Assembly (NCBI GenBank): GCA_045592905.1
Contig: JAZNVR010000001.1
Location: forward strand, 16,219 to 80,218
From: Candidatus Enterousia sp.
Lineage (GTDB): Bacteria; Pseudomonadota; Alphaproteobacteria; Rs-D84
Length of the DNA stretch: 64,000 nt
Direction: 5' to 3'
The translations under genes were made by a program, and so were the position numbers. This document shows, one piece after another, positions 1-64,000 of the stretch (position 1 is the first letter of the stretch; each line of letters starts with the position of its first letter). The notes beneath the pieces are model-generated. The model ran no database searches. It saw only the letters and a program-made list of their open reading frames with translations, and was not told the origin of the DNA.

Positions 1-1332
1 CCAGAACGTGCCATGGCAGATGCCGCTGCATCTGATGCCAGACGTGCATCTGGCGATGCCATGCCCCTGGATGGTATACCGTTGGCAATGAAAGATTTGT
101 TTGCAACACGTGGTATTCGTACAACTGCCGCTTCACGCATGCTAGAAAATTTTGTTCCAGAATACGAATCTACCGTTTCACAAAATTTAATTAATGCAGG
201 TACGGTATTATTAGGTAAAGCAAATTTGGACGAATTTGCAATGGGCACGTTCAGCAAGACCAGTTTCTTTGGTGCACCAATAAACCCATGGCAAATTGAA
301 AAACAATTAACTGCTGGCGGTTCTTCTGGCGGTTCTACATCTGCAGTTGCAGGTGGTCTGGCGTTATGTGCAACTGGCACAGACACAGGTGGTTCAATCC
401 GTTTTCCTGCTGCAATTACAGGTATGGTTGGAATGAAACCAACATATGGTCTGTGTTCACGTTGGGGCTGCGTTGCATTTGCATCTTCGTTGGACACACC
501 AGGTCCAATCACACGTACTGTTGATGATGCAGCGTTAATGTTATCATGTATGGCCGGTCACGACGAGAAAGATTCAACAAGCAGTACAAACGGTTTTACA
601 TGCAACAAACCACTAGAACCAATATTAGGCGATGGCAAAAAATTACGTGTTGGTATCATCAAAGAATTTGCAGACGTTACAATTTCATCTGATATGAAAG
701 AATTATTTGAAAAACGTATTGCTGATTTGAAATCTATGGGTGCAGAAATTGTTGAAGTATCAATTCCAAACATTCTGGATGCATTGGCGGCATACTATAT
801 CATCGCCCCAGCCGAAGCATCATCAAACCTGGCACGTTATGACGGTATGCGTTATGGTCTGCGTATAGAAGGCAAAGATATTTATGACACATTCAAAAAG
901 ACACGTGCTGCCGGTTTTGGTGACGAAGTACAACGTCGTATGATTATTGGTACAGCTGTTCTGTCCAGCGAATCGTACGATGTATATTTCATGCAGGCTG
1001 CACGTGTTCGTCGTATGATTGCAGACAGTTTTAATTCTGCATTTGAACAGTGTGATTTAATTATATGCCCTGCATCAGCAGGTACTGCAATGCCACTGAA
1101 CACATCATTATCACCACTGGAATTCTATGCATTAGATTTATTCACCGTTGCAATGAATTTAGCAGGTATTCCTGCATGCAGTGTACCATGTGGTCTGGCA
1201 CAAAATGGTCTGCCACTAGGGATGCAGGTTGTTGGCCGTCGTTTTGATGACATGCGTGTATTACAGTTGGCAAAACACATTGAATCAGCGGCTGGTGTTA
1301 ACAACCGCCCAACAACAATTATGGGGAAATAA
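1..1332 (+). CDS. gatA: Glu-tRNA(Gln)/Asp-tRNA(Asn) amidotransferase subunit A, 5' end outside window
   Basis: Amidase signature with the GGSSGGS motif. The reading frame is open from position 1 and lacks about 50 N-terminal residues. gatB follows. Confidence 0.9.
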   Translation, partial: PERAMADAAASDARRASGDAMPLDGIPLAMKDLFATRGIRTTAASRMLENFVPEYESTVSQNLINAGTVLLGKANLDEFAMGTFSKTSFFGAPINPWQIEKQLTAGGSSGGSTSAVAGGLALCATGTDTGGSIRFPAAITGMVGMKPTYGLCSRWGCVAFASSLDTPGPITRTVDDAALMLSCMAGHDEKDSTSSTNGFTCNKPLEPILGDGKKLRVGIIKEFADVTISSDMKELFEKRIADLKSMGAEIVEVSIPNILDALAAYYIIAPAEASSNLARYDGMRYGLRIEGKDIYDTFKKTRAAGFGDEVQRRMIIGTAVLSSESYDVYFMQAARVRRMIADSFNSAFEQCDLIICPASAGTAMPLNTSLSPLEFYALDLFTVAMNLAGIPACSVPCGLAQNGLPLGMQVVGRRFDDMRVLQLAKHIESAAGVNNRPTTIMGK

Positions 1333-1398
1333 AGTGAATGAATAATATACCTTTCGGGAATAAAAAAACGACCACAACGGTCGCACCTAGAAAGGAGA

Positions 1399-1474
1399 TG
1401 GTGGCTAGGGACGGAATCGAACCGCCGACACAGGGATTTTCAGTCCCTTGCTCTACCAACTGAGCTACCTAGCC
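1399..1474 (-). tRNA. tRNA-Phe (anticodon GAA)
   Basis: The reverse complement reads GGCTAGGTAGCTCAGTTGG...GGTTCGATTCCGTCCCTAGCCACCA. Anticodon stem AGGGA/TCCCT encloses loop CTGAAAA. CCA is encoded. Confidence 0.85.
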
Positions 1475-1529
1475 AATGCGGGACAAATAATAAGATACAA
1501 AAAACAAAAAAGCAAGGGAAAAAGACAAA

Positions 1530-3050
1530 ATGTTTACAATAAAAGGCAAAACAGGCGATTGGGAAGTTGTAATTGGACTGGAAACACATATTGAAGTACT
1601 GTCCGAATCAAAATTATTCAGTGGTGCATCTGCCGATTATAATCCAACCGTATCACCAAACACCCAGGTTTCAATGGTTGATGTTGCAATGCCAGGCATG
1701 TTGCCTGTATTAAACAAATACTGTGTTGAACAAGCAATTAAGTTTGGCTTGGGTATTAATGCTGAAATATCCCGTCACAGTCGTTTTGCACGTAAACAAT
1801 ACTTTTACCCTGACCTGCCCCAAGGCTATCAGATTTCGCAACCTGCTGACGAACCACCTGTTGTTGGTCGTGGATGGGTTGAAATTATGGGTGATGATGG
1901 TAACCCTAAAAAGATTTTCATTGAACGCGCACACATGGAACAAGATGCGGCGAAAAACAAACATGATATGCACCCAACAAAATCATTCGTTGATTTTAAT
2001 CGCACCGGTGTAATGTTACTGGAAATCGTAACTTTCTTGGACACAAAAAATCCAGAAAACAATTCATACATATCATCCCCAGACGAAGCAGAACGTTATC
2101 TTCGTGCGATTCGTGAAATTGCACGTGCGTTGGGTGTTTCACGTGCCAACATGGAAGAAGGTTCAATGCGTGCCGATGTAAATGTATCTGTACGCCCTGT
2201 GGGGTCAACCGAATTCCGTACCCGCACAGAAACCAAGAACATGGTATCTTTTAAATTTATTAAAACAGCCATTGAATATGAAGCACGTCGTCAAATTGAA
2301 ATATATGAAAATGGCGGCACCGTTACCCAAGACACAATGCGTTTCCACCAAGATGATGGTACAACATCTGTTGCACGTTCAAAAGAAGACGCACTGGATT
2401 ATCGTTATTTCCCAGATCCAGACTTGTTACCAATTGAAATTTCTGACGAACAAATTGAACGCATACGCAGTACTATGCCAGAATTACCTTCTGCGACACG
2501 TGCACGTTATATAACAGAATTTGGACTATCTGAATATGACGCGGCCAGATTGACAGAAAACACAAACATATCAAAATGGTTTGATGCAGCAGTAAACAGC
2601 AAAAAACAAAATGCAAAATCAATCGCAAACTGGATGATAAGTGAACTGTTTGCACATCCAGAAAACTGGGATGAAAAGAATGAAAAGTCAGGCATAATTG
2701 ATGACGTGCGTATAATTACACCATCTGATTTATCTGAACTGGTTGAAATGATTTCCGAAAACACAGTTAATGGCAAACAAGCCAAAGAAATCTTTATCAA
2801 AATGTTAGATGGGGAAAATGGCACACCACGTGAAATTGCAGATAAATTCGGCATGAAGCAAATGACAGACACTGGTGCAATTGAAAAAATCATTGATGAT
2901 GTAATTGCATCTAATCCAGCCCAGGTTGAACAATACAAATCTGGCAAAACCGGTTTGCTTGGATTCTTTGTTGGAAATGTTATGAAGGCAACATCTGGCA
3001 CTGCAAATCCAGCCGTTGTAAACGAAATACTGCGTAAGAAATTATCATAA
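1530..3050 (+). CDS. gatB: Glu-tRNA(Gln)/Asp-tRNA(Asn) amidotransferase subunit B
   Basis: 506 aa with GatB N-terminal and YqeY-like C-terminal domains. It lies next to gatA. Confidence 0.9.
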   Translation: MFTIKGKTGDWEVVIGLETHIEVLSESKLFSGASADYNPTVSPNTQVSMVDVAMPGMLPVLNKYCVEQAIKFGLGINAEISRHSRFARKQYFYPDLPQGYQISQPADEPPVVGRGWVEIMGDDGNPKKIFIERAHMEQDAAKNKHDMHPTKSFVDFNRTGVMLLEIVTFLDTKNPENNSYISSPDEAERYLRAIREIARALGVSRANMEEGSMRADVNVSVRPVGSTEFRTRTETKNMVSFKFIKTAIEYEARRQIEIYENGGTVTQDTMRFHQDDGTTSVARSKEDALDYRYFPDPDLLPIEISDEQIERIRSTMPELPSATRARYITEFGLSEYDAARLTENTNISKWFDAAVNSKKQNAKSIANWMISELFAHPENWDEKNEKSGIIDDVRIITPSDLSELVEMISENTVNGKQAKEIFIKMLDGENGTPREIADKFGMKQMTDTGAIEKIIDDVIASNPAQVEQYKSGKTGLLGFFVGNVMKATSGTANPAVVNEILRKKLS

Positions 3051-3069
3051 AAAACAAAAAGGGAAAAAC

Positions 3070-3243
3070 ATGGCAAAAGTAATTACAATCGTTGAAAACA
3101 ATCACATCACAGGCGTTGTATATGGCACAGTAAATATTCCAGACACAGAAATCAAACAATCACCAAAACATCAGCAAATGGCTGCAAAAGTAAGCAAGGC
3201 ACGCATACAGCAACTGCGTAATCAGCACATAAAACAAAAATAA
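3070..3243 (+). CDS. small hypothetical protein (57 aa)
   Basis: Good RBS, aaaaagggaaaaacATG. Basic protein with no recognisable family. Confidence 0.25.
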   Translation: MAKVITIVENNHITGVVYGTVNIPDTEIKQSPKHQQMAAKVSKARIQQLRNQHIKQK

Positions 3244-3246
3244 GAA

Positions 3247-3603
3247 ATGATTATTATCTTTGCAAAGCAATTATCAGACGATATAAAAACAAAATTGCTG
3301 GCCGAAATTGAAAAAATTCGGCCAGACATGTGCATCACATTTGTACAACAAACACCCAAGGATATAAATGCAGAATTGTTGACTGAAACCGAAGAACTTC
3401 GGAAAGTGGAAGAAAAGATATTAGAATTCATTCCTGAAATGTGCGAAAATCCACCCAGACAAATAATAGATAAATCTGGGCTATCGTTTGATGAAAAAAA
3501 CGCACGCAAGCATCACACAAAAAATATGGTAAAAAGTTTTAATATCGCGAAAAAAAGATACGCCAAACAAAACTATCATAATGGCAGAAACAAAATAAGG
3601 TAA
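3247..3603 (+). CDS. hypothetical protein (118 aa)
   Basis: ORF in the gatB-miaB intergenic block. No recognisable motif. Confidence 0.3.
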   Translation: MIIIFAKQLSDDIKTKLLAEIEKIRPDMCITFVQQTPKDINAELLTETEELRKVEEKILEFIPEMCENPPRQIIDKSGLSFDEKNARKHHTKNMVKSFNIAKKRYAKQNYHNGRNKIR

Positions 3604-3607
3604 ACAA

Positions 3608-3787
3608 ATGCATATTCATATTTATGATGACATCATTCGCATGATGCGAGAAATGACAAAGTGGGAAGCAGACATAAAAATACATAATCGTGAAAAACGT
3701 TATAAAAAGAATTATATTCTGCGTACGAACAAATGGTCACAAATAAAACATTTACAAACAAGATATAACAACACAAAGCATAAATAA
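3608..3787 (+). CDS. small hypothetical basic protein (59 aa)
   Basis: ATG at 3608 and stop at 3785-3787. Lys/Arg-rich. Confidence 0.2.
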   Translation: MHIHIYDDIIRMMREMTKWEADIKIHNREKRYKKNYILRTNKWSQIKHLQTRYNNTKHK

Positions 3788-3791
3788 AATC

Positions 3792-5099
3792 ATGAAAAAA
3801 TTCTTTATCCAAACTTTTGGCTGTCAAATGAATGTATATGATGGTTGGCGAATCGCTGCAATGCTGGAACACCGTGGAATGTGCCGTACAGACAACATTT
3901 CTGATGCAGACATTATTATATTAAACACATGTGCTGTTCGTGCCAAAGCAACAGATAAAGTATTTTCTGCACTGGGACGTATTAGACGTGCAAAAAAGCC
4001 ATCTGCCTTGTTTGGCATTGTTGGTTGCGTCGCACGTGAATCTGGCAGCGATGCATTTCGCAGAATTCCTGAATTAAATTTTGTATTGGGACCACAAAGT
4101 TATCATAAATTACCACAAATTTTGGAAAACCCAGATGCAAGATTATTTAACATTGACCTGGGTGGATTGGAAAAATTTGATGAATTACCACAAATGGAAA
4201 AATCACCAACTGTTGCGTATATTCCAATTCAAGAAGGCTGTAATCATGTCTGTACATATTGTATTGTGCCATATACACGTGGTCGTGAAATATCACGTAA
4301 ATTTGACGATTGTGTTCGTGATACAATTCATGCCGCAAATACGGGTGCAGTAGAAATATGTTTCTTGGGTCAAAATGTAAATGGATATAAATATACAGAT
4401 GAAAACGGCACAACATATCGCCTGTCTGATTTAATCCGCCAAGCCGCAAAAATAGAATCTGTAAAACGAATCAGATTTACATCCAGTTACCCAACAGAAA
4501 TGACAGATGATTTGATTGAAATGTTTGCTATTGAACCAAAATTACTACCATTTTTAAATATGCCTATTCAAAGTGGTTCACAAAATGTTCTGACACGCAT
4601 GAACAGACCATATTCATTAGAATTATACACAGACATTATTCATAAATTACGAATCGCACGTCCAGACATTCAAATTTCTTCTGACTTCATCGTCGGATTC
4701 CCAGGTGAGTCAGATGATGATTTTGAACAAACAATGCGAATCGCCCAAGAAATTAAATATATAAATTCATATTCGTTTAAATATTCCCCACGACCACATA
4801 CAGCCGCTGCACTGATGCCTGATCAAATTCCTGAAAACATCAAGGCGGAACGTCTTGCAAAACTAGATACATTCTTGAATGAAATACAACGTGAATTTAA
4901 TATTAATTGTGTTGATAAAGATATGGAATGCCTGCTAGAAGGGCCTGACAAAACAGGTAAACATCTAATATATCGTACGCCATATATGCAACAATGCATT
5001 ATTGAAAAAACAGATAATATCACCCCTGCTCCAATTATGGCTATGATTCATATCACTAATGCAAACAAGGCATCGCTACGTGGAAAATTTATAGAATAA
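3792..5099 (+). CDS. miaB: tRNA methylthiotransferase, radical SAM (MiaB family)
   Basis: N-terminal MTTase domain FGCQMN, radical-SAM motif CNHVCTYCIVP, and a TRAM-like C-terminus. Confidence 0.75.
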   Translation: MKKFFIQTFGCQMNVYDGWRIAAMLEHRGMCRTDNISDADIIILNTCAVRAKATDKVFSALGRIRRAKKPSALFGIVGCVARESGSDAFRRIPELNFVLGPQSYHKLPQILENPDARLFNIDLGGLEKFDELPQMEKSPTVAYIPIQEGCNHVCTYCIVPYTRGREISRKFDDCVRDTIHAANTGAVEICFLGQNVNGYKYTDENGTTYRLSDLIRQAAKIESVKRIRFTSSYPTEMTDDLIEMFAIEPKLLPFLNMPIQSGSQNVLTRMNRPYSLELYTDIIHKLRIARPDIQISSDFIVGFPGESDDDFEQTMRIAQEIKYINSYSFKYSPRPHTAAALMPDQIPENIKAERLAKLDTFLNEIQREFNINCVDKDMECLLEGPDKTGKHLIYRTPYMQQCIIEKTDNITPAPIMAMIHITNANKASLRGKFIE

Positions 5100-6707
5100 T
5101 TAAAACGTTATACTTATATCAAACTCTGCCTTGTATGTAACGATATCCAGCATATTTGTAACAGACAATCCGATATTTGCCCCTATTCTATCCAACGGTG
5201 AAGAAAAACCTATTTTTCCCATTACTGTAAATGCACTATCAGTATCCGCAAACGCATAAATATCATAGTTATATTTCATTCCTGACAGTTCATAATTATA
5301 CCCTGTGCCAATACCAATACGTACAGCATGTTCAGACAAAGAAAAATTTTCCATTTTATAAAACTGACTTTTCATACCGACAACAGACGATAAATACAAC
5401 GAATCGCCAATATTAAATTTACGCCCGACATCTAATGTTACCAATCCAAAATATGCAGTTGGATTTTCAATAATGTTATTATCATGCAATATTGCACTAA
5501 TATCAAAATCTGCCATACCATAACGCATCTTGCTATGAACAAATAAATCATTATCAAACGTGTATTTTATTCCTAAATCCAATCCATAAAACACACTGTT
5601 ATATTTATCAATATCCGAAGAATATGTAATTTGCCCAACATTCAAACCAACGTTAAAACCAATTCCATAACCAACCAAATCAACAAGATTTATATCAGCC
5701 CCATATACATAAAAATCATCTGATTTCATACCATATACAGATGCACCAACACTAAAATCTGTTTCCAAAACATTATCTGTAAAACCCTGTGTATTAACAA
5801 TTTGTAATGGGGTTATCAACTTATCTATATTAAACAAAACAGAACGATTCATAAGATTTGTTATTTCTGTTAAATTGTTTGCATTATCTAATAAATATAA
5901 AAAGTTATTATGACCAGAACTGTTACGCAATTGATTCAAAAAGACACCCGTATTATCATCCTTGAAAATCAAAGTATAATCTGTTTGTCTAACACGTTCT
6001 ACATACAACACACCATTTACTAAATATCCCACATCCGAAAACAAAACATCGCTTTCATTATTAATAAAACGAACAAATGCATTGCCAGATATATTATTTA
6101 GCAAAACTTTATTCCGAATATCAGGATTATCCGTAATTATTAATTTTACATTTTCACCAAATGTAATTTTCCCATTTGTATTATTCGGCACTTTATCTAA
6201 ACTTAATGTTATATTTTCAAATACGATATTTGATGCAGTATCTGTTAAATCAACAACATCTGCCAACGATAAAACATCATTACTTTTTACAATCATTGTA
6301 TAATCTGCACCAAAATATGCCGTTTTCATACCATCCTTATCGGAAATAATCTGGAACAGGTGTGCATCGTTTCCCAAATTAAACACTGTATTTACAACGC
6401 CATAATTTTCTACATACACGTCGCAACCATCATAAACGTTTACAGTATCCGGGACAAGATTACCGTTATTTGTAATAACAATTGAGTTTGTAATTGTTAA
6501 AAGATTTGGCTTAACATTAACGCCATCTGCAATTATTGTATCATTAGATAGCTTCTTGTTTACACCACCAATATCAAACAACAGTGTTTCTGCACATAAG
6601 TCTGGCAGACAACAAAAACAAATAATCCAACAGATAAAAAATCTATATATCTTTAACATGCTTTGGCATGTTAACACACAAGAATAAAATCTTAAAGAAA
6701 AAAACAC
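5100..6707 (-). CDS. outer-membrane beta-barrel / autotransporter-like surface protein
   Basis: N-terminal hydrophobic signal. Repetitive Asn/Val-rich passenger-like region. C-terminal beta-barrel with alternating hydrophobic residues that ends in Phe (ISITF). The true start is possibly at the internal Met (MLKIY). Confidence 0.5.
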   Translation of the reverse strand: MFFSLRFYSCVLTCQSMLKIYRFFICWIICFCCLPDLCAETLLFDIGGVNKKLSNDTIIADGVNVKPNLLTITNSIVITNNGNLVPDTVNVYDGCDVYVENYGVVNTVFNLGNDAHLFQIISDKDGMKTAYFGADYTMIVKSNDVLSLADVVDLTDTASNIVFENITLSLDKVPNNTNGKITFGENVKLIITDNPDIRNKVLLNNISGNAFVRFINNESDVLFSDVGYLVNGVLYVERVRQTDYTLIFKDDNTGVFLNQLRNSSGHNNFLYLLDNANNLTEITNLMNRSVLFNIDKLITPLQIVNTQGFTDNVLETDFSVGASVYGMKSDDFYVYGADINLVDLVGYGIGFNVGLNVGQITYSSDIDKYNSVFYGLDLGIKYTFDNDLFVHSKMRYGMADFDISAILHDNNIIENPTAYFGLVTLDVGRKFNIGDSLYLSSVVGMKSQFYKMENFSLSEHAVRIGIGTGYNYELSGMKYNYDIYAFADTDSAFTVMGKIGFSSPLDRIGANIGLSVTNMLDIVTYKAEFDISITF

Positions 6708-6722
6708 CCCAAATGGGGTGTT
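6695..6722 (-). terminator. rho-independent terminator after the lipoprotein gene
   Basis: Hairpin ACACCCC-AAAT-GGGGTGT with an A-tract on the plus strand, which is a T-tract on the minus strand. Confidence 0.5.
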
Positions 6723-6744
6723 CTAACATCCAAGCCAATTATTA

Positions 6745-7332
6745 CTATTTTTCTAATTTTCCCCAGCCTGCTTTATAACCACCATCACGTTCTAGATAAA
6801 TGTTTGCACCATCTAATTGTGCTGCATTCAAGCCTTGAATCATATAAGTTTGTTCCAAGCGACCTGTATGGCCTGTTTCCAGCATTGGTAATTTTACATT
6901 CAACATACGGGAACTGTTACAGCATTTTGCATCATTATAACAATTACCACATTGATATAATTTCACCGTATAAGGAACATTTGGACGCATATCTTTCAAA
7001 TCTACTTCCATTTTCAAGCCGTTTGCAGTTTCACGAAATTTAATATGCCCCATCTTTGATTCGCCACCACGACTGCTATGTGTATACATTTTTGCATACA
7101 GATGTTTAATATCTGCGTCTTCATGTGTTTGATATACAACAATTGTATCAGATTCAATAACTTCAACAGGTTGTACATATTGTGCCTTTTGCATTTTATG
7201 TCCATGGTGCTTTTTTGCGGGGCATGTTGAACAACCAGTTAACAATGCAAATGCACCCAAAACAGATGCTGCAACACAAGTTTTTTTAATCAAGTTTGTC
7301 ATTCTTGTTTCTCCTTTGTTTATTATGAACAC
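6745..7332 (-). CDS. lipoprotein, Cys/His-rich, possibly metal-binding
   Basis: Signal peptide with lipobox LTGC. HHGH and CGNCYNDAKCC clusters. Confidence 0.45.
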   Translation of the reverse strand: MFIINKGETRMTNLIKKTCVAASVLGAFALLTGCSTCPAKKHHGHKMQKAQYVQPVEVIESDTIVVYQTHEDADIKHLYAKMYTHSSRGGESKMGHIKFRETANGLKMEVDLKDMRPNVPYTVKLYQCGNCYNDAKCCNSSRMLNVKLPMLETGHTGRLEQTYMIQGLNAAQLDGANIYLERDGGYKAGWGKLEK

Positions 7333-7487
7333 ATAAAACAGTCTACTATAATAACAAATTTTTTCCGCAGGTTTGATTACCTAGGAATATCAGGAAATAC
7401 AACGTATAGAACGCTTTTCAGAAATCTATCCTATACAAAATAATATAAAAATAATATAGCCTGTACAACAACCACAGGAGGGAAAAA

Positions 7488-7844
7488 ATGTATGAACTGA
7501 TACAATATTTAATTGCTTTCAAATACGCATGCAAAATAAACCATTGGTCAACAGACAATTATTCCAAACATCTATTATTTGATAGACTAAACGAAGATTT
7601 AGACACATGGATAGATACAATTGCAGAAACATATTTTATGGCAAACGACAACAAATCTATTTTCAAATCAGATTTATTAAATCCAAAATTTGTAAATACA
7701 AATCTTGTTAAGTCTTGTGAACACATAATCTCATTACTAGAAAAATTAATCAATGACAACGACACAAATGAAGGCATTGATTCTCTATTAAGTTCCATAG
7801 AAGAAGGTTTTCTAAATAAACTGGCATTAGCAAAATTAATATAA
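7488..7844 (+). CDS. hypothetical protein
   Basis: RBS AGGAGGG upstream. Followed by a terminator. Confidence 0.35.
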   Translation: MYELIQYLIAFKYACKINHWSTDNYSKHLLFDRLNEDLDTWIDTIAETYFMANDNKSIFKSDLLNPKFVNTNLVKSCEHIISLLEKLINDNDTNEGIDSLLSSIEEGFLNKLALAKLI

Positions 7845-7845
7845 A

Positions 7846-7871
7846 GAAAGCCCAACAAAGGGCTTTTTTTT
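7846..7871 (+). terminator. rho-independent terminator
   Basis: GAAAGCCC-AACAA-GGGCTTT followed by T8. Confidence 0.6.
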
Positions 7872-8032
7872 GCGACATGAATACCTGACATAATCATTTT
7901 GTATTTATACAAAACAAACACCCAAAATTTATATACAAAAAATATCTGCTATTAATCCAACCCGAAATAACGGTATAAATTTATACAAACAAAATGCAGT
8001 TATATATCAGTAATTTTTATTTTATGTTCTAT

Positions 8033-8062
8033 AAAAAAACGTCCCAAATGGGACGTTTTTTT
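8033..8062. terminator. bidirectional terminator hairpin
   Basis: A7-CGTCCCA-AAT-GGGACG-T7, directly 3' of the OMP gene on the minus strand. Confidence 0.6.
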
Positions 8063-8675
8063 AGAACATAAATCTGATACCTACATCTGCACCAAAATTA
8101 TGTAAACCCGATTCTATATCAACATATGTATATCGGGCAGCAACATCAACTGCGAAACGTTCCATATCAAATGTCATACCCAATGTACCCATTGCAGAAA
8201 CGCGTGTTTTGTTATCACTTTGTGCTGGTACCAATGCACCATAGTGTTCAACATCTGTAAACGCCATACCAACACCCAAACCTGCAAATGGACGTATCAT
8301 ATCATAAGAACCAAATTCCATATAGTTATTCCATAACAACGTTTGCATTTTAGCTTTTACATCAATTGTACCTGCTGGGCCAAAATCTGCTTGGTCTGAT
8401 GTTTTTCCGAAATAAGTCCATTCAATTTCAGAACGAACTGTATCGCAAACTTCTAAACCTAATGCTGCACGTCCTTGAAAAATAAAATCAGTAATAGATT
8501 CTTTATCGCCATTATATTTATAGTTCAAGTTTGTATAACTCATACCGCCTCTTAAACCAATGTATGGATCCATTCCCCACATTTGCCAAGAACTGCCCTG
8601 ATCTGGATGATTAATACCCGCAAATGCAGGACATGCCATCAACACTGCCAATGTTGAAATTACTATTTTTTTCAT
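8061..8675 (-). CDS. outer-membrane beta-barrel protein (OmpA-like 8-strand / porin family)
   Basis: Signal peptide and a beta-barrel with a C-terminal Phe (GIRFMF). Confidence 0.55.
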   Translation of the reverse strand: MKKIVISTLAVLMACPAFAGINHPDQGSSWQMWGMDPYIGLRGGMSYTNLNYKYNGDKESITDFIFQGRAALGLEVCDTVRSEIEWTYFGKTSDQADFGPAGTIDVKAKMQTLLWNNYMEFGSYDMIRPFAGLGVGMAFTDVEHYGALVPAQSDNKTRVSAMGTLGMTFDMERFAVDVAARYTYVDIESGLHNFGADVGIRFMF

Positions 8676-8796
8676 ATTTTCTCCTTTTATTTTGTTTTTA
8701 TAATTAAAAGTTTCATGTCAACAATTTGATTTTATCAGTCTTATTTGAATATTTATATAGGTATGAATCCCTGGGAAAAATAATACATATAGATAA

Positions 8797-8833
8797 CATA
8801 AAAAACAAAACGGCCAACACTGTGGCCGTTTAT
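8797..8833 (-). terminator. terminator downstream of tRNA-Lys
   Basis: Perfect 9-bp stem AAACGGCCA/TGGCCGTTT, with T-rich sequence on the minus strand. Confidence 0.55.
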
Positions 8834-8835
8834 CT

Positions 8836-8911
8836 TGGTGGACGCGCAGGGACTCGAACCCTGGACCCACTGATTAAGAGTCAGTTGCTCTACCAACTGA
8901 GCTACGCATCC
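8836..8911 (-). tRNA. tRNA-Lys (anticodon CTT)
   Basis: Reverse complement GGATGCGTAGCTCAGTTGG...TTCGAGTCCCTGCGCGTCCACCA. Anticodon stem ACTGA/TCAGT encloses loop CTCTTAA. Confidence 0.85.
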
Positions 8912-8943
8912 TGAACTAATATAATTTATCAGAACGGGGCTAA

Positions 8944-10170
8944 TTATAGACTTTTTTCTGTTAAATGCAAGTTTTTATCACAATTTATATTGCGATGTCG
9001 TAATTTTGTATTTTTTATATCCTGTATTGTTTTTGTTCCTGCCAATGTCATAACACGCCTTAGATCTGATTTTAAATAATCAAACACAGATACCACACCA
9101 CGCCATCCACCCAATGCCAATCCATAAATCACCGGTCTGCCGATTGCAACGACATCTGCACCACTTGCAATTGCCTTGAATATATGTTGACCACGACGCA
9201 CACCACTATCAAATATTATTGGGACACGTTTATTAACACGCATCGCTATTTCTTGTAAAACATCAAATGATGCTGGGGCCCCATCTAATTGACGACCTCC
9301 ATGATTAGATACCCATATTGCATCTGCACCATACGCAATCGCTATTTCTGCATCATCAGGATGTTGTATTCCCTTAACAATAACTGGCAATTTCGTCATT
9401 CGTTTGACGTGTATTATATCATATGGCGTTAACTTGTTTTGTGATGCTGCAAAAATTTGATTGATTCCGCTTCCTTTGGTTGGTCCAGTTTTCTGTGCAA
9501 CATTAGGCATCGCCAAAGGAAACTTAAAATCATTTTTTTTATCACGAATTCTGTTACCACCAACTGGTGCATCAACCGTTAATATAATTGCAGAAAAACC
9601 CAACTGTTCTGCTTGATTAACGATTGCACGATTGAACGCATCGTCTTTACTTAAATATAGTTGAAACCATTGTGGGGCACCATTACCTGCCCTTGCAATC
9701 TCTGCCAATGGTGAACTTGCATAATTACTAACACTCATTATTGTACCACTTGCGGCAGCCCCACGTGCAGTACCCGCTTCGGCTGAAACATGTGCCAAAC
9801 CATGTGCCGCAGCAGGTGCCACAATCACAGGCAAAGAAATATCTATTCCCAAAATATTGGTTGTAATATCTGGCATATCAACACCCGTCAAAACACGTGG
9901 AATGATATCAACATTATCAAATGCGGTTGTATTTCTATGCATTGTACTTTCTGTTTCTGCACCGCCATAAATATAATCAAAACCATCACGTGGAATTATC
10001 TGTGCAGCACGACTTTCCAAATCATCTATATCATAGATAACAATTTCTGTATCAGACACTGGTGCATTGTATTTGTAATTAGGTGCAATATATTTATTAA
10101 ATTTTATAACCAGCCATACTGTCAACAAAACAATCAAAATGACACATAAAATAAAAATTACTTTTCGCAT
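8944..10170 (-). CDS. FMN-dependent alpha-hydroxy-acid dehydrogenase/oxidase (L-lactate/glycolate oxidase family) with an N-terminal membrane anchor
   Basis: TIM-barrel FMN dehydrogenase motifs (SNHGGRQLD, GADVVAIGRP). The N-terminal 25 aa are hydrophobic. Confidence 0.7.
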   Translation of the reverse strand: MRKVIFILCVILIVLLTVWLVIKFNKYIAPNYKYNAPVSDTEIVIYDIDDLESRAAQIIPRDGFDYIYGGAETESTMHRNTTAFDNVDIIPRVLTGVDMPDITTNILGIDISLPVIVAPAAAHGLAHVSAEAGTARGAAASGTIMSVSNYASSPLAEIARAGNGAPQWFQLYLSKDDAFNRAIVNQAEQLGFSAIILTVDAPVGGNRIRDKKNDFKFPLAMPNVAQKTGPTKGSGINQIFAASQNKLTPYDIIHVKRMTKLPVIVKGIQHPDDAEIAIAYGADAIWVSNHGGRQLDGAPASFDVLQEIAMRVNKRVPIIFDSGVRRGQHIFKAIASGADVVAIGRPVIYGLALGGWRGVVSVFDYLKSDLRRVMTLAGTKTIQDIKNTKLRHRNINCDKNLHLTEKSL

Positions 10171-10253
10171 ATAAACACTCCTTGTTTATATGCACGATAA
10201 CATAAAAGAAAATTATATTTGATACGACAGTATTCACAAAGGATAAGACCAAT

Positions 10254-11573
10254 CTACTTTTTCAGATATACTGATGGATTATATGCCTTGGTTCCTTTAC
10301 GTATTTCAAAATGTAATTGTGGACTGTCCACTTTACCTGTTTGTCCGACAGTTCCTATTTTTTGTCCGACATTAACACGTGTTCCACGTCGTACATTCAT
10401 TGAATCCATATGTGCATACACAGTCATCCAACCGCCTGAATGCTGTATAATCACTAAATTTCCCATACCTTTTACTTCATTACCAGCATATGCAACCACA
10501 CCATTTTCAGCGGCATTTACTGCATTTCCACGTGCAGCAGAAATATTAATTCCATCATTAAACAATCCATTAGACTTTGCACCATACGCAGATAAAATCT
10601 TACCACGTACAGGCCACGCAAATTTAGATGACGATCGTGCAGAAATCGCAGGCAACTTCTTTGACGGATCCGAAGAAATCTTTTTAGGTTCTGTTTTTAC
10701 AGTTTTTACCTGTTTAACATCTGCCACAGTTTTATCTTGTTTGCTAACAGCAACTTCTTGTGTAACAGATATTGTTTTTTCAGGTGTATTTGCCTTGCTT
10801 ACTTGTACAACTGGTGCATTCGCCAAATTAGGCACACGTAATTTCTGTCCAATATGCAAATTAAATGGTGCAGACAATTTATTCATAACTGCCAAATCAT
10901 TAACTGGAATTGAATATTTTCTAGATAACGAATACAGCGTATCACCCGCAGCAACACTGATTTCTTGTAATTCAACACGTGTTGTTGTTGCAACACCACT
11001 AATAGTTTTTTTTGCATGTAATACATCATCAGACGAAACATCTTCTGACAAATGTAATCGTTGCCCCACAGACAATGTATACGGTTTATCTAGGTTATTA
11101 ATATTTGCCAGTTGTTCAACCGTCGTTCCATGTTTTTTTGCCAATCCATATAATGTATCACCACGCTGAACAATAATATCTGTACTTGCTAAATCTGCTT
11201 TTTTATATTCAGGCACACGTAATGTATCATCAGACACAACAGATTCGTTATCTACAAGTGCCTGACCATACAATGCATGTGAATTTTCATCCTGTATTTG
11301 TGGTGGGACAATATAATCATCAACACTGGCATAAACAACATAATCATCATCTTGCGATAAAGAACCATACAATTTTGGCGATGCATACACACCATAATCA
11401 GACACCGCAGAATTATAAATTTCTGGTTGTGCATAAGGGTCCGCCAACAATGCAGGATATCGTGCAGAAATAAATTCACCAACCGTATCAGGAAATGCCA
11501 ACACCCTTGGTTGCAAATCACATGCACTTTGCGTTAAAACAAGACCAACAAAAATCAAACAGATTTTTTTCAT
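10254..11573 (-). CDS. LysM-domain M23 family metallopeptidase (NlpD/EnvC-like)
   Basis: Signal peptide, two LysM repeats, and a C-terminal M23 peptidase domain (GNLVIIQHSGGWMTVYAHM). Confidence 0.75.
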   Translation of the reverse strand: MKKICLIFVGLVLTQSACDLQPRVLAFPDTVGEFISARYPALLADPYAQPEIYNSAVSDYGVYASPKLYGSLSQDDDYVVYASVDDYIVPPQIQDENSHALYGQALVDNESVVSDDTLRVPEYKKADLASTDIIVQRGDTLYGLAKKHGTTVEQLANINNLDKPYTLSVGQRLHLSEDVSSDDVLHAKKTISGVATTTRVELQEISVAAGDTLYSLSRKYSIPVNDLAVMNKLSAPFNLHIGQKLRVPNLANAPVVQVSKANTPEKTISVTQEVAVSKQDKTVADVKQVKTVKTEPKKISSDPSKKLPAISARSSSKFAWPVRGKILSAYGAKSNGLFNDGINISAARGNAVNAAENGVVAYAGNEVKGMGNLVIIQHSGGWMTVYAHMDSMNVRRGTRVNVGQKIGTVGQTGKVDSPQLHFEIRKGTKAYNPSVYLKK

Positions 11574-11593
11574 AAAGTAATTATATCATAAAA

Positions 11594-12301
11594 TTAGTCC
11601 CGACGCATAAATAAAATACTAATTTCAAATAAAAACCACATTGGTAACGCCAATAAAATTTGCGACACAATATCTGGTGGTGTTAAAACGGCAGCAACAA
11701 CAACAATAGATACAATTGCATACCTTCGTATTTGTAACAAATACTGTCGCTTTAAGATACCAATCCTGTTTAACAGTACCATAATTAATGGCAACTGAAA
11801 TACAACGCCAAACACCTTCATTAAACCAATTGCAAAATGTAAATAATCCCTTGCAACAGGAAACAAAACACTTGGCACATCAGTAACTTGATTTAATTGA
11901 ATAAAAAACCTGAAAATAACAGGTAACAAAAAATAAAATGCAAATACAGCACCACACATAAATAATATTGGTGATAGTAACAATATCGGAAAAATAAAAT
12001 TTTGTTCTGATTTTTTCAATCCGGGCGACACAAACGCCCACACATGCCATAAAAATACAGGCATCAACACAATTAACCCAACCAACCCCGCCAATGATAA
12101 ACGAATCATTAAGCCATCTGATAATCCTGTATACAATAATATTCCATCAGGCCAAACAGACAATAATGGTTTTGTCAAAAAATTTTGAACCAAGGGTGCA
12201 ATATACCACCCAATACCAAACGTTATTACAAATATAAGCACACACCACAATATACGACGACGCAGTTCTGAAAAATGTTGTAACATTGTCATTTTTTTCA
12301 T
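11594..12301 (-). CDS. tatC: twin-arginine translocase subunit TatC
   Basis: Six-TM TatC topology. Overlaps tatB by 4 bp. Confidence 0.85.
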   Translation of the reverse strand: MKKMTMLQHFSELRRRILWCVLIFVITFGIGWYIAPLVQNFLTKPLLSVWPDGILLYTGLSDGLMIRLSLAGLVGLIVLMPVFLWHVWAFVSPGLKKSEQNFIFPILLLSPILFMCGAVFAFYFLLPVIFRFFIQLNQVTDVPSVLFPVARDYLHFAIGLMKVFGVVFQLPLIMVLLNRIGILKRQYLLQIRRYAIVSIVVVAAVLTPPDIVSQILLALPMWFLFEISILFMRRD

Positions 12302-12594
12302 TTACGAATCCTGCCACGTTTTTTTTGTACATTTGTTTTTTTTCTTGGAATTACAGCAGAAAATTCATTCAACACATCATTTGTTGTTGAACGAATCAAA
12401 TCATCAATGGGTTTTTCTAAATCTATTTGTTGTTTTATATTTTCAGACGCATCTGTTATTTTCCATATAACCTGTCGCACAAAACTAACAACTTTGGCCA
12501 AGAACCTTGCGACATCTGGCCACATGCGTGATGGAATAACCAACACTGCGACTAATATAATTACAAAAAATTCAGCCCAACTAATTCCAAACAT
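12298..12594 (-). CDS. tatB: twin-arginine translocase subunit TatB
   Basis: TatA/B fold (N-terminal TM helix plus amphipathic helix, MFGISWAEFFVI), located upstream of tatC. Confidence 0.65.
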   Translation of the reverse strand: MFGISWAEFFVIILVAVLVIPSRMWPDVARFLAKVVSFVRQVIWKITDASENIKQQIDLEKPIDDLIRSTTNDVLNEFSAVIPRKKTNVQKKRGRIRK

Positions 12595-12597
12595 TTT

Positions 12598-13215
12598 TTA
12601 ATCATAAAAATCATCACCACCACTGGTACTGATTGTTTTATGTCGCCCAATTTGAAAGAAATTTTTACCAAAATTAGTTTTTTCTGTCAAACCACGAAAC
12701 GCAACATCAGTTGTCATTCCTGTTGCATCAACAACAGACCAAGAGTTTAATTTCACTGGTTTTTTATCAAAAATAACTGTCATATAACCCAACCCCTCTT
12801 GTCCACGCAAATTCATTTTTAACGAGAATGTTTTTTGCATATCATTTGTTTCAACAACACTAATATCTGAATTTTTCAAATCTATATTTTTCCTTATTAA
12901 AATCCCTGCTGGTGTACTGGTCAAAGGCACTGTTGTAATCTGATCTAATGATTTATCAAAAAAATATAAATCCTGGCCATCTGAAATCAGTTGAATTGGC
13001 ATATTATCATAGTCCAATCTGACACGACCTGGACGCAACATTGAAAAAGTCCCCTGCTCTTGCTTGCCATTAGCGGTTTGTATAAAAGTACCTGTTAACC
13101 CAGTTACAGAATTTAGATATTTTTCAGCATCAGATATCAATTTTGTATCCACACCCGCAAATGCACCAACGAACACAAACATGCACATACAAGAAACCAA
13201 AATTTTTTTCAACAT
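12598..13215 (-). CDS. LolA-like outer-membrane lipoprotein carrier protein
   Basis: Signal peptide. Roughly 200-aa soluble beta-rich protein with an LolA-like profile. Confidence 0.45.
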   Translation of the reverse strand: MLKKILVSCMCMFVFVGAFAGVDTKLISDAEKYLNSVTGLTGTFIQTANGKQEQGTFSMLRPGRVRLDYDNMPIQLISDGQDLYFFDKSLDQITTVPLTSTPAGILIRKNIDLKNSDISVVETNDMQKTFSLKMNLRGQEGLGYMTVIFDKKPVKLNSWSVVDATGMTTDVAFRGLTEKTNFGKNFFQIGRHKTISTSGGDDFYD

Positions 13216-13218
13216 ACC

Positions 13219-14184
13219 TTATACCTCCTTGAACAAATCCAAAACACGTGTCCGAACATTTTCCAAATTATCTTTCACAATTGCACCCGCAGCACGTTCG
13301 TGGCCACCACCACCCAACGCAACAGCAATTTCATCAATCGGTTTTTTACGACTGCGTATAGAAATACCAATTTGTTCTGACTTTTGTTCTTTCAACAGAA
13401 CAATATATTCAACACCATGAATTTGTCCCAATAAATTTAATACTGTTTCACCACGTCCATCCAAATATTTATAGTCTTTTTTACAAACAGTGGCCAACGC
13501 CAAACGACCACCATAAAAGAACTCTGCATTTGCAGCGGTTCGTGCCTCTAATTGAACAGCCTTGCGTTGCTTATTATTCATTAATTCTATCAGATTACGA
13601 ATATTTACACCACTATCAACCAAATCAGCCATTACACGCAGTGCATCACCATTACGTACAAATTTGAAATTTCCAGTATCAGTTAAAATTCCCAACGCCA
13701 ATAAATCTGATGCACATGCATCTATTTTCAATCCAGACATTTGAATTATTTTATACACAATTATTGCCGTTGCAGCAGCAGTATCATCATTGATACACAA
13801 ATGACCAACTGTATTTTCATTTTTATGATGATCTATTTCAATTACAAACCCAGCACTATCAACAATTGGTTGTGCACCACCAATATGGGCGGGATTCCCA
13901 TAATCCATAACAATCGCCAAATCAAATCGTGTATTCATATCTACACGTTCAAAATATCTTATATGATTGCGTAATGGTATATTGTCCAAACTATCCGAAA
14001 TATTGCCATCATATACACACACAGGACGTACACCAAAGTTTATTTCTATTATATGTGCCAGTGCCAAAACACTGCAAATAGAATCACCATCTGGGTTTTT
14101 ATGTCCCATAATCGCAATTGTTTTTGCAGAACGTATATGTTCTAAAAAATCTTTTATTTTTACATTCATCTTTCTATACAGCAA
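13219..14184 (-). CDS. nrnA: DHH/DHHA1 phosphoesterase (NrnA-like nanoRNase / pAp phosphatase)
   Basis: DHH motif GHKNPDGDS and DHHA1 motif GGGGHERAAG. Confidence 0.7.
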   Translation of the reverse strand: MLYRKMNVKIKDFLEHIRSAKTIAIMGHKNPDGDSICSVLALAHIIEINFGVRPVCVYDGNISDSLDNIPLRNHIRYFERVDMNTRFDLAIVMDYGNPAHIGGAQPIVDSAGFVIEIDHHKNENTVGHLCINDDTAAATAIIVYKIIQMSGLKIDACASDLLALGILTDTGNFKFVRNGDALRVMADLVDSGVNIRNLIELMNNKQRKAVQLEARTAANAEFFYGGRLALATVCKKDYKYLDGRGETVLNLLGQIHGVEYIVLLKEQKSEQIGISIRSRKKPIDEIAVALGGGGHERAAGAIVKDNLENVRTRVLDLFKEV

Positions 14185-15925
14185 TATCTTCTAGTACGAA
14201 TTGAACATTTGTATGTCCATTATATTCGTTTTCTTTCAGTTTACCCAACATCATTATTTTAGTATTTGTATTCGCATCGTCTAGTAAAAAATTACCAACA
14301 GGCGTTCCGACCAAGTTAAAGCCAACAAACGCCAATTGTGTACCTGCACTGGTTACAACTGTTCCACGCAAATGATTACCAGCACTACCCATAACAGATG
14401 CAAAACGCAATGACGCACCACGCAATACCAACATTGGTTCAGGATTTCCTTGGCCAAATGGTTCCAACACATTTAACTGTTTAACTAATTTCATTGTTGC
14501 ACCACCTGCATCTAATTGTGCATCAACAAAAACTTCTGGTTGCGGAATATGACCATGCAACTGTTCCATAACAGCACGTTCCAAGAATTCACAAAAATCA
14601 TTTTGTTTATCTTCTGTTAACGAGAATCCAGCAGCTGCAGCATGTCCACCACCTTCACTAATAATACCAGCAGCCAGCGCATCATGAATAATTTTTCCCA
14701 AATCTACACCTGGTATTGAACGACCAGAACCATTTATCTGTCCATCTGATTTTGTTGCGACACATGACGGCAAATTAAATTTATCCTTTAATCGTCCAGC
14801 GATAATTCCCATCACGCCACCATGCCAATTATCACCACAAACAAACAAACTACATTTTCCAGACTGGCAACATTTTTCTGCCATTTGCGTTGCAGATAAC
14901 ATAATTGCATTTTGAATATCAATACGTTCTTGATTCATTTGATGCAATTTATTTGCCAAATCATTTGCGATTAACGGATTATCAGTTAACAATAATTCCA
15001 ATGCAGGCGATGCAGAATCCAAACGCCCTGCGGCATTTAATCTTGGCCCCAATGCAAATCCTGCAGCATATACAGAAGGTTTTTTTATTCCAGCCAAATC
15101 CATCAAAACACGCAATCCCAGATTTTGACGCAATCCCAAAACCTTTAATCCAGTTGAAACAAAAGCACGATTTAAGCCCACCAATGGCATCGTATCACAA
15201 ATGGTTCCCAATGCGACTAAATCAAGATAATTTAATAAATTTTCATTCTGTAATTTATTCGCCAAAACAGCATCAAGATTTCTAGATTTCAGTTCACGAT
15301 TAACTGCAACTAATGTTAAAAAAGCAACACCAACACCGGCCAAATAAGACAACCCAGACTTATCATCAATACGTTTTGGATTTACTACCGCATCTGCATT
15401 TGGAATTATATTATCTGGGGAATGATGATCTGTTACAACAACACTTAATCCATGTTTTTTAGCAAAATCTACTTCTTCAATTCCACTGATTCCACAATCA
15501 ACAGTTATCATTAAATCAACATTATCATTAACAATATCTGCAATTGCATCATTATTTAATCCATAACCTTCACCTTCACGTGTAGGCAAATGCCAAACAA
15601 CATCAACCCCCAATGCACGCAGATATTTTACAAATACCGCAGTTGACGTAATACCATCAACGTCATAATCACCATATATTGCTATTTTTTTATGATTTTC
15701 AATTGCATCTGCAATCAATTGCGATGCCACATCCATATCTTGCAACACAGATGGGTTTGGCATATATTCTTTGATACTGGGGGACAAAAAAAGTTCAATA
15801 TCCGCATCAGACACAATCCCACGTCCTTTTAGAATATTTTTCACTAAATTTTCAGTACCACAAACATCATCATACACAGACACCCATGCCATCCCCAGCA
15901 TGGATTTATCAACTATTCTCTTCAC
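14174..15925 (-). CDS. recJ: single-stranded-DNA-specific exonuclease RecJ
   Basis: DHH (IYGDYDVDG) and DHHA1 (GGGHAAAAG) motifs, 583 aa. Overlaps nrnA by 11 bp. Confidence 0.85.
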   Translation of the reverse strand: MKRIVDKSMLGMAWVSVYDDVCGTENLVKNILKGRGIVSDADIELFLSPSIKEYMPNPSVLQDMDVASQLIADAIENHKKIAIYGDYDVDGITSTAVFVKYLRALGVDVVWHLPTREGEGYGLNNDAIADIVNDNVDLMITVDCGISGIEEVDFAKKHGLSVVVTDHHSPDNIIPNADAVVNPKRIDDKSGLSYLAGVGVAFLTLVAVNRELKSRNLDAVLANKLQNENLLNYLDLVALGTICDTMPLVGLNRAFVSTGLKVLGLRQNLGLRVLMDLAGIKKPSVYAAGFALGPRLNAAGRLDSASPALELLLTDNPLIANDLANKLHQMNQERIDIQNAIMLSATQMAEKCCQSGKCSLFVCGDNWHGGVMGIIAGRLKDKFNLPSCVATKSDGQINGSGRSIPGVDLGKIIHDALAAGIISEGGGHAAAAGFSLTEDKQNDFCEFLERAVMEQLHGHIPQPEVFVDAQLDAGGATMKLVKQLNVLEPFGQGNPEPMLVLRGASLRFASVMGSAGNHLRGTVVTSAGTQLAFVGFNLVGTPVGNFLLDDANTNTKIMMLGKLKENEYNGHTNVQFVLEDIAV

Positions 15926-15966
15926 GATATACTCTTTTTTATTATCAAGTATATTATAATCTAAAT

Positions 15967-17601
15967 TTATTCAAATAGCAATGGCAGTATAGCATTTAAG
16001 ATTTTTGCAGTTGTTGGCACCGCATTTTGTGATGCTGTTCGCCACCAACCGCTTTCCGCAACACGTTGTGGTTCGTCCAGCACAACCAACATTATATACT
16101 GTGGTGCTTCAATTGGAAACACTGTTACATACGATGTTATATTACGATGTTTATCAACTTTATTATTTGTATATTTTTCTGCTGTTGATGTTTTTCCGCC
16201 AATATTAATACCTGCAATACGAGCCTTTTTACCACTTGTTTCTTCTGCAACACGCAACATAATTGGACGAATTTGTGCAGACACCTCGTCTGACAATACA
16301 CGTTCACCATGGACTGCACCTATATTTCTTTTTTGCAACGTTGGATAAATATAAATACCACCATTTGTAACTGCATTTACCCCCAGCATTAAATGCATTG
16401 GCGTAACAGCATACCCCTGGCCATATGCAACCGTTGCACGTTCCACAGGGCCCCACTTTTTTTGTGGTAATGTATTTTCTGTACGTCCAAAATCCAGGCT
16501 TAACGCCTTATCCATATGTAATCTTTCAAAAAACTCTTTTTGTGCACCATCTGGCAATTCCAACGCAATTTGTGCACTTCCCACGTTGCAAGAATGCAGC
16601 ATTATTTCTTCTACATTTAAATTCGGACGTGGTGGCTTAAAACTGCTAATATCAGAAATTGTACGTTCTATTTTATTATGCTTATTATAAATCGGGAATG
16701 GTTTTGACACAGGATATTCTTTTTTCAATGAAATCCCATTTTCCAGTGCCAATGCTGTATTAAATATCTTAAAAATAGATCCTAATTCATACACATTACG
16801 CATTGGTTTGAACGTATGATTTGCAATTGGGTCAGAACGCAATTCTGGATCAAAATCAGGCAACGATACCATTGCCAACATTTCCCCCGTACGAGAATTC
16901 ATCAACATTCCCATTGCCGCTTTGGATTTATATATTTGCATTGCCTGTGATAATTGTTCATAAAATACACTTTGTATTCTGGAATCAACAGACAAACGTA
17001 ACGGATCCTTATTTTCTTTCAAATAATCATTGAAATAAGATTCTGCCCCCTCTTGTCCTTCGCCATTACGCCCAACGATACCAACAACATGTGAAAACAA
17101 TCGTCTTTTTGGATACGTCCTAATCTGATGTTCTGTAACATCCAGGCCTGTTAAATGTGCATTTTTCACTAATTTTATTTGTCGTTCTGTTGCCCTATCC
17201 GTCAACAGCACATACCCTCTTTCTGGTTTAACCAACTTTAAGGCATCTGACAATGAATATTTATAAGGGAACATTTCATGAATTAATCCTGCGATTTTTT
17301 CCCTGTCTTTATCTTTCACATGCTTGTTAATTAATTCTATCCGACCAGACGCAACATTTTTCGCCAGAATATCACCATTTCTATCAACGATATCTGCACG
17401 CTGAATCGCCCATTCTTCAACAGTTCCTGCGGAACGAACCCTGTTTGTACCCTGAATTGTCAGTTGCAACGTACGCCCTGCGAATAGAATAAACGCACCC
17501 ATAACACAGGTACATATAAACTTTAACCTGCCCCGCACATACGTATCATCACGCAGTGCCACAAATTTATGTTTTAAAACATCCTTTCCTACTTCAAACA
17601 T
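15967..17601 (-). CDS. ftsI: peptidoglycan D,D-transpeptidase FtsI (PBP3)
   Basis: N-terminal TM. Transpeptidase motifs SxxK (GSIFK), SCN and KTS/KTG. Confidence 0.8.
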   Translation of the reverse strand: MFEVGKDVLKHKFVALRDDTYVRGRLKFICTCVMGAFILFAGRTLQLTIQGTNRVRSAGTVEEWAIQRADIVDRNGDILAKNVASGRIELINKHVKDKDREKIAGLIHEMFPYKYSLSDALKLVKPERGYVLLTDRATERQIKLVKNAHLTGLDVTEHQIRTYPKRRLFSHVVGIVGRNGEGQEGAESYFNDYLKENKDPLRLSVDSRIQSVFYEQLSQAMQIYKSKAAMGMLMNSRTGEMLAMVSLPDFDPELRSDPIANHTFKPMRNVYELGSIFKIFNTALALENGISLKKEYPVSKPFPIYNKHNKIERTISDISSFKPPRPNLNVEEIMLHSCNVGSAQIALELPDGAQKEFFERLHMDKALSLDFGRTENTLPQKKWGPVERATVAYGQGYAVTPMHLMLGVNAVTNGGIYIYPTLQKRNIGAVHGERVLSDEVSAQIRPIMLRVAEETSGKKARIAGINIGGKTSTAEKYTNNKVDKHRNITSYVTVFPIEAPQYIMLVVLDEPQRVAESGWWRTASQNAVPTTAKILNAILPLLFE

Positions 17602-17918
17602 TACTTTTGCTTTTTATTTGGCAGATTTTCAATTTCAACAGACTTGTTGAAATTAATAACTTCTGACTTTGGTGATTTTTCTTTGATAATATTTCCCAAT
17701 ATTTCAAACCGCAACATTGACGAGAATTTTGTTTTTTCTTTTGCAACCATTTGTTGTGTATCAACAATCTGTTTATGAACCATATCAATTTCTGTTCTTT
17801 GCACACGATACGCCACCTGTAACACAGCAGCCAACATTGCCGCAACAATCAAAGAACACCAACCTATATTAAACAGTTTATCATCATCATTCATGTTATT
17901 ATTCCCACATACAATCAA
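17601..17918 (-). CDS. ftsL: FtsL-like cell-division protein
   Basis: Small bitopic protein with a coiled coil, immediately upstream of ftsI. Confidence 0.4.
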   Translation of the reverse strand: MIVCGNNNMNDDDKLFNIGWCSLIVAAMLAAVLQVAYRVQRTEIDMVHKQIVDTQQMVAKEKTKFSSMLRFEILGNIIKEKSPKSEVINFNKSVEIENLPNKKQK

Positions 17919-17934
17919 ACTATTGCATATTGTA

Positions 17935-18297
17935 TCACAAATTATGCAAAAAACGAACCATAGAATTTACACCATTTAATCTTGAAGCACCCAAATTCAA
18001 ATTTAAATCTTGAAACATTTTCAATAAATCTATCTGTCTAAATTCATCTGGTTTTTTACCATCAATCATAGATAAAATTATTGCGACAATTCCACGCACA
18101 ATTGCCGAATCGGCACGACCATAAAACCTATCTCCAAGCCGACATATTTGCACAAAAGACGAACAACCAATAATATCTGTACACGTTGCATTATCTGGCA
18201 CAGGTTCTAGTTTTTTTCCAAAATCCATAACCATTTCTAATTTTTCAACTGGACTGGGTATTGAATCTAAAATTTTTTGTATATCTTGAAATTTCAT
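17935..18297 (-). CDS. sufE: cysteine desulfuration protein SufE
   Basis: Conserved active-site context IIGCSSFVQI. Confidence 0.7.
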   Translation of the reverse strand: MKFQDIQKILDSIPSPVEKLEMVMDFGKKLEPVPDNATCTDIIGCSSFVQICRLGDRFYGRADSAIVRGIVAIILSMIDGKKPDEFRQIDLLKMFQDLNLNLGASRLNGVNSMVRFLHNL

Positions 18298-18300
18298 TTA

Positions 18301-18615
18301 TTACCATCCCTGATTTGTCAAATCTAATTCCAAACGTGCCACATCCGACATTCGTGATAAATCCCATGGCGGATCCCAAACCAAATCAACACGTACAGGT
18401 ATTTCGCCTGCGACAGCCTGTGCAGAAGAACGTACTTGTTCCAACAATTCTTCCATCATTGGACATGTTGGACTGGTAAAAGTCATTTTTATCACAACAA
18501 TATCGTCTGCGATATCTATATCATAAATCAAACCCATATCCCAAATATTAACTGGAATTTCTGGATCGTATATTTTTTTGAACGCATTTATAAAATCTTG
18601 TTTATCTATCGTCAT
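18301..18615 (-). CDS. sufT: Fe-S assembly protein SufT (DUF59/MIP18 family)
   Basis: DUF59 signature (FTSPTCP). Confidence 0.65.
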   Translation of the reverse strand: MTIDKQDFINAFKKIYDPEIPVNIWDMGLIYDIDIADDIVVIKMTFTSPTCPMMEELLEQVRSSAQAVAGEIPVRVDLVWDPPWDLSRMSDVARLELDLTNQGW

Positions 18616-19700
18616 TGCACAATATCTTTGATAACCTTAACAACATCTTTGATTTCATCAATTGTATTATATCCACCAACAGAAATTCTGATACTGCCAT
18701 CAATTCCCAGATATTTATGTATCCATGATGCACACATATTACCGGCACGAACACAAACATTATGTGCACCAATTAATGTTCCAACATCCAACACATGCAT
18801 ATCTGTTACCACAAAAGACAACAGCACAGAATCACGTTTTGATATTATTTTTATTTTATCAATACTGGATAGTTCATCATATAAATATCGTATCAAACTT
18901 AAATCCGGTCTGTTATCAATTATATTTTTTATTGCAACCCCCATCCCAGCGATTTGTGTTAATGGTAATGTTCCTGCTTCAAATATATCTGGTGCACAAT
19001 TAAACAAAATATCATCACCGACAATTTTATTTACCATTCCACCACCAAAAACAACAGGATGAAACATATTCGGATTTTTTATATATAAAACCCCTATACC
19101 TGTATCTGCACCAATTTTATGTCCAGAAAAACACAAAAAATCACAATCCCAGTTTTTTACATCTATTTTATTATGTACAACAAATTGTGCAGCGTCTATC
19201 ACAGTTATAACATTTGGATTTTTTTGTTTTGCAGCACTAATTATTTTCTGCACATCTTGTGCAACACCAATAACATTTGACATTGCCGTTATAACCAAGA
19301 CATCCACACATGGAATATTGTATACATCTATATTTAACGCATCATCCAATGGACATACAATGATATTTGCCCCTGTCATAACAAATGGTAACCTGGCACT
19401 ATGATGATCCAAATCAGATACACCAACACGCATTTCAGATGACAGATTTAACATTTTTGCAATTAAATTCATTCCCGCAGTTGTACCAGATGTAAATACA
19501 ACATTTTCCGTATCTGCACCAATAAATTCAGCCACACATTCCCTAGCATTTCTAAGCATTATATCTGTATAATCTGCCCGTTTACAAATTCCACGTCCGG
19601 AATTAGCATAATGATTCGTTAAAAAGTCCACCTGTGCATCAATAACAGACTGTGGTTTCAAATAACTTGCCGCAGCATCTAAGTATATGATTTTATTCAT
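18612..19700 (-). CDS. sufS: cysteine desulfurase (class V aminotransferase, SufS-like)
   Basis: PLP lysine motif SGHKIGADTG. 4-bp overlap with sufT. Confidence 0.8.
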   Translation of the reverse strand: MNKIIYLDAAASYLKPQSVIDAQVDFLTNHYANSGRGICKRADYTDIMLRNARECVAEFIGADTENVVFTSGTTAGMNLIAKMLNLSSEMRVGVSDLDHHSARLPFVMTGANIIVCPLDDALNIDVYNIPCVDVLVITAMSNVIGVAQDVQKIISAAKQKNPNVITVIDAAQFVVHNKIDVKNWDCDFLCFSGHKIGADTGIGVLYIKNPNMFHPVVFGGGMVNKIVGDDILFNCAPDIFEAGTLPLTQIAGMGVAIKNIIDNRPDLSLIRYLYDELSSIDKIKIISKRDSVLLSFVVTDMHVLDVGTLIGAHNVCVRAGNMCASWIHKYLGIDGSIRISVGGYNTIDEIKDVVKVIKDIVQ

Positions 19701-19775
19701 TTATGATTTCTCTTGCATTTTACGATGATTATAATACACTCGCTTGGAATATCAACAAAAGAAGGAGAAAAAAAG

Positions 19776-20099
19776 ATGGCTTTGGAACACGCAAACGATA
19801 CAACAATTGATACATTAATCAGTGATGGTATTACATTGGTTGACTTCTGGGCATCTTGGTGCGGCCCATGCCGTATGTTTGGTCCAATATTTGAAGCAAC
19901 ATCACAAAAAGTATCTGATGTTACATTTGTAAAATTTGAGATTGACGAATCAAACCGACGAACCCCTGCAAAATACGGCATACGCAGTATTCCTAGTGTG
20001 TTGGCATTCAAAAATGGCGAATTAGTTGAGGCTCGCACAGGTCTGATGGACGAAGATACATTACTTGATTGGATAAATGAATTAAAAGGGGTACAATAA
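19776..20099 (+). CDS. trxA: thioredoxin
   Basis: WCGPC active site. RBS GAAGGAGA precedes the ATG at 19776. The ORF-track start at 19713 is an unlikely extension. Confidence 0.85.
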   Translation: MALEHANDTTIDTLISDGITLVDFWASWCGPCRMFGPIFEATSQKVSDVTFVKFEIDESNRRTPAKYGIRSIPSVLAFKNGELVEARTGLMDEDTLLDWINELKGVQ

Positions 20100-20527
20100 T
20101 GGCAAAAGCAAATTACAAGACAATTGAATTGCCTGCAAAATACACACCAAAAAAAACAGAACCATATATGTGTCCTGAACAATTGGCATATTTTTATAAT
20201 ATCTTGAAAACACAAAAAGATGAACTAGAAAGCGACAGTGATTCGGTATTAAACGCTGTACGTATGGCAGAAAAAACAGAAAGTGTCGGTGTTGGTGACG
20301 AATCGGACAACGCATCTTACAACCAAGATATAACCATGGATTTACGTATATCCGAACGCAACAATAAATTATTGCAAAAAATTAATGCCGCCTTGGCCCG
20401 CATGGAAAATGGCGAATATGGATACAGCGTAATATCTGGCGACGAAATCGGATTAAAACGTATGATGGCACGACCATTGGCCACCATGACAATTGAAGAA
20501 CAAGAAGAATACGAAAATCGCAGATAA
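20099..20527 (+). CDS. DksA/TraR-family RNA-polymerase-binding protein, apparently lacking the C4 zinc finger
   Basis: Coiled-coil with Asp-rich tip (DESD), DksA-like length, and an ATGA overlap with trxA. The C-terminal Cys residues are absent. Confidence 0.5.
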   Translation: MAKANYKTIELPAKYTPKKTEPYMCPEQLAYFYNILKTQKDELESDSDSVLNAVRMAEKTESVGVGDESDNASYNQDITMDLRISERNNKLLQKINAALARMENGEYGYSVISGDEIGLKRMMARPLATMTIEEQEEYENRR

Positions 20528-20553
20528 AAAAACCGGCTTTTGCCGGTTTTTTT
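20526..20553 (+). terminator. rho-independent terminator
   Basis: AACCGGC-TTTT-GCCGGTT followed by T7. Confidence 0.7.
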
Positions 20554-20579
20554 CAACCCGCTATCTCACCATAAAAAAC

Positions 20580-20607
20580 TTGACAAACATTATTTTTATA
20601 CTATATT
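20580..20607 (+). promoter_or_regulatory. sigma70-like promoter (TTGACA-N16-TATATT)
   Basis: Near-consensus -35 and -10 boxes upstream of the 20634 ORF. Confidence 0.45.
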
Positions 20608-20633
20608 CTGCCTATTAAAATTAGGTAATAAAT

Positions 20634-20882
20634 ATGAATAGCGAAAATAAAAATAATCTTTTTAACGGCATAGATTTTATACGCCTTATGTATAACGGTA
20701 TGGCAACTGGTCAAATAATTCATGGTTCAAAAGAACTGATACAAAATGGATACGACAAAGAAAAACTTATTACTTTACTTATGTGGACAGTACTTTTTGT
20801 ATATTCCGCAGGACGTTTGTATCAATCATATAAAACCAGAAAAGAAAACCAGGAAACTCAAAACAACCAATATCAAAGATAA
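20634..20882 (+). CDS. hypothetical small membrane protein
   Basis: 82 aa with one hydrophobic helix. Confidence 0.3.
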   Translation: MNSENKNNLFNGIDFIRLMYNGMATGQIIHGSKELIQNGYDKEKLITLLMWTVLFVYSAGRLYQSYKTRKENQETQNNQYQR

Positions 20883-20908
20883 AAATACCCGCCAATTGAC
20901 GGGTAATT

Positions 20909-21106
20909 TTATTTCTTTTTAACAGATTTCTTTTTAGCAACTGTTTTTTTATTAGTTGGCTGTTTTACTTCCTTGACCTCTTTCTTAAATACTTTCAATC
21001 CATCAGCCAAATTTTTCATCATGCCTGGAATTTTATTTGAACCAAACAAAATAACAACCAGCACAACTATTATTAATATCTCTGCCCATCCTAAACGTCC
21101 AAACAT
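20909..21106 (-). CDS. tatA: twin-arginine translocase subunit TatA
   Basis: MFGRLGWAEILIIVVLVVILFG followed by an amphipathic helix and a Lys-rich tail. Start taken at the internal Met. Confidence 0.75.
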   Translation of the reverse strand: MFGRLGWAEILIIVVLVVILFGSNKIPGMMKNLADGLKVFKKEVKEVKQPTNKKTVAKKKSVKKK

Positions 21107-21120
21107 AATTTTACCTCTTA

Positions 21121-21882
21121 TTATTTTGTTATATAACAATCCAAGCCATCTGCTTTGGCATTACGGCAAAATCCGTTTGCGTCTGCAGAAGAATTAAACC
21201 CAACACGTAATCTGTATGTAGAAGTACCGTTTTTCAATTGTGCTGCCAATATAACAAACTGTTTGCCATTAAACAAACCTGCATGTGATTTTTGCATTTT
21301 TGCCTGTGCAGCCTCTGCCAATGCACGTGTGCTATAAGAACCAAATTGAACATACCAATTTGATACTGGGGCAACGTTCTGTGGTTTTGCCGTTACTTTT
21401 TTCGGTTTTGCCACAGTATTTTGTTTTGCCTTGGCCGGCTCAAACTTAACTTCCTTGCGATCCTGCACAACACGTACAGGCGACGTAACAGGCTGTGGTC
21501 TTGATTGAACCTGTGGTTCAGATTTCTTTTCTGGTACAGGTTCTGCAACTGGTGCTGGTGCAGTTACAACCGGTGCTGGTTTTGCTTTTTCTGGTACCGG
21601 TGCTGGTTTAACCGGTGGCATAACATTCATTTCCACAGGTGCCGCATCTTCAACCACTGCAACAGGTGCATCCAAATCCACTTCAATAGACGAAGACGAA
21701 TCACCACCAATTGAACGAATAATTATATATGATGACAATACAATTATCACCATTCCCAAAGTCAATAACAACCATGGTTTTTTTGGTTTTGGTGCAACGA
21801 ACGCAGGTACTTCTGGCAATGTATCTACGGCATTATTATCATCTAAATCTAATAAATCCAGGCTATTATCTTCGTTATTCAT
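21121..21882 (-). CDS. SPOR-domain cell-division protein (Pro-rich linker)
   Basis: N-terminal TM, a PAPV repeat linker, and a C-terminal SPOR domain. Confidence 0.6.
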   Translation of the reverse strand: MNNEDNSLDLLDLDDNNAVDTLPEVPAFVAPKPKKPWLLLTLGMVIIVLSSYIIIRSIGGDSSSSIEVDLDAPVAVVEDAAPVEMNVMPPVKPAPVPEKAKPAPVVTAPAPVAEPVPEKKSEPQVQSRPQPVTSPVRVVQDRKEVKFEPAKAKQNTVAKPKKVTAKPQNVAPVSNWYVQFGSYSTRALAEAAQAKMQKSHAGLFNGKQFVILAAQLKNGTSTYRLRVGFNSSADANGFCRNAKADGLDCYITK

Positions 21883-21962
21883 AACAAATATCTCCTATAA
21901 AATATACTCAGACATATTATATCATAAAAAAAGCAAATAACCAAACAGATATAAATAAAATT

Positions 21963-22106
21963 TTATTTTGGCATATTACCAAAGTTTGGCGGAACAATCA
22001 GTTTATGATTTTCTGCAACAATCGGTTCTACCTCGCATTTTTTTGTGCAACCAGAAACAATCACTGGTGTCAAAATCAAACAAATCAAGAATAATGTTTT
22101 TTTCAT
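21963..22106 (-). CDS. small lipoprotein (47 aa)
   Basis: MKKTLFLICLILTPVIVSGC lipobox. Below the ORF-track size cutoff. Confidence 0.25.
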   Translation of the reverse strand: MKKTLFLICLILTPVIVSGCTKKCEVEPIVAENHKLIVPPNFGNMPK

Positions 22107-22157
22107 ATTACTTCCTTTCTTTTGCTTTATGGGGCAGATTACCCTGCCCCATAAATT

Positions 22158-23891
22158 TTACAATGGCATCTTAATTGCATTTTGCATCATTTGAACAAAT
22201 TCAGACAGTGGAACTGTTTCCTGATTTTGCTGACCCAAACGACGCAGAGTAACCGTTTTATCTGCCATTTCTTTTTCACCGACAACTGCAACGATTGGTG
22301 TTTTTGCCAATGACAATTCACGAATTTTATAGTTTACCTTTTCATCACGCAAATCTGCACGTGTATTTACACCAACGCTGCGTAACGCAGACACAACTTC
22401 GTTTGCATAATCTGCATACTTTTCAGAAATTGGCGTGACAACAACAGGTTCTGGTGACAACCACAATGGTAAATGTCCACCTGTTGATTCTAACAATATT
22501 CCCATAAATCGTTCAATAGACCCCAATATCGCACGATGCAACATAATTGGACGATGTTTTTCGCCATCTTCACCGACATAACTTAAATCAAATCGTTCTG
22601 GCAAATTCATATCCAACTGTACCGTACCGCATACCCATACACGACCAATTGCATCACGCATTGAAATACCAATCTTTGGTCCATAGAATGCACCTTCGCC
22701 TTCTGCAACAGTGTAATTTGCATTTACAGATTTTAACGCATTATGTAATGTACTTTCTGCGAAGTCCCAAACCTCGTCAGAACCAATACGGAATTCAGAA
22801 TCCGGTCTTGTTTCCAACGTCATATGCAATTCATTAAAGCCCAGTGCGCTATAAACACTTTTTATCAGATTTAATGCCTTGGCAACTTCCTCTTCCATCT
22901 GTTCTTCGGTACAGAAAATATGAGCATCATCTTGCGTCATTTCACGCACACGCATCAACCCCGCCAACGAACCAGACGATTCATAACGATGAACCTTGCC
23001 AAATTCTGCCAGATACATTGGCAAATCTTTATATGATGTAATACCATGACCGAACACCAACATACCGCCCGGGCATGACATTGGCTTTACACAGAAATCT
23101 TTACCATCTTGTGTTTTACCCGCATAGTTATGCGATGCATATTTTGCCCAGTGACCACTGCGTTCCCACAATGCACGTTCCATAACAGTTGGTGTTGATA
23201 TTTCTAAATACCCTTCTCTATTCTGACGTTCACGTATAAAGTCAATCAATTTACGATATACTTTAAACCCTTTGTTATGCCAGAAAACAGAACCTGGTGC
23301 ATAATCTGGTTCAAAATGGAACAAGTCCATGTCACGACCCAGTTTTCTGTTATCACGTGCTGCGGCTTCTTCTTGCATTTTCAAGAACGCATCCAATTCT
23401 TCTTTGCTTGCAAATGCGTCAACATAAATACGTTGCAGCATTTTATTTTTTGCATTCCCCTTCCAGTATGCACCTGCAACACTGCGGATTTTGAATGCAT
23501 CCCTTGGTAAATCTTTGGAACTTTCCACATGTGGACCACGACACAAGTCAACAAAATCACGGAAAGTATAGATTGATAAATCTTTACCTGCGGCATCATA
23601 TTCGTTTAACCATTCCATTTTATATGGCTGAGATGCAAAAATTTCCTTGGCTTCATCCAAACTAACATTTCTTTGTTCAAAGCGACCATTAGACTTAATC
23701 AAATCACGCATTTCCTTTTCAATTTTTGCAAAATCTTCTTCGGAAAAACGATATTCCGTATCAAAGTCATAATAGAAACCATTTTCAATTGCCGGCCCCC
23801 CTGCGAATTTAACATCAGGGTGCAATTTTTTAACCGCTGCCGCCATAACGTGTGCCAACGAATGACGAATTATTTCAATATCATAAGACAT
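22158..23891 (-). CDS. thrS: threonine--tRNA ligase (lacks N-terminal TGS domain)
   Basis: N2 editing domain HSLAHVMA begins at residue 9. Class II catalytic core and anticodon-binding domain present. 577 aa. Confidence 0.9.
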   Translation of the reverse strand: MSYDIEIIRHSLAHVMAAAVKKLHPDVKFAGGPAIENGFYYDFDTEYRFSEEDFAKIEKEMRDLIKSNGRFEQRNVSLDEAKEIFASQPYKMEWLNEYDAAGKDLSIYTFRDFVDLCRGPHVESSKDLPRDAFKIRSVAGAYWKGNAKNKMLQRIYVDAFASKEELDAFLKMQEEAAARDNRKLGRDMDLFHFEPDYAPGSVFWHNKGFKVYRKLIDFIRERQNREGYLEISTPTVMERALWERSGHWAKYASHNYAGKTQDGKDFCVKPMSCPGGMLVFGHGITSYKDLPMYLAEFGKVHRYESSGSLAGLMRVREMTQDDAHIFCTEEQMEEEVAKALNLIKSVYSALGFNELHMTLETRPDSEFRIGSDEVWDFAESTLHNALKSVNANYTVAEGEGAFYGPKIGISMRDAIGRVWVCGTVQLDMNLPERFDLSYVGEDGEKHRPIMLHRAILGSIERFMGILLESTGGHLPLWLSPEPVVVTPISEKYADYANEVVSALRSVGVNTRADLRDEKVNYKIRELSLAKTPIVAVVGEKEMADKTVTLRRLGQQNQETVPLSEFVQMMQNAIKMPL

Positions 23892-24168
23892 AATAAAATA
23901 CCTTTACTTTTATTTAATTTTTTAAACTGATTTATTATAGAAATTTGTGCGGTTCACCGCAATAGAAATTACACCCCCAAAGGGGTTGTAGTTGTTGTAG
24001 TAAAGATAAATCTAAACAAATTCATGATTTATATACTATTACCACAAAATACAAAAGTCAACAAAAACCCGCCATACGGCGGATTTCTTGTTATTTATCT
24101 AATTTGTATAAATTTTAAACCAATCAATTTTAGAAATTTCTATATTTAGCCGTTTTTTGAAAAAAATC

Positions 24169-24196
24169 TTGACAAACGCAAATATTGTCTTATGAT
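24169..24196 (+). promoter_or_regulatory. sigma70-like promoter (TTGACA-N16-TATGAT)
   Basis: Near-consensus boxes. The annotated ATG at 24192 lies inside the -10 box, so translation probably starts at 24231. Confidence 0.5.
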
Positions 24197-24230
24197 ACAA
24201 ACACAAAATCTAAATAAAAAGGATTCCAAA

Positions 24231-24746
24231 ATGAATATACCAACAGATTGGTCTAAGATATCAGATGAAGAAGCATTAAAATATATCGCTTACTTAGATA
24301 AACACAGCTATAAATACAAAATAACTATGGACGAAAACAATATTATACACATTGGCAATGTCGCCAACATAGCGTATACATATAATAAAGCAATGGAATG
24401 TTCTGCAGTAAAAATAAATAATAAACATTTCTTTGCAGAATTTGATTGTCTATGCCCGTTTGATAAAGCATATGATTTATATCGCAAAATGCAACATAAG
24501 TTGCTGCCATTTAAAACCAAAGCAAAAGAATGGTGGGAAAATTATTATGATAAAGTATTGATTGCAACAATGTTGACATGTGCTATGGGGGGTATTTTAG
24601 TAAGCACAAAAATACTAAGCGATAATAACAAACGCAGCAAAGAACAATTTAAACAAGAAATCATAAATGAGGCACTGGAACGATTTAAACAAGAACAACA
24701 AAAAAATAATTCAACTATTCAATACCCTATACAGAAATCTAAATAA
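24231..24746 (+). CDS. hypothetical protein with C-terminal TM helix
   Basis: RBS AAAAAGGA precedes the ATG at 24231. Confidence 0.35.
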   Translation: MNIPTDWSKISDEEALKYIAYLDKHSYKYKITMDENNIIHIGNVANIAYTYNKAMECSAVKINNKHFFAEFDCLCPFDKAYDLYRKMQHKLLPFKTKAKEWWENYYDKVLIATMLTCAMGGILVSTKILSDNNKRSKEQFKQEIINEALERFKQEQQKNNSTIQYPIQKSK

Positions 24747-24792
24747 ATATTGACGCTATCATAAAACCAACAAATTCCCCATCCCACAGGGA

Positions 24793-24830
24793 GGGGATTT
24801 TATTTATCCAAAATACAGCGAAACAAAAAC
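24793..24830. repeat. left direct repeat flanking the DUF559 cassette (diverged copy of the hemolysin-III 3' end)
   Basis: GGGGATTTTATTTATCCAAAATACAGCGAAACAAAAAC matches 25276-25312. Its reverse complement encodes ...FLFRCILDK*. Confidence 0.7.
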
Positions 24831-24866
24831 ACACCGTAAAATTCCCCTCCTTGGGAGGGGTGGTGG

Positions 24867-25235
24867 CTATGCCACCAGGGAGGGTTTAAGTTTCTCAATA
24901 TTAAACTGTATCCACTCTAACACCCGTGGCATATCTTGTTTTACATCTTTATCTTCTATTCTCAATACGGTTATACCAATTGAACGCATATATTCATCAC
25001 GACCAACATCATACTCATATTTATCATCATGCGAAGAACCGTCAACCTCAACAACTAGTTTTAATTCCTTGCAATAAAAATCAGCAATATAATTCCCTAT
25101 TGGTTTTTGTTTAGTAAATTTTACCCCCAATGCAGAACGTTTTAATTCGTTCCACAATAACACTTCTGACAAAACACCCGCATGACGATTCATACGGGCA
25201 AAAACATTTAATTTTTTGTCATAAAGTTCAACCAT
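24867..25235 (-). CDS. DUF559 (Vsr/REase-like) endonuclease-domain protein
   Basis: 122 aa with a DUF559-like profile (…IADFYC…LVVEVDG…H…). Flanked by GC-rich palindromes. Confidence 0.6.
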   Translation of the reverse strand: MVELYDKKLNVFARMNRHAGVLSEVLLWNELKRSALGVKFTKQKPIGNYIADFYCKELKLVVEVDGSSHDDKYEYDVGRDEYMRSIGITVLRIEDKDVKQDMPRVLEWIQFNIEKLKPSLVA

Positions 25236-25275
25236 TAAATAACCCTCCCCGCCCTGCGGGCACCCCTCCGACGGT

Positions 25276-25312
25276 GGGGAATTTATTTATCTAAAATACA
25301 CCCGAACAAAAC
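25276..25312. repeat. right direct repeat (true 3' end of the hemolysin-III gene)
   Basis: GGGGAATTTATTTATCTAAAATACACCCGAACAAAAC. Its reverse complement encodes the genuine C-terminus ...VLFGCILDK*. Confidence 0.7.
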
Positions 25313-26053
25313 GGCAAAGAAAAAGCACACACTGCCACCAATTACGAACAGGTGCCAAATGCCATGTGAAAACTTCATACGACGCCATAAATAGAATGTT
25401 ACACCAATCGTATATGACAATCCACCCGCCAGAATAAACCATAAACCACGAATTGGAATATTACGAATCATGGCCGGCAATATAAACAATAATGTCCAAC
25501 CCATTGCAACATATAATGCAACCATCCAACGTGGCTGTTGTTTTGGATTTTTAATTTTCATATAAGAACCAAACAATACAATTCCCCATAAAATTGCAAA
25601 TACAACCCACCCAATAATTCCACGCAAATTCACCAACAAAAATGGCGTATATGTCCCTGCAATCAACGCATAAATCGCAACACTGTCCCATACTTCAAAG
25701 AAACACTCGTGCTTTTTACCAATTGTCGCATGACACATTGTTGAACCAAAATACAATGTTATCATTGTCACACCAAAAATCGCACATGACACAATTGCCC
25801 ATGGATCACCTTTTAAACTAGCAAACACAACTAATAATGTTAAAGCAGCAACCGCAAGCCCAATCCCAACACCATGCGTTAAAATATTAACAATTTCTTC
25901 TGCATGAGTAGATGGTTTTTCCCAACGAAACAACCCGGTTGCACGCAAAACCTTTAACAATTTTGATGCATGACTATCTTTCTTTACAGCCCTAATTCTG
26001 GCCCGTTTTTCCTTGGTCATTTTATCTTCCCCCCCTTTATATTTTAAAATCAA
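25283..26053 (-). CDS. hemolysin III / PAQR family channel protein
   Basis: Seven-TM hemolysin III profile. Confidence 0.7.
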   Translation of the reverse strand: MILKYKGGEDKMTKEKRARIRAVKKDSHASKLLKVLRATGLFRWEKPSTHAEEIVNILTHGVGIGLAVAALTLLVVFASLKGDPWAIVSCAIFGVTMITLYFGSTMCHATIGKKHECFFEVWDSVAIYALIAGTYTPFLLVNLRGIIGWVVFAILWGIVLFGSYMKIKNPKQQPRWMVALYVAMGWTLLFILPAMIRNIPIRGLWFILAGGLSYTIGVTFYLWRRMKFSHGIWHLFVIGGSVCFFFAVLFGCILDK

Positions 26054-26714
26054 CTAACTTTATCGGTTTTATATCTTTTTCATCAAATTCACCACGAGCA
26101 TTTGGTATTTTTCCAATATATTTTGGTTCCCCCATCATATCAATCAATGCCAAACGTTGTGATTCATAATGTCCAGAACCAAAAATTGCGAATACGGTAT
26201 CATACTTATTTAATGCTGTTGCAATATTTTCTAGCATAAATTTATCACGACCAAACTTATTTAACGTGCCACCCATTTCACCAAACTCTCCGGATGAACG
26301 CATCGGGGCTGTTCTTAAAATTTTACGTACAACACTTTCATCAAAAACATAATTTGGATAATGTGCCTGTAATACATCTTGCTTTTCTTTATGCGACAAA
26401 TCAGCAAACACAACAGGTATATTTTGTTTTGATGCCACAGCTGCTGCATAAATCAGCGTATTTGTTTGTGAATCATGCTTACCTACTTCACGACCTGCAT
26501 TTTCAAATTCCGTAATTAAAATATCCGGCTGCTTAAACTTTCCAGACTTAAAACAAAAATCTACCATATCAAACGATTCGTTTTCACCATGCCAGTCACA
26601 CATATACACCAGTGTTTTGCCATTTTTTTCAAACAATGCGACATACGCACCAGGATACATACGTTGTGCATCTTCCCATGCTTCTAACAAATCAAAATTT
26701 GGTTTAAATTGCAT
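26037..26714 (-). CDS. TraB/GumN family protein (putative)
   Basis: GRDKFMLENIA and FGSGHYESQ resemble TraB/GumN motifs. Confidence 0.35.
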   Translation of the reverse strand: MQFKPNFDLLEAWEDAQRMYPGAYVALFEKNGKTLVYMCDWHGENESFDMVDFCFKSGKFKQPDILITEFENAGREVGKHDSQTNTLIYAAAVASKQNIPVVFADLSHKEKQDVLQAHYPNYVFDESVVRKILRTAPMRSSGEFGEMGGTLNKFGRDKFMLENIATALNKYDTVFAIFGSGHYESQRLALIDMMGEPKYIGKIPNARGEFDEKDIKPIKLVDFKI

Positions 26715-28278
26715 TTTGCACCCTTTGTTTTACACGTTCCCCGCCCATAACTGTCATTATAGAATACAGGTCTGGTGTATTTGTACGGCCCGATAATGCC
26801 ACACGCAAATTCATCGCAACATCACCGTTTTTAACACCCAATGTTTCGGCCACTGCGACAATTTTTGCCCACCATGTGTCTTTATCATCTGCCGCATTAT
26901 ACGTTTCCAAAAACGCACGCAACGCATCCCGATTAAATTCATATTCTGTATTTGGCACAAACAATTCATCCCAGAAAAATGCAACATTTTCCAATGTCTG
27001 GGACCAAGTGATAAAGTCTTTACGTACACGCTTTGGATTATCACGTTCAATACCCAACACACCTGTCAGATATTTAACATCTGCAACCTGCATTTTGTTA
27101 ACATCTGTTCCATATTCATTTGCCCATTTAACAACACGTGCAACCAATTCTGGCACCGGCAGCGAACCGATAAATTCTTTGGCCCACCATTCCAGTTTTT
27201 TCATATCAAACAACGACCCAGATACCGGCATTTTCTTTGGACGCATTTCGTAATCCCAGAACGATTTAACCTGGCCCTTTACTTTTGCTTCTTCATATCC
27301 CGGTGCCAAAATATTTCCCAGATATTCAATCACAGATTCAACTGGCCAACCCGCTTCCAAGAAAAATGCAACATTTGCCTCTGGGTCTTTACGCTTTGAC
27401 AATTTTCTTTGCTTGCCTGTTTCTTCATCAATCTTATCCAATGTCGCAATATGAACATATGCAGGCAAATCCCAGCCCATCATACGAAACATCTGAACAT
27501 GCATTGCAAACGTTCCAAAATAAGACTCATCACGAACAACATGTGTTGTGTGCATAAAGTGATCATCACACAAGTGTGCAAAATGATACGTTGGCAACCC
27601 ATCCGTAGATTTAATTAAAACAGTATCTTCATTATGTTCTGGCACAGACAGCGACCCACGCACCGCATCTTTGCAGAAAATACGCTGTTCTGGATTACCA
27701 ACCGAATACAAACGAATTGACGGCACCAACCCCTTATCCAGATGTGCAATAATTTCTTCTTCGGTTAAATCCCTATCACGTGCAAATTCACCATAGATAC
27801 CAGTTGCAAAACCTGCCGCTTTTTGATTTTCACGAATTTCGTCCATTTCTTCCTGGGTTAAAAAGCACGGATATGCCAACCCACGTGCCAATAAATCTGC
27901 CGCCACAGAATGATAAATATCTTTACGTTCTGATTGATAATATGGTCCATACACCGGATCGTTTTCATACGTAATTCCAAATTCAGCCAACGAATTTATG
28001 ATAATATCAACTGCATCTTTATTTTCACGCTTTGTATCTGTATTTTCAATACGTAACAAGAACACACCACCTGACTGTTGTGCCAACTTATAACTAATCA
28101 GTGCACTATACAAATTACCCAAATGCATATAGCCTGTTGGACTGGGGGCGAATCGTGTCACTTTAACCCCTTCGCCCAGATTGCGTGGTGGGAATTTTTC
28201 TTCTAATTCTGCAACAGTATATTTTGGTGCACCGCCCAACACACGTGCGATTAAATCTTTTGATAAACCATTTCTCAT
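26704..28278 (-). CDS. gltX: glutamate--tRNA ligase (probably non-discriminating, given gatAB)
   Basis: SPTGYMHLGN (HIGH-type) and KLSKR (KMSKS-type) motifs. 524 aa. Confidence 0.85.
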   Translation of the reverse strand: MRNGLSKDLIARVLGGAPKYTVAELEEKFPPRNLGEGVKVTRFAPSPTGYMHLGNLYSALISYKLAQQSGGVFLLRIENTDTKRENKDAVDIIINSLAEFGITYENDPVYGPYYQSERKDIYHSVAADLLARGLAYPCFLTQEEMDEIRENQKAAGFATGIYGEFARDRDLTEEEIIAHLDKGLVPSIRLYSVGNPEQRIFCKDAVRGSLSVPEHNEDTVLIKSTDGLPTYHFAHLCDDHFMHTTHVVRDESYFGTFAMHVQMFRMMGWDLPAYVHIATLDKIDEETGKQRKLSKRKDPEANVAFFLEAGWPVESVIEYLGNILAPGYEEAKVKGQVKSFWDYEMRPKKMPVSGSLFDMKKLEWWAKEFIGSLPVPELVARVVKWANEYGTDVNKMQVADVKYLTGVLGIERDNPKRVRKDFITWSQTLENVAFFWDELFVPNTEYEFNRDALRAFLETYNAADDKDTWWAKIVAVAETLGVKNGDVAMNLRVALSGRTNTPDLYSIMTVMGGERVKQRVQNAI

Positions 28279-28324
28279 CTATATATTCCTTGTGTTTTTA
28301 ACACGCTAATTCTATACTAAATAT

Positions 28325-28945
28325 ATGGAAAAACAAGAAATAAGAACATTTGGTCGTCGTCATGGCAAGAAATTATCGCTGCGTCAACAAACACTGATTG
28401 ACGAATTATTACCAACCCTTGCCCCAGAAAATGGCGATATTTTGGAAATTGGATTTGGTGCTGGCGAACATTTACGTGATTTGGCACATGACAACCCACA
28501 AAAAATCATAATCGGTGCCGAACCATTTATGAACGGCGTGGCAAGTTTATTGTCTGCAATTACCGACGACAAAACGAATCGGGTACTGGATGAATACAAA
28601 AACATTCGCATCTGGGCAGATGATGTTCGTGATTTCTTACGTAAAACACAATCAAAATTTGAACAAATTTGGATACTGCATCCCGACCCATGGCCGAAAA
28701 GCCGTCATGAAAAACGCCGCCTGCTGTCTGCAGATTTTCTAAACATGTTATCAAAATATCTGACAAACAATGGCGAAATTATAATTGGCACAGACCACTG
28801 GGAATACTTTGATTGGATTCTGGACCAAATAAAACACACAAACCTGAACGCCACAATTCCAGACATGGAAATAATTCAGACCAGATATCAACATAAAAAC
28901 AAGGCCGGCACCACCGCACCAAAATATTTAGTTTTACATAATTAA
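28325..28945 (+). CDS. trmB: tRNA (guanine46-N7)-methyltransferase
   Basis: TrmB profile, with SAM-binding motif EIGFGAGEH. Confidence 0.8.
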   Translation: MEKQEIRTFGRRHGKKLSLRQQTLIDELLPTLAPENGDILEIGFGAGEHLRDLAHDNPQKIIIGAEPFMNGVASLLSAITDDKTNRVLDEYKNIRIWADDVRDFLRKTQSKFEQIWILHPDPWPKSRHEKRRLLSADFLNMLSKYLTNNGEIIIGTDHWEYFDWILDQIKHTNLNATIPDMEIIQTRYQHKNKAGTTAPKYLVLHN

Positions 28946-29718
28946 TAATTTATAAAAAATTTTGTTATCCGCACCAGTTCTGGACGAACGCTTTTCATTA
29001 ATCGCAAAACCTGCTCTATACGGCAGAAATCCTGACCCAGAATAAAATGCAAATCAAAATTATTATTAGAATCCCACGAATCCAACATTCCATAAATTCG
29101 CCCAACAAAATCAGACTTATCACCATCATCTTTGGTTAACACCAACGTTAACGCAGACGCATTTATTTTTTGCATACATAAAAACAATTCATTCCAATCA
29201 CCAGAATCTATATCTTCTAGTGATAATCCCAACGACAAATATTTATTAAAGAACAAATCATCTCGGATAACATGCGTTTGTTCAACCAATCCATCTAATG
29301 CAGAACGATGTAAAAACACCATTGCACCAGATGCACCACCCTTAAAACTATTATTTATAGCACCGGTTAAATCAGAAATTTGCGATTCGGAAACCTTTTT
29401 ATCATTCAAATAAAATCTTGCTAATATTTTGGCATTTGTTTTTTCAATCCATGGCCACAAGGTTAATACCATATTGGGTGCCACAGACACAATCGGCACA
29501 TTACGTTTAATAATAACATCTGCAACACGTGCCAGTTCCCCAGAATCAATTCCATCTTCACACCACATTGCAGCATTACTTGAAAAATCATCAAAAATTA
29601 TATTTTTATTTATCATAACACTTTCTACTTTATCATAAATATGATACAATAAAAACAGTAATGAGAAATAAATTTGATAATTTTTTACTTGGCACATTAT
29701 GGTTGTTAATATCAACAC
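28942..29718 (-). CDS. hypothetical protein
   Basis: No recognisable motif. The start is probably at the internal Met (MINKN). Confidence 0.3.
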   Translation of the reverse strand: MLILTTIMCQVKNYQIYFSLLFLLYHIYDKVESVMINKNIIFDDFSSNAAMWCEDGIDSGELARVADVIIKRNVPIVSVAPNMVLTLWPWIEKTNAKILARFYLNDKKVSESQISDLTGAINNSFKGGASGAMVFLHRSALDGLVEQTHVIRDDLFFNKYLSLGLSLEDIDSGDWNELFLCMQKINASALTLVLTKDDGDKSDFVGRIYGMLDSWDSNNNFDLHFILGQDFCRIEQVLRLMKSVRPELVRITKFFINY

Positions 29719-30545
29719 TGGGATTGTGTTTTTGGTTTAACATTCGGTTTGGTTTTAACCTGTTTTCTGCATCGCACTGGCAACATTTATCATACATGCA
29801 AGCAACACGTGCACAGATATCACCATCATTTTATATCTCGTTAATTATTGGCGTATTTTTTATGATACTTGGTTTATATATAGTTATACGTCCACGTTTT
29901 AGAAAAATAAATTTAACATCATCAACTACAGAAACAAAAAATACAACGGCACAACAAACACCTGTATCCCAAGATACCCAAGCATACGACAATTATCTTA
30001 GTCGTCCAAAGCGTCTAAACAACGATATACAACCGGCACCAGTTGCATCAAATCCTGTACCGTTCACAGCCCCAGTTATAACAAACAACACATCACCCCA
30101 GGCACCAGAAATACCACACAATTCACATGATTCAGAAATCCCAGAACTGCGTAATATATTTGAATCCACTGGATATATTGTAAAAAAACCATTAAAAATA
30201 CGTGGTGCTGAAATTCCCTTGGTTGCAATTGGTATAAATGAAACCGTTTGGATTGGTGCTTTTGACATTGAAACATCTACACTAAGAAGTGTAATTGACA
30301 CTATGCAACAAGTGTTTGCAGACACACTTGAAGACATTGAAATAAAAACTATTGGCTTTGTAATAAACGCATCTGACGCCACATCTCCAACGGCATCTGA
30401 TATATTAACATTTGCAACTTTATCTGATTTATATCAATATATGCATCAGCATCCAAACCCACCATCAGATGCCGAAACCACAGAAAATTTTGAGGCATTC
30501 TCAAATTATATAACCACAGTACTTGAATACATAGGACGATTATAA
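29661..30545 (+). CDS. hypothetical membrane protein (2 TM, Pro/Gln-rich linker, C-terminal globular domain)
   Basis: Hydrophobic N-terminus. First gene of three overlapping plus-strand ORFs. Confidence 0.35.
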   Translation: MRNKFDNFLLGTLWLLISTLGLCFWFNIRFGFNLFSASHWQHLSYMQATRAQISPSFYISLIIGVFFMILGLYIVIRPRFRKINLTSSTTETKNTTAQQTPVSQDTQAYDNYLSRPKRLNNDIQPAPVASNPVPFTAPVITNNTSPQAPEIPHNSHDSEIPELRNIFESTGYIVKKPLKIRGAEIPLVAIGINETVWIGAFDIETSTLRSVIDTMQQVFADTLEDIEIKTIGFVINASDATSPTASDILTFATLSDLYQYMHQHPNPPSDAETTENFEAFSNYITTVLEYIGRL

Positions 30546-31051
30546 TGCAAATGAACGCCAGCGTTGCAGAAAAAAAGATTTCCGAATTGGGCATGAAAGA
30601 TATGCCGCTGGCAGAACACAAACCCGTTGCGACACGTGTAAGTGCAAACTGGTTTTCAGAATACAAAAAATTATGCCGTAATTTTATGATAGAACTGTCA
30701 GATTGCATTGAAGAATTAGCGTTAATGAACATGTCCCAAGATGATTTTATGGATTTAATTATGGGCAAGAAAATCCCAGAAAACCTGTCTATACGATTTC
30801 GTATACCATTGGTCTGGGGGGGGGATTTAAGCATTGATAATATGTTCATGTGTAAAACATTTCCACATTCATACAATATGGACAGATTTATAATTATGCA
30901 AAGTGGTAACGACACAGTCTGGTTACCAGACCCACCGAAAAAAATCTATTTACCGGTCAGCACACTTAGTGGTGGTGATGGTGGAAATGGGACCGAAGAC
31001 AGATTAACAGAAACAATAGCATCACAAATTGTTGCGGATCGTGACATATAA
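30545..31051 (+). CDS. hypothetical protein
   Basis: Start overlaps the stop of the upstream gene (ATAATG). Confidence 0.35.
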   Translation: MQMNASVAEKKISELGMKDMPLAEHKPVATRVSANWFSEYKKLCRNFMIELSDCIEELALMNMSQDDFMDLIMGKKIPENLSIRFRIPLVWGGDLSIDNMFMCKTFPHSYNMDRFIIMQSGNDTVWLPDPPKKIYLPVSTLSGGDGGNGTEDRLTETIASQIVADRDI

Positions 31052-31502
31052 AACAAAAGGTAAAACTATGACATGTGCTGAATTTTTATCTGCAATGCAA
31101 TCACGCGACGCAAAAATTTTTGCACCCGCACATCAAAATCAAGTTTTATTATTAAATGGTGCCTTGCAACAACGCAGGTACGCCATGTTACCATCTTCGT
31201 TAAACGAACTATACGGTCAAATTGGTGCAATAAATCTGGATATGGGATATATATTTGGTCCAAATGAAATCATGCGAAAATCAACATATCCAATTCCCAG
31301 CATATTAAAAATAAATGATGATATTGCACCCCTGGGTAAAACGATGGGAAAAACAATATTTGGCAGAAATGATTTATTCTGGTTTGCCTTTGATGCATTT
31401 GGCACATTTTATATGTTGGACAATTTGCATTTAACACCATTACGAAAATACGATGAACCATATCATGCAATGATTGATTGTTTAATTTCTGGAAAAATTT
31501 AA
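31029..31502 (+). CDS. hypothetical protein, weakly SMI1/KNR4 (SUKH)-like
   Basis: LPSSLNELYGQIG and LFWFAFDAFGTFYMLD resemble SUKH immunity-protein motifs. Tentative. Confidence 0.3.
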   Translation: MLRIVTYKTKGKTMTCAEFLSAMQSRDAKIFAPAHQNQVLLLNGALQQRRYAMLPSSLNELYGQIGAINLDMGYIFGPNEIMRKSTYPIPSILKINDDIAPLGKTMGKTIFGRNDLFWFAFDAFGTFYMLDNLHLTPLRKYDEPYHAMIDCLISGKI

Positions 31503-31503
31503 T

Positions 31504-31722
31504 ATGAAAAAAATATCTGTATCTTTATCGGGCCACCAAACCAGCATTACACTGGAAACAGAATTTTTTGATGCGTTACAAAAACTGTCTATACGGCAGA
31601 ATCGTTCGGTCGCAGCAATTATAAACGAAATTGATTCCACACGAACCCCCGACAGAAATTTATCATCTGCGGTACGTGTTTGGGTATTACAACAAACAAT
31701 TCTGCGTTTCAGCGATAATTAA
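31504..31722 (+). CDS. ribbon-helix-helix protein (RHH_4, PF13467-like)
   Basis: VSLSGHQTSITLETEFFDAL...NLSSAVRVWVL matches the alphaproteobacterial RHH_4 consensus. Confidence 0.6.
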   Translation: MKKISVSLSGHQTSITLETEFFDALQKLSIRQNRSVAAIINEIDSTRTPDRNLSSAVRVWVLQQTILRFSDN

Positions 31723-31976
31723 TTTTTTGCCTCATCTTTCTGCCAAAAGAAATCAAATTGTTTTGATTGGGTTCTCCCACCTGCAGCCACCGGCGACCAC
31801 TTTTTGGTATAAACGCCATTATTTTTCAAACCATCCAACATTTTGCCATTTTTAATATCTTGACGTGATGCATTTTGAAATTTTCTTTCATCTGATAACT
31901 TTTTTGTTTCTTTAGCAACACTAACAATTATACTCTGTTCACTAGAATAATCATCAATGGCCTTATCATATTGCAT
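31719..31976 (-). CDS. hypothetical protein
   Basis: 85 aa. Overlaps the end of the RHH gene by 4 bp on the opposite strand. Confidence 0.3.
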   Translation of the reverse strand: MQYDKAIDDYSSEQSIIVSVAKETKKLSDERKFQNASRQDIKNGKMLDGLKNNGVYTKKWSPVAAGGRTQSKQFDFFWQKDEAKN

Positions 31977-32206
31977 AAATGCATCAAAAAAATTAATAAC
32001 AAGAATAAACCACTTGATTTTTCAAGTGGCAGGAGATTCAGAACTATCTTAACGGAAATAGCATTGTGCTTTCAATATATAACACAATTCTCCTGCCTGT
32101 TGCAGGAGTGTTTTCGTTCACCGAACGCCGTTAAAATATGGGTTCTGAAACCCAACACCTTAATATCAAGATGTCATAAGGATTACAACATAAAATAAAA
32201 TTTTTT

Positions 32207-34204
32207 TCAATCACGTGTTTTGGAAAATATAACTGTACCAAGTATTGACACAATCAGTATTATCATCATCCAATAATTTAATCCAGTATCACGATAAACT
32301 GTATTATGTGCACCCCACACAAATCCATCCAATACACCAGACACACCAACTGGCAAAGATGAAATTATCGTACCATCAGATGCAACAAATGCACTGATGC
32401 CAGAATAATTTGCACGTACAATTGGCAATCCCGATTCAATTGCATAACGACGCACCATATCCAAATGCTGATATGTACCGGGCGTATTTCCAAACCAGTT
32501 ATCATTTGTAATATTCACAATTGCATTAGCATTTGTATTATCTGGCAATAATGAATCAGAAAAAATTATTTCATAACATACAGCCGGCACAAATGTAAAA
32601 TCACCGACACTAATAATTTCTGGCCCATCACCTGGGACAATATTTGCAGGTGATGGGAATATTCCAAACGGACTATATTCACCAAACGGAACCAAATGTG
32701 ATTTATTATAAATTCTTTCTATACGTCCGTTTTCATTCGTTACAACCATTGAATTAAATACACCACCAGAATCAAAAGTATTCGCCCCAAACACAACTGG
32801 CTTTTTCAACACAGAAGCCATTTCTATATTATCCGATGGCAAAACCACAAACGGATAAGATGTTTCTGGCATAATAATAATATCAAACACGCCATCAACA
32901 GACGATAATGCGACTAAATTACTTAAATTATATTCTGCACGCTGTAATGCTTCTACCCTATTATGTGTTGCCTTTTGTGATTGCGATGCTGCAGGTTGAA
33001 CAATACGCAATATATGTGTTGCATCATTCATACCATTGCGTGCATTTACAATATTTTGTTCACCAAGTTGCACACCATATACAAGCATTCCAGAAAACAT
33101 CAATAAAACAATCCATACAAATATATTCTTTTTATGTCTTAACAGTTCTACAAAACCTGCAACCATTCCGACGATAATAAACGTCAATCCCAACGCCCCC
33201 CACACAGACATAGAATTTGCAATTACAGGCATTTGAATTGTAACATTTGCAATTGGATTCCATGGGAACCCTGTTAACACCCACTCACGTGCCCACAAGA
33301 CCAAGGTCCAAACACATGCAAATAAAAATATTCTGGATGCAGATGACGTTTTCTTTTGAGATATTGCAACAAACGGCCACGAAAATATTAACCACCCTGC
33401 CAACATCAAACCAATCGCCCCAGGCACAGTCCACATTGCGTATTGTTCGGCAATTTCAGGTGCAACATATATAGAATGTAACACCCACCAAAACATAAAC
33501 AGACCATACATTGCCCCAAATGGTGCCACACGTAAAAATGAGTGCCAAAAACCACCAATTTTTTTATTACGTACCGTTAACCAATACGCACCCCCAACAC
33601 CTAATAATGTCATCCACCATTGATAAAAAGGTGCAAAACCAAACGACGCAATCGCACCAAACACACCGTATAGAACATATTGTTCAACACTATTAACTTT
33701 AACTTTTATTTTTTGTAAAAAATTAATTAACGATGCCCCTGGGCAACAAGAACCATCTGAACAAGAAATACTAAATTCATTTGCATACGGATTTTTTATA
33801 CCCATTTTTGACAGAATTTTTGTTTCTTTGTTTTCCATAACAATTGCATCATCATTATTTATATGGTCATATCCTAATAAATGCAATACGCCATGCACAA
33901 CCATATGTGAAGTATGATTCTTTAATGATATTTTTTCTTGTTTTGCTTCACGTGCAACTGTATCCAACGAGATATAGATATCGCCCAACAAAATATCATC
34001 CCCCAATTCAAAAGACAGTACATTTGTTGGTTTATTAATATTCCGATATTTATGATTAATTTTTTTTATTTCTTTATCATTTGTTAAAATGATAGATACT
34101 TCTGAATTTTTATATTTATCACCCACAACCGCACTTACGATTTTTCCAAAATTTATTTTATATTTTTTCCAACGATTATCATGAATATCAACATATACTT
34201 TCAT
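32207..34204 (-). CDS. fused rRNA maturation endoribonuclease YbeY / apolipoprotein N-acyltransferase Lnt
   Basis: Residues 1-135 are YbeY (PTNVLSF, HGVLHLLGYDH). A Cys-rich linker follows. Residues from about 150 to 665 are Lnt (multi-TM N-terminus, CN-hydrolase domain with AVCYEIIF). One continuous ORF. Confidence 0.7.
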   Translation of the reverse strand: MKVYVDIHDNRWKKYKINFGKIVSAVVGDKYKNSEVSIILTNDKEIKKINHKYRNINKPTNVLSFELGDDILLGDIYISLDTVAREAKQEKISLKNHTSHMVVHGVLHLLGYDHINNDDAIVMENKETKILSKMGIKNPYANEFSISCSDGSCCPGASLINFLQKIKVKVNSVEQYVLYGVFGAIASFGFAPFYQWWMTLLGVGGAYWLTVRNKKIGGFWHSFLRVAPFGAMYGLFMFWWVLHSIYVAPEIAEQYAMWTVPGAIGLMLAGWLIFSWPFVAISQKKTSSASRIFLFACVWTLVLWAREWVLTGFPWNPIANVTIQMPVIANSMSVWGALGLTFIIVGMVAGFVELLRHKKNIFVWIVLLMFSGMLVYGVQLGEQNIVNARNGMNDATHILRIVQPAASQSQKATHNRVEALQRAEYNLSNLVALSSVDGVFDIIIMPETSYPFVVLPSDNIEMASVLKKPVVFGANTFDSGGVFNSMVVTNENGRIERIYNKSHLVPFGEYSPFGIFPSPANIVPGDGPEIISVGDFTFVPAVCYEIIFSDSLLPDNTNANAIVNITNDNWFGNTPGTYQHLDMVRRYAIESGLPIVRANYSGISAFVASDGTIISSLPVGVSGVLDGFVWGAHNTVYRDTGLNYWMMIILIVSILGTVIFSKTRD

Positions 34205-34223
34205 AAGTACTTTCCTTTTTGAT

Positions 34224-35615
34224 TTAAGTCAAATTACCACTATATTCTGTTCCATACAACAAAACATCCCGTCTGGCATTTTTCGTATTTTTCTGTCTGA
34301 TTTGTCGTATTGCAGAATTAAAAGAAATTGTTTTGGCGGGCACATCAATTTTATCCTGTTGTACAAAATCCAAGACACTTTTACCTTCTGCGAACTGAGA
34401 TAAGAACGATTTAACTGTTGAAGACTTGCCATATATTTTTGCCTGTTTTAGTGCATATTGCACAGTTTGTTCATTAATTATAAAATGCCCATCTTGATAA
34501 ACCTGTGCCAATGTTATTGATGAAAAAGCATCACGTGGCAAATCAAAAAAATCTTGGGCACTTATTGCACCGACCGCAAAGGCAGCACACCACCAACGTC
34601 TTTTCATTGTACCATCCCGCCATTTTTTTACCCCAGGATAATATTGAAAAGCATCTGCGATTTCTTGTGATGATGTTGCATTTGATACAGCATCTGCAAT
34701 ACTTACCATATCCGATGGGCGCTGATAACCCGCCATCAAAATCGCAATTGCTTGTTGTGCATATATATTTTTTTTATCTTTTATAGCGTTTTTTAGTTTT
34801 GGTAATGTTTCATATATTAAATGTCTTTGTACTTGTTGGTAATTATAATCATGTGTCCACTGTTTTGTTTTACCAGGTGTATTTGGATGTTTATGCAGTA
34901 CAGCATTGTTATCATAAATATAATGCCACGTCAGTCCCAATCCATTTGTTTCACGACTTTCACCAATTTGCAACACAGATTTTTCACGATATGTTTCTAG
35001 TTCTGTTAAACCAACCGCTATATATGGCCAATATTCCGTTAACGATTTTTTTACAAAATCTGCATCTGATGGATTAATTGTTTTTGACTTTACCGTTGTT
35101 CTTATACCAAACGGTCCCTGCTCTTGTTTCTTTTCTACTATTTCTTTTTCATCTTCTGAATTAGAACTTATTTGATTTGAAACCACATGTCCACCGGCAA
35201 ACATCATACTTGCAAAAACCATATAGTACATCAAATAACTTTCCACCCATGGATGCATTGTTGTAAATTTTGTACTGCCTTTATTTTTAGTTGCCTGTTC
35301 TGTATTTCTGATAATAACATTGTCCACCAACAGATAATTTAATCCACGTGTTATATATTCAGACATCCACAGCATTCCAACACCAGACCATTTAGCAAAT
35401 TGTTGTGCATTTTCTTTTAACCAAACAGCCAAATTGTCCAAATCAAGTTGAAAATCCATTTTACCGAAAGCATTCTTATATATTGCACCAACTTGATTCA
35501 AACGAACCGTATCTGGGATGTTTTTTTTCATCAAATTTTCACGCATTTTTTTCAATTTATCTGCGGCACGACGAACATCATCACCACGTTTTTGTGCAAC
35601 TGTTTTTGCAGACAT
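34224..35615 (-). CDS. large hypothetical protein with no signal peptide
   Basis: 463 aa with no recognisable domain. Confidence 0.4.
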   Translation of the reverse strand: MSAKTVAQKRGDDVRRAADKLKKMRENLMKKNIPDTVRLNQVGAIYKNAFGKMDFQLDLDNLAVWLKENAQQFAKWSGVGMLWMSEYITRGLNYLLVDNVIIRNTEQATKNKGSTKFTTMHPWVESYLMYYMVFASMMFAGGHVVSNQISSNSEDEKEIVEKKQEQGPFGIRTTVKSKTINPSDADFVKKSLTEYWPYIAVGLTELETYREKSVLQIGESRETNGLGLTWHYIYDNNAVLHKHPNTPGKTKQWTHDYNYQQVQRHLIYETLPKLKNAIKDKKNIYAQQAIAILMAGYQRPSDMVSIADAVSNATSSQEIADAFQYYPGVKKWRDGTMKRRWWCAAFAVGAISAQDFFDLPRDAFSSITLAQVYQDGHFIINEQTVQYALKQAKIYGKSSTVKSFLSQFAEGKSVLDFVQQDKIDVPAKTISFNSAIRQIRQKNTKNARRDVLLYGTEYSGNLT

Positions 35616-35617
35616 GG

Positions 35618-35974
35618 CTACCCCCTTCCCAGTCCTGATTTTTTAGCAATTCGTGATCGTTTTCTGGAATACGCAGGTGCCACAAACGGATAGTCATTTG
35701 GCAACCCCCATTTTTCCCGATATTGCTGTGGTGTCAGATTAAATTTTCTTTTGATATATCTGCGTAACATCACATGCCATGTTCCATCTTCCAAGCATTG
35801 TATTTTATCAGGATGTACAGAATCTTGAATTTGTTCTTCGGTAACCGTTGTACCACGCAGTATTTCACGTGCATTTTTTACTGCCATTTCCATAGTTAAT
35901 TTTGGATTTGCAGAAATTGCCGCTGCTGCCAAATTCGCAACAGCCAACGTAAAATCAGAATTTTTATTTACCAA
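35618..35974 (-). CDS. mucR: MucR/Ros family transcriptional regulator
   Basis: C-terminus CLEDG...LTPQQYREKWGLPNDYPFVAPAYSRKRSRIAK matches Ros/MucR. A likely TTG start with RBS AAGGA lies near 35974. The ORF-track extension to 36094 would overlap rarA. Confidence 0.7.
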   Translation of the reverse strand: MVNKNSDFTLAVANLAAAAISANPKLTMEMAVKNAREILRGTTVTEEQIQDSVHPDKIQCLEDGTWHVMLRRYIKRKFNLTPQQYREKWGLPNDYPFVAPAYSRKRSRIAKKSGLGRG

Positions 35975-36044
35975 CTTGCCATTTCCTTTATATTTTAATA
36001 GAATAATTATATCACAAATAAACCATAAATAAAAGCCAAGTAAA

Positions 36045-37313
36045 ATGACACGACCACTTGCAGATTTGATGCGTCCGAACACAATAAATGACATTGTAGG
36101 TCAAACTGCATTACTGGGCGAAAACGGCATTGTTCGTCGCATGGTTGAAAACAAAAAATTATCAAATTTGATTCTGTGGGGGCCGCCCGGCTGTGGAAAA
36201 ACAACAATTGCACGTGCATTGGCAAATTCTGTTGATATGGATTTTGTTCCGATGTCTGCAGTATTTTCTGGCACCGCTGATATAAAAAAAGCAATGGATG
36301 CGGCACGTATGAATCGTGACATTGGTCGCAGCACATTACTGTTTATTGATGAAATTCATCGCTTTAATAAAACCCAACAGGATACATTACTGCCATATCT
36401 TGAAGATGGGACTGTTGTATTTATGGGTGCAACCACCGAAAACCCCAGTTTTAATTTGAATAATGCATTATTATCACGTTGCCATATTGGCGTACTGTCG
36501 GGACTGTCCAGCGAAGATTTATTAACATTGATGGCACGTGCTGAAAAATTCTTGGGCAAACAATTACCACTGGATGAAAACGCCCGCACGCACTTGGCAC
36601 AAATGGCAGATGGCGATGCACGATTTTTACTGAACACTGTTGAATATTTAGCAAACGCAAATTTCAAAGACACTTTAACCCCAGATGCCTTGGATTCTGC
36701 CGTACAGAAACGTGCACCACTATCAGACCGACATGGTGACGAACATTATAATTTAATATCTGCGGTGCATAAATCCCTGCGTGCCAGTGATACAGATGCG
36801 GCATTATATTGGGCGGCCCGCATGATGACATCCGGCCAGGACCCAATGTATTTATTTCGTCGTTTGACCCGCTTTGCGGTTGAAGATGTGGGACTTGCCG
36901 ACCCAAACGCATTACAGGTTGCGATTGCGGCATGGAACGCATATGAACGTCTGGGCAGTCCCGAAGGCGACTTGGCCCTGACCCAATTGGTTATATATCT
37001 TGGCACTGCCCCAAAAAGCATTGGCAATTACAAGGCACAAAAGGCTGCATACGCTGCCGCCCACGCCACCGGTTCATTGATGCCACCCAAAAATATATTA
37101 AATGCCCCAACAAAAATGATGAAAGATTTGGGTTATAACGATGGATATATTTATGACCCAGACACAGCAAACGGATTTTCTGGTCAGAATTGTTTTCCCG
37201 AAAGTATGGGTCGTCAAAAATATTATTTCCCTGTTGAACGTGGGTTTGAACGTGAAATCAAAAAGCGTCTTGAATACTGGGACAAACTGCGTGAACAATT
37301 AAAGAAAGATTAA
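36045..37313 (+). CDS. rarA: replication-associated recombination protein A (AAA+ ATPase)
   Basis: Walker A motif GPPGCGKTT and the MgsA C-terminal domain. Confidence 0.85.
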   Translation: MTRPLADLMRPNTINDIVGQTALLGENGIVRRMVENKKLSNLILWGPPGCGKTTIARALANSVDMDFVPMSAVFSGTADIKKAMDAARMNRDIGRSTLLFIDEIHRFNKTQQDTLLPYLEDGTVVFMGATTENPSFNLNNALLSRCHIGVLSGLSSEDLLTLMARAEKFLGKQLPLDENARTHLAQMADGDARFLLNTVEYLANANFKDTLTPDALDSAVQKRAPLSDRHGDEHYNLISAVHKSLRASDTDAALYWAARMMTSGQDPMYLFRRLTRFAVEDVGLADPNALQVAIAAWNAYERLGSPEGDLALTQLVIYLGTAPKSIGNYKAQKAAYAAAHATGSLMPPKNILNAPTKMMKDLGYNDGYIYDPDTANGFSGQNCFPESMGRQKYYFPVERGFEREIKKRLEYWDKLREQLKKD

Positions 37314-37340
37314 AAAATCCCCCAAACGGGGAATTTGTTA
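37312..37340. terminator. hairpin terminator between convergent genes
   Basis: TCCCC-AAAC-GGGGA followed by T-rich sequence. Confidence 0.45.
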
Positions 37341-38102
37341 TTTGTTATTCATCCAAGGATTATTCCATTGTGCATTTTGACTGCGTGCCTCATTATATAA
37401 TTTATTGATATTAGACCTATGATGATTCAAGCAACTCTGAAAATTTGCTTTTTTCCCCAAATAAGTTGTGCTTTTACAATTATTCAATGTATCACCCTTG
37501 CATGGGTCGTCTGTCTTGTCTGTACTTGGCATTGCATTACAAATTAACTCATAATCTTTGCCCAACTGCTTTTTCACCGCAGGAGTTGACGGCGATGTGC
37601 CATTACCAGACATATTATAAATTGTCGTATAATTTTCATTAAAACATTCTACCCGTTCCAGTGCATCCATTATTGAATTACAATCTTTGATACCGGTCAT
37701 AAAGATATTCATATTTGTTTGTTTGTACGAAGCATCAGAAGTATCTTCTCTGTTTTTACTGGCACCAGCGGCCTGCAAGTTTGTTGTTAAAACCGCTTTT
37801 TCAAGTTGTGTTTTGAATCGCCGCAACATAGATTCCATTTGTTCATAATGGCGATACATCTGTTGTGTTATCAATTCGGTTTTCATTGCGACAACATCAC
37901 GCATTAAATCACGTTCTGCAGACGTTGGGTTGCTTGTATTTCCAATATTATATGCATGCGTTGAACACAATGCGAATTCAGCCGCAATCGCATCATTATC
38001 ATCATTTTCACAACCATTATCTGCGAAAGTCGGCATAACAACAGCCATCAGCATTACACTGACCATCAAAATTTTAGCAAAGATTTCTTTTATTGTTTTC
38101 AT
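37338..38102 (-). CDS. secreted cysteine-containing hypothetical protein
   Basis: Signal peptide. 4-bp overlap with the upstream gene indicates an operon. Confidence 0.4.
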   Translation of the reverse strand: MKTIKEIFAKILMVSVMLMAVVMPTFADNGCENDDNDAIAAEFALCSTHAYNIGNTSNPTSAERDLMRDVVAMKTELITQQMYRHYEQMESMLRRFKTQLEKAVLTTNLQAAGASKNREDTSDASYKQTNMNIFMTGIKDCNSIMDALERVECFNENYTTIYNMSGNGTSPSTPAVKKQLGKDYELICNAMPSTDKTDDPCKGDTLNNCKSTTYLGKKANFQSCLNHHRSNINKLYNEARSQNAQWNNPWMNNK

Positions 38103-40102
38103 TTTTTTGGTTTTTGTAGAATTTTTTGCATCATATCACTTATTTTGTTTTTGTCTTCTACTGTTAGACTAGCGACACTTCCGGTTAATTTTGTTTCAAT
38201 TTTTCCTTCAACACACCAGTGTGTATTATAGTCTGTTATTACTTTATCATCACAATAACATTTACCATCACGATATTCACCCAGAGCAATAGTTTCACAC
38301 TGCCTTTGTTGTGCAGTATCTTGTTTTATTAACTTTTCCTTTTCTTTTATAGATCTAATTGACTCCCCATCCCAACAATAGTCACTGCTGGTAATCTTAC
38401 ATAACATTTCTTCATATCTACAATTAGTATTACTATCTGCACAACCCCAGTCAAGATCCGCATATGCATGCAATTCATCAATTTGATCACACGCAGCCTC
38501 ACTTACATAAATATATTTTGAACAATTATCTCTAAACACATAATCACCATAACCAATTACACCTTCGGTTGCAATATTACGATACAGGTCATCATATGAA
38601 ACACAAATGTTACTGGACGGTAATTTCTTTTGTGAAATTGCATTACGCAGACGTTCATATCCACGTGGTGTCAACGCACAATATTTTGTCTTTTCCAGTG
38701 CTGCATCATTCGCCCGGGGCATAAACCTATTATTGCCAGAATATTCCGGTGCATCTTGTAAAATCATACGTTCCAGGGTTTCTAAATCAACCGTCCTGTT
38801 TTTATTACTTTTTCTGCGTCCCAATACAGAAATTGATTCCAATGCCGATGTTGCACAGCCAACACGTATTAATTTTTCCCCATCATACGCTTCACTTAAC
38901 CAGTTACGTTCAACTGTATCTTCATCACTGTCCCCGGTAATAATACCAATTTGCGAACAACGAACATCATCTTGGGGTGGAATAATTTGATTTTTATGAC
39001 ATTCTTGGTTACCACGACTATATGTACCATTAACAACAGATTTTCCACCTACGCAGTCATCTTCATACTTTTTTGGTTGATGCTCAGTCGTGCCATCACC
39101 TGTGCACATATATTTTCCCCACTTGTTGCACGTTCCAGACAACATCATAATAACATCAGATATATCAACGCCAACCGCCAATGCTGTATCCAATGCATCA
39201 TACATTTCATCTGCAATCGCATCATATGGTTCAAAAAAACCCATTGCTTTTTCTTTGAATATTTTCACACGCTTTGGTCCGGTACAATTATTACCACGTG
39301 CATCACAACCCGCATATTGAAAAATATTATCCATTGTTCTTTTCAATTCTTTTAATTGTGCTTCGGCATTTTCAATAGAAGATAAAATTTGACCAGAAAC
39401 CTGTTGGCGTACCAATATATCTTCGGAAACACCAGAATCAATTGCGGCCTGTTGTGCAACGGTAACGCCCTGTGCCGTTTGTGCATCAATTTTTGCCTGT
39501 TGGGCAGCCGCAGCCTGGGCTTGGGCCTGGGCGACCAATGCCTTTTGTTCATCCAATGCCGCCTGCATAGATGCCATTTGTTGTGCATTTTGTTGTGCAT
39601 TTTGTTGCTGCAGTTGTGCCTGCATCTGTTGCATTTGTGCCTGCATTTGTTGCATTTGCTGACTGTTTTGTGCGGCGGCTGCCTGGGCCGCAGCAGTTTG
39701 AGCCGCCAATTGTTTCTCTTGAAATTTTGCATTAGCATTGGCAACAATCTGTGCAGCAATAGACTGCACCAATGTATCGCCATGCTTTTTACAATTTGTA
39801 TTTGAATTTACACAACCTTCTACAATTGGTTTCGCAATTTCCAAACTGGTACATGCACTGCATTTTGGTTGTGCACAACGCATAATCAACGCATCACAAT
39901 TTCCAAAATCTGCAGTTGGTGCCGCACCCCCACTGGCCAATGTGCGGTTGTTCATCAACGTATTCCAATTATTATTATTTGTTGCACCACTGTTACCATT
40001 CCATGCGGTTAAATTACTGCCCGCAGTGGTTGCAACATTTGCCCCAGAAACACATGGGACAAAAAACATCAGCAACAATAAAAATCGCTTAAAGTATTTC
40101 AT
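38099..40102 (-). CDS. secreted cysteine-rich protein with poly-Q/A coiled-coil tract
   Basis: Signal peptide MKYFKRFLLLLMFFVPCVSGA, more than 40 Cys, and a Gln/Ala repeat region. Confidence 0.45.
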   Translation of the reverse strand: MKYFKRFLLLLMFFVPCVSGANVATTAGSNLTAWNGNSGATNNNNWNTLMNNRTLASGGAAPTADFGNCDALIMRCAQPKCSACTSLEIAKPIVEGCVNSNTNCKKHGDTLVQSIAAQIVANANAKFQEKQLAAQTAAAQAAAAQNSQQMQQMQAQMQQMQAQLQQQNAQQNAQQMASMQAALDEQKALVAQAQAQAAAAQQAKIDAQTAQGVTVAQQAAIDSGVSEDILVRQQVSGQILSSIENAEAQLKELKRTMDNIFQYAGCDARGNNCTGPKRVKIFKEKAMGFFEPYDAIADEMYDALDTALAVGVDISDVIMMLSGTCNKWGKYMCTGDGTTEHQPKKYEDDCVGGKSVVNGTYSRGNQECHKNQIIPPQDDVRCSQIGIITGDSDEDTVERNWLSEAYDGEKLIRVGCATSALESISVLGRRKSNKNRTVDLETLERMILQDAPEYSGNNRFMPRANDAALEKTKYCALTPRGYERLRNAISQKKLPSSNICVSYDDLYRNIATEGVIGYGDYVFRDNCSKYIYVSEAACDQIDELHAYADLDWGCADSNTNCRYEEMLCKITSSDYCWDGESIRSIKEKEKLIKQDTAQQRQCETIALGEYRDGKCYCDDKVITDYNTHWCVEGKIETKLTGSVASLTVEDKNKISDMMQKILQKPKK
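39490..39720. repeat. imperfect short tandem repeats (CAG/CAA-rich) encoding the poly-Q/A tract
   Basis: Reiterated units tgcctgcatYtgttgcatttg / ttgttgtgcatt. Confidence 0.6.
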
Positions 40103-40159
40103 ATTCTCTCTATAAATAAAATTTTACCATATTTTAAGTTTATATAAAAGCAAAAAATG

Positions 40160-40327
40160 ATAAAAGTGGCGAGTGTAAATTGCCAGCACCACTTATAGAT
40201 GAATTATTATCCGCTAATTTAGAAATAAATTATAATGATTTAGATACGCAAAAACCCGAAACCGTAGTGTACAGACGTTACATAAGGGTTCGGATTTGTG
40301 TGTAGATGAATTATTATAATTTATTTA
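40160..40327. repeat. composite hairpin repeat element, copy A (two tandem units)
   Basis: Unit pattern is stem, loop containing (G)AGTGTA(A/C)A, stem, then AGATGAATTATTAT. It shares TAGATGAATTATTATAATTTATTTA, AATGATTTAGATAC and GTAGTGTACA with copy B at 54738-54916. It ends at the ftsK stop codon. Confidence 0.7.
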
Positions 40328-42580
40328 TAATATGTGGCGTTTGTTATTTGCATCCGGTGCAGACACAATACCATCTGCCTCCATCCGTTCCATAAAGCCC
40401 GCAGCCTTGTTATAACCAATTTGCAAGCGACGCTGAATATATGAAATTGTCGGCTTTTTATCACGTAAAACACATTCTTTGGCACGTGCATACAGGTCAC
40501 CATCTTTATCACCAGTTCCCCCACCAAATCCACCAGATATATCACCACCACCAGATTCCGCAGAATCTGTAACACCTTCGGCATATTCTGGTTCGCCCTG
40601 GGAACGCAAGAAATCACCAATACGTTTTAATTCCTTGTCGTCAATAAAGGCACCATGGATACGAACTGGGACACGTCCTGCCTCGCTAAACAACATATCG
40701 CCCATTGCCAACAGTTGTTCTGCACCACCTTCGCCCAGACATGTCACACTGTCAATACGGCTGCGTGCTTGAAAGGATATACGTGTTGGGAAATTCGCCT
40801 TGATAACACCGGTAATTGTTGTTGCGTCTGGGCGCTGGGTCGCCATAACAAGGTGAATACCGGCGGCACGTGCCTTTTGTGCAATACGTTGAACACACGC
40901 TTCTACATCCTTGCGGGCCAGACTCATCAGGTCTGCCACCTCGTCAATAATGATGACCATATATGGCATATCAGATAAATCAACTTCTTGGGTTTCAAAT
41001 AACAATTCCCCTGTTTCTGGATCAGTACCCACAGCAACTTGTTTTGTAACCTTTTCACCACTTTCACGTTTTTGTGCAGCAATTTCATTATAACTTTCAA
41101 TATTACGTGCATTTAATACCTGTAATTGTTTATATCTTTCTTCCATTTCACGTACAGCCCATTTCAATGCATTAACAGCTGGCTCTGGTTCCAACTTTAC
41201 AATTGGGGTAATCAAATGTGGAATATCATCCCAGAACCCAAAGTCAACACCCTTGGGGTCAATGATAATCAATTTACATTTATCAGGCGTAAAGTGATAA
41301 ACAATTGATGTAATAATTGATTGAACAAACACAGATTTACCAGACCCTGTACGCCCAGCCACCAACATATGCGGCATTTTTGCCAAATCAAAATACATCG
41401 GATTGCCACCGATATTAACACCCAAGGCCAATGGTATTTTATATTTTGATTCAACAAACAGTTCGTCTTCCATCAATCCACGATAACGCACCGTCTGACG
41501 TTTCAAGTTTACCATTTCAACGCCAATTAACTGTGTCTTTGGGATATGTGCAATACGAATACTTTCTGTTGCCATCGCACGTGTCATATCCGTAACAGTT
41601 TTATTAACATCCGCCATACGTGTTCCTTCGTCTGGCATAAATTCATACAATGTAACAATTGGTCCTGGTTTAATACCAACAACTTTGCCATGAACGCCAT
41701 ATTGCGAAAATTTTACTTCCATACTGCGGGCATTTTGTTTCAATTCTGGCGTTACAGAATATTTACTAAAATTAGAACGTTCCAAGAATTTAGTATCTGG
41801 TAATTCATACGCATTTGCACTGCGAACTTTTGGTAAACTGGTTGTAACTGCCACTTTCTTTTCCGTCTTGGCACTTTGTTTTTTCAACAAATTACGTTTC
41901 GTTTTTTCTTTGACTTTTTCTTCTGTTGGTTCGTCTGTTTTAACATTCGTTTCCGCAGAAGCGGCATACTTTACCAGACCAAATGCAGATGCCAACCAAC
42001 GCCCCCAACGTATAACAACCTTTATTCCCCAACGAATATGTTCTAATTTAACATGCAACAACATACCCGCCATAATAAAAAATCCCAACAAACATAAAAT
42101 ACCAACAATTATACATCCAACATTTCCAATCAACATAACAATATCAGCCGCAGCAACAGCCCCAAACATACCACCATATACAGATCCAGGAACAATTGCA
42201 CCAAACCCAATTGCACCCAAACACAATGCAACAAACGCACGTAACGCATTATATTCTGGGAAACTTTCTTCTAAATCTAGACCTAATGCCTTGGTTGCCC
42301 CCCATCGTATCAAACATAAAAAAACAAATAATCCTGGGATAACACCAATTGCATAGCGAACCATACCAACAAAATATCCCATAACAGACTGATTACCAAA
42401 ATTACCAGAAACATTAAAACCATCCAGATATGGGTTATACAACAACATCGCAAACGTTGCCCAAACAAACAATACAAACACAAACACACCCAATATGCGT
42501 TGTGCAAACTTCTTTAACGCCCCAGACAAACGTTCTGGCAAAAATCTTGACTTCCTTTTTCCTGTCATAATGATAGTCAT
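40325..42580 (-). CDS. ftsK: DNA translocase FtsK
   Basis: N-terminal TM segments, Walker A motif GRTGSGKS, and a C-terminal gamma winged-helix domain. Confidence 0.9.
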   Translation of the reverse strand: MTIIMTGKRKSRFLPERLSGALKKFAQRILGVFVFVLFVWATFAMLLYNPYLDGFNVSGNFGNQSVMGYFVGMVRYAIGVIPGLFVFLCLIRWGATKALGLDLEESFPEYNALRAFVALCLGAIGFGAIVPGSVYGGMFGAVAAADIVMLIGNVGCIIVGILCLLGFFIMAGMLLHVKLEHIRWGIKVVIRWGRWLASAFGLVKYAASAETNVKTDEPTEEKVKEKTKRNLLKKQSAKTEKKVAVTTSLPKVRSANAYELPDTKFLERSNFSKYSVTPELKQNARSMEVKFSQYGVHGKVVGIKPGPIVTLYEFMPDEGTRMADVNKTVTDMTRAMATESIRIAHIPKTQLIGVEMVNLKRQTVRYRGLMEDELFVESKYKIPLALGVNIGGNPMYFDLAKMPHMLVAGRTGSGKSVFVQSIITSIVYHFTPDKCKLIIIDPKGVDFGFWDDIPHLITPIVKLEPEPAVNALKWAVREMEERYKQLQVLNARNIESYNEIAAQKRESGEKVTKQVAVGTDPETGELLFETQEVDLSDMPYMVIIIDEVADLMSLARKDVEACVQRIAQKARAAGIHLVMATQRPDATTITGVIKANFPTRISFQARSRIDSVTCLGEGGAEQLLAMGDMLFSEAGRVPVRIHGAFIDDKELKRIGDFLRSQGEPEYAEGVTDSAESGGGDISGGFGGGTGDKDGDLYARAKECVLRDKKPTISYIQRRLQIGYNKAAGFMERMEADGIVSAPDANNKRHIL

Positions 42581-42632
42581 TTTATCATAAAAAAAGACAA
42601 AAAAATAGACGATTTTTACATCGTCTTATTTT

Positions 42633-43322
42633 TTATTTATCTGACTTCTTTAATAAATACCACTTTACAATATCGGCAATCACCATACCAATAAACGCCC
42701 CAAATATTACATCCGATGGCCAATGTGCCCCAACTGCAACACGTGAAACAGCAACTAATATCGCCAACAACCATGTAAATACTTTATATTTTGGCAACAA
42801 CATACCAATCATAACCAGCCCTGCAAAACTGATTGCAGTATGTCCAGATGGCATTGAATTAAACGCCCAATCTGTTGAAGGTGGGAAAAAGCCAGTCATA
42901 TCTAAAGCCTCAAAAAATATTGGTCTGGCACGCCCAATACATGTTTTCAAAATTTTTACAATAATCCCTGTACATAAAACACTATAAAAAATCAAAAAAG
43001 CATGACTGTTTTTCGTTTTCAAGAAAATATTTTTTATACCAAAAAATAAATTAAAGTTATTTTCCTTATCTATAAAAGAAACTTCTGATTTTAGGTATTT
43101 TTTTACACACAATACACATGCCGCAACAAACGATATTAGCAACCAAATTTTACCACTAAAAATAATGCTAAAAAATCTAAACACACTACAATCAAAATTA
43201 CGGATAAAAAAGAATAATGGCTTATCAAACCAAAAAATTCCACAGCATACCAAAACAACTGTAACAATCGCAGCAACAGCCATTTTATTCCATTTAATTT
43301 GATTATTTTGCATCAAAAACAT
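42633..43322 (-). CDS. PAP2 family membrane phosphatase
   Basis: Motifs KxxxxxxRP (GRARP), PSGH and SRVAVGAHWPSD. Confidence 0.6.
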   Translation of the reverse strand: MFLMQNNQIKWNKMAVAAIVTVVLVCCGIFWFDKPLFFFIRNFDCSVFRFFSIIFSGKIWLLISFVAACVLCVKKYLKSEVSFIDKENNFNLFFGIKNIFLKTKNSHAFLIFYSVLCTGIIVKILKTCIGRARPIFFEALDMTGFFPPSTDWAFNSMPSGHTAISFAGLVMIGMLLPKYKVFTWLLAILVAVSRVAVGAHWPSDVIFGAFIGMVIADIVKWYLLKKSDK

Positions 43323-43346
43323 TTACACACCCCTAAAATTAAACTA

Positions 43347-44852
43347 TTACTCTATTAAATTATTATAAACCTTTGAATCTGTTAAAATTTTCACACCAAC
43401 AGCCATTGATAACGCATCTTCATCTGTACCACTGGCGATTATTGGACAGCCCTGACGAACATCGTTAACATTAACATTTTTTTCTTTATTAAAATCACGT
43501 GCATTAAAATCGCCATTAATAACATTCAGGAAAAAAGCATTTTGTTGTTGATTGGAACGAATATTAGACAGACACACAATAGGAAACACACCACGTCCAT
43601 CAATAATATTACCAGCCCCTGTTTTGATTGATTTATTTAACAACTCTAAGGCACCACCATTATCCAAATCAATCGTAGTGGCAATTCTTGCATTTCCAGA
43701 TGTTGGTGTACCGACCAAAACACCACGTTTATTTTCATAAAACGTTGCAGATAACGCTTCGGCTGTACCACGTGTTTGATCAGACATTAATACAACCACA
43801 GGAACATCTGTAACCGCATCACCCCCAGGTACAACTTCTATTTCATCCATCGCAGTTTCAACAATACGCATAATCGGTTTTTTACCAACAAATAACCCTG
43901 CAAATTTTGCCACAGCACGTTCATCATCACCAGTCGCAGCACGTAAATCTAATAAAATGCCCCCAACATCAGAATACGTATTTAACGCATTTTTAACAAT
44001 ATCAACAGCCCCTTCTGATATTTTATGAACAACAAGTTCCAAAATTCCACCATTATTCAAATCAGAACGATGAATAATATCAGCATCTGCCACAACAACT
44101 GTTGCACGACGCAAGACAACATCTTTGCTGCCACGTGGCGATAAAATTTTTATTTTTGATGTTCCTGAATTAAAACCACTAATAACAGATGCCAATTCTG
44201 CATCAGACATATTTTTTACTAACTTTCCATTAATTTGAACTATCAAATCCCCTGCCCGAATTCCTGCTGTATCTGCTGGTGCCCCCTTAAACACACCATC
44301 AACACTAAAATTACCACGCACATCACGTCCACCTTCAAGACCAACACTGGTCAACAATCTGCCATCTTCTGCAATCTGTGCTGTCTTGGAAAATATATAT
44401 TTACCATTCTCGTCCAAACCACGCATAATACTGTCTACGACATATTGATATATTTCATTTTCAGACAACGAATGTATAAATTCATCATTTTCACGAAATT
44501 TTAGAACTAATGCTGTTGTTATCTCTCCGAAACCATTCCAATCATTCTTGTCTGGTCGTGGAAAATTAGCAATAATTGTATCCTTCCATACCAACACAAC
44601 ACGTTCATCTGTTGCAGCAATATGTGCATCTTGGTTCAAATTTTCTAAACTTTCAATTGCCACATTCAGATTTTTTCCACCCCACTTCACCCCATTTAAT
44701 TTTTCATAAACATCGGCAAAATTTTTTGACATTGTAAAAACAGGCAATCCATCTTGTATGGGTTCATCTTCATAAAACAATGTACTGGCATATGATGGCA
44801 CTAAAACCAAAACGGATAAAAAGACACCGCAAATTAAATTCACTATTTTCAT
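43347..44852 (-). CDS. ctpA: carboxy-terminal processing protease (S41) with PDZ domain
   Basis: Signal peptide, PDZ motif (GIRAGDLIVQING), and S41 catalytic region. Confidence 0.8.
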   Translation of the reverse strand: MKIVNLICGVFLSVLVLVPSYASTLFYEDEPIQDGLPVFTMSKNFADVYEKLNGVKWGGKNLNVAIESLENLNQDAHIAATDERVVLVWKDTIIANFPRPDKNDWNGFGEITTALVLKFRENDEFIHSLSENEIYQYVVDSIMRGLDENGKYIFSKTAQIAEDGRLLTSVGLEGGRDVRGNFSVDGVFKGAPADTAGIRAGDLIVQINGKLVKNMSDAELASVISGFNSGTSKIKILSPRGSKDVVLRRATVVVADADIIHRSDLNNGGILELVVHKISEGAVDIVKNALNTYSDVGGILLDLRAATGDDERAVAKFAGLFVGKKPIMRIVETAMDEIEVVPGGDAVTDVPVVVLMSDQTRGTAEALSATFYENKRGVLVGTPTSGNARIATTIDLDNGGALELLNKSIKTGAGNIIDGRGVFPIVCLSNIRSNQQQNAFFLNVINGDFNARDFNKEKNVNVNDVRQGCPIIASGTDEDALSMAVGVKILTDSKVYNNLIE

Positions 44853-44882
44853 ATTTTACCCCCTACCTTAGTGCCATCAATA

Positions 44883-45746
44883 TTAATTATCTGTATCACG
44901 CAAATTAAAGTTATACAGAATCATATTTGAAATAAAGATACTTGTAAAGGTTCCCATAACAACCGAGAATCCCATTGCCAACGCAAATTCACGCAGCATC
45001 TGTCCACCAAACAAATACAATCCAACCATTGCCAGCATTGTAGATACACTGGTTAACATTGTACGTCTAAACATTTCGCTAACAGACAAATCAATCAAAT
45101 CGGCCATTGGCATTTTATGATATCTTTTTACATTTTCATCAATTCGGTCATAGTTTACAACCTTGTCATTAATGGAATAACCAATACCTGTCAAAATAAC
45201 CGCAATTGCATTTTGATTAAATTCTAAACCGGTCATAGAATAAAAACCAAACATCAACACAAAATCTAAAAACAAAGAAGACAACGCACCAACAGCATAA
45301 CCACCTTTGTAGCGAATCCAAACATAAACAGCCATCATAATAAACGCAAAGAATATTGCCAAGATGCCACCACGAATCAATTCGCCACCGATTTTTGGTC
45401 CAACAATTTGAACTTGCGAATAATCAACTTTATTTCCTAAAATTTCTTTTATCTGTGAAACTCGTTCATTTTGTTGTGCATCCGTTGCACCCTTTGGTAA
45501 TCCTAAACGAATTAAAATAGATTTCCCATCAACCTGTTGCAATTCAGGACTAAATTTAGATAAATCCGAACGCATTTCATCAATGGTATACGACTGTTCC
45601 ACTGGTGTTACTTCCATTGAAATACCCCCAGAAAAGTCAATTCCATAATTCAACCCACGTACCATCAACGACAATACAGATAATAATACCAACGCACCAG
45701 ATACAATGTACGCTATTTTACGATATTTCATAATACATAATTTCAT
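44883..45746 (-). CDS. secF: protein translocase subunit SecF
   Basis: SecF profile, downstream of secD. Confidence 0.85.
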   Translation of the reverse strand: MKLCIMKYRKIAYIVSGALVLLSVLSLMVRGLNYGIDFSGGISMEVTPVEQSYTIDEMRSDLSKFSPELQQVDGKSILIRLGLPKGATDAQQNERVSQIKEILGNKVDYSQVQIVGPKIGGELIRGGILAIFFAFIMMAVYVWIRYKGGYAVGALSSLFLDFVLMFGFYSMTGLEFNQNAIAVILTGIGYSINDKVVNYDRIDENVKRYHKMPMADLIDLSVSEMFRRTMLTSVSTMLAMVGLYLFGGQMLREFALAMGFSVVMGTFTSIFISNMILYNFNLRDTDN

Positions 45747-45760
45747 ACCAAGACCCCTAT

Positions 45761-47314
45761 TTATTTTGCATAACCAATTTTTTTATTTTTACCGTTCATA
45801 TACCAATCAATTAAAACCTTTGACAACAAAACACATGTAAACAATGTTGTCAAAATACCAATTGACAATGTAACCGCAAACCCACGAATTGGACCAGCAC
45901 CGAACTGGAACAAAACTAACGCACAAATTAATGTTGTTAAATTTCCGTCCAGAACCGTTTTCATTGCACGATCAAAACCAATATTTACAGCACGCAAACT
46001 TGGTGTACCTGCCTTGATTTCATCCCTGATACGTTCAAACGGCAAAACATTTGCGTCAACCGCCATACCCAACGTTAAAACGATACCCGCAATACCAGGT
46101 AATGTCAGCGTTGCACCAAACAAGGCAGTCAAACCAACAATCATTCCTAAATTTATCATCAACGCAATACCGGCAATCACACCAAATAAACGATAGACAA
46201 ACAACAAGAATATAAAGATAAATATTACACCAACAACCGCACCAATTTTACCAGATTCAATTGTGTCCGCACCAAGCCCGGCACCAACAACACGCTCTTC
46301 AATTACTTGCAATGGTGCAGGCAACGCCCCAGAACGCAGCAAAACCGCCAAATCCTTGGCACCTTGCAATGTAAATCCGCCTGAAATCTGACCACGTCCA
46401 CCTGGAATAGGCTCACGAATAACAGGTGCAGACAAAACCTTGCCGTCTAAAACAATTGCAAATCTTTCATTTACATGTTCTGTTGTTAATTTTGCAAACC
46501 TACGTGCCCCGGACGCATCAAACACCGTTGAAACCACCGGCATATTATTTTGGTCAAATTCTGCCTGTGAATCTTTTAATGATTCCCCAGACACTTCAAC
46601 ACGTGAATACACAGCAATTGGCAATCCACCCATATCTGCATATGGTAAAAATTCCGTACCATTTGGTGCACGACCAGATGCAATTTGTTCACTGGTTACG
46701 TTTTCATTAACCAAATGAAATGACATTTTAGCGGTCTGACCAATTAAATTTTTAATATGTTCTGGATTATCAACCCCTGGCAACTGAATCAAAATATATT
46801 TTCCGCCCTGGCTTTGAATAGAAGGCTCTTTTGTTCCCAATGCATCAATACGACGACGAACAATTTCAATACTACGCCCTAACGCATCTTTTATCATTTC
46901 TTGTTTTTGCACTTCGGAATACGTCAACATTATTGTTTTATCATCAGAAGAAATATCAACCGTATTACCAAACGTTGCCTTCAAACGCCCCTTGGCATCA
47001 GAAACTTGTTTTTCATCACGAACAACCAACGACACCACACCATCATGATTACGTAAATTAGAAAAACGAATAACACCCTTGTTTCTGTCAATCAAGGCAC
47101 TGCGTGTTTCTTCATACAATTGTTGTGTTTTTTCTTGCAACATTGTATTTGTATCAACCTCTAACAGCAGTTGTGCACCACCCTTTAAGTCCAACCCCAG
47201 CGGCACTGGCCCAATCCAAGATGGAAAATACGGAGCCAATTTTGGCGACATTGTTGGCACAGCCAGCAACACACAAAATACCGCAACAAAAATTATCGCC
47301 AATTTCTTAAACAT
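45761..47314 (-). CDS. secD: protein translocase subunit SecD
   Basis: SecD profile, 517 aa. Confidence 0.85.
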   Translation of the reverse strand: MFKKLAIIFVAVFCVLLAVPTMSPKLAPYFPSWIGPVPLGLDLKGGAQLLLEVDTNTMLQEKTQQLYEETRSALIDRNKGVIRFSNLRNHDGVVSLVVRDEKQVSDAKGRLKATFGNTVDISSDDKTIMLTYSEVQKQEMIKDALGRSIEIVRRRIDALGTKEPSIQSQGGKYILIQLPGVDNPEHIKNLIGQTAKMSFHLVNENVTSEQIASGRAPNGTEFLPYADMGGLPIAVYSRVEVSGESLKDSQAEFDQNNMPVVSTVFDASGARRFAKLTTEHVNERFAIVLDGKVLSAPVIREPIPGGRGQISGGFTLQGAKDLAVLLRSGALPAPLQVIEERVVGAGLGADTIESGKIGAVVGVIFIFIFLLFVYRLFGVIAGIALMINLGMIVGLTALFGATLTLPGIAGIVLTLGMAVDANVLPFERIRDEIKAGTPSLRAVNIGFDRAMKTVLDGNLTTLICALVLFQFGAGPIRGFAVTLSIGILTTLFTCVLLSKVLIDWYMNGKNKKIGYAK

Positions 47315-47330
47315 AACAAAACCCTTTTAC

Positions 47331-47645
47331 CTATTGTTCTACCCCAGCCACAGCGTTTTTTGCAACTTCAATTACAACACCCTTGGCAACTTCTAAATCT
47401 ATTGTTTTTTCGTTCACTTTTTTAACAGTACCATAAATACCAGCCGCCATTACACGATTTCCAACCTGTAAAGAATCCAGCATTTTCTGATATTCTGCCA
47501 TACGTTTTTTGTTTGGACGAACCATTAAAAAATAAATGATACCAAAAACAACAACGCAATATAAAACCATACCCCAAAAACTATTTTGTGGCACATTTGC
47601 ACCGGTTTGCACAACCGTATCAACAACTTCTGCTGTTTGTTCCAT
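47331..47645 (-). CDS. yajC: preprotein translocase subunit YajC
   Basis: Single TM, 104 aa, upstream of secD. Confidence 0.75.
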   Translation of the reverse strand: MEQTAEVVDTVVQTGANVPQNSFWGMVLYCVVVFGIIYFLMVRPNKKRMAEYQKMLDSLQVGNRVMAAGIYGTVKKVNEKTIDLEVAKGVVIEVAKNAVAGVEQ

Positions 47646-47716
47646 GTATTTCTCCTTGATTTAATACAGGAACATTAGTAAAAAAACCCAGATTTGTAAA
47701 GAGAAAATACAAAAAA

Positions 47717-49450
47717 TTACAATCTTTCAAACCAAGTATCAATTTCTGTTATTGGAACAAATTTATACACTGGTCGTCCATGATTACATTGCCCGCCCCG
47801 TTCTGTTTTTTCAATATCCCGTAACAACGCATCCATTTGAAGCAACTCTAATTTTTGTCCTGCACGCACAGAATGATGACATGCATAATTCGCCAATTTC
47901 AAATGCAATTTTTCTTTTAATTGTGACGAATGTTCATTTACACGAACTTCATCTGCAACATTATGCAACACAGTCGCCCAATCTAAATCCCAATCCGCAG
48001 GTTTTTCAAATATTGCCACAGCATTATCACCAAAAGAATCAACATGCAATCCAGATTGTTTTAATTCATCTATAATTGATACAATTGCAACGACATCTTC
48101 TTCACGTAGATTCACAATAATTGGCGTTAACAGCGGTTGTGTTTTAATTTTATTACTACGCAGTTTTTCATATATAATTCGTTCATGTGCAGCATGCTGG
48201 TCAATTATAACCATATTATTGTCTTTTTGGGCAATAACATACTTGTTTGCAATTTGACCAATTACACGTCCCAATGGTAAATCCACAAAGATTTCATCAA
48301 CCGGTGTTTCCTTGTGTTTTGCGACCACCGGGGCAGACACATGAAACGCACTATGTACAGGCGTTACAACATTCTCATTTACACGCCACAAATTTTGTTT
48401 TATTCCGAACTCAAATCTAGGTGCTGTACCAATTGTTTGTTTCAATTTCTGTTCTGGAATTTTAGGTTGCATATTTTCCATCGTTTTTGACAACCTGTCC
48501 CGCAATGTTTTAATTATAAAGGAACGCACATGTGCCGGTTCCAAAAAATGCACTTCCGTTTTGGCGGGCGACACATTTACATCCACAGCATTCGTTGGCA
48601 ACCACAAATACAATGCACACAATGGAAATTCACGTGCATGCATTACATCCATATATGCGGCACGTAACGCACCAACTAACACCTTGTCTTTGACTGGACG
48701 CCCATTCACAAACAAATACTGATCAACAGATGACGCACGTCGCAATGTTGGTTCAGATATAAATCCAGTTAATTTCATCGCTGTATTTGATCCAGACGTG
48801 GCATCAATTTCCAACATACGCCCATCAACATCTTCGCCCATAACGCTTGTTATTCGTTCCAACAAAGGCTGATTTTTTGGATATATCCACTTATTATTCA
48901 ATACAAATCCAACATCCGTTCGTGCCATTGCCAACTTTTTTACAACATCCAGCACAGACATTAATTCCGCCTTGTCCCCACGCAAGAATTTTAATCTTGC
49001 CGGTGTTTTTGCAAACAAATTTTGCACACGAATACGTGTACCATTTTCCCAGTCAGACGGTTTAACAATTCCTGTATTGCAATCTATCTGCCATCCATGT
49101 TCATCTGCAATATTATGTGTATCAATTGTCATATCAGAAACAGATGCAATTGATGGCAATGCTTCGCCCCGAAAACCCATAAAGTTAATATTTAGCAAAT
49201 CATCATCCGGTAATTTTGATGTTGCATGTCGTGTAATCGCACGTGGCAAATCATCGTGTGTTAATCCACAACCGTTATCAATAACACTTATTAAAGTACG
49301 CCCACCATCTGTTACATCAACAACGATTTGCGTTGCACCAGCATCCAATGCATTTTCAATCAATTCTTTGACAACGCTGGCCGGACGTTCTACAACTTCG
49401 CCTGCTGCGATTTGATTGATTAAAAAATCTGGCAATACACGAACTGTCAT
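47717..49450 (-). CDS. mutL: DNA mismatch repair protein MutL
   Basis: GHKL ATPase motif LINQIAAGEVVERPASVVKELIENALDAGAT. Confidence 0.85.
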   Translation of the reverse strand: MTVRVLPDFLINQIAAGEVVERPASVVKELIENALDAGATQIVVDVTDGGRTLISVIDNGCGLTHDDLPRAITRHATSKLPDDDLLNINFMGFRGEALPSIASVSDMTIDTHNIADEHGWQIDCNTGIVKPSDWENGTRIRVQNLFAKTPARLKFLRGDKAELMSVLDVVKKLAMARTDVGFVLNNKWIYPKNQPLLERITSVMGEDVDGRMLEIDATSGSNTAMKLTGFISEPTLRRASSVDQYLFVNGRPVKDKVLVGALRAAYMDVMHAREFPLCALYLWLPTNAVDVNVSPAKTEVHFLEPAHVRSFIIKTLRDRLSKTMENMQPKIPEQKLKQTIGTAPRFEFGIKQNLWRVNENVVTPVHSAFHVSAPVVAKHKETPVDEIFVDLPLGRVIGQIANKYVIAQKDNNMVIIDQHAAHERIIYEKLRSNKIKTQPLLTPIIVNLREEDVVAIVSIIDELKQSGLHVDSFGDNAVAIFEKPADWDLDWATVLHNVADEVRVNEHSSQLKEKLHLKLANYACHHSVRAGQKLELLQMDALLRDIEKTERGGQCNHGRPVYKFVPITEIDTWFERL

Positions 49451-49463
49451 ATTATATCTGTTA

Positions 49464-49934
49464 TTAATCTCTGAATTTTACTTCTAATATTTCGTATTCT
49501 TTTTCGCCACTGGGCAATCTAACAACACAAGTATCCCCCACACAACGTCCAATCATTGCACGACCAACCGGTGATGTACACGAAATAACAGTACGACCAT
49601 CAGATTCAACATCTGATAAAATTCTGCATTGCATTTTGTTTCCATCTTCATCTTCGGCAACGACACACGCACCAAAAACCACCCTGTCACCAGACAACGA
49701 ATCAACATCAATAACAGATGCATTTTTTATTACATCTTCAATAAATCTGATACGAGAATCAATCTGTCGTTGTTTTTCTTTGGCAGCACTATAATCTGCA
49801 TTTTCGGATAAATCACCCAAAGAACGTGCCCATTGGACAGTTTTCAATATTTCTGGTCTTTGATTTTCTTTCAAATCTTTCAATTCTTTAATCAGGCTAT
49901 CAAACCCTGCCCTTGAAATTGGTTTTTTTTCCAT
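49464..49934 (-). CDS. greA: transcription elongation factor GreA
   Basis: GreA N-terminal coiled coil and C-terminal FKBP-like domain. Confidence 0.85.
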   Translation of the reverse strand: MEKKPISRAGFDSLIKELKDLKENQRPEILKTVQWARSLGDLSENADYSAAKEKQRQIDSRIRFIEDVIKNASVIDVDSLSGDRVVFGACVVAEDEDGNKMQCRILSDVESDGRTVISCTSPVGRAMIGRCVGDTCVVRLPSGEKEYEILEVKFRD

Positions 49935-50027
49935 TTCTTAATCCTATTTCATCTTATAAATTCTTAAAAATTATACGCATTCATTTTAATTTTGCAATTA
50001 TCAAATGAAAAATGTATAATTTTGCTT

Positions 50028-51086
50028 ATGTTTAGGCTAAATATCTTAAATCGTTTTTTGCTACGCAGATTTTTTTCTGGCGTTGGTTTGGTATTATTGG
50101 TCGTATGTGGCATTATTTTTGCCGTAACATTTGTTGAACGTCTGCCATCTAACCCAAGTGCATTTATGGCACTATACGACGCATGGATACGATTATTGGA
50201 ATATATACCACTGTTTCTTCCAATGGCTGTATTTATGGGAACATTATTAACATCTTATAATCTTACAAAATCAAGTGAAGGTATTATTATATCCAGTGCT
50301 GGCATGTCACCATACCAAGCAACACGTCCATTTTTTATTGGTGCTTTTTTAATTGGTTTGTTTGCGACAACTGTTGTTAATCCTTATTCTGTAAGCATCA
50401 GTTCTAAAAATATTAGTTCTAATAATTTAAACTTGGTTGATGGCATGATATGGTTACGTGAAAACAATACGACCAAAACAATTACACTAAATGCACAAGA
50501 CCTAAACAAAACAGACAACGGATTGGTATTTATAGATACAACCATATATATTCAGGGCGAAAATCTTAAATTACAAGAACGTATTGATGCAGAACGTGTT
50601 GAATTAACCAACAACAAAATTTACGCCAAAGATGCACATATTTGGCAATCAAACGGTATATCACAAACTGGTGAATGGGAAACCCAAACGCAATTAACAC
50701 CACAAACAATACTGGACAGATATCTACAGCCAGATCAAATATCATTCTGGCAATTACCTGCCTTTATCAAAAAGATGCAGAATATTGGCGTACCTGTGCG
50801 TGGACATTTAATGCAATTGTGGACATTGTTATTCTTACCATTAACAATGATTTCCATGGCAACATTAGGTGTTGCATTTTCACAGACAAAACAACGCAGA
50901 AATTACAGTTTTGGAATAAAATTTAGTATGGGTATCGTAACTTGTTTCGCTTTATATTTTCTAATAAATCTATTTAATGCATTGGGGGCAACAGGTACAT
51001 TACCACCATTATTATCTATTATTGCACCACCATTAATTATTATCGCAGGTGCTGGAATATTTATGAACAGTTTTGACACAATATAA
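50028..51086 (+). CDS. LPS export ABC permease LptF/LptG family
   Basis: YjgP/YjgQ profile. Start chosen at the internal Met (MFRLNILNRFL). Confidence 0.6.
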   Translation: MFRLNILNRFLLRRFFSGVGLVLLVVCGIIFAVTFVERLPSNPSAFMALYDAWIRLLEYIPLFLPMAVFMGTLLTSYNLTKSSEGIIISSAGMSPYQATRPFFIGAFLIGLFATTVVNPYSVSISSKNISSNNLNLVDGMIWLRENNTTKTITLNAQDLNKTDNGLVFIDTTIYIQGENLKLQERIDAERVELTNNKIYAKDAHIWQSNGISQTGEWETQTQLTPQTILDRYLQPDQISFWQLPAFIKKMQNIGVPVRGHLMQLWTLLFLPLTMISMATLGVAFSQTKQRRNYSFGIKFSMGIVTCFALYFLINLFNALGATGTLPPLLSIIAPPLIIIAGAGIFMNSFDTI

Positions 51087-51238
51087 AGCACAAAGGGTTT
51101 ATAAAATATGCCTATAAGAAAAAAGAAAAAAACTAATTTTCGGATAATAATAATTTGGACAATTATCGCAGTTTTATTACTGCTGATGATTGTGTCATTT
51201 CCTGCAACACAACACATGACAGAAATTGTGGTATATCC

Positions 51239-52096
51239 ATGAATTACATAGACATATTCTTAGAAGCATTGTCTGCAGAAAAAGGCCGCAGTGAAAAAAC
51301 ATTAATCAGTTATGCATCTGATTTACACTTGGCAAACGATGCAATAAATGGTGGACTAATAAATGCAGATGCGTCAGACATCCAGTCTTATTTATCATCG
51401 TTGTCCGACAAGCCGTCATCAATTGCCCGCAAAGCATCTGCCCTGCGTGGATTTTATAAATTTTTAATGTTGGAAAAAATCATCACATCTAATCCGACTG
51501 CTAATCTTGAACTGCCCAAACGAAATCGTACATTGCCAAAATTTCTGACCGTTGAAGAAATTGAATTATTAATATCTTCTGCTGGTGACGTACGAAATTC
51601 ACTTCGTCTGCGTGCAATGATTGAATTATTATATGCATCAGGGCTGCGTGTATCAGAACTGTGTGAACTACCAACATCTGGGATATTGGGCGACAAATTA
51701 TTAATTCATGGCAAGGGTGCAAAAGAAAGACTGGTACCGATGCATGATGCTGCAATACGTGCATTAAACAAATGGATGGATATGCGTGGTGATGTAAATT
51801 CCAAATATGTATTTCCATCAAATGGCAAATCCGGACATATAACACGTGATGGTTTTTTCAAAATATTGAAAAAATGTGCAATACTATCTGGTATTGACCC
51901 CAATCGTGTTAGTCCACACGTCTTGCGTCATTCGTTTGCATCACATTTACTAGCAGGCGGTGCAAATCTGCGTGCAATACAAACAATGTTGGGCCACGAA
52001 GATATATCTACGACCCAGATTTACACACATGTCATGCCAGAAAAACTAAAAGAAACAGTATCTAAACATCATCCATTGGCAAATAAAAAGGTATAA
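51239..52096 (+). CDS. xerD: site-specific tyrosine recombinase XerD/XerC
   Basis: N-terminal SAM-like domain. Catalytic R...HxxR...Y (LRHSFASH...THV...). Start chosen at MNYIDIFLEAL. Confidence 0.75.
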   Translation: MNYIDIFLEALSAEKGRSEKTLISYASDLHLANDAINGGLINADASDIQSYLSSLSDKPSSIARKASALRGFYKFLMLEKIITSNPTANLELPKRNRTLPKFLTVEEIELLISSAGDVRNSLRLRAMIELLYASGLRVSELCELPTSGILGDKLLIHGKGAKERLVPMHDAAIRALNKWMDMRGDVNSKYVFPSNGKSGHITRDGFFKILKKCAILSGIDPNRVSPHVLRHSFASHLLAGGANLRAIQTMLGHEDISTTQIYTHVMPEKLKETVSKHHPLANKKV

Positions 52097-52099
52097 GAA

Positions 52100-52603
52100 A
52101 TGATAAAAAAATGTGATCATTTGGGATGCACCAAGGCTGGCACATGTCGTGCCCCAAAAACACGCGATTTAAAAGAATACTGGTTTTTTTGCCAAGAGCA
52201 TGCTGCCGAATACAATAAAAACTGGAACTTTTATGCCAACATGACACCCGAAGAAATAGAAGCAGATTGGGAAAGACAAACATTTGGCGAACCATTAAAA
52301 AATACAAAAGACGCAAACGCAGACGCATCAGATTATGCAAATTTTATAAACGACTTTATTACTGGACGCAGCAAATTTGACCGCATGCCACTAAAAAGCA
52401 AACTACCAACAACTGTTGTATCTGCATTAAAAATATTTGATTTGGGCATATCCGCCACATGGCGTGATGTGGGCGTTAAATATCGTGCGTTGGCAAAAAA
52501 ATATCACCCTGATACCGCAACAGACAAAAAAAATGCTGCTACAGAATTTGCAAAAATATCTGCGGCATACGACATATTAAAAAAACATTTCGGCAAGAAA
52601 TAA
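52100..52603 (+). CDS. J-domain protein with N-terminal Cys-rich region
   Basis: C-terminal J domain with an HPD motif (KKYHPDTATD). N-terminus carries CDHLGC...C...FCQEH. Confidence 0.55.
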   Translation: MIKKCDHLGCTKAGTCRAPKTRDLKEYWFFCQEHAAEYNKNWNFYANMTPEEIEADWERQTFGEPLKNTKDANADASDYANFINDFITGRSKFDRMPLKSKLPTTVVSALKIFDLGISATWRDVGVKYRALAKKYHPDTATDKKNAATEFAKISAAYDILKKHFGKK

Positions 52604-52658
52604 GGCTTTTTTATAACGCTTTTTTATGATATAATTTTACACAAAAGGAGAATTATAC

Positions 52659-53912
52659 ATGAAAAAGCAACTTTCTGTTATTATTGGTGCATTGGCAATA
52701 TTGGCCACAACCAATTCATATGCTGAAACAAATTTAGGAACACGTGCCGCATCCAGTGCAAACCTGTCTGGATCACCATCTACACGTACACGTGAAACGG
52801 TTAATTACAAAAAATACACAACCCAGAAAAAAACCTATACAACCAAGGATTCTGGCGACTTATATTACACAAAACCTGCAAACCGCAGTGCATTATATAA
52901 GCAATACAATGGTGCAAATTCATCTGCGGCAACAGCAACAAAAACAACTGTACGCAAGACACGTTCTGAAACAGCAATTACAACTGCAAAAAGAAAATAT
53001 TTCTTGGCCCATCCATTCTTTCAACCATTGGGTGGAAAGTTCGGTTCAATAACAGATGCGTCTTTCACAAACAGTTCATATGATTTTACAATTAATCAAA
53101 CATTACCAATGTATGACGAAATTGGAAACGTTGTATATCCATTGAACGGAATAACCGCATCATGGGAAACAAAACAATTATCAATCAAAGAGGATTTCAG
53201 TTATGGTATTACCGATCGCTTTGCAATTTTGGGTATGCTGCAATACAACTCTTCTGATTATGAAATTTCATATTCTGACGGTTCCAAACCAGACAAAATG
53301 GATGACAGTGGTCTGAATCTGTATGGTTTGGGCGTTCAATGGCGTTTTGTTGATAACGACAAATGGATTGCAATGGCGTCTGGATATTTCCAGCATCAAA
53401 AAGACATTGCAAATAATTTCTTATTAGAAGCCAAAGCCGGATATAAAATCCAACGTTCTACAATCTATGGATTGGCACGTGGATGGTATATCGACCTGGA
53501 TGGGAACACATATGGAAATGCAATTGTTGGTACAGATGAGAACAATGATCCTGCAATGTTCTATATCCCATATCAAATTGGCGACACTGGTGTAACATAT
53601 TTAGAAGCAGGCATCGGTGTATTCAGTGTATTAAACAAAGACTGGACACTGAATGTAGAAGGAATATTTGGAAATTACGACTGGCACAATCAAGCATCCG
53701 TCAAAGCTGCAATCGCATGGCAGCCAAATGATTGGTTCGCTTTGGATTTATACGCAAAAACATCATTATTTGATGATGCGGATGAAAAAACACTTGATTT
53801 AATGTGGCAATACCCAAGTGCAGATTTGAATGATTTAACAAAAATCGGAACAGCAGATTTGAATAAATATTCAGAAACAACTGTTGGCCTGCGTGCAATA
53901 TTCCAATTTTAA
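52659..53912 (+). CDS. outer-membrane beta-barrel protein (porin/surface antigen)
   Basis: Signal peptide and a C-terminal aromatic beta-barrel signature (AIFQF). Confidence 0.5.
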   Translation: MKKQLSVIIGALAILATTNSYAETNLGTRAASSANLSGSPSTRTRETVNYKKYTTQKKTYTTKDSGDLYYTKPANRSALYKQYNGANSSAATATKTTVRKTRSETAITTAKRKYFLAHPFFQPLGGKFGSITDASFTNSSYDFTINQTLPMYDEIGNVVYPLNGITASWETKQLSIKEDFSYGITDRFAILGMLQYNSSDYEISYSDGSKPDKMDDSGLNLYGLGVQWRFVDNDKWIAMASGYFQHQKDIANNFLLEAKAGYKIQRSTIYGLARGWYIDLDGNTYGNAIVGTDENNDPAMFYIPYQIGDTGVTYLEAGIGVFSVLNKDWTLNVEGIFGNYDWHNQASVKAAIAWQPNDWFALDLYAKTSLFDDADEKTLDLMWQYPSADLNDLTKIGTADLNKYSETTVGLRAIFQF

Positions 53913-53985
53913 ACATAAAATTCAATATCCCTGTTACCACACAGGGATATTGTAAAAACATCCAGAACGAGAGAGAGAAGTCATA

Positions 53986-54723
53986 ATGCATAAAATATTA
54001 TCTACGTTTTTAATCAGTGCTTTTATTGCCTTGCCTGTGTCATCATATGCAAATCAACTGGAACACGACACATCAGATCCACTTTATCTGTTGGCCCAAG
54101 AAGAAATATTAAGTCAAACATCTATATCTTATTGGAATCACATGCTGCGTATTGGCCAAGGCCTTTCATATGGAATGAACGAACGCCTGTCTATTGGTGC
54201 AAACATTCATTATCAACATCACTTTAACGGCAATCAAGATGGATTTTCTGCAATTGATTTGGGTGCAACATATCGTATGACACGTGCAAGCGATACAGAT
54301 TCACATATGATTTCAGACCTGTTGTTCGGATTTAAGTTTGGCGGCAGTTCACATGTACGCACACCATATTATGCAGATTCAACATATTATGCAGGTATTC
54401 GTTTTGGTCGTCAATGGGCCGGGTTAACATTGGCAGCAACCGTAAAATCCAGTTGGGTTTTTGATGAAACACGTGGCATGTCATTTATTGATTTTATGCC
54501 AGAAGCATATTTTAGAATTGCCCCAGATTGGCGTATTGGTGGTGGCTTTACAATTCGCAAAGCAACCAACAACGACCCACAAACAGGCGATGATTATGAC
54601 CAAGAATGGTTGCATACGAAACTTGTACGCCAATATGGTCGCACACAATATATCGGACATATTGACTATGAATTTGAAAGCGACGAAATACAACTGGGCG
54701 GAAAAGTAAATATTGTATTTTAA
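53986..54723 (+). CDS. outer-membrane beta-barrel protein
   Basis: Signal peptide. Ends in NIVF. Confidence 0.5.
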   Translation: MHKILSTFLISAFIALPVSSYANQLEHDTSDPLYLLAQEEILSQTSISYWNHMLRIGQGLSYGMNERLSIGANIHYQHHFNGNQDGFSAIDLGATYRMTRASDTDSHMISDLLFGFKFGGSSHVRTPYYADSTYYAGIRFGRQWAGLTLAATVKSSWVFDETRGMSFIDFMPEAYFRIAPDWRIGGGFTIRKATNNDPQTGDDYDQEWLHTKLVRQYGRTQYIGHIDYEFESDEIQLGGKVNIVF

Positions 54724-54737
54724 ACAAAAGAAAAAAA

Positions 54738-54916
54738 CGATGGCGTAGTGTAACGTGATATTACACAAGCCATCGTAACCATCCACAGATGAATTATCAT
54801 CCGATAAATAAAATAAATTAGAATGATTTAGATACAAGTAATGCCGACAGTGTAGTGTACATAACGCTACATGAACTGTCGGCACCGCTTGTAGATGAAT
54901 TATTATAATTTATTTA
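54738..54916. repeat. composite hairpin repeat element, copy B (two tandem units)
   Basis: Unit 1 is CGATGGC[GTAGTGTAACGTGATATTACACAA]GCCATCG plus CAGATGAATTATCAT. Unit 2 is GCCGACAGT[GTAGTGTACATAACGCTACATGAA]ACTGTCGGC plus GTAGATGAATTATTATAATTTATTTA. It overlaps the last 4 codons and the stop of trxB. Confidence 0.7.
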
Positions 54917-55799
54917 AGTATGCGATTGCATCCATACCTGCACTGCACCCTGTTCCAACAGCTGTTGCAATTTGCATTTTTAAATCACTATGCACATCAC
55001 CGGCAACAAACATACCATCTGGTAATGCGGTTGGTGCCAAACGCCCCAACCCATCACGTTTAATTTCTTCGGATAAAAAGTCAGTATTCGCCTCGTGTCC
55101 AATTGCGACAAAAACACCATCAACAATTATTTGTTCGCCACTTGTTGTTGTAACAACCAATTCGCCATCTGACGAATCTGGCTTTTCAGCGATTTCTGCC
55201 AAATCTGTATTAAACAAACATTTAATATTTTCACGTTCTGCAACACGATCACGCAAAACTGCTTCGGCCCGGAAAAATTCAGACTTACGATAAACGATTT
55301 TAACTTCTTTTGCCAAGTCTGCCAAATACAACGCATCATTTAACGCACTGTTTCCGCCCCCCATAACAATAACTGTTTTACCACTATAAAAGAACCCATC
55401 ACATGTCGCACAATACGAAACACCACGTCCCATTAACTCACGTGCACCTGTTATCTCCAACTTTCGTGGACTGGCACCAGTTGCAACAATAACTGTTTTA
55501 CCAACATATTCTTTGTTGTTTGCAGTAACGACAAAAACACCATCTGAATTTTTTTCAACATTTGTCGCAACAACAAATTCAACTGTTGCCCCAAATGTTT
55601 CTGCCTGATTTTTCATAAATTCGGCCAGTTCTGCCCCACTGCCAGCCCAACCCGGATAATTTTCCAGCGTGGCAATTCCAGCCATTTGACCACCCAACCT
55701 GTCGCCACCCAAAACAATTGTTTTTTTATTTGCACGTGCCGCATACAACGCTGCCGTTAATCCAGCAGGTCCAGAGCCTAAAATAATTACATCATACAT
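54903..55799 (-). CDS. trxB: thioredoxin-disulfide reductase
   Basis: FAD/NAD(P) motifs and the redox-active CATCDG. Confidence 0.85.
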   Translation of the reverse strand: MYDVIILGSGPAGLTAALYAARANKKTIVLGGDRLGGQMAGIATLENYPGWAGSGAELAEFMKNQAETFGATVEFVVATNVEKNSDGVFVVTANNKEYVGKTVIVATGASPRKLEITGARELMGRGVSYCATCDGFFYSGKTVIVMGGGNSALNDALYLADLAKEVKIVYRKSEFFRAEAVLRDRVAERENIKCLFNTDLAEIAEKPDSSDGELVVTTTSGEQIIVDGVFVAIGHEANTDFLSEEIKRDGLGRLAPTALPDGMFVAGDVHSDLKMQIATAVGTGCSAGMDAIAYLNKL

Positions 55800-56051
55800 T
55801 TTGCTTTTCTTCCTTTTTACTTGGGGTCAATATAACAAAATAAACAATACTACACAACCAAAATAATCATAAATTAAACAAGTTGAAAAAAAACTAAGAA
55901 CAATCTATAATTCACTGTGTTATGACATTAATTTATATATTTTTTAGTTTATCTTCATCCCCATTGGGGGAATAGTTTTTATGCAATTTCTTTACAAACA
56001 TTACAAACCGTTATAAAATACAATCCAAATCTATGAAAAAGGAAACAAATT

Positions 56052-57329
56052 ATGTTGGATATAAAATTTATTCGTGAAAATCCAGATGCTGTAAAACAAG
56101 CATGTAAATTAAAAGGCTATACAGATTATACCGACCAAATATTGGAATTGGATGCACGCGTTCGTGAACTAAGAACAATTACACAAAGCAAAACTGCTGA
56201 AAAAAACAAAATCACACGTGAAATTCCAACTGCCACAGACAAGGGGCCACTAATTGCAAAATCCAAAGAAATTAATGCAGAAATTGCAAACGACATGGCA
56301 GAATTGGCCGAACGTGAAACACAACTGGATGAACTGTTGCGTTGCGTGCCACAAATTCCATCCAGCGATACGCCATTTGGTCATGACGACACAGACAATG
56401 TTGAAGTTCGTCGTGTTGGCACCCCGCGTGAATTTGACTTTACACCACGTCCACAATGGGAATTGTTGGAAATGAATAATTGGTACAGACCTGAAAAAAT
56501 CGCATCAATTTGTGGCACACGCACATATGCCCTGTTTGGCGAAGCAGCAGAACTGGAACTGGCGATTCAAACATATGTAATTCAGAAATTAATTGCCAAA
56601 GGATTTACATTTGTAAACTGTCCTGCGATAACAAAACCACAAACAATATTTAATGCAGGTCACTTCAAGGGAACAGATACATCTGTTATGGCGGGTGATG
56701 TATTTATGCTGACAGATACAGACAGATGTCTGGCTGGAACTGCAGAAATTATTCTAAATTCATTGCACAGTGACGAAGTATTAAATGAAAAAGATTTGCC
56801 AATTAAATACGCTGGATTTTCACCATGTTTCCGCAAAGAAGCCGGTGCTGCTGGTCGTGACACACGTGGTATTGTACGTATACATCAATTTAACAAGGTT
56901 GAACAGTACATCTATTGCACACCAGCGCAATCTGATGAAATGCACGAACATTTATTAAATAACCTGTGCGAAATTATGGAAGATTTGGAATTACCATATC
57001 GTGTTATCATGGCATGCACAGGTGACATGGGATTCAACAAGGTAAAAATGCACGATGTAGAAGCCTGGTTCCCAAGTGAAAACACATATCGTGAACTTGG
57101 GTCTTGTTCATCTATTGGTCAATTCCAAGCCCGCAGAACAAACACACGTTTTCGTGCATCGGATGGCAGTATGCAATTCTGTGCAACATTGAACAACACT
57201 GGTATTGCCCTGCCACGTGCGATTGTACCTGTTATTGAAAACCACCAAAACCCAGACGGTTCTGTAAATATACCACGTGCATTACAGCCACTGATGGGTG
57301 GACGCACAAAAATCGGGGGAAAACATTAG
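56052..57329 (+). CDS. serS: serine--tRNA ligase
   Basis: N-terminal coiled coil and class II motifs. 425 aa. Confidence 0.9.
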   Translation: MLDIKFIRENPDAVKQACKLKGYTDYTDQILELDARVRELRTITQSKTAEKNKITREIPTATDKGPLIAKSKEINAEIANDMAELAERETQLDELLRCVPQIPSSDTPFGHDDTDNVEVRRVGTPREFDFTPRPQWELLEMNNWYRPEKIASICGTRTYALFGEAAELELAIQTYVIQKLIAKGFTFVNCPAITKPQTIFNAGHFKGTDTSVMAGDVFMLTDTDRCLAGTAEIILNSLHSDEVLNEKDLPIKYAGFSPCFRKEAGAAGRDTRGIVRIHQFNKVEQYIYCTPAQSDEMHEHLLNNLCEIMEDLELPYRVIMACTGDMGFNKVKMHDVEAWFPSENTYRELGSCSSIGQFQARRTNTRFRASDGSMQFCATLNNTGIALPRAIVPVIENHQNPDGSVNIPRALQPLMGGRTKIGGKH

Positions 57330-57404
57330 TAAGTATAAGCGATTACTACATGTGGTGAATGTCGGAAATATTAATTATTCATTCACTATCCACTAATACT
57401 AGTC

Positions 57405-57438
57405 ACTAAAAAAACTCCCATCTGGGAGTTTTTTTTAT
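57405..57438. terminator. bidirectional rho-independent terminator
   Basis: A7-CTCCCA-TC-TGGGAG-T8, between convergent genes. Confidence 0.7.
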
Positions 57439-57983
57439 TTCTGTAAACCTTGCTTCATCAATATAAATGGTCGTACAACACATTTTGCTGATTCATATTC
57501 TAATTTATTTTTCGCCAACTTTGCCATATCTATAATTTCTTTTGCATATGTATCACTGTGTTCATCATACATCCACTGTTGCACAGCATTACAAAAGCGG
57601 TTGTATACTGCACCATTTCCATCAAAAAATACATACTTTATATTATTCAACACAATTCCTGTTGGGTCTTGCACAATATAATAAGCACTTTTTAAATCAT
57701 GCAATTTTTTTAGTTTTGCATAATCTAATGCACGCTTAATCCATGCTGCTTCTGTTGCAGAACGAGAAAAGTAAGCATCTGGATTTTTTGCAACCTGTTC
57801 CATAAAAACAAAACTGCGTGCCGCAGCACATTGTTCTTGCAATTTCATATTTTTCCATTCTGCCTTTACACGAACACGTGCCAAATTGGTTAACGCCTTG
57901 AAGCCCCCCTTAATTGCATTATACACATCTTGTTCACTATATTTTTTGTTCATACCAAAACCTTTAATAATAAAGTTAAACAA
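57435..57983 (-). CDS. hypothetical protein
   Basis: 182 aa with no recognisable motif. Confidence 0.3.
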   Translation of the reverse strand: MFNFIIKGFGMNKKYSEQDVYNAIKGGFKALTNLARVRVKAEWKNMKLQEQCAAARSFVFMEQVAKNPDAYFSRSATEAAWIKRALDYAKLKKLHDLKSAYYIVQDPTGIVLNNIKYVFFDGNGAVYNRFCNAVQQWMYDEHSDTYAKEIIDMAKLAKNKLEYESAKCVVRPFILMKQGLQK

Positions 57984-58109
57984 TTTATTTGATTATAGAC
58001 GAACGCTTTCAAATGTCAAATTTTTCATCCGAAACATTCATATATTCTTGAAAATTGTTTTTTTTGGGTATACCCTGTATTGGAAACATAAAAAATATGG
58101 GGCAAAATT

Positions 58110-59942
58110 ATGAAGATACGCAATATTGCAATTATTGCACACGTTGACCATGGAAAAACAACACTGGTTGACAATATGTTAAAGCAAGCAGGTACATTTC
58201 GTGAAAACGAAAAGGTAGAAGACCGTGTTATGGACAGTGGTGATATTGAACGTGAACGTGGTATTACAATTTCTGCGAAACCAACATCTATTCAATGGGG
58301 CGAATACAAGATTAACATTGTTGACACCCCTGGACACGCTGACTTTGGTGGCGAAGTAGAACGTATTTTATCCATGGTTGACGGTGTTGTACTGTTGGTT
58401 GACAGTGCCGAAGGCCCCCTGCCCCAGACAAAATTTGTATTGTCCAAGGCGTTAAAACTGGGACTGCGTCCGATTGTATGTATTAACAAGGTTGATCGTG
58501 CCGACGCCAGACCAGATGAAGTTTTAACGGAAACATTTGATTTATTTGATAAATTGGGTGCAACAGATTCACAACTTGATTTCCCATATTTATATTCTGT
58601 TGGTCGTGATGGTTGGGCAGTTCGCAATTTGAACGACGAAAGAAAAGATTTAACCCCACTATTTCAATTAATTGTTGACCATGTACCGGCCCCAGATTGT
58701 AATGGCGAACGTTGTCAATTAGACGCACCATTTACGATGTTGGCAACAACACTGGAAGCGGACCCATATGTTGGCCGAATATTAACAGGAAAAATTGAAT
58801 CTGGCACTGTTCGTGTTGGGCAATCTGTCAAGGCCATCAATCGTAATGGTGAATTTATTGAAAACGCAAAAATCACAAAAATTATTGAACATCGTGGTGT
58901 TGAAAAGATTTCACGCGACACTGCATCTGCTGGTGACATTGTTGTTGTTGCAGGATTTACACGTGCAACTGTGGCAGACACATTGTGTGACCCATCTGTT
59001 ACCGAACCAATACCTGCGATGCCAATTGACCCACCAACGCTGACAATGACATTTTTTGTAAACACATCACCATTGGCGGGTAAATCTGGTAAAAAATTAA
59101 CATCCCGCATGATTGGCGAACGCCTGTTCAAAGAAGCAGAAACAAACATCGCATTAAAAGTTGAACAAAGCGAAAACAACGAGGCATTTGAAGTATCTGG
59201 TCGTGGCGAATTACAACTGGGAATATTAATTGAAACAATGCGTCGTGAAGGATTTGAATTAAGTGTCAGCCGTCCACGTGTTGTTATGCAAACAAATGAA
59301 AACGGTGAAAAACTGGAACCAATTGAAGATGTCGTAATTGATGTTGATGATGAATTTAGCGGTGTTGTTATTGAAAAAATGACAAAACGCAAAGCAACAA
59401 TTACAGAAATGAAGGCATCTGGTGGCGGAAAAACACGCATTGTATTTTCTGCACCATCACGTGGTTTAATCGGATATTTATCAGAATTCCGCACAGATAC
59501 ACGTGGCACAGGAATTATGAATCGTGTATTTGATAAATACGATGTTTATCGTGGTGCGATTCAACAATATCGTCCAGGCGTATTGGTATCAATGGAAAAA
59601 GGTTCGGCAGCCACATATGCATTATTTAATTTGCAACCACGTGGCACATTGTTTATTGACCCACAAACAGAAGTATATTCTGGTATGATTATTGGCGAAC
59701 ACAGCAAAGAAAACGACTTGGAAGTAAACCCGATTAAGGGCAAAGAACTGACCAATATGCGTTCTGTTACTGCGGATGAAAAGTTATTCTTGGCCCCACC
59801 ACGTCGCATATCTTTGGAAGAAGCGTTGTCATATATCTTGGATGATGAATTGGTTGAAATTACACCAGACACAATTCGTCTACGCAAGAAAGAACTGGAC
59901 AGTAATACACGCAAAAAACTGAAAAAACATACAGAAGAATAA
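58110..59942 (+). CDS. typA: translational GTPase TypA/BipA
   Basis: G-domain AHVDHGKTTL and DTPGHADF. 610 aa. Confidence 0.9.
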   Translation: MKIRNIAIIAHVDHGKTTLVDNMLKQAGTFRENEKVEDRVMDSGDIERERGITISAKPTSIQWGEYKINIVDTPGHADFGGEVERILSMVDGVVLLVDSAEGPLPQTKFVLSKALKLGLRPIVCINKVDRADARPDEVLTETFDLFDKLGATDSQLDFPYLYSVGRDGWAVRNLNDERKDLTPLFQLIVDHVPAPDCNGERCQLDAPFTMLATTLEADPYVGRILTGKIESGTVRVGQSVKAINRNGEFIENAKITKIIEHRGVEKISRDTASAGDIVVVAGFTRATVADTLCDPSVTEPIPAMPIDPPTLTMTFFVNTSPLAGKSGKKLTSRMIGERLFKEAETNIALKVEQSENNEAFEVSGRGELQLGILIETMRREGFELSVSRPRVVMQTNENGEKLEPIEDVVIDVDDEFSGVVIEKMTKRKATITEMKASGGGKTRIVFSAPSRGLIGYLSEFRTDTRGTGIMNRVFDKYDVYRGAIQQYRPGVLVSMEKGSAATYALFNLQPRGTLFIDPQTEVYSGMIIGEHSKENDLEVNPIKGKELTNMRSVTADEKLFLAPPRRISLEEALSYILDDELVEITPDTIRLRKKELDSNTRKKLKKHTEE

Positions 59943-59943
59943 A

Positions 59944-59970
59944 TAACCGCCATTTGGCGGTTATTTATTT
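59944..59970 (+). terminator. rho-independent terminator
   Basis: TAACCGCC-ATTT-GGCGGTTA followed by T-rich sequence. Confidence 0.65.
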
Positions 59971-60019
59971 GCTAAAACTATTAAAATCTGATACAACATG
60001 TGAAAACAAGGGAAAAAAA

Positions 60020-60893
60020 CATGAAAACACCATTAATGACCGTCGTTGTACCAATGTACAATGCATCCAAATTTATTCGCAAATCATTGGAACATTTAAC
60101 CCGTCAAACATATAAAAACCTTGAAATAATTATTGTTGACGATGGCAGTACTGATGATTGTGCACAAATCATCAAGGAATACGCAAAACAAGATAAACGT
60201 ATCAAATTAATACAACAAAAAAATAGCGGTGTATCTGTTGCGTCTAATACTGGGATTCTGGCTGCAACGGGCGAATACGTTTCAATACACGACCATGATG
60301 ATTTTGTAAATCTTGATTACTTTGAAAAAATGGCAAATGCTGCAATTGCAACAGATGCAGATATTTTATGTGGCGAAGTTAACGAACCAGGATGGTCTTT
60401 TCCTGAATTCAAATCAATTGAAATCGCAACCAGTTTAGCAGACAGAATCAACACAACACACGCAAACGGATTTAATTGTGCATGGCGATATGCATATAAA
60501 ACAGAATTTTTACGCAAAACAGAATTACTGTTTGAACCATCTGTTTGGGGTGCCCAAGATATCATATTCTCAAAATCTGCAATTGTATTGGCAAACAGTG
60601 TTGCGACTGTTCCTGGGGCAATATACAACGTTGTTGATCAACCAACATCTTTGGGTAAAGATAAAAAGAAGAAAAAGGCCAACAGCACAGAAGAAACAGT
60701 CAAGGCATGGCAACGTTATGGCCAACTGCTTGCAAAATATGGTGCAACAGAATTAATAAACGCACCAGACAAACCGTCTGGAATCAACACTTTCAAAATA
60801 TTTAATAAAACTATATTCAAAACAGAAATATTTCCACGCAAAAAAAGATATTATCTGTTCGGTATAAATATTGGAACATTACACATGGATTAA
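60020..60893 (+). CDS. family 2 glycosyltransferase
   Basis: VVVPMYNAS...IIVDDGSTD, DxD-type GT-A fold. RBS upstream of the ATG at 60020. Confidence 0.65.
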
Positions 60894-60895
60894 AC

Positions 60896-60925
60896 AGAAA
60901 ACTGCCAATACGGCAGTTTTTTTTA
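60896..60925. terminator. bidirectional terminator
   Basis: AAACTGCC-AATAC-GGCAG-T8. Confidence 0.65.
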
Positions 60926-62125
60926 ATCTATTCTTAATTTACTTTTCATCCATCTTCTATAAATCCCCCTGTTTTCACGTCCAGGTATAAAACATGCAGA
61001 AATTCTTACAAAATTTTGTTTTACAGATAACATGAACAATGTTCCATTTTCTTGCTTATAATCTGCCAAATGTTGAACATATTCTTGCCATATTTGTTTA
61101 TCCATAACCGGCAAATTTTTATCATAAACAAAACCAAACTGGTCAAAAAATTGACGCACATATTTATTCAATCCTATTATTTGTGGAACTGACACAAAAT
61201 GAGATGTTGGCTTTTTTTCAATAGACCCACTAATAAAAACACCTGTTAATTTTTTTACTTTATTAACCAAATGCTGTGTTGATGCACTGTCTTTGTTTTT
61301 CTTGTTTCTTTTAATTTGTATAACAGTCCCACCAGGCTTCATAAACACCGCCAAATGCAATGCCGTTCCAGCACATCCGGCCAAAACTTTACAATTACTA
61401 ATTAATTGAATTTGTTCTATTAACGATAATTTTTCTGGGTATATAATTTTGAATCCATTTTTCTCAAAAATCTTTGACACATATTTTTCACCATATGTAC
61501 GTCTAAGTTTTAACGCATCACGTGAAACAAAAATTTTTTCATAAATTTCTGTTGGTTTTCCTGCATTTTCAACCATAAAATCAAACGTTTTTCCAAACTC
61601 TTCACATGTATAAACAGGCAAATTATATCCCTGGGTTGGTATATAAACATTTCTAAATTGCGTTGTTTCATTCAGAATAATTATTCTATCACGACTAATT
61701 CCCATTAATTCAAGGAACACGTACATATATTCCGGCACAGACTTAACATCTTGATTATTTATCAACACAACATGCATTTTGCGATATTTTTCATCTAATA
61801 ACGCCCATGCCCGATTCATTTGTTCCAGCAAAAAATGTCCAAATTCTGGATATACTAATCCAATAAAGACCACATTTTTATCAACAAAGGGGATGTTTTC
61901 GTGGTTAAATCTTGGCACAAATTGCCCATTGTTTCTACGTACTTGTTCAGAAGATTTTATAAATTCAAAATTCTGATTAAAAATACCAAATCCGCTAAAA
62001 TGTTCATTTACAATAATTCCACGTTCAACATGTTCAATATGAACATCCTGCATATATTGACGTTTTATATCATGTAATAAATATCTTTTATACTTATTAT
62101 CAGAAAAAATATAAAAATCTTTCAT
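60923..62125 (-). CDS. putative glycosyltransferase (DUF563/GT61-like)
   Basis: EFGHFL motif. Neighbours are polysaccharide biosynthesis genes. Confidence 0.35.
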   Translation of the reverse strand: MKDFYIFSDNKYKRYLLHDIKRQYMQDVHIEHVERGIIVNEHFSGFGIFNQNFEFIKSSEQVRRNNGQFVPRFNHENIPFVDKNVVFIGLVYPEFGHFLLEQMNRAWALLDEKYRKMHVVLINNQDVKSVPEYMYVFLELMGISRDRIIILNETTQFRNVYIPTQGYNLPVYTCEEFGKTFDFMVENAGKPTEIYEKIFVSRDALKLRRTYGEKYVSKIFEKNGFKIIYPEKLSLIEQIQLISNCKVLAGCAGTALHLAVFMKPGGTVIQIKRNKKNKDSASTQHLVNKVKKLTGVFISGSIEKKPTSHFVSVPQIIGLNKYVRQFFDQFGFVYDKNLPVMDKQIWQEYVQHLADYKQENGTLFMLSVKQNFVRISACFIPGRENRGIYRRWMKSKLRID

Positions 62126-62169
62126 TTTTCTTTAACCCTTTGTTGCAAAATTAAAATAAAACGTGTAAA

Positions 62170-63036
62170 TTGTATACCATGAAGAAAGAAAAATCTATGA
62201 ATAAACGTTTATTTTTATTTGCAGGTTATAACAAACAAGGCATTGTTGACCCTGCATTGGTATACTATCTGAACGCACTTTCCAAGTTTGGCGACATTAT
62301 TTTGTTTATGGATTCTGATTGTCCTGACTCCGAATTGGCAAAGGTAAAAAAATATACTATTCACGCATCTGCAAAACGCCATGGTGAATATGACTTTGGT
62401 TCATACAAACGTGGATATATTTGGGCGATGGAAAATCTAAAATTATCTGATTATGATTTTGTATATTTGGTAAACGATTCTGTATATGGTCCATTATATC
62501 CATTGGACAGGTATATTAACGCAATGGAAAACATGGGACATGATGCATTTGGTATTGTAAAAAACCCGCATCGCAAACATCCACATATTCAGTCTTGGTT
62601 CATTGGGACAAAGCCTGTAATATTCCTGTCAAAATGGTTTAATGATTTTATGTTAAGTATTACACAGCAACCCGATAAATATGAAATAACCAAACTGTAC
62701 GAAGATGGTTTTTCTAATTTAGTAACCGAACATAATCACACATGGGATGGTTTATATTCCGTTCCCAGACGTGGTGTTTATAATAAAATAAAGCATTTAT
62801 ATTTAATTGGAATGCCTTTTATGAAAAAAGTTGCATTTCAACGTCATCATGGCGGATTAAGTGATCAAACAATATTCGTCTTGGAACATGTTAATAAAAA
62901 ATTATCTGATGCAATATTACAATCTGCAATACAACAATATGGCAAGAAATATATTGACTGGTTATTAACAACAAATCCTATAAAAATAGCATTCAGAAAA
63001 GCATATCATGCTGTATATAAATTATTTGATTGGTAG
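62170..63036 (+). CDS. putative polysaccharide biosynthesis protein
   Basis: Genomic context only. Weak resemblance to RgpF/WbsX-type proteins. Confidence 0.3.
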   Translation: MYTMKKEKSMNKRLFLFAGYNKQGIVDPALVYYLNALSKFGDIILFMDSDCPDSELAKVKKYTIHASAKRHGEYDFGSYKRGYIWAMENLKLSDYDFVYLVNDSVYGPLYPLDRYINAMENMGHDAFGIVKNPHRKHPHIQSWFIGTKPVIFLSKWFNDFMLSITQQPDKYEITKLYEDGFSNLVTEHNHTWDGLYSVPRRGVYNKIKHLYLIGMPFMKKVAFQRHHGGLSDQTIFVLEHVNKKLSDAILQSAIQQYGKKYIDWLLTTNPIKIAFRKAYHAVYKLFDW

Positions 63037-63043
63037 GGGCAAC

Positions 63044-63895
63044 ATGACAAAAACACCAGCACACAGCACAAAAAAAATAGCCGTTATTACGATGGCTCGT
63101 AATGACGTGTTTTTTTTATCCCGCTGGATAGAATACTATGGCACGCAATTTGGAAATGAAAATCTGTACATATATTTAGATGGCACAGACCAAGATGTTC
63201 CAGAAAATGCAGATGGTGTTCACATAACAAAAATACCACATCGTGATATGTCCCGTTCAGATGGCGACAGATACAGAATAAATTTAATGTCTGATTTGGC
63301 AAAAAAACTGTTAATGGAATACGATATCGTTATCGGATGTGATTGCGATGAATTTTTAATTGTTGATCCTGACCTAAATACTAATTTATGCGATTATTTA
63401 TCACAACTGCGAATTAATACATCTGTTTCTGGACTGGGGTTAGATATTGGTCAAAATATGACACATGAAAAATCACTTGATATCACAAAGCCATTTTTAT
63501 CCCAGCGTCATTTTGCACTATTGTCAACCAGATACACAAAACCAGTTGTTATAAACCGCCCTGTTCGTTGGGGATCTGGCTTTCATCGTATCAAGAATCA
63601 TAATTTCCACATTGATAATAATTTATATTTGTTACATTTTGGGGCCGTTGATATGAAAATGTTGGAAACCAAGGCTGCTGCACGTGGTGCTGATTGGTTA
63701 AACCACTTGAAACGTCGTGGCAATGGGACAATAAACGACGTTACAAATCGTACTGCACATGGCGAATATTGGATTAAAATTGCACGTATAATTCAGACAT
63801 ACATTCGTGCACCATATGCAATAAACAAGCCAAATATGCTGGGAATAAAAATCGTTGTCAAAATTCCAGAACGTTTCAGAAAATCGGGGGTATAG
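63044..63895 (+). CDS. putative glycosyltransferase (DxD: DCDEF)
   Basis: RBS AGGGG precedes the ATG at 63044. IAVITMARND...DCDEFLIVD. Confidence 0.4.
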   Translation: MTKTPAHSTKKIAVITMARNDVFFLSRWIEYYGTQFGNENLYIYLDGTDQDVPENADGVHITKIPHRDMSRSDGDRYRINLMSDLAKKLLMEYDIVIGCDCDEFLIVDPDLNTNLCDYLSQLRINTSVSGLGLDIGQNMTHEKSLDITKPFLSQRHFALLSTRYTKPVVINRPVRWGSGFHRIKNHNFHIDNNLYLLHFGAVDMKMLETKAAARGADWLNHLKRRGNGTINDVTNRTAHGEYWIKIARIIQTYIRAPYAINKPNMLGIKIVVKIPERFRKSGV

Positions 63896-63896
63896 C

Positions 63897-64000
63897 ATGT
63901 CAGATATGAAAATTGATATTGTTTATTTATGGGTTGATGATTCCGACAAAAAATGGCGTGCACAAAAAAACAAATGGCTTAAAATAATCAAGGGTCAAAG
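63897..64000 (+). CDS. Stealth-family (CR1) capsule phosphotransferase-like protein, 3' end outside window
   Basis: IDIVYLWVDDSDKKW matches Stealth conserved region 1. Confidence 0.45.
   Translation, partial: MSDMKIDIVYLWVDDSDKKWRAQKNKWLKIIKGQ

What the first reader, a model, noticed from the sequence alone, without database searches (positions are those of the whole stretch)
24770..25320. DUF559 endonuclease cassette inserted at the 3' end of the hemolysin-III gene, with about 38-bp flanking direct repeats and GC-rich palindromes
The 122-aa DUF559 (Vsr-fold) gene is bracketed by direct repeats at 24793-24830 and 25276-25312. The right repeat encodes the real hemolysin-III C-terminus ...VLFGCILDK*. 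The left repeat is a diverged copy that still encodes ...FLFRCILDK*. This means the insertion duplicated the last ten codons of the target gene. Between the repeats and the DUF559 ORF lie strikingly GC-rich nested palindromes (CCCCTCCTTGGGAGGGG, GGTGGCTATGCCACC, GCCCTGCGGGC, CCCCTCCGACGGTGGGG) in an otherwise AT-rich genome. Together this looks like a small mobile or homing-type cassette rather than a native gene.
Basis: seen in the sequence. Interest (0 to 1): 0.7.

Follow-up and report, generated by a model that had tools for sequence, protein, structure and literature searches.

The report
Tiny hairpin-ended DUF559 nuclease mobile element
The small DUF559 gene behind the hemolysin-III gene is a 444-bp selfish mobile element with conserved two-hairpin inverted ends, and it belongs to a widespread family, with gene-less miniature copies, that I could not find described.

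Summary
A 122-aa DUF559 (Vsr-fold) gene lies between two copies of the hlyIII 3' end. The four GC-rich palindromes occur nowhere else in the 64 kb.

The palindromes are two 45-nt inverted end modules: AATT-CCCCTCC-nnn-GGAGGGG-TG-[hairpin 2]-GGGGAGGGTT. They bound a 444-bp element at 24840-25283.

- **Mobility.** The closest relative (L001) has an empty site with a single hlyIII end. More distant Candidatus Enterousia species carry a cassette 93-97% identical in nucleotides, next to hlyIII that is only 85% identical.
- **Other sites.** The same element sits after tRNA-Ser(GCU), after yebC and after a small gene. It always lies 0-4 nt behind the upstream gene and points the same way.
- **Wider family.** The module occurs on at least 120 metagenome contigs (GC 0.32-0.67) and 18 viral contigs. 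It flanks DUF559 genes only 42-55% identical to this one. [quoted passage not shown]
- **Independent test.** A covariance model built only from metagenome copies hits both window ends (E 1e-13 and 1e-10).

The gene is under purifying selection (dN/dS 0.06-0.2). That its own nuclease drives mobility is inferred, not shown. The long hlyIII duplication is specific to this site.

The parts
25283..26053 (-). hlyIII (hemolysin-III family) host gene. Its stop codon TAA (25285-25283) shares its last A with the AATT terminus of the element.
   Evidence: ORF. Pfam PF03006 E = 6.9e-35. 72 orthologous loci in Candidatus Enterousia and related alphaproteobacterial MAGs at 80-93% aa identity.
25283..25336 (-). 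Proximal, functional copy of the duplicated hlyIII 3' end. The core is the 29 nt at 25283-25311, encoding ...FGCILDK*. Weaker homology to the distal copy runs on to about 25336.
   Evidence: Direct repeat. Alignment with L084, where the duplication is 45 nt and nearly identical.
24840..25283 (-). The mobile element proper, 444 bp from AATT to AATT: left end module, DUF559 gene, right end module.
   Evidence: Absent from the empty site L001. Boundaries come from the end modules and from the loss of conservation 1-2 nt outside AATT in 160 copies. Elements in relatives are 441-449 bp.
25241..25285 (-). Left (gene-proximal) end module: AATT-CCCCACC-GTC-GGAGGGG-TG-CCCGC-AGG-GCGGG-GAGGGTT. Its GGGGAGGG serves as the Shine-Dalgarno sequence 7 nt before the DUF559 ATG. 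Hairpin 1 carries one mismatched pair in this copy.
   Evidence: Covariance model R1, built only from metagenome copies: 41.8 bits, E = 1e-10. Inverted repeat I1. Aligned with other elements.
24867..25235 (-). DUF559 / Vsr-fold nuclease gene, 122 aa. Its last codons (PSLVA*) and stop codon lie inside the right end module. No promoter of its own was found.
   Evidence: Pfam PF04480 E = 8.3e-28. PDB 3hrl E = 1.7e-17. Predicted structure pLDDT 84, matching 3hrl, I-Bth0305I (3r3p, E = 3e-5) and Vsr. Invariant E63, D65, H69 and nearly invariant D70. dN/dS 0.06-0.21. Promoter scan at chance level.
24838..24886 (+). Right end module in inverted orientation: AATT-CCCCTCC-TTG-GGAGGGG-TG-GTGGC-TAT-GCCAC-CAGGGAGGGTT. 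On the gene strand, the hairpin followed by AATTTT also looks like a terminator.
   Evidence: Model R1: 50.8 bits, E = 1.2e-13. DNA fold -14.5 kcal/mol, z = -4.2. Sub-threshold Rfam hit to whalefall-1, 17.6 bits against a gathering score of 37.
24800..24836 (-). Distal, displaced pseudo-copy of the hlyIII 3' end. The core 24800-24828 reads FLFRCILDK*. GGTGTG at 24830-24835 matches hlyIII further upstream, which implies a 13-15-nt internal deletion.
   Evidence: In L003 this copy ends with the ILDL* end type of genomes whose neighbour is the small Cys-rich gene, while the proximal copy has the window-type ILDK* end.
24777..24796 (.). Native bidirectional terminator hairpin shared by the convergent genes nb184 (my label for the unannotated 184-aa ORF at 24192-24746) and hlyIII: CCCCATCCC-ACA-GGGAGGGG, flanked by AAATT and ATTTT. 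It resembles hairpin 1 of the module and could be an old solo remnant.
   Evidence: Present right after the hlyIII stop codon in the empty site L001. Terminator-like on both strands. DNA fold z = -3.2. Not recognised by model R1 at E <= 10.
24192..24746 (+). nb184, the convergent neighbour gene, with no family assignment. It is itself a variable insert, absent from most hlyIII loci.

Best explanation
Window 24840-25283 is an autonomous, selfish mini-element of 444 bp. Its only gene encodes a 122-aa Vsr-fold (DUF559, EDxHD-like) nuclease. It is bounded by two 45-nt inverted end modules: AATT, then a 7-bp CCCCTCC/GGAGGGG hairpin, then TG, then a second hairpin whose structure is conserved but whose sequence is free, then GGGG(A/T)GG(G)TT.

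In Candidatus Enterousia the element has no promoter. It sits 0-4 nt behind the end of a host gene (here the hlyIII stop codon), in the same orientation. It would be transcribed by read-through and translated from the Shine-Dalgarno sequence inside its left module. The GC hairpin plus T-run of its right module supplies a terminator.

**Shown.** It is an insertion, because the closest relative has an empty site. It has moved between species at this same site. It occupies at least four different sites. Its protein is under purifying selection. The same end modules flank distant DUF559 genes and form gene-less MITE-like pairs in many unrelated genomes.

**Inferred.** The nuclease recognises the module, or module-like terminator hairpins at gene ends, probably as extruded or single-stranded DNA. 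It cuts at the AATT boundary. The break is then repaired by copying an occupied allele (homing-like), or it captures an excised element.

The duplicated hlyIII end is a one-off scar of the kind called 'long target duplication'. It now travels with the element. It provides the right-hand homology arm that lets the cassette recombine into any hlyIII allele whatever lies downstream.
For: **Insertion and spread**
- Empty site in the closest relative L001: gltX 97-100% identical and flanks 85-100%, with a single hlyIII end.
- A second occupied/empty pair, L084 versus L061, with hlyIII 88-99% identical.
- Cassette nucleotide identity against adjacent hlyIII: 97.0 vs 84.6 (window-L003), 93.2 vs 85.9 (window-L013), 95.6 vs 84.6 (L003-L013).
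- The high-identity tract starts at the hlyIII stop codon and ends inside the distal repeat in L003, which has a different downstream neighbour.
- Other sites: after tRNA-Ser(GCU) (L073-L083), after yebC (L091) and after a 116-aa gene (L089), always co-oriented and 0-4 nt from the upstream gene's end.
- An element identical in L078 and L079 has unrelated DNA on its right.

**End modules**
- Terminal inverted modules are seen in every element examined.
- Model R1, built without any window or Enterousia sequence, hits both window ends at E = 1e-13 and 1e-10 and nothing else in 64 kb.
- There are 161 metagenome copies on at least 120 contigs with GC 0.32-0.67. Of these, 146 carry the full module, although only hairpin 1 and AATT were searched for.
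- Hairpin 2 covaries: 85 double-change cells against 37 +/- 4 in shuffles, 0 of 500 shuffles reaching the observed value.

**Link to DUF559**
- 16 of 120 loci hold a DUF559 gene 36-55% identical to the family. Eight or nine of these, all 42-55% identical, are flanked by inward-facing modules.
- DUF559 is the only recurrent cargo between module pairs.
- Gene-less inward-facing pairs measure 115-180 bp, and neighbouring elements lie end to end 9-47 nt apart.
- Modules abut ORF ends three times more often than random positions do, with a spike at the stop codon.

**Protein**
- dN/dS is 0.06-0.21.
- E63, D65 and H69 are invariant, and D70 is conserved in at least 90% of sequences.
- The predicted fold matches the homing endonuclease I-Bth0305I and Vsr.
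- No promoter lies in the 47 nt between hlyIII and the ATG.
Against: - No nuclease activity, target or intermediate has been observed. The link between the protein and the movement is correlative.
- The protein has only 122 aa and lacks the separate DNA-binding region of I-Bth0305I.
- No fixed target-site duplication exists, so classical cut-and-paste transposition is not indicated.
- Both copies of the hlyIII end survive in occupied alleles. A nuclease that recognised that sequence would still find it.
- L035 shows a 135-bp duplication of the same hlyIII end around unrelated cargo. Duplications at this locus therefore do not need DUF559.
- L089 has extra right-end modules, one behind an HSDR_N_2 gene. 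Modules can therefore accompany other genes.
- Modules are rare in Enterousia. There is one element in this 64 kb, and in about 720 kb of other hlyIII loci there are none apart from the elements and one remnant.
Confidence: 0.6

Rival explanations
1. The element is non-autonomous. The two-hairpin modules are the mobile part and are moved in trans by an unlinked enzyme, as REP doublets (REPINs) are moved by REP-associated tyrosine transposases (RAYTs), or MITEs by transposases. DUF559 is only a frequent passenger, for example a repair, defence or addiction gene.
For: Most module copies have no DUF559 gene nearby (104 of 120 loci). Gene-less pairs are common. In L089 a right-end module follows an HSDR_N_2 gene. 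The 122-aa protein is small for a recombinase.
Against: DUF559 is the only recurrent gene between inward-facing modules. The association holds down to 42-55% protein identity in genomes of very different GC content. No transposase or integrase gene lies near any of the Enterousia elements. Contigs are short, so the absence of DUF559 near a module says little about the rest of the genome.
Confidence: 0.2
2. There is no dedicated machinery. The cassette spreads only by ordinary homologous or illegitimate recombination after DNA uptake, within a hypervariable locus. The modules are expression signals (5' structure with Shine-Dalgarno sequence, 3' terminator) that simply travel with the gene. The hlyIII duplication would come from Campbell-type integration of a circularised fragment.
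For: The region downstream of hlyIII differs in nearly every species. L035 has a near-identical 135-bp hlyIII-end duplication around unrelated cargo. The window-L013 high-identity tract also covers nb184. The left module supplies the Shine-Dalgarno sequence and the right module a terminator-like hairpin.
Against: This does not explain the same element at four unrelated sites, each exactly at a gene end. It does not explain inverted symmetry of the ends, gene-less module pairs, end-to-end clustering, or near-invariant module sequence across GC 0.32-0.67 while the protein diverges to 42%.
Confidence: 0.12
3. It is a native, vertically inherited Vsr-like mismatch-repair gene that has been lost from most relatives.
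For: DUF559 proteins include the Vsr-like repair protein proposed in Caulobacter (PMC12907096). The gene is under purifying selection.
Against: The cassette is 97% identical where flanks are 85% identical. The closest relative has a clean empty site. The element occupies different genomic positions in different species. No cytosine methyltransferase gene lies among the six ORFs flanking it; the rest of the window was not screened. It has terminal inverted modules.
Confidence: 0.03

Closest known systems
EDxHD (Vsr-like) homing endonucleases, e.g. I-Bth0305I (PMC3239194, PMC3384342)
   Same: The nuclease fold is the same: the predicted structure matches 3r3p at E = 3e-5. It has an E-x-D-G-x-x-H-D motif. 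The gene is selfish, shows presence/absence polymorphism at one site, and spreads horizontally into the homologous site of other genomes. That family is reported in introns, in inteins and as free-standing genes.
   Different: It is not in an intron or intein. It is only 122 aa, with no separate DNA-binding region. It carries conserved terminal inverted repeats and has gene-less derivatives, which homing endonuclease genes do not. It occupies several unrelated sites. Cleavage of the empty site is untested.
'Insertion with long target duplication' and transposon-like restriction-modification units flanked by long inverted repeats (Furuta et al. 2010, PMC2853133)
   Same: A nuclease-related gene without a transposase or integrase is inserted with a direct duplication of tens of bp that is single-copy at the empty site. 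[quoted passage not shown]
   Different: Here there is a solitary nuclease with no methyltransferase. The inverted ends are a conserved structured module shared across phyla, not repeats unique to one unit. The long duplication is seen at only one or two sites.
REP / REPIN elements with their RAYT transposases (PMC2817692, PMC3116915)
   Same: GC-rich palindromes flank a small gene in inverted orientation. Gene-less doublets are scattered in intergenic regions next to gene ends. Hairpin structure matters.
   Different: The associated protein is a Vsr-fold nuclease, not a Y1 (HUH) transposase. Copy number in Enterousia is very low. The module sequence is conserved across phyla rather than being genome-specific.
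Bacterial insertion sequences and MITEs with terminal inverted repeats
   Same: It has terminal inverted repeats, multiple insertion sites, autonomous copies (about 440-500 bp) and gene-less copies (115-180 bp), and clustering.
   Different: There is no DDE, serine, tyrosine or HUH transposase and no fixed-length target-site duplication. At 444 bp it is smaller than any insertion sequence I know of (own knowledge).
Rfam whalefall-1 RNA motif, RF01762 (Weinberg et al. 2010, PMC2864571)
   Same: The architecture is the same: a 7-bp C/T-rich hairpin, 2 nt, a second hairpin, then a G-rich tail AGGGUGAGGAC. Sub-threshold hits fall exactly on the element's right end and on the ends of relatives.
   Different: The score is below the gathering threshold (17.6-23.1 against 37). 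That motif was proposed as a noncoding RNA of unknown function, found only in whale-fall metagenomes. The inverted arrangement seen here argues for a function at the DNA level.
Integron gene cassettes
   Same: Both are small, promoterless, single-gene units with a hairpin-forming imperfect palindrome at the end, expressed from an upstream host promoter. Gene-plus-module units lie in series in L089.
   Different: There is no integrase or attI site nearby. Hairpin modules occur at both ends. The cassette encodes its own nuclease.

Membership tests
DUF559 / Vsr-fold PD-(D/E)XK nucleases (Pfam PF04480) | Match to the family profile above the curated threshold | tested here: met
   96.9 bits against a cut-off of 20.6, E = 8.3e-28, covering 106 of 109 profile positions. 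PDB 3hrl E = 1.7e-17, or 2.5e-23 with a profile.
DUF559 / Vsr-fold PD-(D/E)XK nucleases (Pfam PF04480) | Vsr-like fold | tested here: met
   AlphaFold model, pLDDT 84.4. Foldseek: 3hrl TM 0.90, 3r3p (I-Bth0305I) E = 3e-5, 1vsr E = 0.018.
DUF559 / Vsr-fold PD-(D/E)XK nucleases (Pfam PF04480) | Conserved acidic and histidine active-site residues | tested here: met
   E63, D65 and H69 (also D52, D76, D95, D97) are invariant in 30 homologues at 61-88% identity, and D70 is conserved in at least 90%. Mapping onto the catalytic residues of Vsr is by analogy, not by superposition.
DUF559 / Vsr-fold PD-(D/E)XK nucleases (Pfam PF04480) | Nuclease activity | not testable with these tools
   Needs biochemistry.
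Homing endonuclease gene (free-standing, EDxHD type) | Presence/absence polymorphism at one site among close relatives, and higher identity of the gene than of its flanks | tested here: met
   Empty sites L001 and L061. 97% against 85% identity.
Homing endonuclease gene (free-standing, EDxHD type) | The enzyme cleaves the empty allele at or near the insertion point, and insertion destroys the site | not testable with these tools
   No assay is available. Both copies of the hlyIII end persist in occupied alleles, so this sequence alone is unlikely to be the site.
Homing endonuclease gene (free-standing, EDxHD type) | One long specific target, hence a single genomic site | tested here: not met
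   At least four unrelated sites in Enterousia and many contexts in metagenomes.
Transposon or insertion sequence with terminal inverted repeats, plus MITEs | Terminal inverted repeats that bound the unit | tested here: met
   45-50-nt inverted modules in every element.
Transposon or insertion sequence with terminal inverted repeats, plus MITEs | Gene-less derivatives with the same ends | tested here: met
   Eight inward-facing pairs of 115-180 bp.
Transposon or insertion sequence with terminal inverted repeats, plus MITEs | Short target-site duplication of fixed length | tested here: not met
   None in 13 metagenome elements. Repeats occur only at the hlyIII site (23-45 nt) and at one tRNA-Ser copy (12 nt).
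Transposon or insertion sequence with terminal inverted repeats, plus MITEs | A transposase of a known class | tested here: not met
   The only ORF is DUF559.
Insertion with long target duplication (restriction-modification gene mobility, PMC2853133) | Direct repeats longer than 30 bp flank the insert and are single-copy at the empty site, with no mobility gene | tested here: met
   52 nt at 77% in the window. 45 nt with one mismatch in L084. Single copy in L001 and L061.
Insertion with long target duplication (restriction-modification gene mobility, PMC2853133) | The insert holds both restriction and modification genes | tested here: not met
   Only one 122-aa nuclease gene is present.
REP / RAYT (REPIN) systems | Y1/HUH transposase flanked by REP palindromes | tested here: not met
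   The protein is DUF559, and no Y1 transposase family matched.
Rfam whalefall-1 (RF01762) | Score at or above the gathering threshold (37 bits) | tested here: not met
   17.6 bits in the window, 23.1 in L169 and 21.6 in L100. Only the architecture is shared.
Integron gene cassette | attC site recombined by an adjacent integron integrase at attI | not tested
   No integrase-like ORF appears among the genes around the element or in the annotated neighbours of related loci. No integrase profile was searched.

The most novel reading that the evidence does not exclude
DUF559 proteins with the two-hairpin AATT-CCCCTCC...GGGGTGGTT modules form a new class of autonomous bacterial mini-transposons that spans phyla, about 440-500 bp long and with 115-180-bp MITEs. 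Their 'transposase' would be a Vsr-fold nuclease acting on hairpin-forming ends and inserting precisely at the 3' ends of genes and at terminators, without a target-site duplication. This would give a function to part of one of the largest bacterial families of unknown function. It would also reinterpret the orphan whalefall-1 'RNA' motif as a transposon end.
Probability: 0.35. Interest if true: 0.9.

Novelty: new variant of a known kind. Interest (0 to 1): 0.75.

Why it matters
DUF559 is a very large family of small bacterial 'endonuclease domain-containing' proteins with no settled function (own knowledge). Here one of them is the sole gene of a compact element with clear boundaries and conserved structured inverted ends. 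It has matched empty sites, shows horizontal spread between species, and has gene-less miniature derivatives in unrelated genomes and in viral contigs.

If the nuclease drives the movement, this would be a type of mobile DNA built on a Vsr-like nuclease rather than a transposase. It would also be one of the smallest autonomous elements known. It lands at gene ends and brings its own terminator.

The finding gives a testable origin for an orphan Rfam motif (whalefall-1). It adds a concrete example of 'insertion with long target duplication'. The conserved module is also a practical marker for annotating these elements and for explaining contig breaks in metagenome assemblies.

Tried and rejected
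- **Rfam.** No family reaches its threshold on the locus or on ten related loci. Only whalefall-1 appears, below threshold. The many microRNA hits are hairpin noise.
- **PADLOC.** Only weak partial hits (DpdF, a methyl-directed restriction enzyme), so no defence system is assigned.
- **NCBIfam.** Only PRK09767 (the E. coli YcjD type), far below its cut-off.
- **Literature.** Searches for DUF559, for Vsr-like together with inverted repeats, for the module sequence itself, and for restriction-like nucleases with MITEs found no description of such an element.
- **Plasmids.** The module consensus hit a single record. Protein relatives on plasmids are below 60% identical and unannotated beyond 'DUF559'.
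- **E. coli ycjD.** It lies right behind sapF, but model R1 finds no module there and Rfam finds nothing. The visual resemblance of a nearby CCCCTCTGGGGAGAGGGTTAGGGTGAGGGG motif remains only a lead.
- **Second Vsr-like motif.** A weak tblastn hit at 57260-57346 lies in seryl-tRNA synthetase and is spurious.
- **Integrative element.** I considered a tyrosine-recombinase or XerCD-type element, because of the duplicated 3' ends at hlyIII and tRNA-Ser. I rejected it: no recombinase gene is present, and the 7-3-7 hairpin does not resemble a dif-like site (own knowledge).
- **IS200/IS605-type element.** Rejected, because those ends are not inverted and the enzyme class differs.
- **Fixed target-site duplication.** Searched for and not found.
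Full report
**1. The observation**

The window is AT-rich (GC about 0.35). It comes from an alphaproteobacterium of the Candidatus Enterousia group: 72 hlyIII loci at 80-93% protein identity are all from such gut MAGs.

At the stated place lie these genes:
- a hemolysin-III gene, 25283..26053 (-), PF03006 E = 6.9e-35;
- a 122-aa DUF559 gene, 24867..25235 (-), PF04480 E = 8.3e-28;
- a convergent 184-aa ORF of unknown family, 24192..24746 (+), which I call nb184.

The direct repeat is real: 24790-24841 versus 25273-25324, 52 nt at 77%. The right copy encodes the true C-terminus ...FGCILDK*. The left copy reads FLFRCILDK*.

The four palindromes exist. The CCCCTCC...GGAGGGG type occurs only at this locus in 64 kb, against 0.18 matches expected. 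Only 8 perfect GC-rich hairpins exist in the whole window.

**2. It is an insertion, and the repeat is a duplicated target**

Among the 72 hlyIII loci, a DUF559 gene follows hlyIII only in L003 (97% aa) and L013 (93%).

L001 has the same three neighbours (the 225-aa gene, hlyIII and nb184) but no DUF559. There, a single hlyIII end is followed directly by a GC hairpin and then by the end of nb184. L001 is also the closest relative: gltX is 97-100% identical and the flanks are 85-100% identical.

A second pair shows the same thing. L084-L088 carry the cassette (88% aa), while L061, whose hlyIII is 88-99% identical, is empty. In L084 the duplicated hlyIII end is 45 nt long with one mismatch. The window's distal copy is the same segment with an internal deletion of 13-15 nt. 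The original duplication was therefore about 45-55 nt.

**3. It has moved between species**

| Pair | DUF559 nt identity | Adjacent hlyIII nt identity (723 nt) |
|---|---|---|
| window - L003 | 97.0% | 84.6% |
| window - L013 | 93.2% | 85.9% |
| L003 - L013 | 95.6% | 84.6% |

The residue-level alignments show where identity changes. Mismatch density is about 15% through hlyIII. It drops to about 1-3% from the stop codon through the cassette and the distal pseudo-end. In L003 homology then stops, because L003 has a different downstream gene.

In L003 the proximal hlyIII end is of the window type (GATAAATAA, ILDK*). The distal one keeps GGATTTGTAA (ILDL*) plus the leader of the small Cys-rich gene, which is the native end of genomes with that neighbour. 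Both crossovers therefore lie within the repeated end of about 24 nt. The cassette travels with its own copy of the hlyIII end.

**4. The same cassette sits at other sites**

Relatives 78-83% identical in protein occupy three further sites:
- 3-4 nt after the CCA end of tRNA-Ser(GCU), upstream of cysS (L073-L083);
- directly after the yebC stop codon (L091);
- after a 116-aa gene that follows hlyIII (L089).

In every case the cassette is co-oriented with the upstream gene and begins 0-4 nt after it. L078 and L079 carry an identical element with unrelated DNA to its right. In L079 the element is followed by a 12-nt repeat of the tRNA end and by the decayed left end of an older element.

**5. 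The palindromes are terminal inverted end modules**

I aligned left ends with reverse-complemented right ends. In Enterousia this gives:
- left end: AATT-CCCCTCC-nnn-GGAGGGG-TG-[CCCGCAGGGCG]-GGGAGGGTT;
- reverse complement of the right end: AATT-CCCCTCC-nnn-GGAGGGG-TG-[GTGGCTATGCCAC]-CGGGGAGGGTT.

The apparent Shine-Dalgarno sequence (GGGGAGGG) belongs to the left module. Its mirror image encodes the C-terminal PSP(V/L)A of the protein, and the stop codon lies in the loop of hairpin 2. The element is 444 bp in the window (24840-25283) and 441-449 bp in relatives.

A more distant group of 115-aa proteins (63-67% identical) has a perfect 50-nt inverted repeat of the same design, plus a promoter-like sequence of its own.

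**6. The module is widespread and tied to DUF559**

Only hairpin 1 and AATT were specified. Even so, 146 of 161 copies continue with TG, a second hairpin and GGGGTGGT(T/C). Of the 126 hairpin-2 segments of 8 nt or longer, 124 fold, and there are 93 different sequences.

On a 60-sequence alignment, hairpin 2 shows 85 double-change cells against 37 +/- 4 in shuffles (0 of 500 reach the observed value). All slid controls score lower.

The loops of hairpin 2 are mostly GNA triloops closed by C-G (GCGAAGC type). To my knowledge these are exceptionally stable as DNA mini-hairpins. Loops of hairpin 1 are pyrimidine-rich on the same strand. This points to a strand-specific, probably single-stranded-DNA role. 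Conservation stops 1-2 nt outside AATT.

A covariance model built only from these metagenome copies (R1) gave these results:
- It hits the window at 24838-24886 (+, 50.8 bits, E = 1.2e-13) and at 25241-25285 (-, 41.8 bits, E = 1e-10), and nothing else in 64 kb.
- In about 720 kb of other Enterousia hlyIII loci it hits only the elements, one remnant in L030 and extra right ends in L089.

Sixteen of the 120 metagenome loci contain a DUF559 gene 36-55% identical to this family. Eight or nine of them, all 42-55% identical, are flanked by inward-facing modules. DUF559 is the only recurrent cargo between such pairs. Inward-facing pairs of 115-180 bp without any gene look like MITEs. Outward-facing neighbours 9-47 nt apart show that elements cluster end to end.

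Modules abut the end of a co-directional ORF in 27% of cases, against 9% for random positions. In 9 cases the stop codon overlaps AATT.

Eighteen IMG/VR viral contigs also carry full modules, and in one the module directly precedes a DUF559 gene.

**7. The protein**

It is under purifying selection, with dN/dS 0.06-0.21 over seven elements. E63, D65 and H69 are invariant and D70 is nearly invariant, forming an E-x-D-G-x-x-H-D motif.

It matches the N. gonorrhoeae endonuclease-like protein 3hrl at E = 1.7e-17. The predicted structure (pLDDT 84.4) is closest to 3hrl, then to the catalytic domain of the homing endonuclease I-Bth0305I (E = 3e-5), and more distantly to PvuRts1I/AbaSI, Vsr and the R2 endonuclease.

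The literature groups DUF559 with Vsr and the EDxHD homing endonucleases (PMC3424549, PMC3384342). The window holds only this one copy.

**8. How it most likely works**

*Shown:*
- it is an insertion with matched empty sites;
- it has spread between species at one site;
- it occupies several sites, each at a gene end;
- it has conserved inverted structured ends;
- gene-less derivatives exist;
- the nuclease gene is under selection;
- no promoter was found between hlyIII and its ATG.

*Inferred:*
- the gene is expressed by read-through from hlyIII, using the Shine-Dalgarno sequence of the left module;
- the right module terminates transcription (hairpin followed by AATTTT);
- the nuclease recognises the module or module-like terminator hairpins and cuts at the AATT boundary;
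- repair then copies an occupied allele, or captures an excised copy.

This would explain the position at gene ends, the clustering next to older modules, the solo hairpins and the absence of a fixed target duplication. One such solo hairpin is L028, with TTCCCCTCCCGTGGAGGGGAATTT right after the hlyIII stop codon.

The hlyIII duplication is best seen as a one-off 'long target duplication', as described for restriction-modification genes (PMC2853133). It now acts as a portable right-hand homology arm.

L035 shows that this locus can duplicate the same hlyIII end (135 bp, near-identical) around unrelated cargo. The duplication step may therefore be a general recombination outcome, such as Campbell-type integration of a circle, and not the work of the nuclease.

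**9. Rivals**

- A non-autonomous passenger moved in trans (0.2).
- Pure homologous exchange within a hypervariable locus, with the modules acting only as expression signals (0.12).
- A native repair gene lost from most relatives (0.03).

The main weakness of my preferred model is that no activity or intermediate has been observed. The protein is also very small.

**10. Comparison with known systems, and novelty**

- It works like a free-standing homing endonuclease gene in that it spreads at one site. It fails that family's single-target criterion, and it has inverted ends and MITEs.
- It looks like a transposon with terminal inverted repeats. It has no known transposase and no target-site duplication.
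- It resembles REP/RAYT systems in layout, but not in enzyme class.
- Its ends share the architecture of the orphan whalefall-1 motif but score below threshold.

I found no description of such elements. I therefore file it as a new variant of known kinds (selfish nuclease gene, transposon-like nuclease unit). I put the chance at about 0.35 that it represents a truly new class of nuclease-driven mini-transposon.

Noticed in passing
window 23969-24025 (-), upstream of thrS (22158-23891): An 18-codon leader ORF, MNLFRFIFTTTTTTPLGV*, has six consecutive Thr codons and is followed by a CCCC...GGGG hairpin. This looks like a threonine attenuator for threonyl-tRNA synthetase. It is conserved downstream of the variable region in many related loci.
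   Followed up: partly
L035 6600-7351: A near-identical duplication of about 135 bp of the hlyIII 3' end flanks a different insert: a roughly 90-aa 'MSYVYKKN...' Cys-rich gene plus a 'cattgcgag...ggcaatcc' palindromic repeat. The same locus design holds other cargo.
   Followed up: partly
L001-L072, first 110 nt after the hlyIII stop codon: The region downstream of hlyIII differs in nearly every Enterousia species. It holds plain terminators, nb184, or one to two tandem small Cys-rich 'MPYEY...C..DGC...CKHSK' genes of unknown function. The 225-aa gene upstream (window 26037-26714) is also variably present.
   Followed up: partly
L031, L035, L043, L051, L052 downstream of hlyIII; also L100 and L244: A second repeat family of the type 'tgtcattgcgag...cgtggcaatcc' (long imperfect palindromes) recurs in these genomes, sometimes next to the DUF559 modules.
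   Followed up: no
L225 (E. coli K-12 NC_000913.3, 1351040-1351830): E. coli ycjD (DUF559) lies 67 nt behind sapF in the same orientation. It is followed by a decayed duplicate of its own last 55 nt or so, and by a CCCCTCTGGGGAGAGGGTTAGGGTGAGGGG motif that resembles the short form of the module. Model R1 does not score it.
   Followed up: partly
L089 2896-2948 and 3792-3840: Extra right-end modules occur here. One directly follows a 252-aa HSDR_N_2 gene (a domain of the type I restriction R subunit) downstream of the DUF559 element, giving gene-plus-module units in series.
   Followed up: no
L090, L093, L094, L086 (contig ends): Several metagenome contigs break within a few to about 200 nt after the DUF559 element. 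This is what assembly does at repeated or polymorphic sequence.
   Followed up: no
L101 about 1850-2060; L129 1549-1812; L119 1229-1305; L215: Module pieces form tandem arrays, for example a unit of about 43 nt repeated four times in L101 and three to four head-to-tail modules in L129.
   Followed up: no
L226-L244 (IMG/VR viral contigs): Full modules occur on 18 predicted viral contigs, and in L242 one directly precedes a DUF559 gene. Phages or prophages may carry these elements between hosts.
   Followed up: partly

Follow-up and report, generated by a model that had tools for sequence, protein, structure and literature searches.

Architecture of the fused gene and its product

The window analysed here, a stretch of 64,000 nucleotides from a Candidatus Enterousia genome, contains a ybeY::lnt fusion gene (32207..34204, (-)) of 665 codons plus a stop codon, recognised from the list of open reading frames and from Pfam and NCBIfam matches to both families. 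The frame opens with an ATG that lies 8 nt behind a Shine-Dalgarno-like AAGGA (34213..34217, (-)), and the anti-SD duplex energy at this start is -5.6 kcal/mol, within the range of -3.9 to -9.1 found at 10 orthologous loci. In the encoded protein, aa 1-145 form a complete YbeY and aa ~166-665 a complete Lnt, joined by a linker of 20 aa that is rich in Cys, as the earlier note had described, and both halves score above the curated family cut-offs. The Pfam matches were YbeY (PF02130; aa 18-133, E 3e-35, 121.3 bits, cut-off 25), LNT_N (PF20154; aa 183-347, 63 bits, cut-off 27.1) and CN_hydrolase (PF00795; aa 466-624, 66.4 bits, cut-off 23.2), and the NCBIfam equivalogs TIGR00043 (YbeY, 130.6 against 45 bits) and TIGR00546 (lnt, 213.8 against 132.9 bits) matched as well. 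The AF2 model of the whole protein has a mean pLDDT of 83.8. Behind the stop codon, between two convergent genes, a consensus scan only picked up putative terminator-like hairpins (32090..32154, (-)), and Rfam and tRNA scans found no RNA genes in the 485-nt intergenic region 3' of the fusion gene.

The YbeY domain (aa 1-145; 33770..34204, (-)) aligns to residues 14-153 of the 155 residues of E. coli YbeY. The HGVLHLLGYDH stretch that had been read as its zinc motif is indeed H104-x3-H108-x5-H114, and these three histidines are invariant in all 27 fused proteins used for residue counts, which comprise 19 members of an Enterousia-type clade and 8 divergent fusions. The domain also carries R54, which we take to be the conserved Arg R59 of E. 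coli, and this residue is found in 26/27. The AF2 model reproduces the YbeY fold (TM 0.77-0.79 against 1xm5, E about 1e-9), with a pLDDT of 74-88 across most of aa 1-140, and a dN/dS of 0.07-0.23 indicates purifying selection. In other bacteria, YbeY is a zinc-dependent RNase involved in 16S rRNA 3' end maturation and ribosome quality control.

Lnt attaches the third acyl chain of lipoproteins and is built of eight helices and a periplasmic nitrilase-like domain. In the fusion, the membrane domain with helices 1-7 spans aa 166-390 (33035..33709, (-)), as located by Pfam LNT_N, the alignment to E. coli Lnt and the AF2 model, whose helices fall between 173 and 388. The periplasmic nitrilase-like domain follows at aa 391-640 (32285..33034, (-)), and the last transmembrane helix (aa 641-665) together with the stop codon occupies 32207..32284 (-), with an AF2 helix at 642-664 and a hydropathy peak at 642-660. 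The helix count was taken from the PDB alignment and the AF2 model, as a Kyte-Doolittle scan is too crude for counting. In a fold search, the model matched E. coli and P. aeruginosa Lnt with a TM of 0.73-0.80 (target-normalised); the alignment with E. coli Lnt begins at residue 16 of the E. coli protein, and the junction lies at the equivalent of Lnt residue 1. E. coli Lnt uses a catalytic triad of E267, K335 and C387, plus E343. The corresponding residues lie in the CN_hydrolase part of the fusion as the triad E447-K501-C543 plus E509: alignment to 8q2p equates K501 with E. coli K335 and E509 with E. coli E343, and E447 and C543 were assigned by alignment of the PET and CYE motifs with P. aeruginosa and E. 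coli Lnt. All four are invariant in 27/27 fused proteins, and the Lnt half has a dN/dS of 0.11-0.27.

Between the two enzymes, aa 142-156 are predicted to be disordered (AF2 pLDDT < 50). This part of the linker holds the Cys motif C-SDGS-CCPG (aa 148-156; 33737..33763, (-)), seen in the alignment and contained in SCSDGSCCPGAS (aa 147-158, nt 33731-33766); one peptide that spans the junction is NPYANEFSISCSDGSCCPGASLINFLQK. All 19 members of the Enterousia-type clade have C148, C154, P155 and G156, and 18 of them also have C153. Only Enterousia and its closest relatives have the C-x4-CCPG motif. It falls in a gap in the 8 divergent fusions, three of which (P0124, P0126 and P0128) have only about 5-10 residues between NPY and TM1. 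Differences in linker length are whole numbers of codons, and all homologues listed read through it as one ORF. A short predicted helix (aa 157-165; 33710..33736, (-)) stands directly before Lnt TM1 in the AF2 model, and its alternation of hydrophobic and basic residues is kept in the alignment. The motif was also considered as a lipobox and rejected, given that its -3 position is variable (S, D, V and others), that no signal peptide lies ahead of it and that it is located after a cytoplasmic domain. A search of the YbeY domain and the cytoplasmic Lnt loops for a clade-specific fourth ligand or partner residue of the motif gave nothing convincing.

Translation product, topology and function

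One reading frame could still yield two proteins if translation started internally near the junction or if the linker were cut by a protease, and the fusion would then exist at the gene level only. The disordered linker could be a cleavage site, and an in-frame ATG (M134) is present in the window and at nine loci above 70% identity; this is the MGIKNPY start that had been put forward for a separate Lnt. However, M134 sits within the last helix of YbeY, before the conserved NPY, and has no SD, with duplex energies of +2.4 to -3.7 kcal/mol against those at the true start, while position 134 is Leu, Ile or Phe in 18/27 fused homologues (Leu in 16/27). From residue 134 to TM1 there is no other in-frame start at a conserved position and no conserved internal ribosome-binding site, and the short linker of the divergent fusions leaves little space for a processing site. 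We therefore regard two separate products as unlikely, and the fused protein would be made and remain as a single unprocessed chain.

The two enzymes had been said to act in different compartments, a tension that would be apparent only. Crystal structures of E. coli and P. aeruginosa Lnt show both its N and its C terminus on the cytoplasmic side (PMC5500888), and a YbeY attached to the N terminus should therefore stay in the cytoplasm. By analogy with these structures, the fusion predicts a membrane-tethered cytoplasmic YbeY and an Lnt active site facing the periplasm, where the 145 residues of YbeY would lead directly to the first transmembrane helix of Lnt. With the catalytic residues of both halves intact, both activities may be retained, and they probably stay independent of each other, in which case the fusion would fix co-expression and save regulatory sequence.

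A functional coupling is another reading. YbeY could be needed at the membrane, for example for the ribosomes or mRNAs in co-translational lipoprotein secretion, or one of the two domains could regulate the other. Such a link would fit with the ybeY-lnt adjacency that is kept across proteobacteria (operon ybeZYX-lnt), with the retention of the fusion over a deep divergence (about 30% identity) and with the conserved Cys motif that the Enterousia clade gained exactly at the junction. Nevertheless, fusion of neighbouring genes after the loss of interior genes is an expected neutral outcome of genome reduction, one subclade seems to have re-separated the genes, the Cys motif is absent from the divergent fusions and has no clade-specific partner residues that we could find, and our literature searches yielded no paper connecting YbeY with lipoprotein maturation. 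On balance, coupling appears very improbable. Speculatively, and with little expectation that it holds, the fusion could be a 'Rosetta-stone' link, which would place the small-subunit work of YbeY at the inner membrane in these bacteria and, by the same logic, in all others that co-transcribe ybeY with lnt, and would make C-x4-CCPG a metal- or redox-sensitive hinge coupling the RNase to the state of the envelope.

Distribution, gene neighbourhood and origin

The fused architecture is widespread. It was found in over 120 protein clusters with identities of 62-78% and in no fewer than 60 others whose identity falls as low as about 30%; the best 120 homologues in the upper range all carry YbeY, LNT_N and CN_hydrolase (120/120, 642-698 aa), eight divergent 50%-identity clusters are likewise fused, and 55 further fused clusters were found starting from the fused protein P0139. 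The hosts, a group of gut bacteria with small genomes, are Candidatus Enterousia (order Rs-D84) and other uncultured Alphaproteobacteria. Fused proteins of ~30-40% identity occur in MAGs labelled Rickettsiales or Alphaproteobacteria bacterium; judged from such sequence comparisons, the fusion is far older and wider than the source genome.

The earlier note had left room for a lost stop or start between overlapping genes, or for a sequencing error, and had proposed a comparison of orthologous loci. The same ORF is uninterrupted at 10 loci from independent MAG assemblies, and the frame is unbroken in more than 175 clusters (NCBI, ENA, JGI and Logan). Since the frame is kept in the 120 best homologues and in 10 assemblies, chance and sequencing error are excluded, and a frameshift, a missed stop codon or a chimeric assembly that joined separate genes is a practically negligible explanation in favour of which nothing was found, as the frame is uninterrupted across hundreds of independent assemblies and the junction motif is kept at the amino-acid level. 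One ENA assembly has the fusion gene split into pieces of 126 aa and 520 aa; assembly errors thus do affect this gene, though by splitting it, the reverse of a false join.

Next to the fusion gene, the window encodes an unknown protein of 463 aa, Ros/MucR, RarA and an RHH_4 protein. That phoH and corC are missing from the locus, as had been noticed, was confirmed by the lack of PhoH, CBS and CorC_HlyC matches in the neighbours and in the 40 long window ORFs scanned, and neither gene was found in the gene tables of nine fused loci (L012-L015 and L018-L022). The window does contain miaB (3792..5099, (+); UPF0004 and Radical_SAM), about 29 kb from the fusion and on the opposite strand. Its identity to the miaB genes adjoining the fusion in L018 and L019 is 62-64%; in these two loci and in L013 and L014, miaB lies directly upstream with an overlap of 4-10 nt. 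Downstream, the window, L005, L008 and L019 share a homologous block made up of RHH_4 and three unknown ORFs, and L020-L022 have a block with matching order and gene sizes 3' of the fusion. The pair of miaB and ybeY::lnt in the relatives looks like the remnant of a miaB-phoH-ybeY-corC-lnt cluster after the loss of phoH and corC.

In a neighbour-joining tree, a subclade of standalone Lnt proteins (P0132, P0138, P0141, P0144 and P0145) nests among the fused proteins, and support for a single fused clade is 32/100 (bootstrap). With support this weak, there may have been two or more fusion or fission events, so the tree by itself is no basis for claiming a single origin. Synteny makes the stronger argument: the shared miaB upstream and the common downstream block point to one fusion origin. 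The nearest Lnt relatives of P0139 are unfused, and an independent fusion was considered for this protein; its locus, in which DksA-thioredoxin-aminotransferase V follow downstream, resembles the surroundings of the fused locus L021, and shared ancestry of the P0139 fusion is at least as likely as an independent event.

Taken together, we consider it probable that ybeY::lnt is a genuine and ancient fusion encoding one bifunctional inner-membrane protein born of the loss of phoH and corC. The tie to genome reduction that had been suggested holds up, as the fusion is conserved, both halves are under purifying selection and the hosts have genomes of less than 1 Mb (Enterousia/Rs-D84, PMC12306168). 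Most likely, phoH and corC were lost first from an ancestral miaB-phoH-ybeY-corC-lnt cluster in a genome-reduced lineage of Alphaproteobacteria, and the ybeY stop codon would then have been lost, leading to read-through into lnt. On this reading, the fusion documents one of the routes by which an operon can be reshaped under genome reduction, with interior genes lost and the survivors then fused by read-through.

Significance and comparison with known systems

Our literature searches on YbeY with Lnt, fusion and apolipoprotein N-acyltransferase returned the E. coli and Salmonella operon only, and no description of a fusion was found. The public records that we found call the fused proteins simply "apolipoprotein N-acyltransferase", so that surveys relying on names would count ybeY as absent from Rs-D84/Enterousia and related genomes. 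YbeY occurs almost universally, and how exactly it acts remains a matter of debate (bioRxiv 10.1101/2023.03.20.533420). A clade in which YbeY is apparently only membrane-anchored is a natural experiment that suggests that free diffusion is not needed, and it constrains models of how YbeY encounters the 30S subunit and its partners. The fusion also offers a concrete handle on the long-noted and unexplained co-transcription of ybeY and lnt in proteobacteria.

In E. coli, ybeZYX-lnt is one operon (bioRxiv 10.1101/2023.03.20.533420). Compared with ybeZ-ybeY-ybeX(corC)-lnt of E. coli and the proteobacterial miaB-phoH-ybeY-corC-lnt cluster, the fusion locus keeps the same two enzymes in the same 5'-to-3' order, and several fused relatives still have miaB directly upstream as in the cluster. 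The locus differs in that phoH and corC are absent and ybeY and lnt share one reading frame, and in the source genome miaB has moved about 29 kb off.

Compared with standalone YbeY (E. coli 1XM5, H. influenzae 1XAX), the fusion has the whole domain and the H-x3-H-x5-H zinc site, with 38% identity to the E. coli protein in the structural alignment. Standalone YbeY is a free soluble protein of ~155 aa, whereas in the fusion its C-terminus runs on into a membrane protein, so YbeY should be confined to the membrane surface; this departure from the single-domain soluble form does not argue against homology to YbeY. Similarly, the fusion shares with standalone Lnt (E. coli 5N6H, 5XHQ and 5VRG, P. 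aeruginosa 5N6M) the eight-helix membrane domain, the periplasmic nitrilase-like domain and the E-K-C triad with the E343 equivalent, and the model fits Lnt structures with a TM of 0.75-0.80. It differs by an N-terminal extension of ~165 residues that holds a second enzyme, and its Lnt half is just 20-22% identical to E. coli Lnt in structural alignments.

Fusions of either enzyme to other domains have precedents. Mycobacterial Ppm1 is an Lnt-like domain fused to a polyprenol-phosphate-mannose synthase, and an 816-aa Lnt homologue among our matches (P0175) may be of this type; plant chloroplast YbeY carries an added HAD-like domain. Like the present fusion, these proteins indicate that Lnt and YbeY each tolerate fusion to another catalytic domain, but they have other partners and other domain orders and neither pairs YbeY with Lnt.

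Architecture and conservation of the YbeY-Lnt fusion

The gene at 32207-34204 on the reverse strand is one ORF of 665 codons with an ATG start and an AAGGA Shine-Dalgarno sequence 8 nt 5′ of it. Pfam places YbeY, the rRNA-maturation RNase, at residues 18-133 (E 3e-35), and the apolipoprotein N-acyltransferase Lnt follows as LNT_N at 183-347 and CN_hydrolase at 466-624. Both NCBIfam equivalog models score well beyond their cut-offs (YbeY, 130.6 bits vs 45; Lnt, 213.8 bits vs 132.9). In alignments to solved structures, residues 9-143 match residues 14-153 of the 155 in E. coli YbeY, and residue 178 corresponds to E. coli Lnt residue 16, so both enzymes are complete; residues ~146-165, including SCSDGSCCPGAS, are the sole stretch outside them. 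The description of a YbeY-linker-Lnt ORF in the earlier note was right in every detail.

That note had also considered a lost stop/start or a sequencing error. Each of the top 120 homologues in the database (identity 62-78%, length 642-698 aa) has all three Pfam domains, and the same unbroken gene was found in 10 independent metagenome-assembled genomes (MAGs), the majority named Candidatus Enterousia sp., with one copy only 54% identical to ours. An exhaustive search of 50%-identity representatives gave eight further full-length fused clusters at 34-57% identity (P0121-P0124, P0126, P0128, P0139 and P0142), and a search seeded with P0139 added at least 55 more, whose source MAGs bear the label Rickettsiales, Alphaproteobacteria or Proteobacteria bacterium. 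Among lineages, the acidic part of the linker differs in length by 1-3 residues, and a single ORF spans it in every listed homologue. A sequencing or assembly artefact is rejected on these grounds, and a lost stop/start is refuted by the same unbroken ORFs. The recurrence of this architecture across many independent assemblies supports the real-fusion reading: the fusion is real, old and widespread within an uncultured clade.

In some assemblies the fusion appears as two separately called genes (126 + 520 aa on one ENA contig) or is represented by partial 'YbeY' and 'Lnt' pieces where contigs end (protein clusters P0043 and P0303). In one Enterousia MAG locus (L007), a ~220-nt copy that is 97-100% identical to an internal lnt segment (8878-9101 and 10033-10250) sits ~30 nt past the fusion-gene stop codon, and reflects either recent segmental duplication or faulty assembly.

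Both halves look functional, judging from residue conservation, dN/dS and a structural model. Across 27 aligned fused proteins, the most divergent ones included, the YbeY zinc ligands H104, H108 and H114 and Lnt residues E447, K501, E509 and C543 are invariant, with K501 and E509 aligning to K335 and E343 of E. coli Lnt. Pairwise Nei-Gojobori dN/dS over 11 orthologous genes was 0.07-0.23 for YbeY and 0.11-0.27 for Lnt, values that are upper estimates because synonymous sites are near saturation; the 31 linker codons were noisier (0.02-1.1). The alignment-based AlphaFold2 model (mean pLDDT 83.8, pTM 0.73) matches E. coli YbeY (1xm5) with TM 0.77-0.79 in its N-terminal part; for its Lnt part, TM is 0.73-0.80 against the Lnt structures of E. 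coli and P. aeruginosa.

Translation product, topology and linker

The fusion gene most likely yields a single polypeptide, as suggested by the short linkers of divergent fusions and by the poor quality of the proposed internal start. Cleavage within the linker of the window protein is conceivable, as residues 142-156 are predicted with low confidence (pLDDT <50), but in the divergent fusions only 5-10 residues separate the NPY at the YbeY C-terminus from TM1, the first transmembrane helix (for example, ...NPYKKSNTFFIMIICG... in P0124), leaving little room for a processing site. Separate initiation of Lnt at M134 (MGIKNPY), the candidate start of the earlier note, is unlikely: M134 sits within the last helix of YbeY, is replaced by Leu, Ile or Phe in 18 of the 27 fused homologues, and has no Shine-Dalgarno sequence (duplex energy +2.4 to -3.7 kcal/mol, vs -3.9 to -9.1 kcal/mol for the conserved one of the main start in 11 loci). 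Between residue 134 and TM1, no further in-frame start codon is positionally conserved.

The apparent paradox of a cytoplasmic RNase joined to a periplasmic-face enzyme would dissolve by homology to known Lnt structures, whose N-terminus is cytoplasmic (PMC5500888). YbeY joins Lnt where Lnt residue 1 would be, so it would remain cytoplasmic, held at the membrane surface, with the Lnt catalytic domain periplasmic as usual. The unusual features are the covalent link and the membrane anchoring of YbeY predicted from it.

The junction in Enterousia and its nearest relatives reads NPY, 2-6 mostly acidic residues, C-x4-CCPG, a short helix of alternating hydrophobic and basic residues, and TM1; this pattern reaches L008 (54% identity) and P0121 (57% identity, with the variant C-x4-C-x2-CPG). 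All 19 Enterousia-type fusions have C148, C154, P155 and G156, and 18 of them have C153. The whole ~25-residue segment is missing from all eight divergent fusions, which marks it as a later clade-specific insertion under constraint. No co-varying ligand residue was found in the YbeY domain or the cytoplasmic loops of Lnt, and structure prediction was uninformative on the role of the motif, which could be a metal site, a redox-sensitive hinge or a dimer contact, none of them supported. A reading in which ribosome maturation is functionally coupled to the membrane, with a regulatory Cys hinge, seems quite improbable to us.

Gene neighbourhood and origin

Alphaproteobacteria such as Sinorhizobium have the gene order miaB-phoH-ybeY-corC-lnt. 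In E. coli, the genes form a ybeZ-ybeY-ybeX-lnt operon (bioRxiv 10.1101/2023.03.20.533420). Three divergent fused loci (L013/L014, L018 and L019) have miaB overlapping the ybeY::lnt start by 4-10 nt, two of them with gatCAB ahead of miaB. This arrangement appears to be the old cluster minus phoH and corC. As the earlier note had stated, both are missing here: neither a PhoH nor a CorC domain occurs among the 40 long ORFs scanned in the window. Its left end carries gatA, gatB and miaB (13-5099, forward), the block that abuts ybeY::lnt in L013 and L019, and one ~29-kb inversion with breakpoints after miaB (~5100) and before the fusion (~34210) would explain the layout exactly.

The upstream side has been rearranged repeatedly, with miaB, ftsK, or a variable unknown/TPR protein followed by MucR and RarA. 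The window has a 463-aa ORF there (34224-35615, reverse) that lacks a Pfam match; 19 nt separate its end from the fusion gene, and the two are probably co-transcribed. This ORF diverges rapidly: its L005 counterpart is only 34% identical, against 76-93% for the genes on either side, and it is replaced by a 651-aa ORF in L008 and a 610-aa TPR protein in L020. Taken from its first ATG, the adjacent Ros/MucR ORF (35618-36094, reverse) runs 50 nt into the 5′ end of the divergent rarA (MgsA; 36045-37313, forward); the real MucR start is probably further downstream, because the Pfam match begins at residue 77.

A forward-strand block at 29661-31722, convergent to the fusion gene, encodes an RHH_4 protein (31504-31722) plus three proteins (157, 168 and 294 aa) that lack Pfam matches. 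The 485-nt gap between the fusion gene and the RHH_4 gene (31723-32206), long for a genome of ~90% coding density, has terminator-like hairpins at 32009-32030, 32090-32108 and 32139-32154 and no Rfam or tRNA match. This block (RHH_4 and proteins of ~150, 168 and 290-350 aa) is homologous in the window, L005, L008 and L019, and a block of matching gene order and sizes, compared by these features rather than by sequence, follows the fusion in L020-L022. It adjoins the fusion even where the fusion proteins are only ~30-40% identical to ours, and the P0139 locus and L021 share DksA, thioredoxin and aminotransferase V as the next genes along. This shared downstream synteny argues for a single ancient origin.

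In a neighbour-joining tree of the Lnt part, the fused proteins group together, with five standalone Lnt nested among them and a bootstrap of only 32/100 for the whole group, so the two genes may have separated again at least once, or may have fused more than once. In L016 (1102-9080), the place of ybeY ahead of one nested standalone lnt (P0132, 43% identical to the window Lnt part) is taken by a gene for an unrelated Cys-rich secreted protein, and a type II CRISPR-Cas9 locus (Cas9, Cas1, Cas2) lies 2 kb downstream.

Host and relation to known systems

The best genome matches to the window are Candidatus Enterousia, and the fusion is older than this genus. One of these matches, JBKSMR01 (L009), belongs to MAG 125_22-69, assigned to Enterousia in the order Rs-D84, a group described as farm-animal gut bacteria whose genomes span 0.75-1.0 Mb and whose lifestyle is likely partner-dependent (PMC12306168). 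The genome-reduction framing of the earlier note fits such small genomes, and the fusion is mechanistically unsurprising as an outcome of operon collapse.

Full-text literature searches for YbeY alongside Lnt, fusion or apolipoprotein N-acyltransferase yielded nothing beyond papers on the unfused genes of the enterobacterial operon. The full-length records retrieved for the fused proteins are all named simply 'apolipoprotein N-acyltransferase', an annotation trap, as name-based surveys would count ybeY as absent. The fusion has some interest as a predicted natural case of a YbeY tethered to the membrane. Compared with their respective families, the YbeY half and the Lnt half are each ordinary members, and the difference lies in the covalent link between them.

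Follow-up and report, generated by a model that had tools for sequence, protein, structure and literature searches.

Correia/NEMIS elements and MITEs of the ERIC/RUP type are palindromes of ~100–150 bp with terminal inverted repeats and −10-like hexamers in their ends, which lie at gene ends and are co-transcribed. REPINs have conserved ends and a variable spacer whose pairing is compensated, according to the available text of PMC3116915, and a REP sequence is recognized, in the available text of PMC6006769, by a GT[AG]G that precedes, 0–2 nt to the 5′ side, a hairpin whose basal stem, 7–20 nt long, is fully paired. The latter text also attributes the orientation bias of IS200/IS605 elements to insertion at the lagging-strand template. 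In integrons, attC bottom strands are located on the template of the leading strand for 25 of 30 sedentary integrons (PMC5371416). Repeats are not a topic in the titles and abstracts listed for papers that mention Enterousia, and one of these papers does not use the word 'repeat' at all; the literature assigns Enterousia to the order Rs-D84 and gives its genomes as ~0.75–1.0 Mb.

Here we describe a family of hairpin units found at gene 3′ ends in Candidatus Enterousia and related gut Alphaproteobacteria, beginning with two copies in a 64,000-nt stretch of contig JAZNVR010000001.1 (the window). Not visible to the initial annotation were the outer inverted termini, a strict orientation with respect to replication, stems that are replaced like cassettes at orthologous sites, and the depth of conservation of the apex.

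In common with REPINs, the units are extragenic hairpins of ~100 nt that form tandem clusters, carry inverted conserved ends around a variable spacer paired by compensatory changes (as the available text of PMC3116915 describes for REPINs), persist at orthologous sites and occur as several subfamilies per genome. They differ from REP sequences, however: GT[AG]G is missing from the termini and from the base of the main hairpin, and the only GTAG lies, on the + strand, where the apex begins at its 5′ edge, either within a 7-bp apical stem or preceding a 4–5-bp TGTA/TACA stem. The conserved, asymmetric 22-nt apex is without a REPIN counterpart, the RAYT Y1 transposase that mobilises REPINs was not found near the units (tblastn, ~1.3 Mb, approximate queries), a position at stop codons and a near-absolute replication polarity are not encountered for REPINs in the available text of PMC3116915 and PMC6006769, and the host, unlike those of REPINs, is a reduced-genome uncultured alphaproteobacterium. 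With IS200/IS605 the units share an orientation fixed by replication and hairpins in place of sequence-identical inverted repeats; those elements make no target-site duplication, and none is visible at the units. However, those elements have separate left and right subterminal hairpins and a fixed 4–5-nt target, whereas the units consist of one hairpin with no fixed tetranucleotide, neither tnpA nor tnpB was detected, and it is the template of the leading strand, not that of the lagging strand, that folds better.

The palindromic size class, terminal inverted repeats, gene-end location and −10-like hexamers are shared with the Correia/NEMIS and ERIC/RUP elements. Correia/ERIC-type elements are conserved over their full length, duplicate a TA target and occur in either orientation, in contrast to the units, which have a hypervariable interior and a fixed orientation and for which a duplication was not seen. 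Rickettsia palindromic elements (RPEs) are likewise a palindromic family in a reduced-genome alphaproteobacterium and can supply codons to host genes, but they lie in frame inside ORFs and are translated, whereas the units touch only the extreme 3′ end of genes; the two have no sequence similarity. The initial annotation, which had proposed an element of REP/BIME, Correia, RPE or attC kind, was right about the general kind; membership of any one of these named families was not supported.

Two copies in the window

Copy A had been described as two tandem units that abut the ftsK stop codon within a 222-bp intergenic region. We found its coordinates and sequence to be as described, with the TAA stop of ftsK read as the complement at 40325–40327 and the next ORF beginning at 40102. 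Two units are indeed present, but they are unequal, one being a full unit of ~105 nt (40223–40327) and the other a degenerate half-unit (40164–40222) with a shortened loop and a missing distal terminus. The stem proposed for the second hairpin, CCGAAACC/GGGTTCGG, does pair, with one A·G mismatch, and the proposed order of stem, loop and tail was recovered as part of a palindrome much longer than claimed, in which outer inverted termini extend the structure to a hairpin of ~107 nt. The full unit is an imperfect inverted repeat with 48-nt arms that are 79% complementary, and folded as DNA its + strand (−21.0 kcal/mol) is the better-folding one compared with the − strand (−14.7), which is the ftsK strand. 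The features of copy A are:

40325–42580, − strand: ftsK ORF (Pfam FtsK alpha, motor and gamma domains)
40223–40327, + strand: full unit (nhmmer match 40327–40222, E = 6.7e-24)
40223–40245, + strand: left terminus AAATAAATTATAATGATTTAGAT, helices I and II, with AGAT at its end
40246–40263, + strand: left arm of the variable stem ACGCAAAAACCCGAAACC, partner of 40286–40303
40264–40285, + strand: conserved apex GTAGTGTACAGACGTTACATAA, a short apical stem and a 3′ ATAA/ATGA bulge
40286–40303, + strand: right arm of the variable stem GGGTTCGGATTTGTGTGT, from sequence and folds
40304–40326, + strand: right terminus AGATGAATTATTATAATTTATTT, its end overlapping the ftsK stop codon (40325–40327, − strand)
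40164–40222, + strand: degenerate half-unit (partial nhmmer match 40220–40178, model positions 3–45)
40164–40171/40187–40194, + strand: half-unit hairpin with the shortened apex GAGTGTAAA
40197–40210, + strand: half-unit tail AGATGAATTATTAT
40211–40222, + strand: half-unit linker CCGCTAATTTAG
40146–40163, − strand: U-rich run UUUUAUCAUUUUUUGCUUUU, directly 3′ of the half-unit hairpin

Judging from its sequence, the U-rich run at 40146–40163 is a possible termination point of the ftsK transcript; the consensus terminator scan misses this combination of half-unit and U-run because the loop is too long.

Copy B (54738–54916) has the same layout and lies at the 3′ end of a TrxB-like gene. In agreement with the claim that it keeps the loop and tail under an unrelated stem, copies A and B were 81% identical over ~190 nt, with termini and loop conserved, and the tail AGATGAATTATYAT occurs exactly four times in the window (at 40197, 40304, 54787 and 54893), only at these two loci. 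The features of copy B are:

54811–54915, + strand: full unit (nhmmer match 54916–54810, E = 2.3e-27; folds)
54811–54833, + strand: left terminus
54834–54851, + strand: left arm
54852–54874, + strand: apex
54875–54892, + strand: right arm
54893–54915, + strand: right terminus
54903–55826, − strand: TrxB-like gene (ORF table; Pfam Pyr_redox_2)
54903–54905, − strand: TrxB-like stop codon, 12 nt within copy B (distance class −4)
54738–54810, + strand: distal half-unit (nhmmer match 54805–54703, E = 5e-10; fold)
54738–54744/54769–54775, + strand: stem of the distal half-unit
54745–54768, + strand: distal apex variant GTAGTGTAACGTGATATTACACAA
54787–54800, + strand: distal tail AGATGAATTATCAT, followed by a linker
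54724–54737, − strand: run containing seven U (U7), immediately 3′ of the distal hairpin

The TrxB-like protein ends in …AIAYLNKL and, as its stop codon lies 12 nt inside the element, its last four codons (L-N-K-L) are element sequence. The distal hairpin together with the U7 run looks like an intrinsic terminator, and would form the end of the TrxB-like transcript.

Structure and covariation of the unit

Each unit of ~107 bp is a long imperfect hairpin of five parts. Its inverted termini are rich in A/T, the internal loop AGAT/AGAT is conserved, the stem of 17–19 bp is hypervariable and essentially free in sequence, and the asymmetric 22-nt apex (GTAGTGTACAnACGCTACATGA) is conserved. The 23-nt termini are terminal inverted repeats, complementary at ~18 of 23 positions; the left terminus, which the search pattern did not demand, is more than 90% conserved in 122 units, and the outer octamers of the left and right termini covary (AATAAATT/AATTTATT, AATTAAAT/ATTTAATT, AATCAATT/AATTGATT and AACGAATT/AATTCGTT). 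The variable stem had 71 distinct left arms among 121 units, including a class with an A-tract, a G+C stem and a T-tract (AAAAACAAATCGGGAATC … GATTCCCGATTTGTTTTT). By sequence comparison it is the apex, and not the tail, that is the most deeply conserved part of the unit.

Covariation of the stem with preserved pairing, as originally proposed, was clearly seen: 95.9% of stem cells were paired, compared with 73.1% in shuffled sequences and 30–49% with slid partners, double-change cells numbered 749 against 243 expected (0 of 500 shuffles as high), and compensatory double changes occurred in 17 of the 22 stem pairs. Folding the RNA, which had been suggested as a check, placed both strands far below shuffles (z = −4.5 and −9.9), and DNA folds gave z-scores of −4.4 to −11.6 relative to shuffles.

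In 119 of 122 units, pairing of the outer helices and apex was better on the antisense strand of the abutting gene, and a second set gave the same result for 61 of 67, whereas the variable stem was without strand asymmetry (71 vs 75 G·U pairs). We rejected the use of this asymmetry as independent evidence per copy, because the variable stem is symmetric and the asymmetry resides in fixed positions of the terminus and apex. Each independent terminus variant that repeats it adds one count and no more, and it recurs in several independently covarying variants, as G·U wobbles and tandem G·A. A mutation bias of the kind behind GC skew was also rejected as its cause, since wobbles produced by C-to-T changes in the exposed strand would be expected on its complement, and the asymmetry runs against that bias. 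The derivation of helix I from the gene end was discarded because the same site has different helix-I variants across species. Comparison of the unit by eye with IHF, Fur, dif/Xer, LacI-type operator and k-turn motifs yielded none that was convincing.

Family size and hosts

A pattern scan recovered at least 117 stretches in at least 45 species-level MAGs, and nhmmer identified 216 units in 137 arrays within 899 kb. When the apex was used as a loop-only probe, 66 further true stretches with many different termini were found, so that the apex as sole probe recovers divergent family members. Copies lie at 31 non-homologous sites, as single units or short tandem arrays. Among the matches listed, the hosts were only Ca. 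Enterousia or other gut Alphaproteobacteria, with reduced genomes of ~90% coding density. Rfam returned only tRNAs and noise, both at the gathering threshold over the whole window and at E ≤ 10 at the locus, and viral contigs, plasmids and phages contained no family member, one chance A/T-rich match aside. The view that this is an undescribed repeat family is therefore upheld by hundreds of further copies and the lack of a match in the Rfam, viral, plasmid and phage sets.

Position at gene ends

Arrays began at an ORF end in 126 of the 127 assessable cases, as expected from the initial annotation, which had also held that the terminus supplies or abuts the stop codon; a TAA indeed lay inside the conserved terminus in 31 of 103 pattern matches preceded by a long ORF, and the 5′ flank of the units is a stop-codon context of TAA plus an A run. 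Only the last 0–4 codons of the abutting gene are element-derived, and some genes have their last codon and stop in the element. Units follow the stop of a leading-strand gene, and beyond them comes a terminator, the next promoter or a convergent gene's stop codon. Convergent genes flank 58 of 122 arrays, compared with 9 of the window's 37 minus-strand gene ends, and for 64 of 122 the next gene is co-directional. The genes beside the units are housekeeping genes at dispersed sites (efp, ftsK, trxB, dnaA, dnaN, secB, clpB, fabF).

At other convergent junctions of the window, canonical bidirectional terminators fill the same niche. Four of six empty orthologous sites have canonical terminators (L066, L042, L053, L012) and the others have nothing (L114, L075), while filled sites L082, L072 and L020 retain a terminator after the element. 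The units share with these terminators their niche, including orthologous empty sites, and one A/T-tract stem class, but differ in their structured 22-nt apex, in conserved extensions of ~24 nt on both sides, in a loop too long for the terminator consensus and in the lack of an adjacent U tract in most stem classes. Tallying the U runs behind the final unit of every array gave counts too noisy to be informative. The scan for consensus intrinsic terminators called none at either locus and nothing above shuffles, and the promoter consensus scan of the units likewise gave nothing above shuffles. The distal half-units at both loci are each followed by a U-rich run, with seven U in copy B. We rejected the idea that the stems are native terminators of each site, because orthologous sites with 97%-identical flanks have unrelated stems.

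Orientation relative to replication

Co-orientation with replication is near-absolute. Coding-strand GC skew was 0.23 for genes on the element's gene strand and −0.08 for genes on the other strand, with the former exceeding the latter in 101 of 104 loci, and orientation followed replication at 28 of 29 independent orthologous sites (p = 3e-5); a further, independent metagenome set repeated this at 46 of 46 loci. The better-folding strand is the leading-strand template. No locus had units on both strands, and no flipped copies were found at lagging-strand genes ending beside co-directional neighbours. Selection, and not the way in which the units insert, could be behind this polarity.

Stem replacement and site persistence

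Pairing survives the complete replacement of stem sequence: L088 and L004, whose flanks are 97% identical, agree fully in termini and apex and differ in both stem arms. Among 19 ortholog pairs whose flanks are at least 93% identical, 6 had unrelated stems. Stem sharing amounted to 35% between different sites of the same genome, compared with 19% at the same site in different genomes and a background of 9.6%; sites persist across species with the stem cassette at the site exchanged, and copies within one genome are homogenised. Unit number also differs between loci with 97%-identical flanks. Deletions and chimeras come from crossover in the apex, as seen between L003 and L040 and in the chimeric, arm-swapped units L073, L043 and L060.

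Three sites have empty orthologs, and are thus polymorphic for presence or absence. Comparison of filled and empty orthologs revealed no target-site duplication, in species that are 75–90% identical and with A/T-rich ends that blur the boundaries, and very close relatives did not differ by any clean insertion or excision in the sites compared. Searches for a transposase by tblastn with IS608 TnpA and E. coli RAYT (approximate queries) over 899 kb plus 410 kb of element-bearing loci (~1.3 Mb) gave noise, none better than E = 0.06, and the 8-kb pieces around matches held no full-length insertion sequence with the same termini.

Origin and function of the units

We read the units, with moderate confidence, as a persistent REPIN/MITE-like element that is homogenised within genomes and sits in 3′ UTRs, probably as an RNA 3′ hairpin or terminator. 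They would be non-autonomous elements of REPIN/MITE type, seeded by a single-strand process coupled to the replication fork, which is our proposed explanation for the replication polarity; gene conversion within genomes, or re-insertion, would now be the main cause of their similarity. As they lie in 3′ UTRs, the units would be transcribed with the upstream gene, and the G+C-rich stem may then form a 3′ hairpin that serves as a terminator or exonuclease block, a role that could account for their survival under strong deletion pressure. Several points speak against this reading: no transposase was found (tblastn, ~1.3 Mb, approximate queries), no target-site duplication is visible, the units depart from the intrinsic-terminator consensus, a motif selected purely by the host could equally account for the high occupancy of sites across species, and the better pairing of the antisense strand is left unexplained by a plain 3′-UTR role in the mRNA.

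It is unlikely that the units are instead a host-encoded functional RNA module that is not mobile, namely a polar transcription terminator or insulator. The antisense RNA would fold into one continuous hairpin of ~45 bp, running into a U-rich 3′ arm, and would stop anti-replication transcription (from convergent lagging-strand genes or antisense promoters) before the leading-strand gene, while the sense direction would form the inner stem only, with read-through or termination set by what comes next. The strong strand asymmetry that recurs in independently covarying terminus variants, the proportion of arrays between convergent genes, the canonical terminators at the other convergent junctions and at empty orthologous sites, and the persistence of sites in reduced genomes of ~90% coding density all agree with such a module. 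However, no antisense transcript is expected at the 64 arrays followed by a co-directional gene, the variable stem is strand-symmetric, lagging-strand genes beside co-directional neighbours never have a flipped copy, and a selected motif alone leaves wholesale stem replacement, intragenomic homogenisation and tandem arrays unexplained. We are rather doubtful that the unit is a folded single-stranded-DNA site for a structure-specific enzyme, of the attC/integrase kind or a hairpin-loop HUH nickase, in which the apex and the AGAT/AGAT loop would be features for recognition or cleavage, the variable stem would matter merely as a helix, and unscheduled folding would be kept in check by having the better-folding strand serve as leading-strand template. 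As in attC sites, structure is kept and sequence is free, units lie directly after ORFs (as attC after cassettes), often overlapping the stop, and the fold is strand-asymmetric with the favoured strand on the leading-strand template, as holds for the bottom strands of attC (25 of 30 sedentary integrons; PMC5371416); the depth of apex conservation, the crossovers inside the apex and the arm-swapped chimeras are also consistent with such a site. On the other hand, the attC R″/R′ cores (RYYYAAC … GTTRRRY) are missing, with no GTT-containing core in either terminus, the units are dispersed behind housekeeping genes rather than collected in cassette arrays, attC sites are conserved at the base and variable at the tip whereas the tip of the units is conserved too, a Y1-type HUH gene was not found (tblastn, 1.3 Mb, approximate queries), and ordinary homologous recombination over ~22 identical bases can yield apex crossovers.

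An unrecognised system acting on folded single strands, with an enzyme that reads the apex and AGAT/AGAT loop on the strand serving as leading-strand template and swaps whole stem cassettes from site to site, likewise seems to us improbable; if true, attC-like or HUH-like recombination by a host-encoded or domesticated enzyme would occur genome-wide at core-gene 3′ ends, in genomes below 1 Mb without recognisable mobile-element machinery. We consider it very improbable that each unit is a small RNA gene with its own promoter, ending in a hairpin plus U tail: the termini do carry −10-like hexamers on both strands, 7–10 nt away from the base of the variable stem (TATAAT on the strand of the gene, TAGAAT on its complement), and the tandem arrays look like multicopy sRNA loci, but a conserved −35 is absent, the promoter scan was not above shuffles, divergent terminus classes keep the apex and lose the hexamer, a start after the hexamer would put the termini outside the RNA even though they covary, and there was no Rfam match. 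Chance resemblance, or a recent segmental duplication limited to this genome, has next to no credence; the initial annotation had named such a duplication, or a lack of further copies, as grounds for giving up the family, and nothing beyond the low complexity of the A/T-rich termini speaks for it, whereas hundreds of copies at 31 non-homologous sites in at least 45 species, with structure-preserving covariation, already refute it.

Reduced genomes are expected to lose repeats, and here at least 45 species keep a family at shared gene ends while its interior is exchanged. Three of its properties are unusually clean: a conserved apex above a stem of free sequence, a position at stop codons, which the unit can even supply, and near-absolute co-orientation with replication. 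The units offer a natural system for how palindromic repeats persist and homogenise without an obvious transposase, and for whether polarity originates in the mode of insertion or in selection on hairpins at the replication fork. In practical use, they mark the leading strand, and hence the replichore, on MAG contigs, and they account for some assembly breaks.

Two copies of a palindromic repeat in the window

The hairpin sequences reported by the initial annotation were present as described; they lie within the 222 bp that separate the stop codon of ftsK from the next minus-strand ORF (start at 40102). Beyond what that annotation recognised, the ftsK-proximal unit is an imperfect palindrome with 48-nt arms, in which the "tail" AGATGAATTATTATAATTTATTT pairs inversely with AAATAAATTATAATGATTTAGAT across the stem, and copy A is therefore a complete unit followed by a degenerate half-unit; the two tandem units proposed earlier do exist, but they are unequal. 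The second locus claimed to have the same loop and a different stem, 54738-54916 (copy B), aligned with the ftsK spacer at 81% identity over ~190 nt, with flanks and loop conserved and stems unrelated. We found the 14-mer AGATGAATTATYAT exactly four times in the window, confined to these two loci. Both loci folded much more stably than shuffled sequence, with RNA-folding z-scores of -4.5 and -9.9, and DNA-folding z-scores of -4.4 to -11.6.

Features of the window (coordinates, strand where assigned, description)
40325-42580, minus: ftsK ORF (Pfam: FtsK alpha, motor and gamma domains)
40325-40327, minus: ftsK stop codon
40223-40327: copy A complete unit, imperfect palindrome
40164-40222: copy A degenerate half-unit, distal terminus and part of the loop lost
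54811-54915: copy B full unit, same layout as copy A
54738-54810: copy B half-unit
54903-54905: stop codon of the TrxB-like gene (Pfam Pyr_redox_2), 12 nt inside the element
8036-8063, 57410-57437 and 60898-60925: canonical bidirectional terminators, nearly identical at all three places (an A-run, then a G+C stem of 6-7 bp, then a T-run)

Three ORFs adjoining the repeats were without a Pfam match (E<=0.001): the "secreted poly-Q protein" of 667 aa (38099-40102, minus strand), one of 255 aa (53956-54723, plus strand) and one of 254 aa (37338-38102, minus strand). At 40121-40148 (minus strand), a site resembling a promoter with an extended -10 (TTTATA-16-TG-TAAAAT) follows directly downstream of the copy A half-unit, 19 nt upstream of where the 667-aa ORF starts, so that the copy A array ends where the promoter of the next gene begins.

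Extent of the repeat family

Scanning one genome per species with the pattern GTAGTGTA-N5-12-TACA-N14-34-AGATGAATTATYAT, we obtained at least 117 stretches from at least 45 species. Among the matches listed, every metagenome-assembled genome (MAG) was labelled Candidatus Enterousia or as an uncultured gut alphaproteobacterium, from ruminant and other gut samples; Enterousia belongs to the order Rs-D84 and has genomes of 0.75-1.0 Mb (PMC12306168). A profile made from 122 distinct units identified 216 non-overlapping units in 137 arrays across 899 kb (75 singletons, 49 pairs and 13 arrays of three to five), supplying further copies of the kind that the initial annotation had proposed to look for. 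No Rfam family matched, the family was not found in IMG/VR contigs, PLSDB plasmids or INPHARED phages, and the listed titles and abstracts of papers mentioning Enterousia contained nothing on repeats; the word "repeat" was also missing from the one paper checked. The species range and the Rfam result bear out the initial view of an undescribed repeat family.

Unit architecture and covariation

Parts of the unit, read on E+ (the window's plus-strand reading of the unit)
Left terminus: AAATAAATTAGAATGATTTAGAT
5' arm, variable: 17-19 nt, complementary to the 3' arm
Apex: GTAGTGTACAnACGCTACATGA
3' arm: complement of the 5' arm
Right terminus: AGATGAATTATTATAATTTATTT

The 5' arms were essentially free in sequence (71 distinct among 121 units) while pairing was kept, and in the RNAalifold structure 17 of the 22 pairs had changed on both sides, as expected from the earlier claim that stems covary with pairing preserved. 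Standard pairs made up 95.9% of cells, compared with 73.1% when partners were shuffled and 30-49% when they were slid by one to three columns. We counted 749 double-change cells where 243 were expected, and obtained a covariation score of 0.679 compared with 0.242; none of 500 shuffles reached either value. Kinship among copies inflates these figures, but with the slid controls and about ten unrelated stem classes the conclusion stands. Between the two termini, the outer octamers covaried as well (AATAAATT/AATTTATT, AATTAAAT/ATTTAATT, AATCAATT/AATTGATT, AACGAATT/AATTCGTT and AAATAAAT/ATTTATTT).

Probing metagenome contigs with the apex only (CATGTAGCG-N2-4-TGTACACTAC on the other strand) yielded 69 stretches, three of them chance matches. 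In many of them the termini were quite unlike those above, yet the layout was unchanged: an A/T helix, then an ATAAT/ATTCT element, a covarying 5-nt block, ATCT on either side of the stem, the stem itself and the apex. No other part of the unit is therefore as deeply conserved as the apex, a depth evident only in this set because the earlier one had been selected for the apex.

Several arrays departed from the standard layout. Inner units of longer arrays at two of the matched loci (L031 730-1023, L103 7234-7530) carried a conserved module, TACGCATCTGATGTGCTGTGTG, in place of the gene-proximal terminus, with stem pairing limited to the inner ~10 bp, and a second linker type, CCGCTAATCACGAACAATGTTTTTTTGTT, occurred in three metagenome arrays (L137, L168, L177). 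At another site, a hairpin with the family apex had termini unlike the consensus (L093 4408-4540, L144 5630-5750); there a further species had a degenerate standard unit and two others had nothing.

RNA folds of whole units averaged -46.6 kcal/mol on E+ and -34.3 kcal/mol on the other strand, with E+ lower in 119/122 and G.U pairs numbering 455 versus 94. The variable stem alone was alike on both strands (-25.0 versus -25.2 kcal/mol; 71 versus 75 G.U pairs), and the difference therefore arises at fixed positions, namely two wobble pairs in helix II, tandem G.A/A.G in UAGAU/AGAUG (U.C/C.U on the other strand), and a U.G pair within the 7-bp apical stem GUAGUGU/ACGCUAC. Terminus variants with the 5-nt blocks GGCAT/ATACC, GGGGC/ACCGCC and GGGGT/ACCACC paired fully on E+ only. 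Among apex-probed units, E+ was lower in 61/67 and its outer helices in 54/67. With moderate confidence, we suggest that outer-helix pairing is selected on E+, as RNA or as DNA. C-to-T pressure on an exposed strand was rejected as the cause, the asymmetry having the opposite direction.

Placement at gene ends

We use G for the strand whose gene runs into the right terminus. Of the 127 arrays that could be assessed, 126 started where a G-strand ORF of at least 80 codons ended. Such an ORF, its stop codon between -4 and +19 nt relative to the ATRATAATTCATCT motif, accompanied 103/129 pattern hits; the other 26 appear to be mostly inner array units or truncated loci. The stop codon was TAA in 94/103, lying within AAATAAATT in 26 cases and deeper in 5, in keeping with the initial observation that the element abuts gene stop codons. 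Because the TrxB-like ORF extends 12 nt into the element, the final four codons (L-N-K-L) come from the repeat, as does the stop codon itself (54903-54916); five further species show the same arrangement at the orthologous site.

On the far side, 64 arrays faced a co-directional gene start and 58 a convergent gene end, with the convergent stop codon between -21 and +42 nt relative to the array edge; by comparison, a convergent neighbour is present for only 9 of the window's 37 minus-strand genes. The arrays sort into 31 orthologous sites. Ahead of them lie ordinary genes, namely ftsK and trxB (Pfam-confirmed) and others that we take from their C-terminal sequences to be efp, yebC-like, secB, clpB, dnaN, dnaA, fabF and a secretin gene; genes of two paralogous families whose products are secreted or surface proteins also precede arrays.

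The repeat followed genes of two paralogous families, a small Cys-rich protein family ending ...CCP..DCFPPIK (L114, L056, L011, L078) and a large-protein family ending ...PGYTFTGWK(L/V)VE (L058, L097, L014, L033, L108), the latter often at contig ends. In L082 (1415-4234), a unit comes after every one of three consecutive genes, dnaN included, in the space of 3 kb, a layout resembling a cassette array built of housekeeping genes.

Orthologous sites lacking the element had an ordinary intrinsic terminator right after the stop codon in four cases (L066, L042, L053, L012) and nothing in two (L114, L075). At filled sites the canonical terminator was retained after the element in L082, L072 and L020 and lost in L039. 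The element thus lies between stop codon and terminator, that is, in the 3' UTR.

Orientation relative to replication

None of the 66 loci with more than one hit was mixed in strand, and contigs sampled at two or more places had a single orientation each, without exception. Plus-strand GC skew in the window was about -0.28 in minus-strand ORFs and about 0 in plus-strand ORFs, which splits into a coding effect of ~0.14 and a replication effect of ~0.14; this places the entire window on a single replichore whose leading strand is the minus strand, and that strand carries 37/56 long ORFs and both tRNA genes. Across loci, coding-strand skew was 0.23 for G-strand genes and -0.08 for other-strand genes, and G exceeded the opposite strand in 101/104 loci.

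G was the leading strand at 28 of 29 independent orthologous sites (binomial p 3e-5 against 63% of genes on the leading strand), the exception being a multi-copy surface-protein family. All 46 loci of the independent apex-probed set agreed, including those with most ORFs on the opposite strand, and no flipped units were found on lagging-strand genes (~37% of genes in these loci). The large-protein family has the only loci where the repeat may be on the lagging-strand gene side. To our knowledge, no cause of polarity like this is well documented for small mobile DNA other than insertion into single-stranded DNA at the fork. PMC6006769 describes such insertion for IS200/IS605.

Turnover and recombination

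In one ortholog pair (L088 and L004), flanks were 97% identical and termini and apex identical, whereas both arms differed completely and L088 had one unit more. Stems were unrelated in 6/19 ortholog pairs with flank identity of at least 93% and in about 80% of pairs below 88%; the apex was ~90% identical across all flank-identity classes. Similar stems (identity of at least 85%) were seen in 35% of unit pairs from different sites of the same genome, 19% from the same site in different genomes, and 9.6% of background pairs (different genome and site); AAAAACAAATCGGGCATC occurred at four sites in one MAG and GTGGACGGTCCCGATGGC at four in another.

Comparison of L003 (3570-3675) with L040 (480-680) revealed a deletion between neighbouring units whose junction falls in the middle of the 22-nt apex, leaving mismatched arms. 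The apex is a recombination point. Chimeric units, with arms from different stem classes, accounted for only 3/129 pattern hits (L073, L043, L060), and this rarity suggests that unpaired units are lost. Stable sites, fast interior turnover and within-genome likeness are a better match for copies that convert one another or re-insert precisely than for new sites being invaded frequently.

Possible origin and role

We give about an even chance to the best-supported reading, that the unit is a REPIN/MITE-like non-autonomous repeat and long-term resident of 3' UTRs. PMC3116915 describes a matching design for REPINs, in which conserved inverted ends enclose a variable spacer that keeps its pairing by compensation. 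The initial proposal of a REP/BIME-, Correia-, RPE- or attC-like element was right as to general kind, but membership of any one of these classes is not supported by their defining features. Against a simple transposon, tblastn with approximate query sequences found no Y1 transposase in 1.3 Mb of element-bearing DNA, and no target duplication was seen. In genomes that are 90% coding, the high occupancy of sites speaks for units that are useful or self-preserving, and the units' combination of properties is unusual for reduced genomes.

Less probably, the units might act through the E+ fold as polar terminators or insulators against transcripts running counter to replication. Slightly less probable again is a folded-DNA site for an enzyme yet to be found. 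Small-RNA genes and chance resemblance were also considered, and both were judged unlikely.

For the 3' UTR repeat that we favour, a role as 3' hairpin or terminator is plausible. Its niche is one in which canonical terminators also occur, both where orthologous sites are empty and at three further convergent gene junctions in the window, each marked by one of the bidirectional terminators; copy B likewise sits at such a junction. Both window arrays finish with a hairpin and then a U-rich run on the gene strand.
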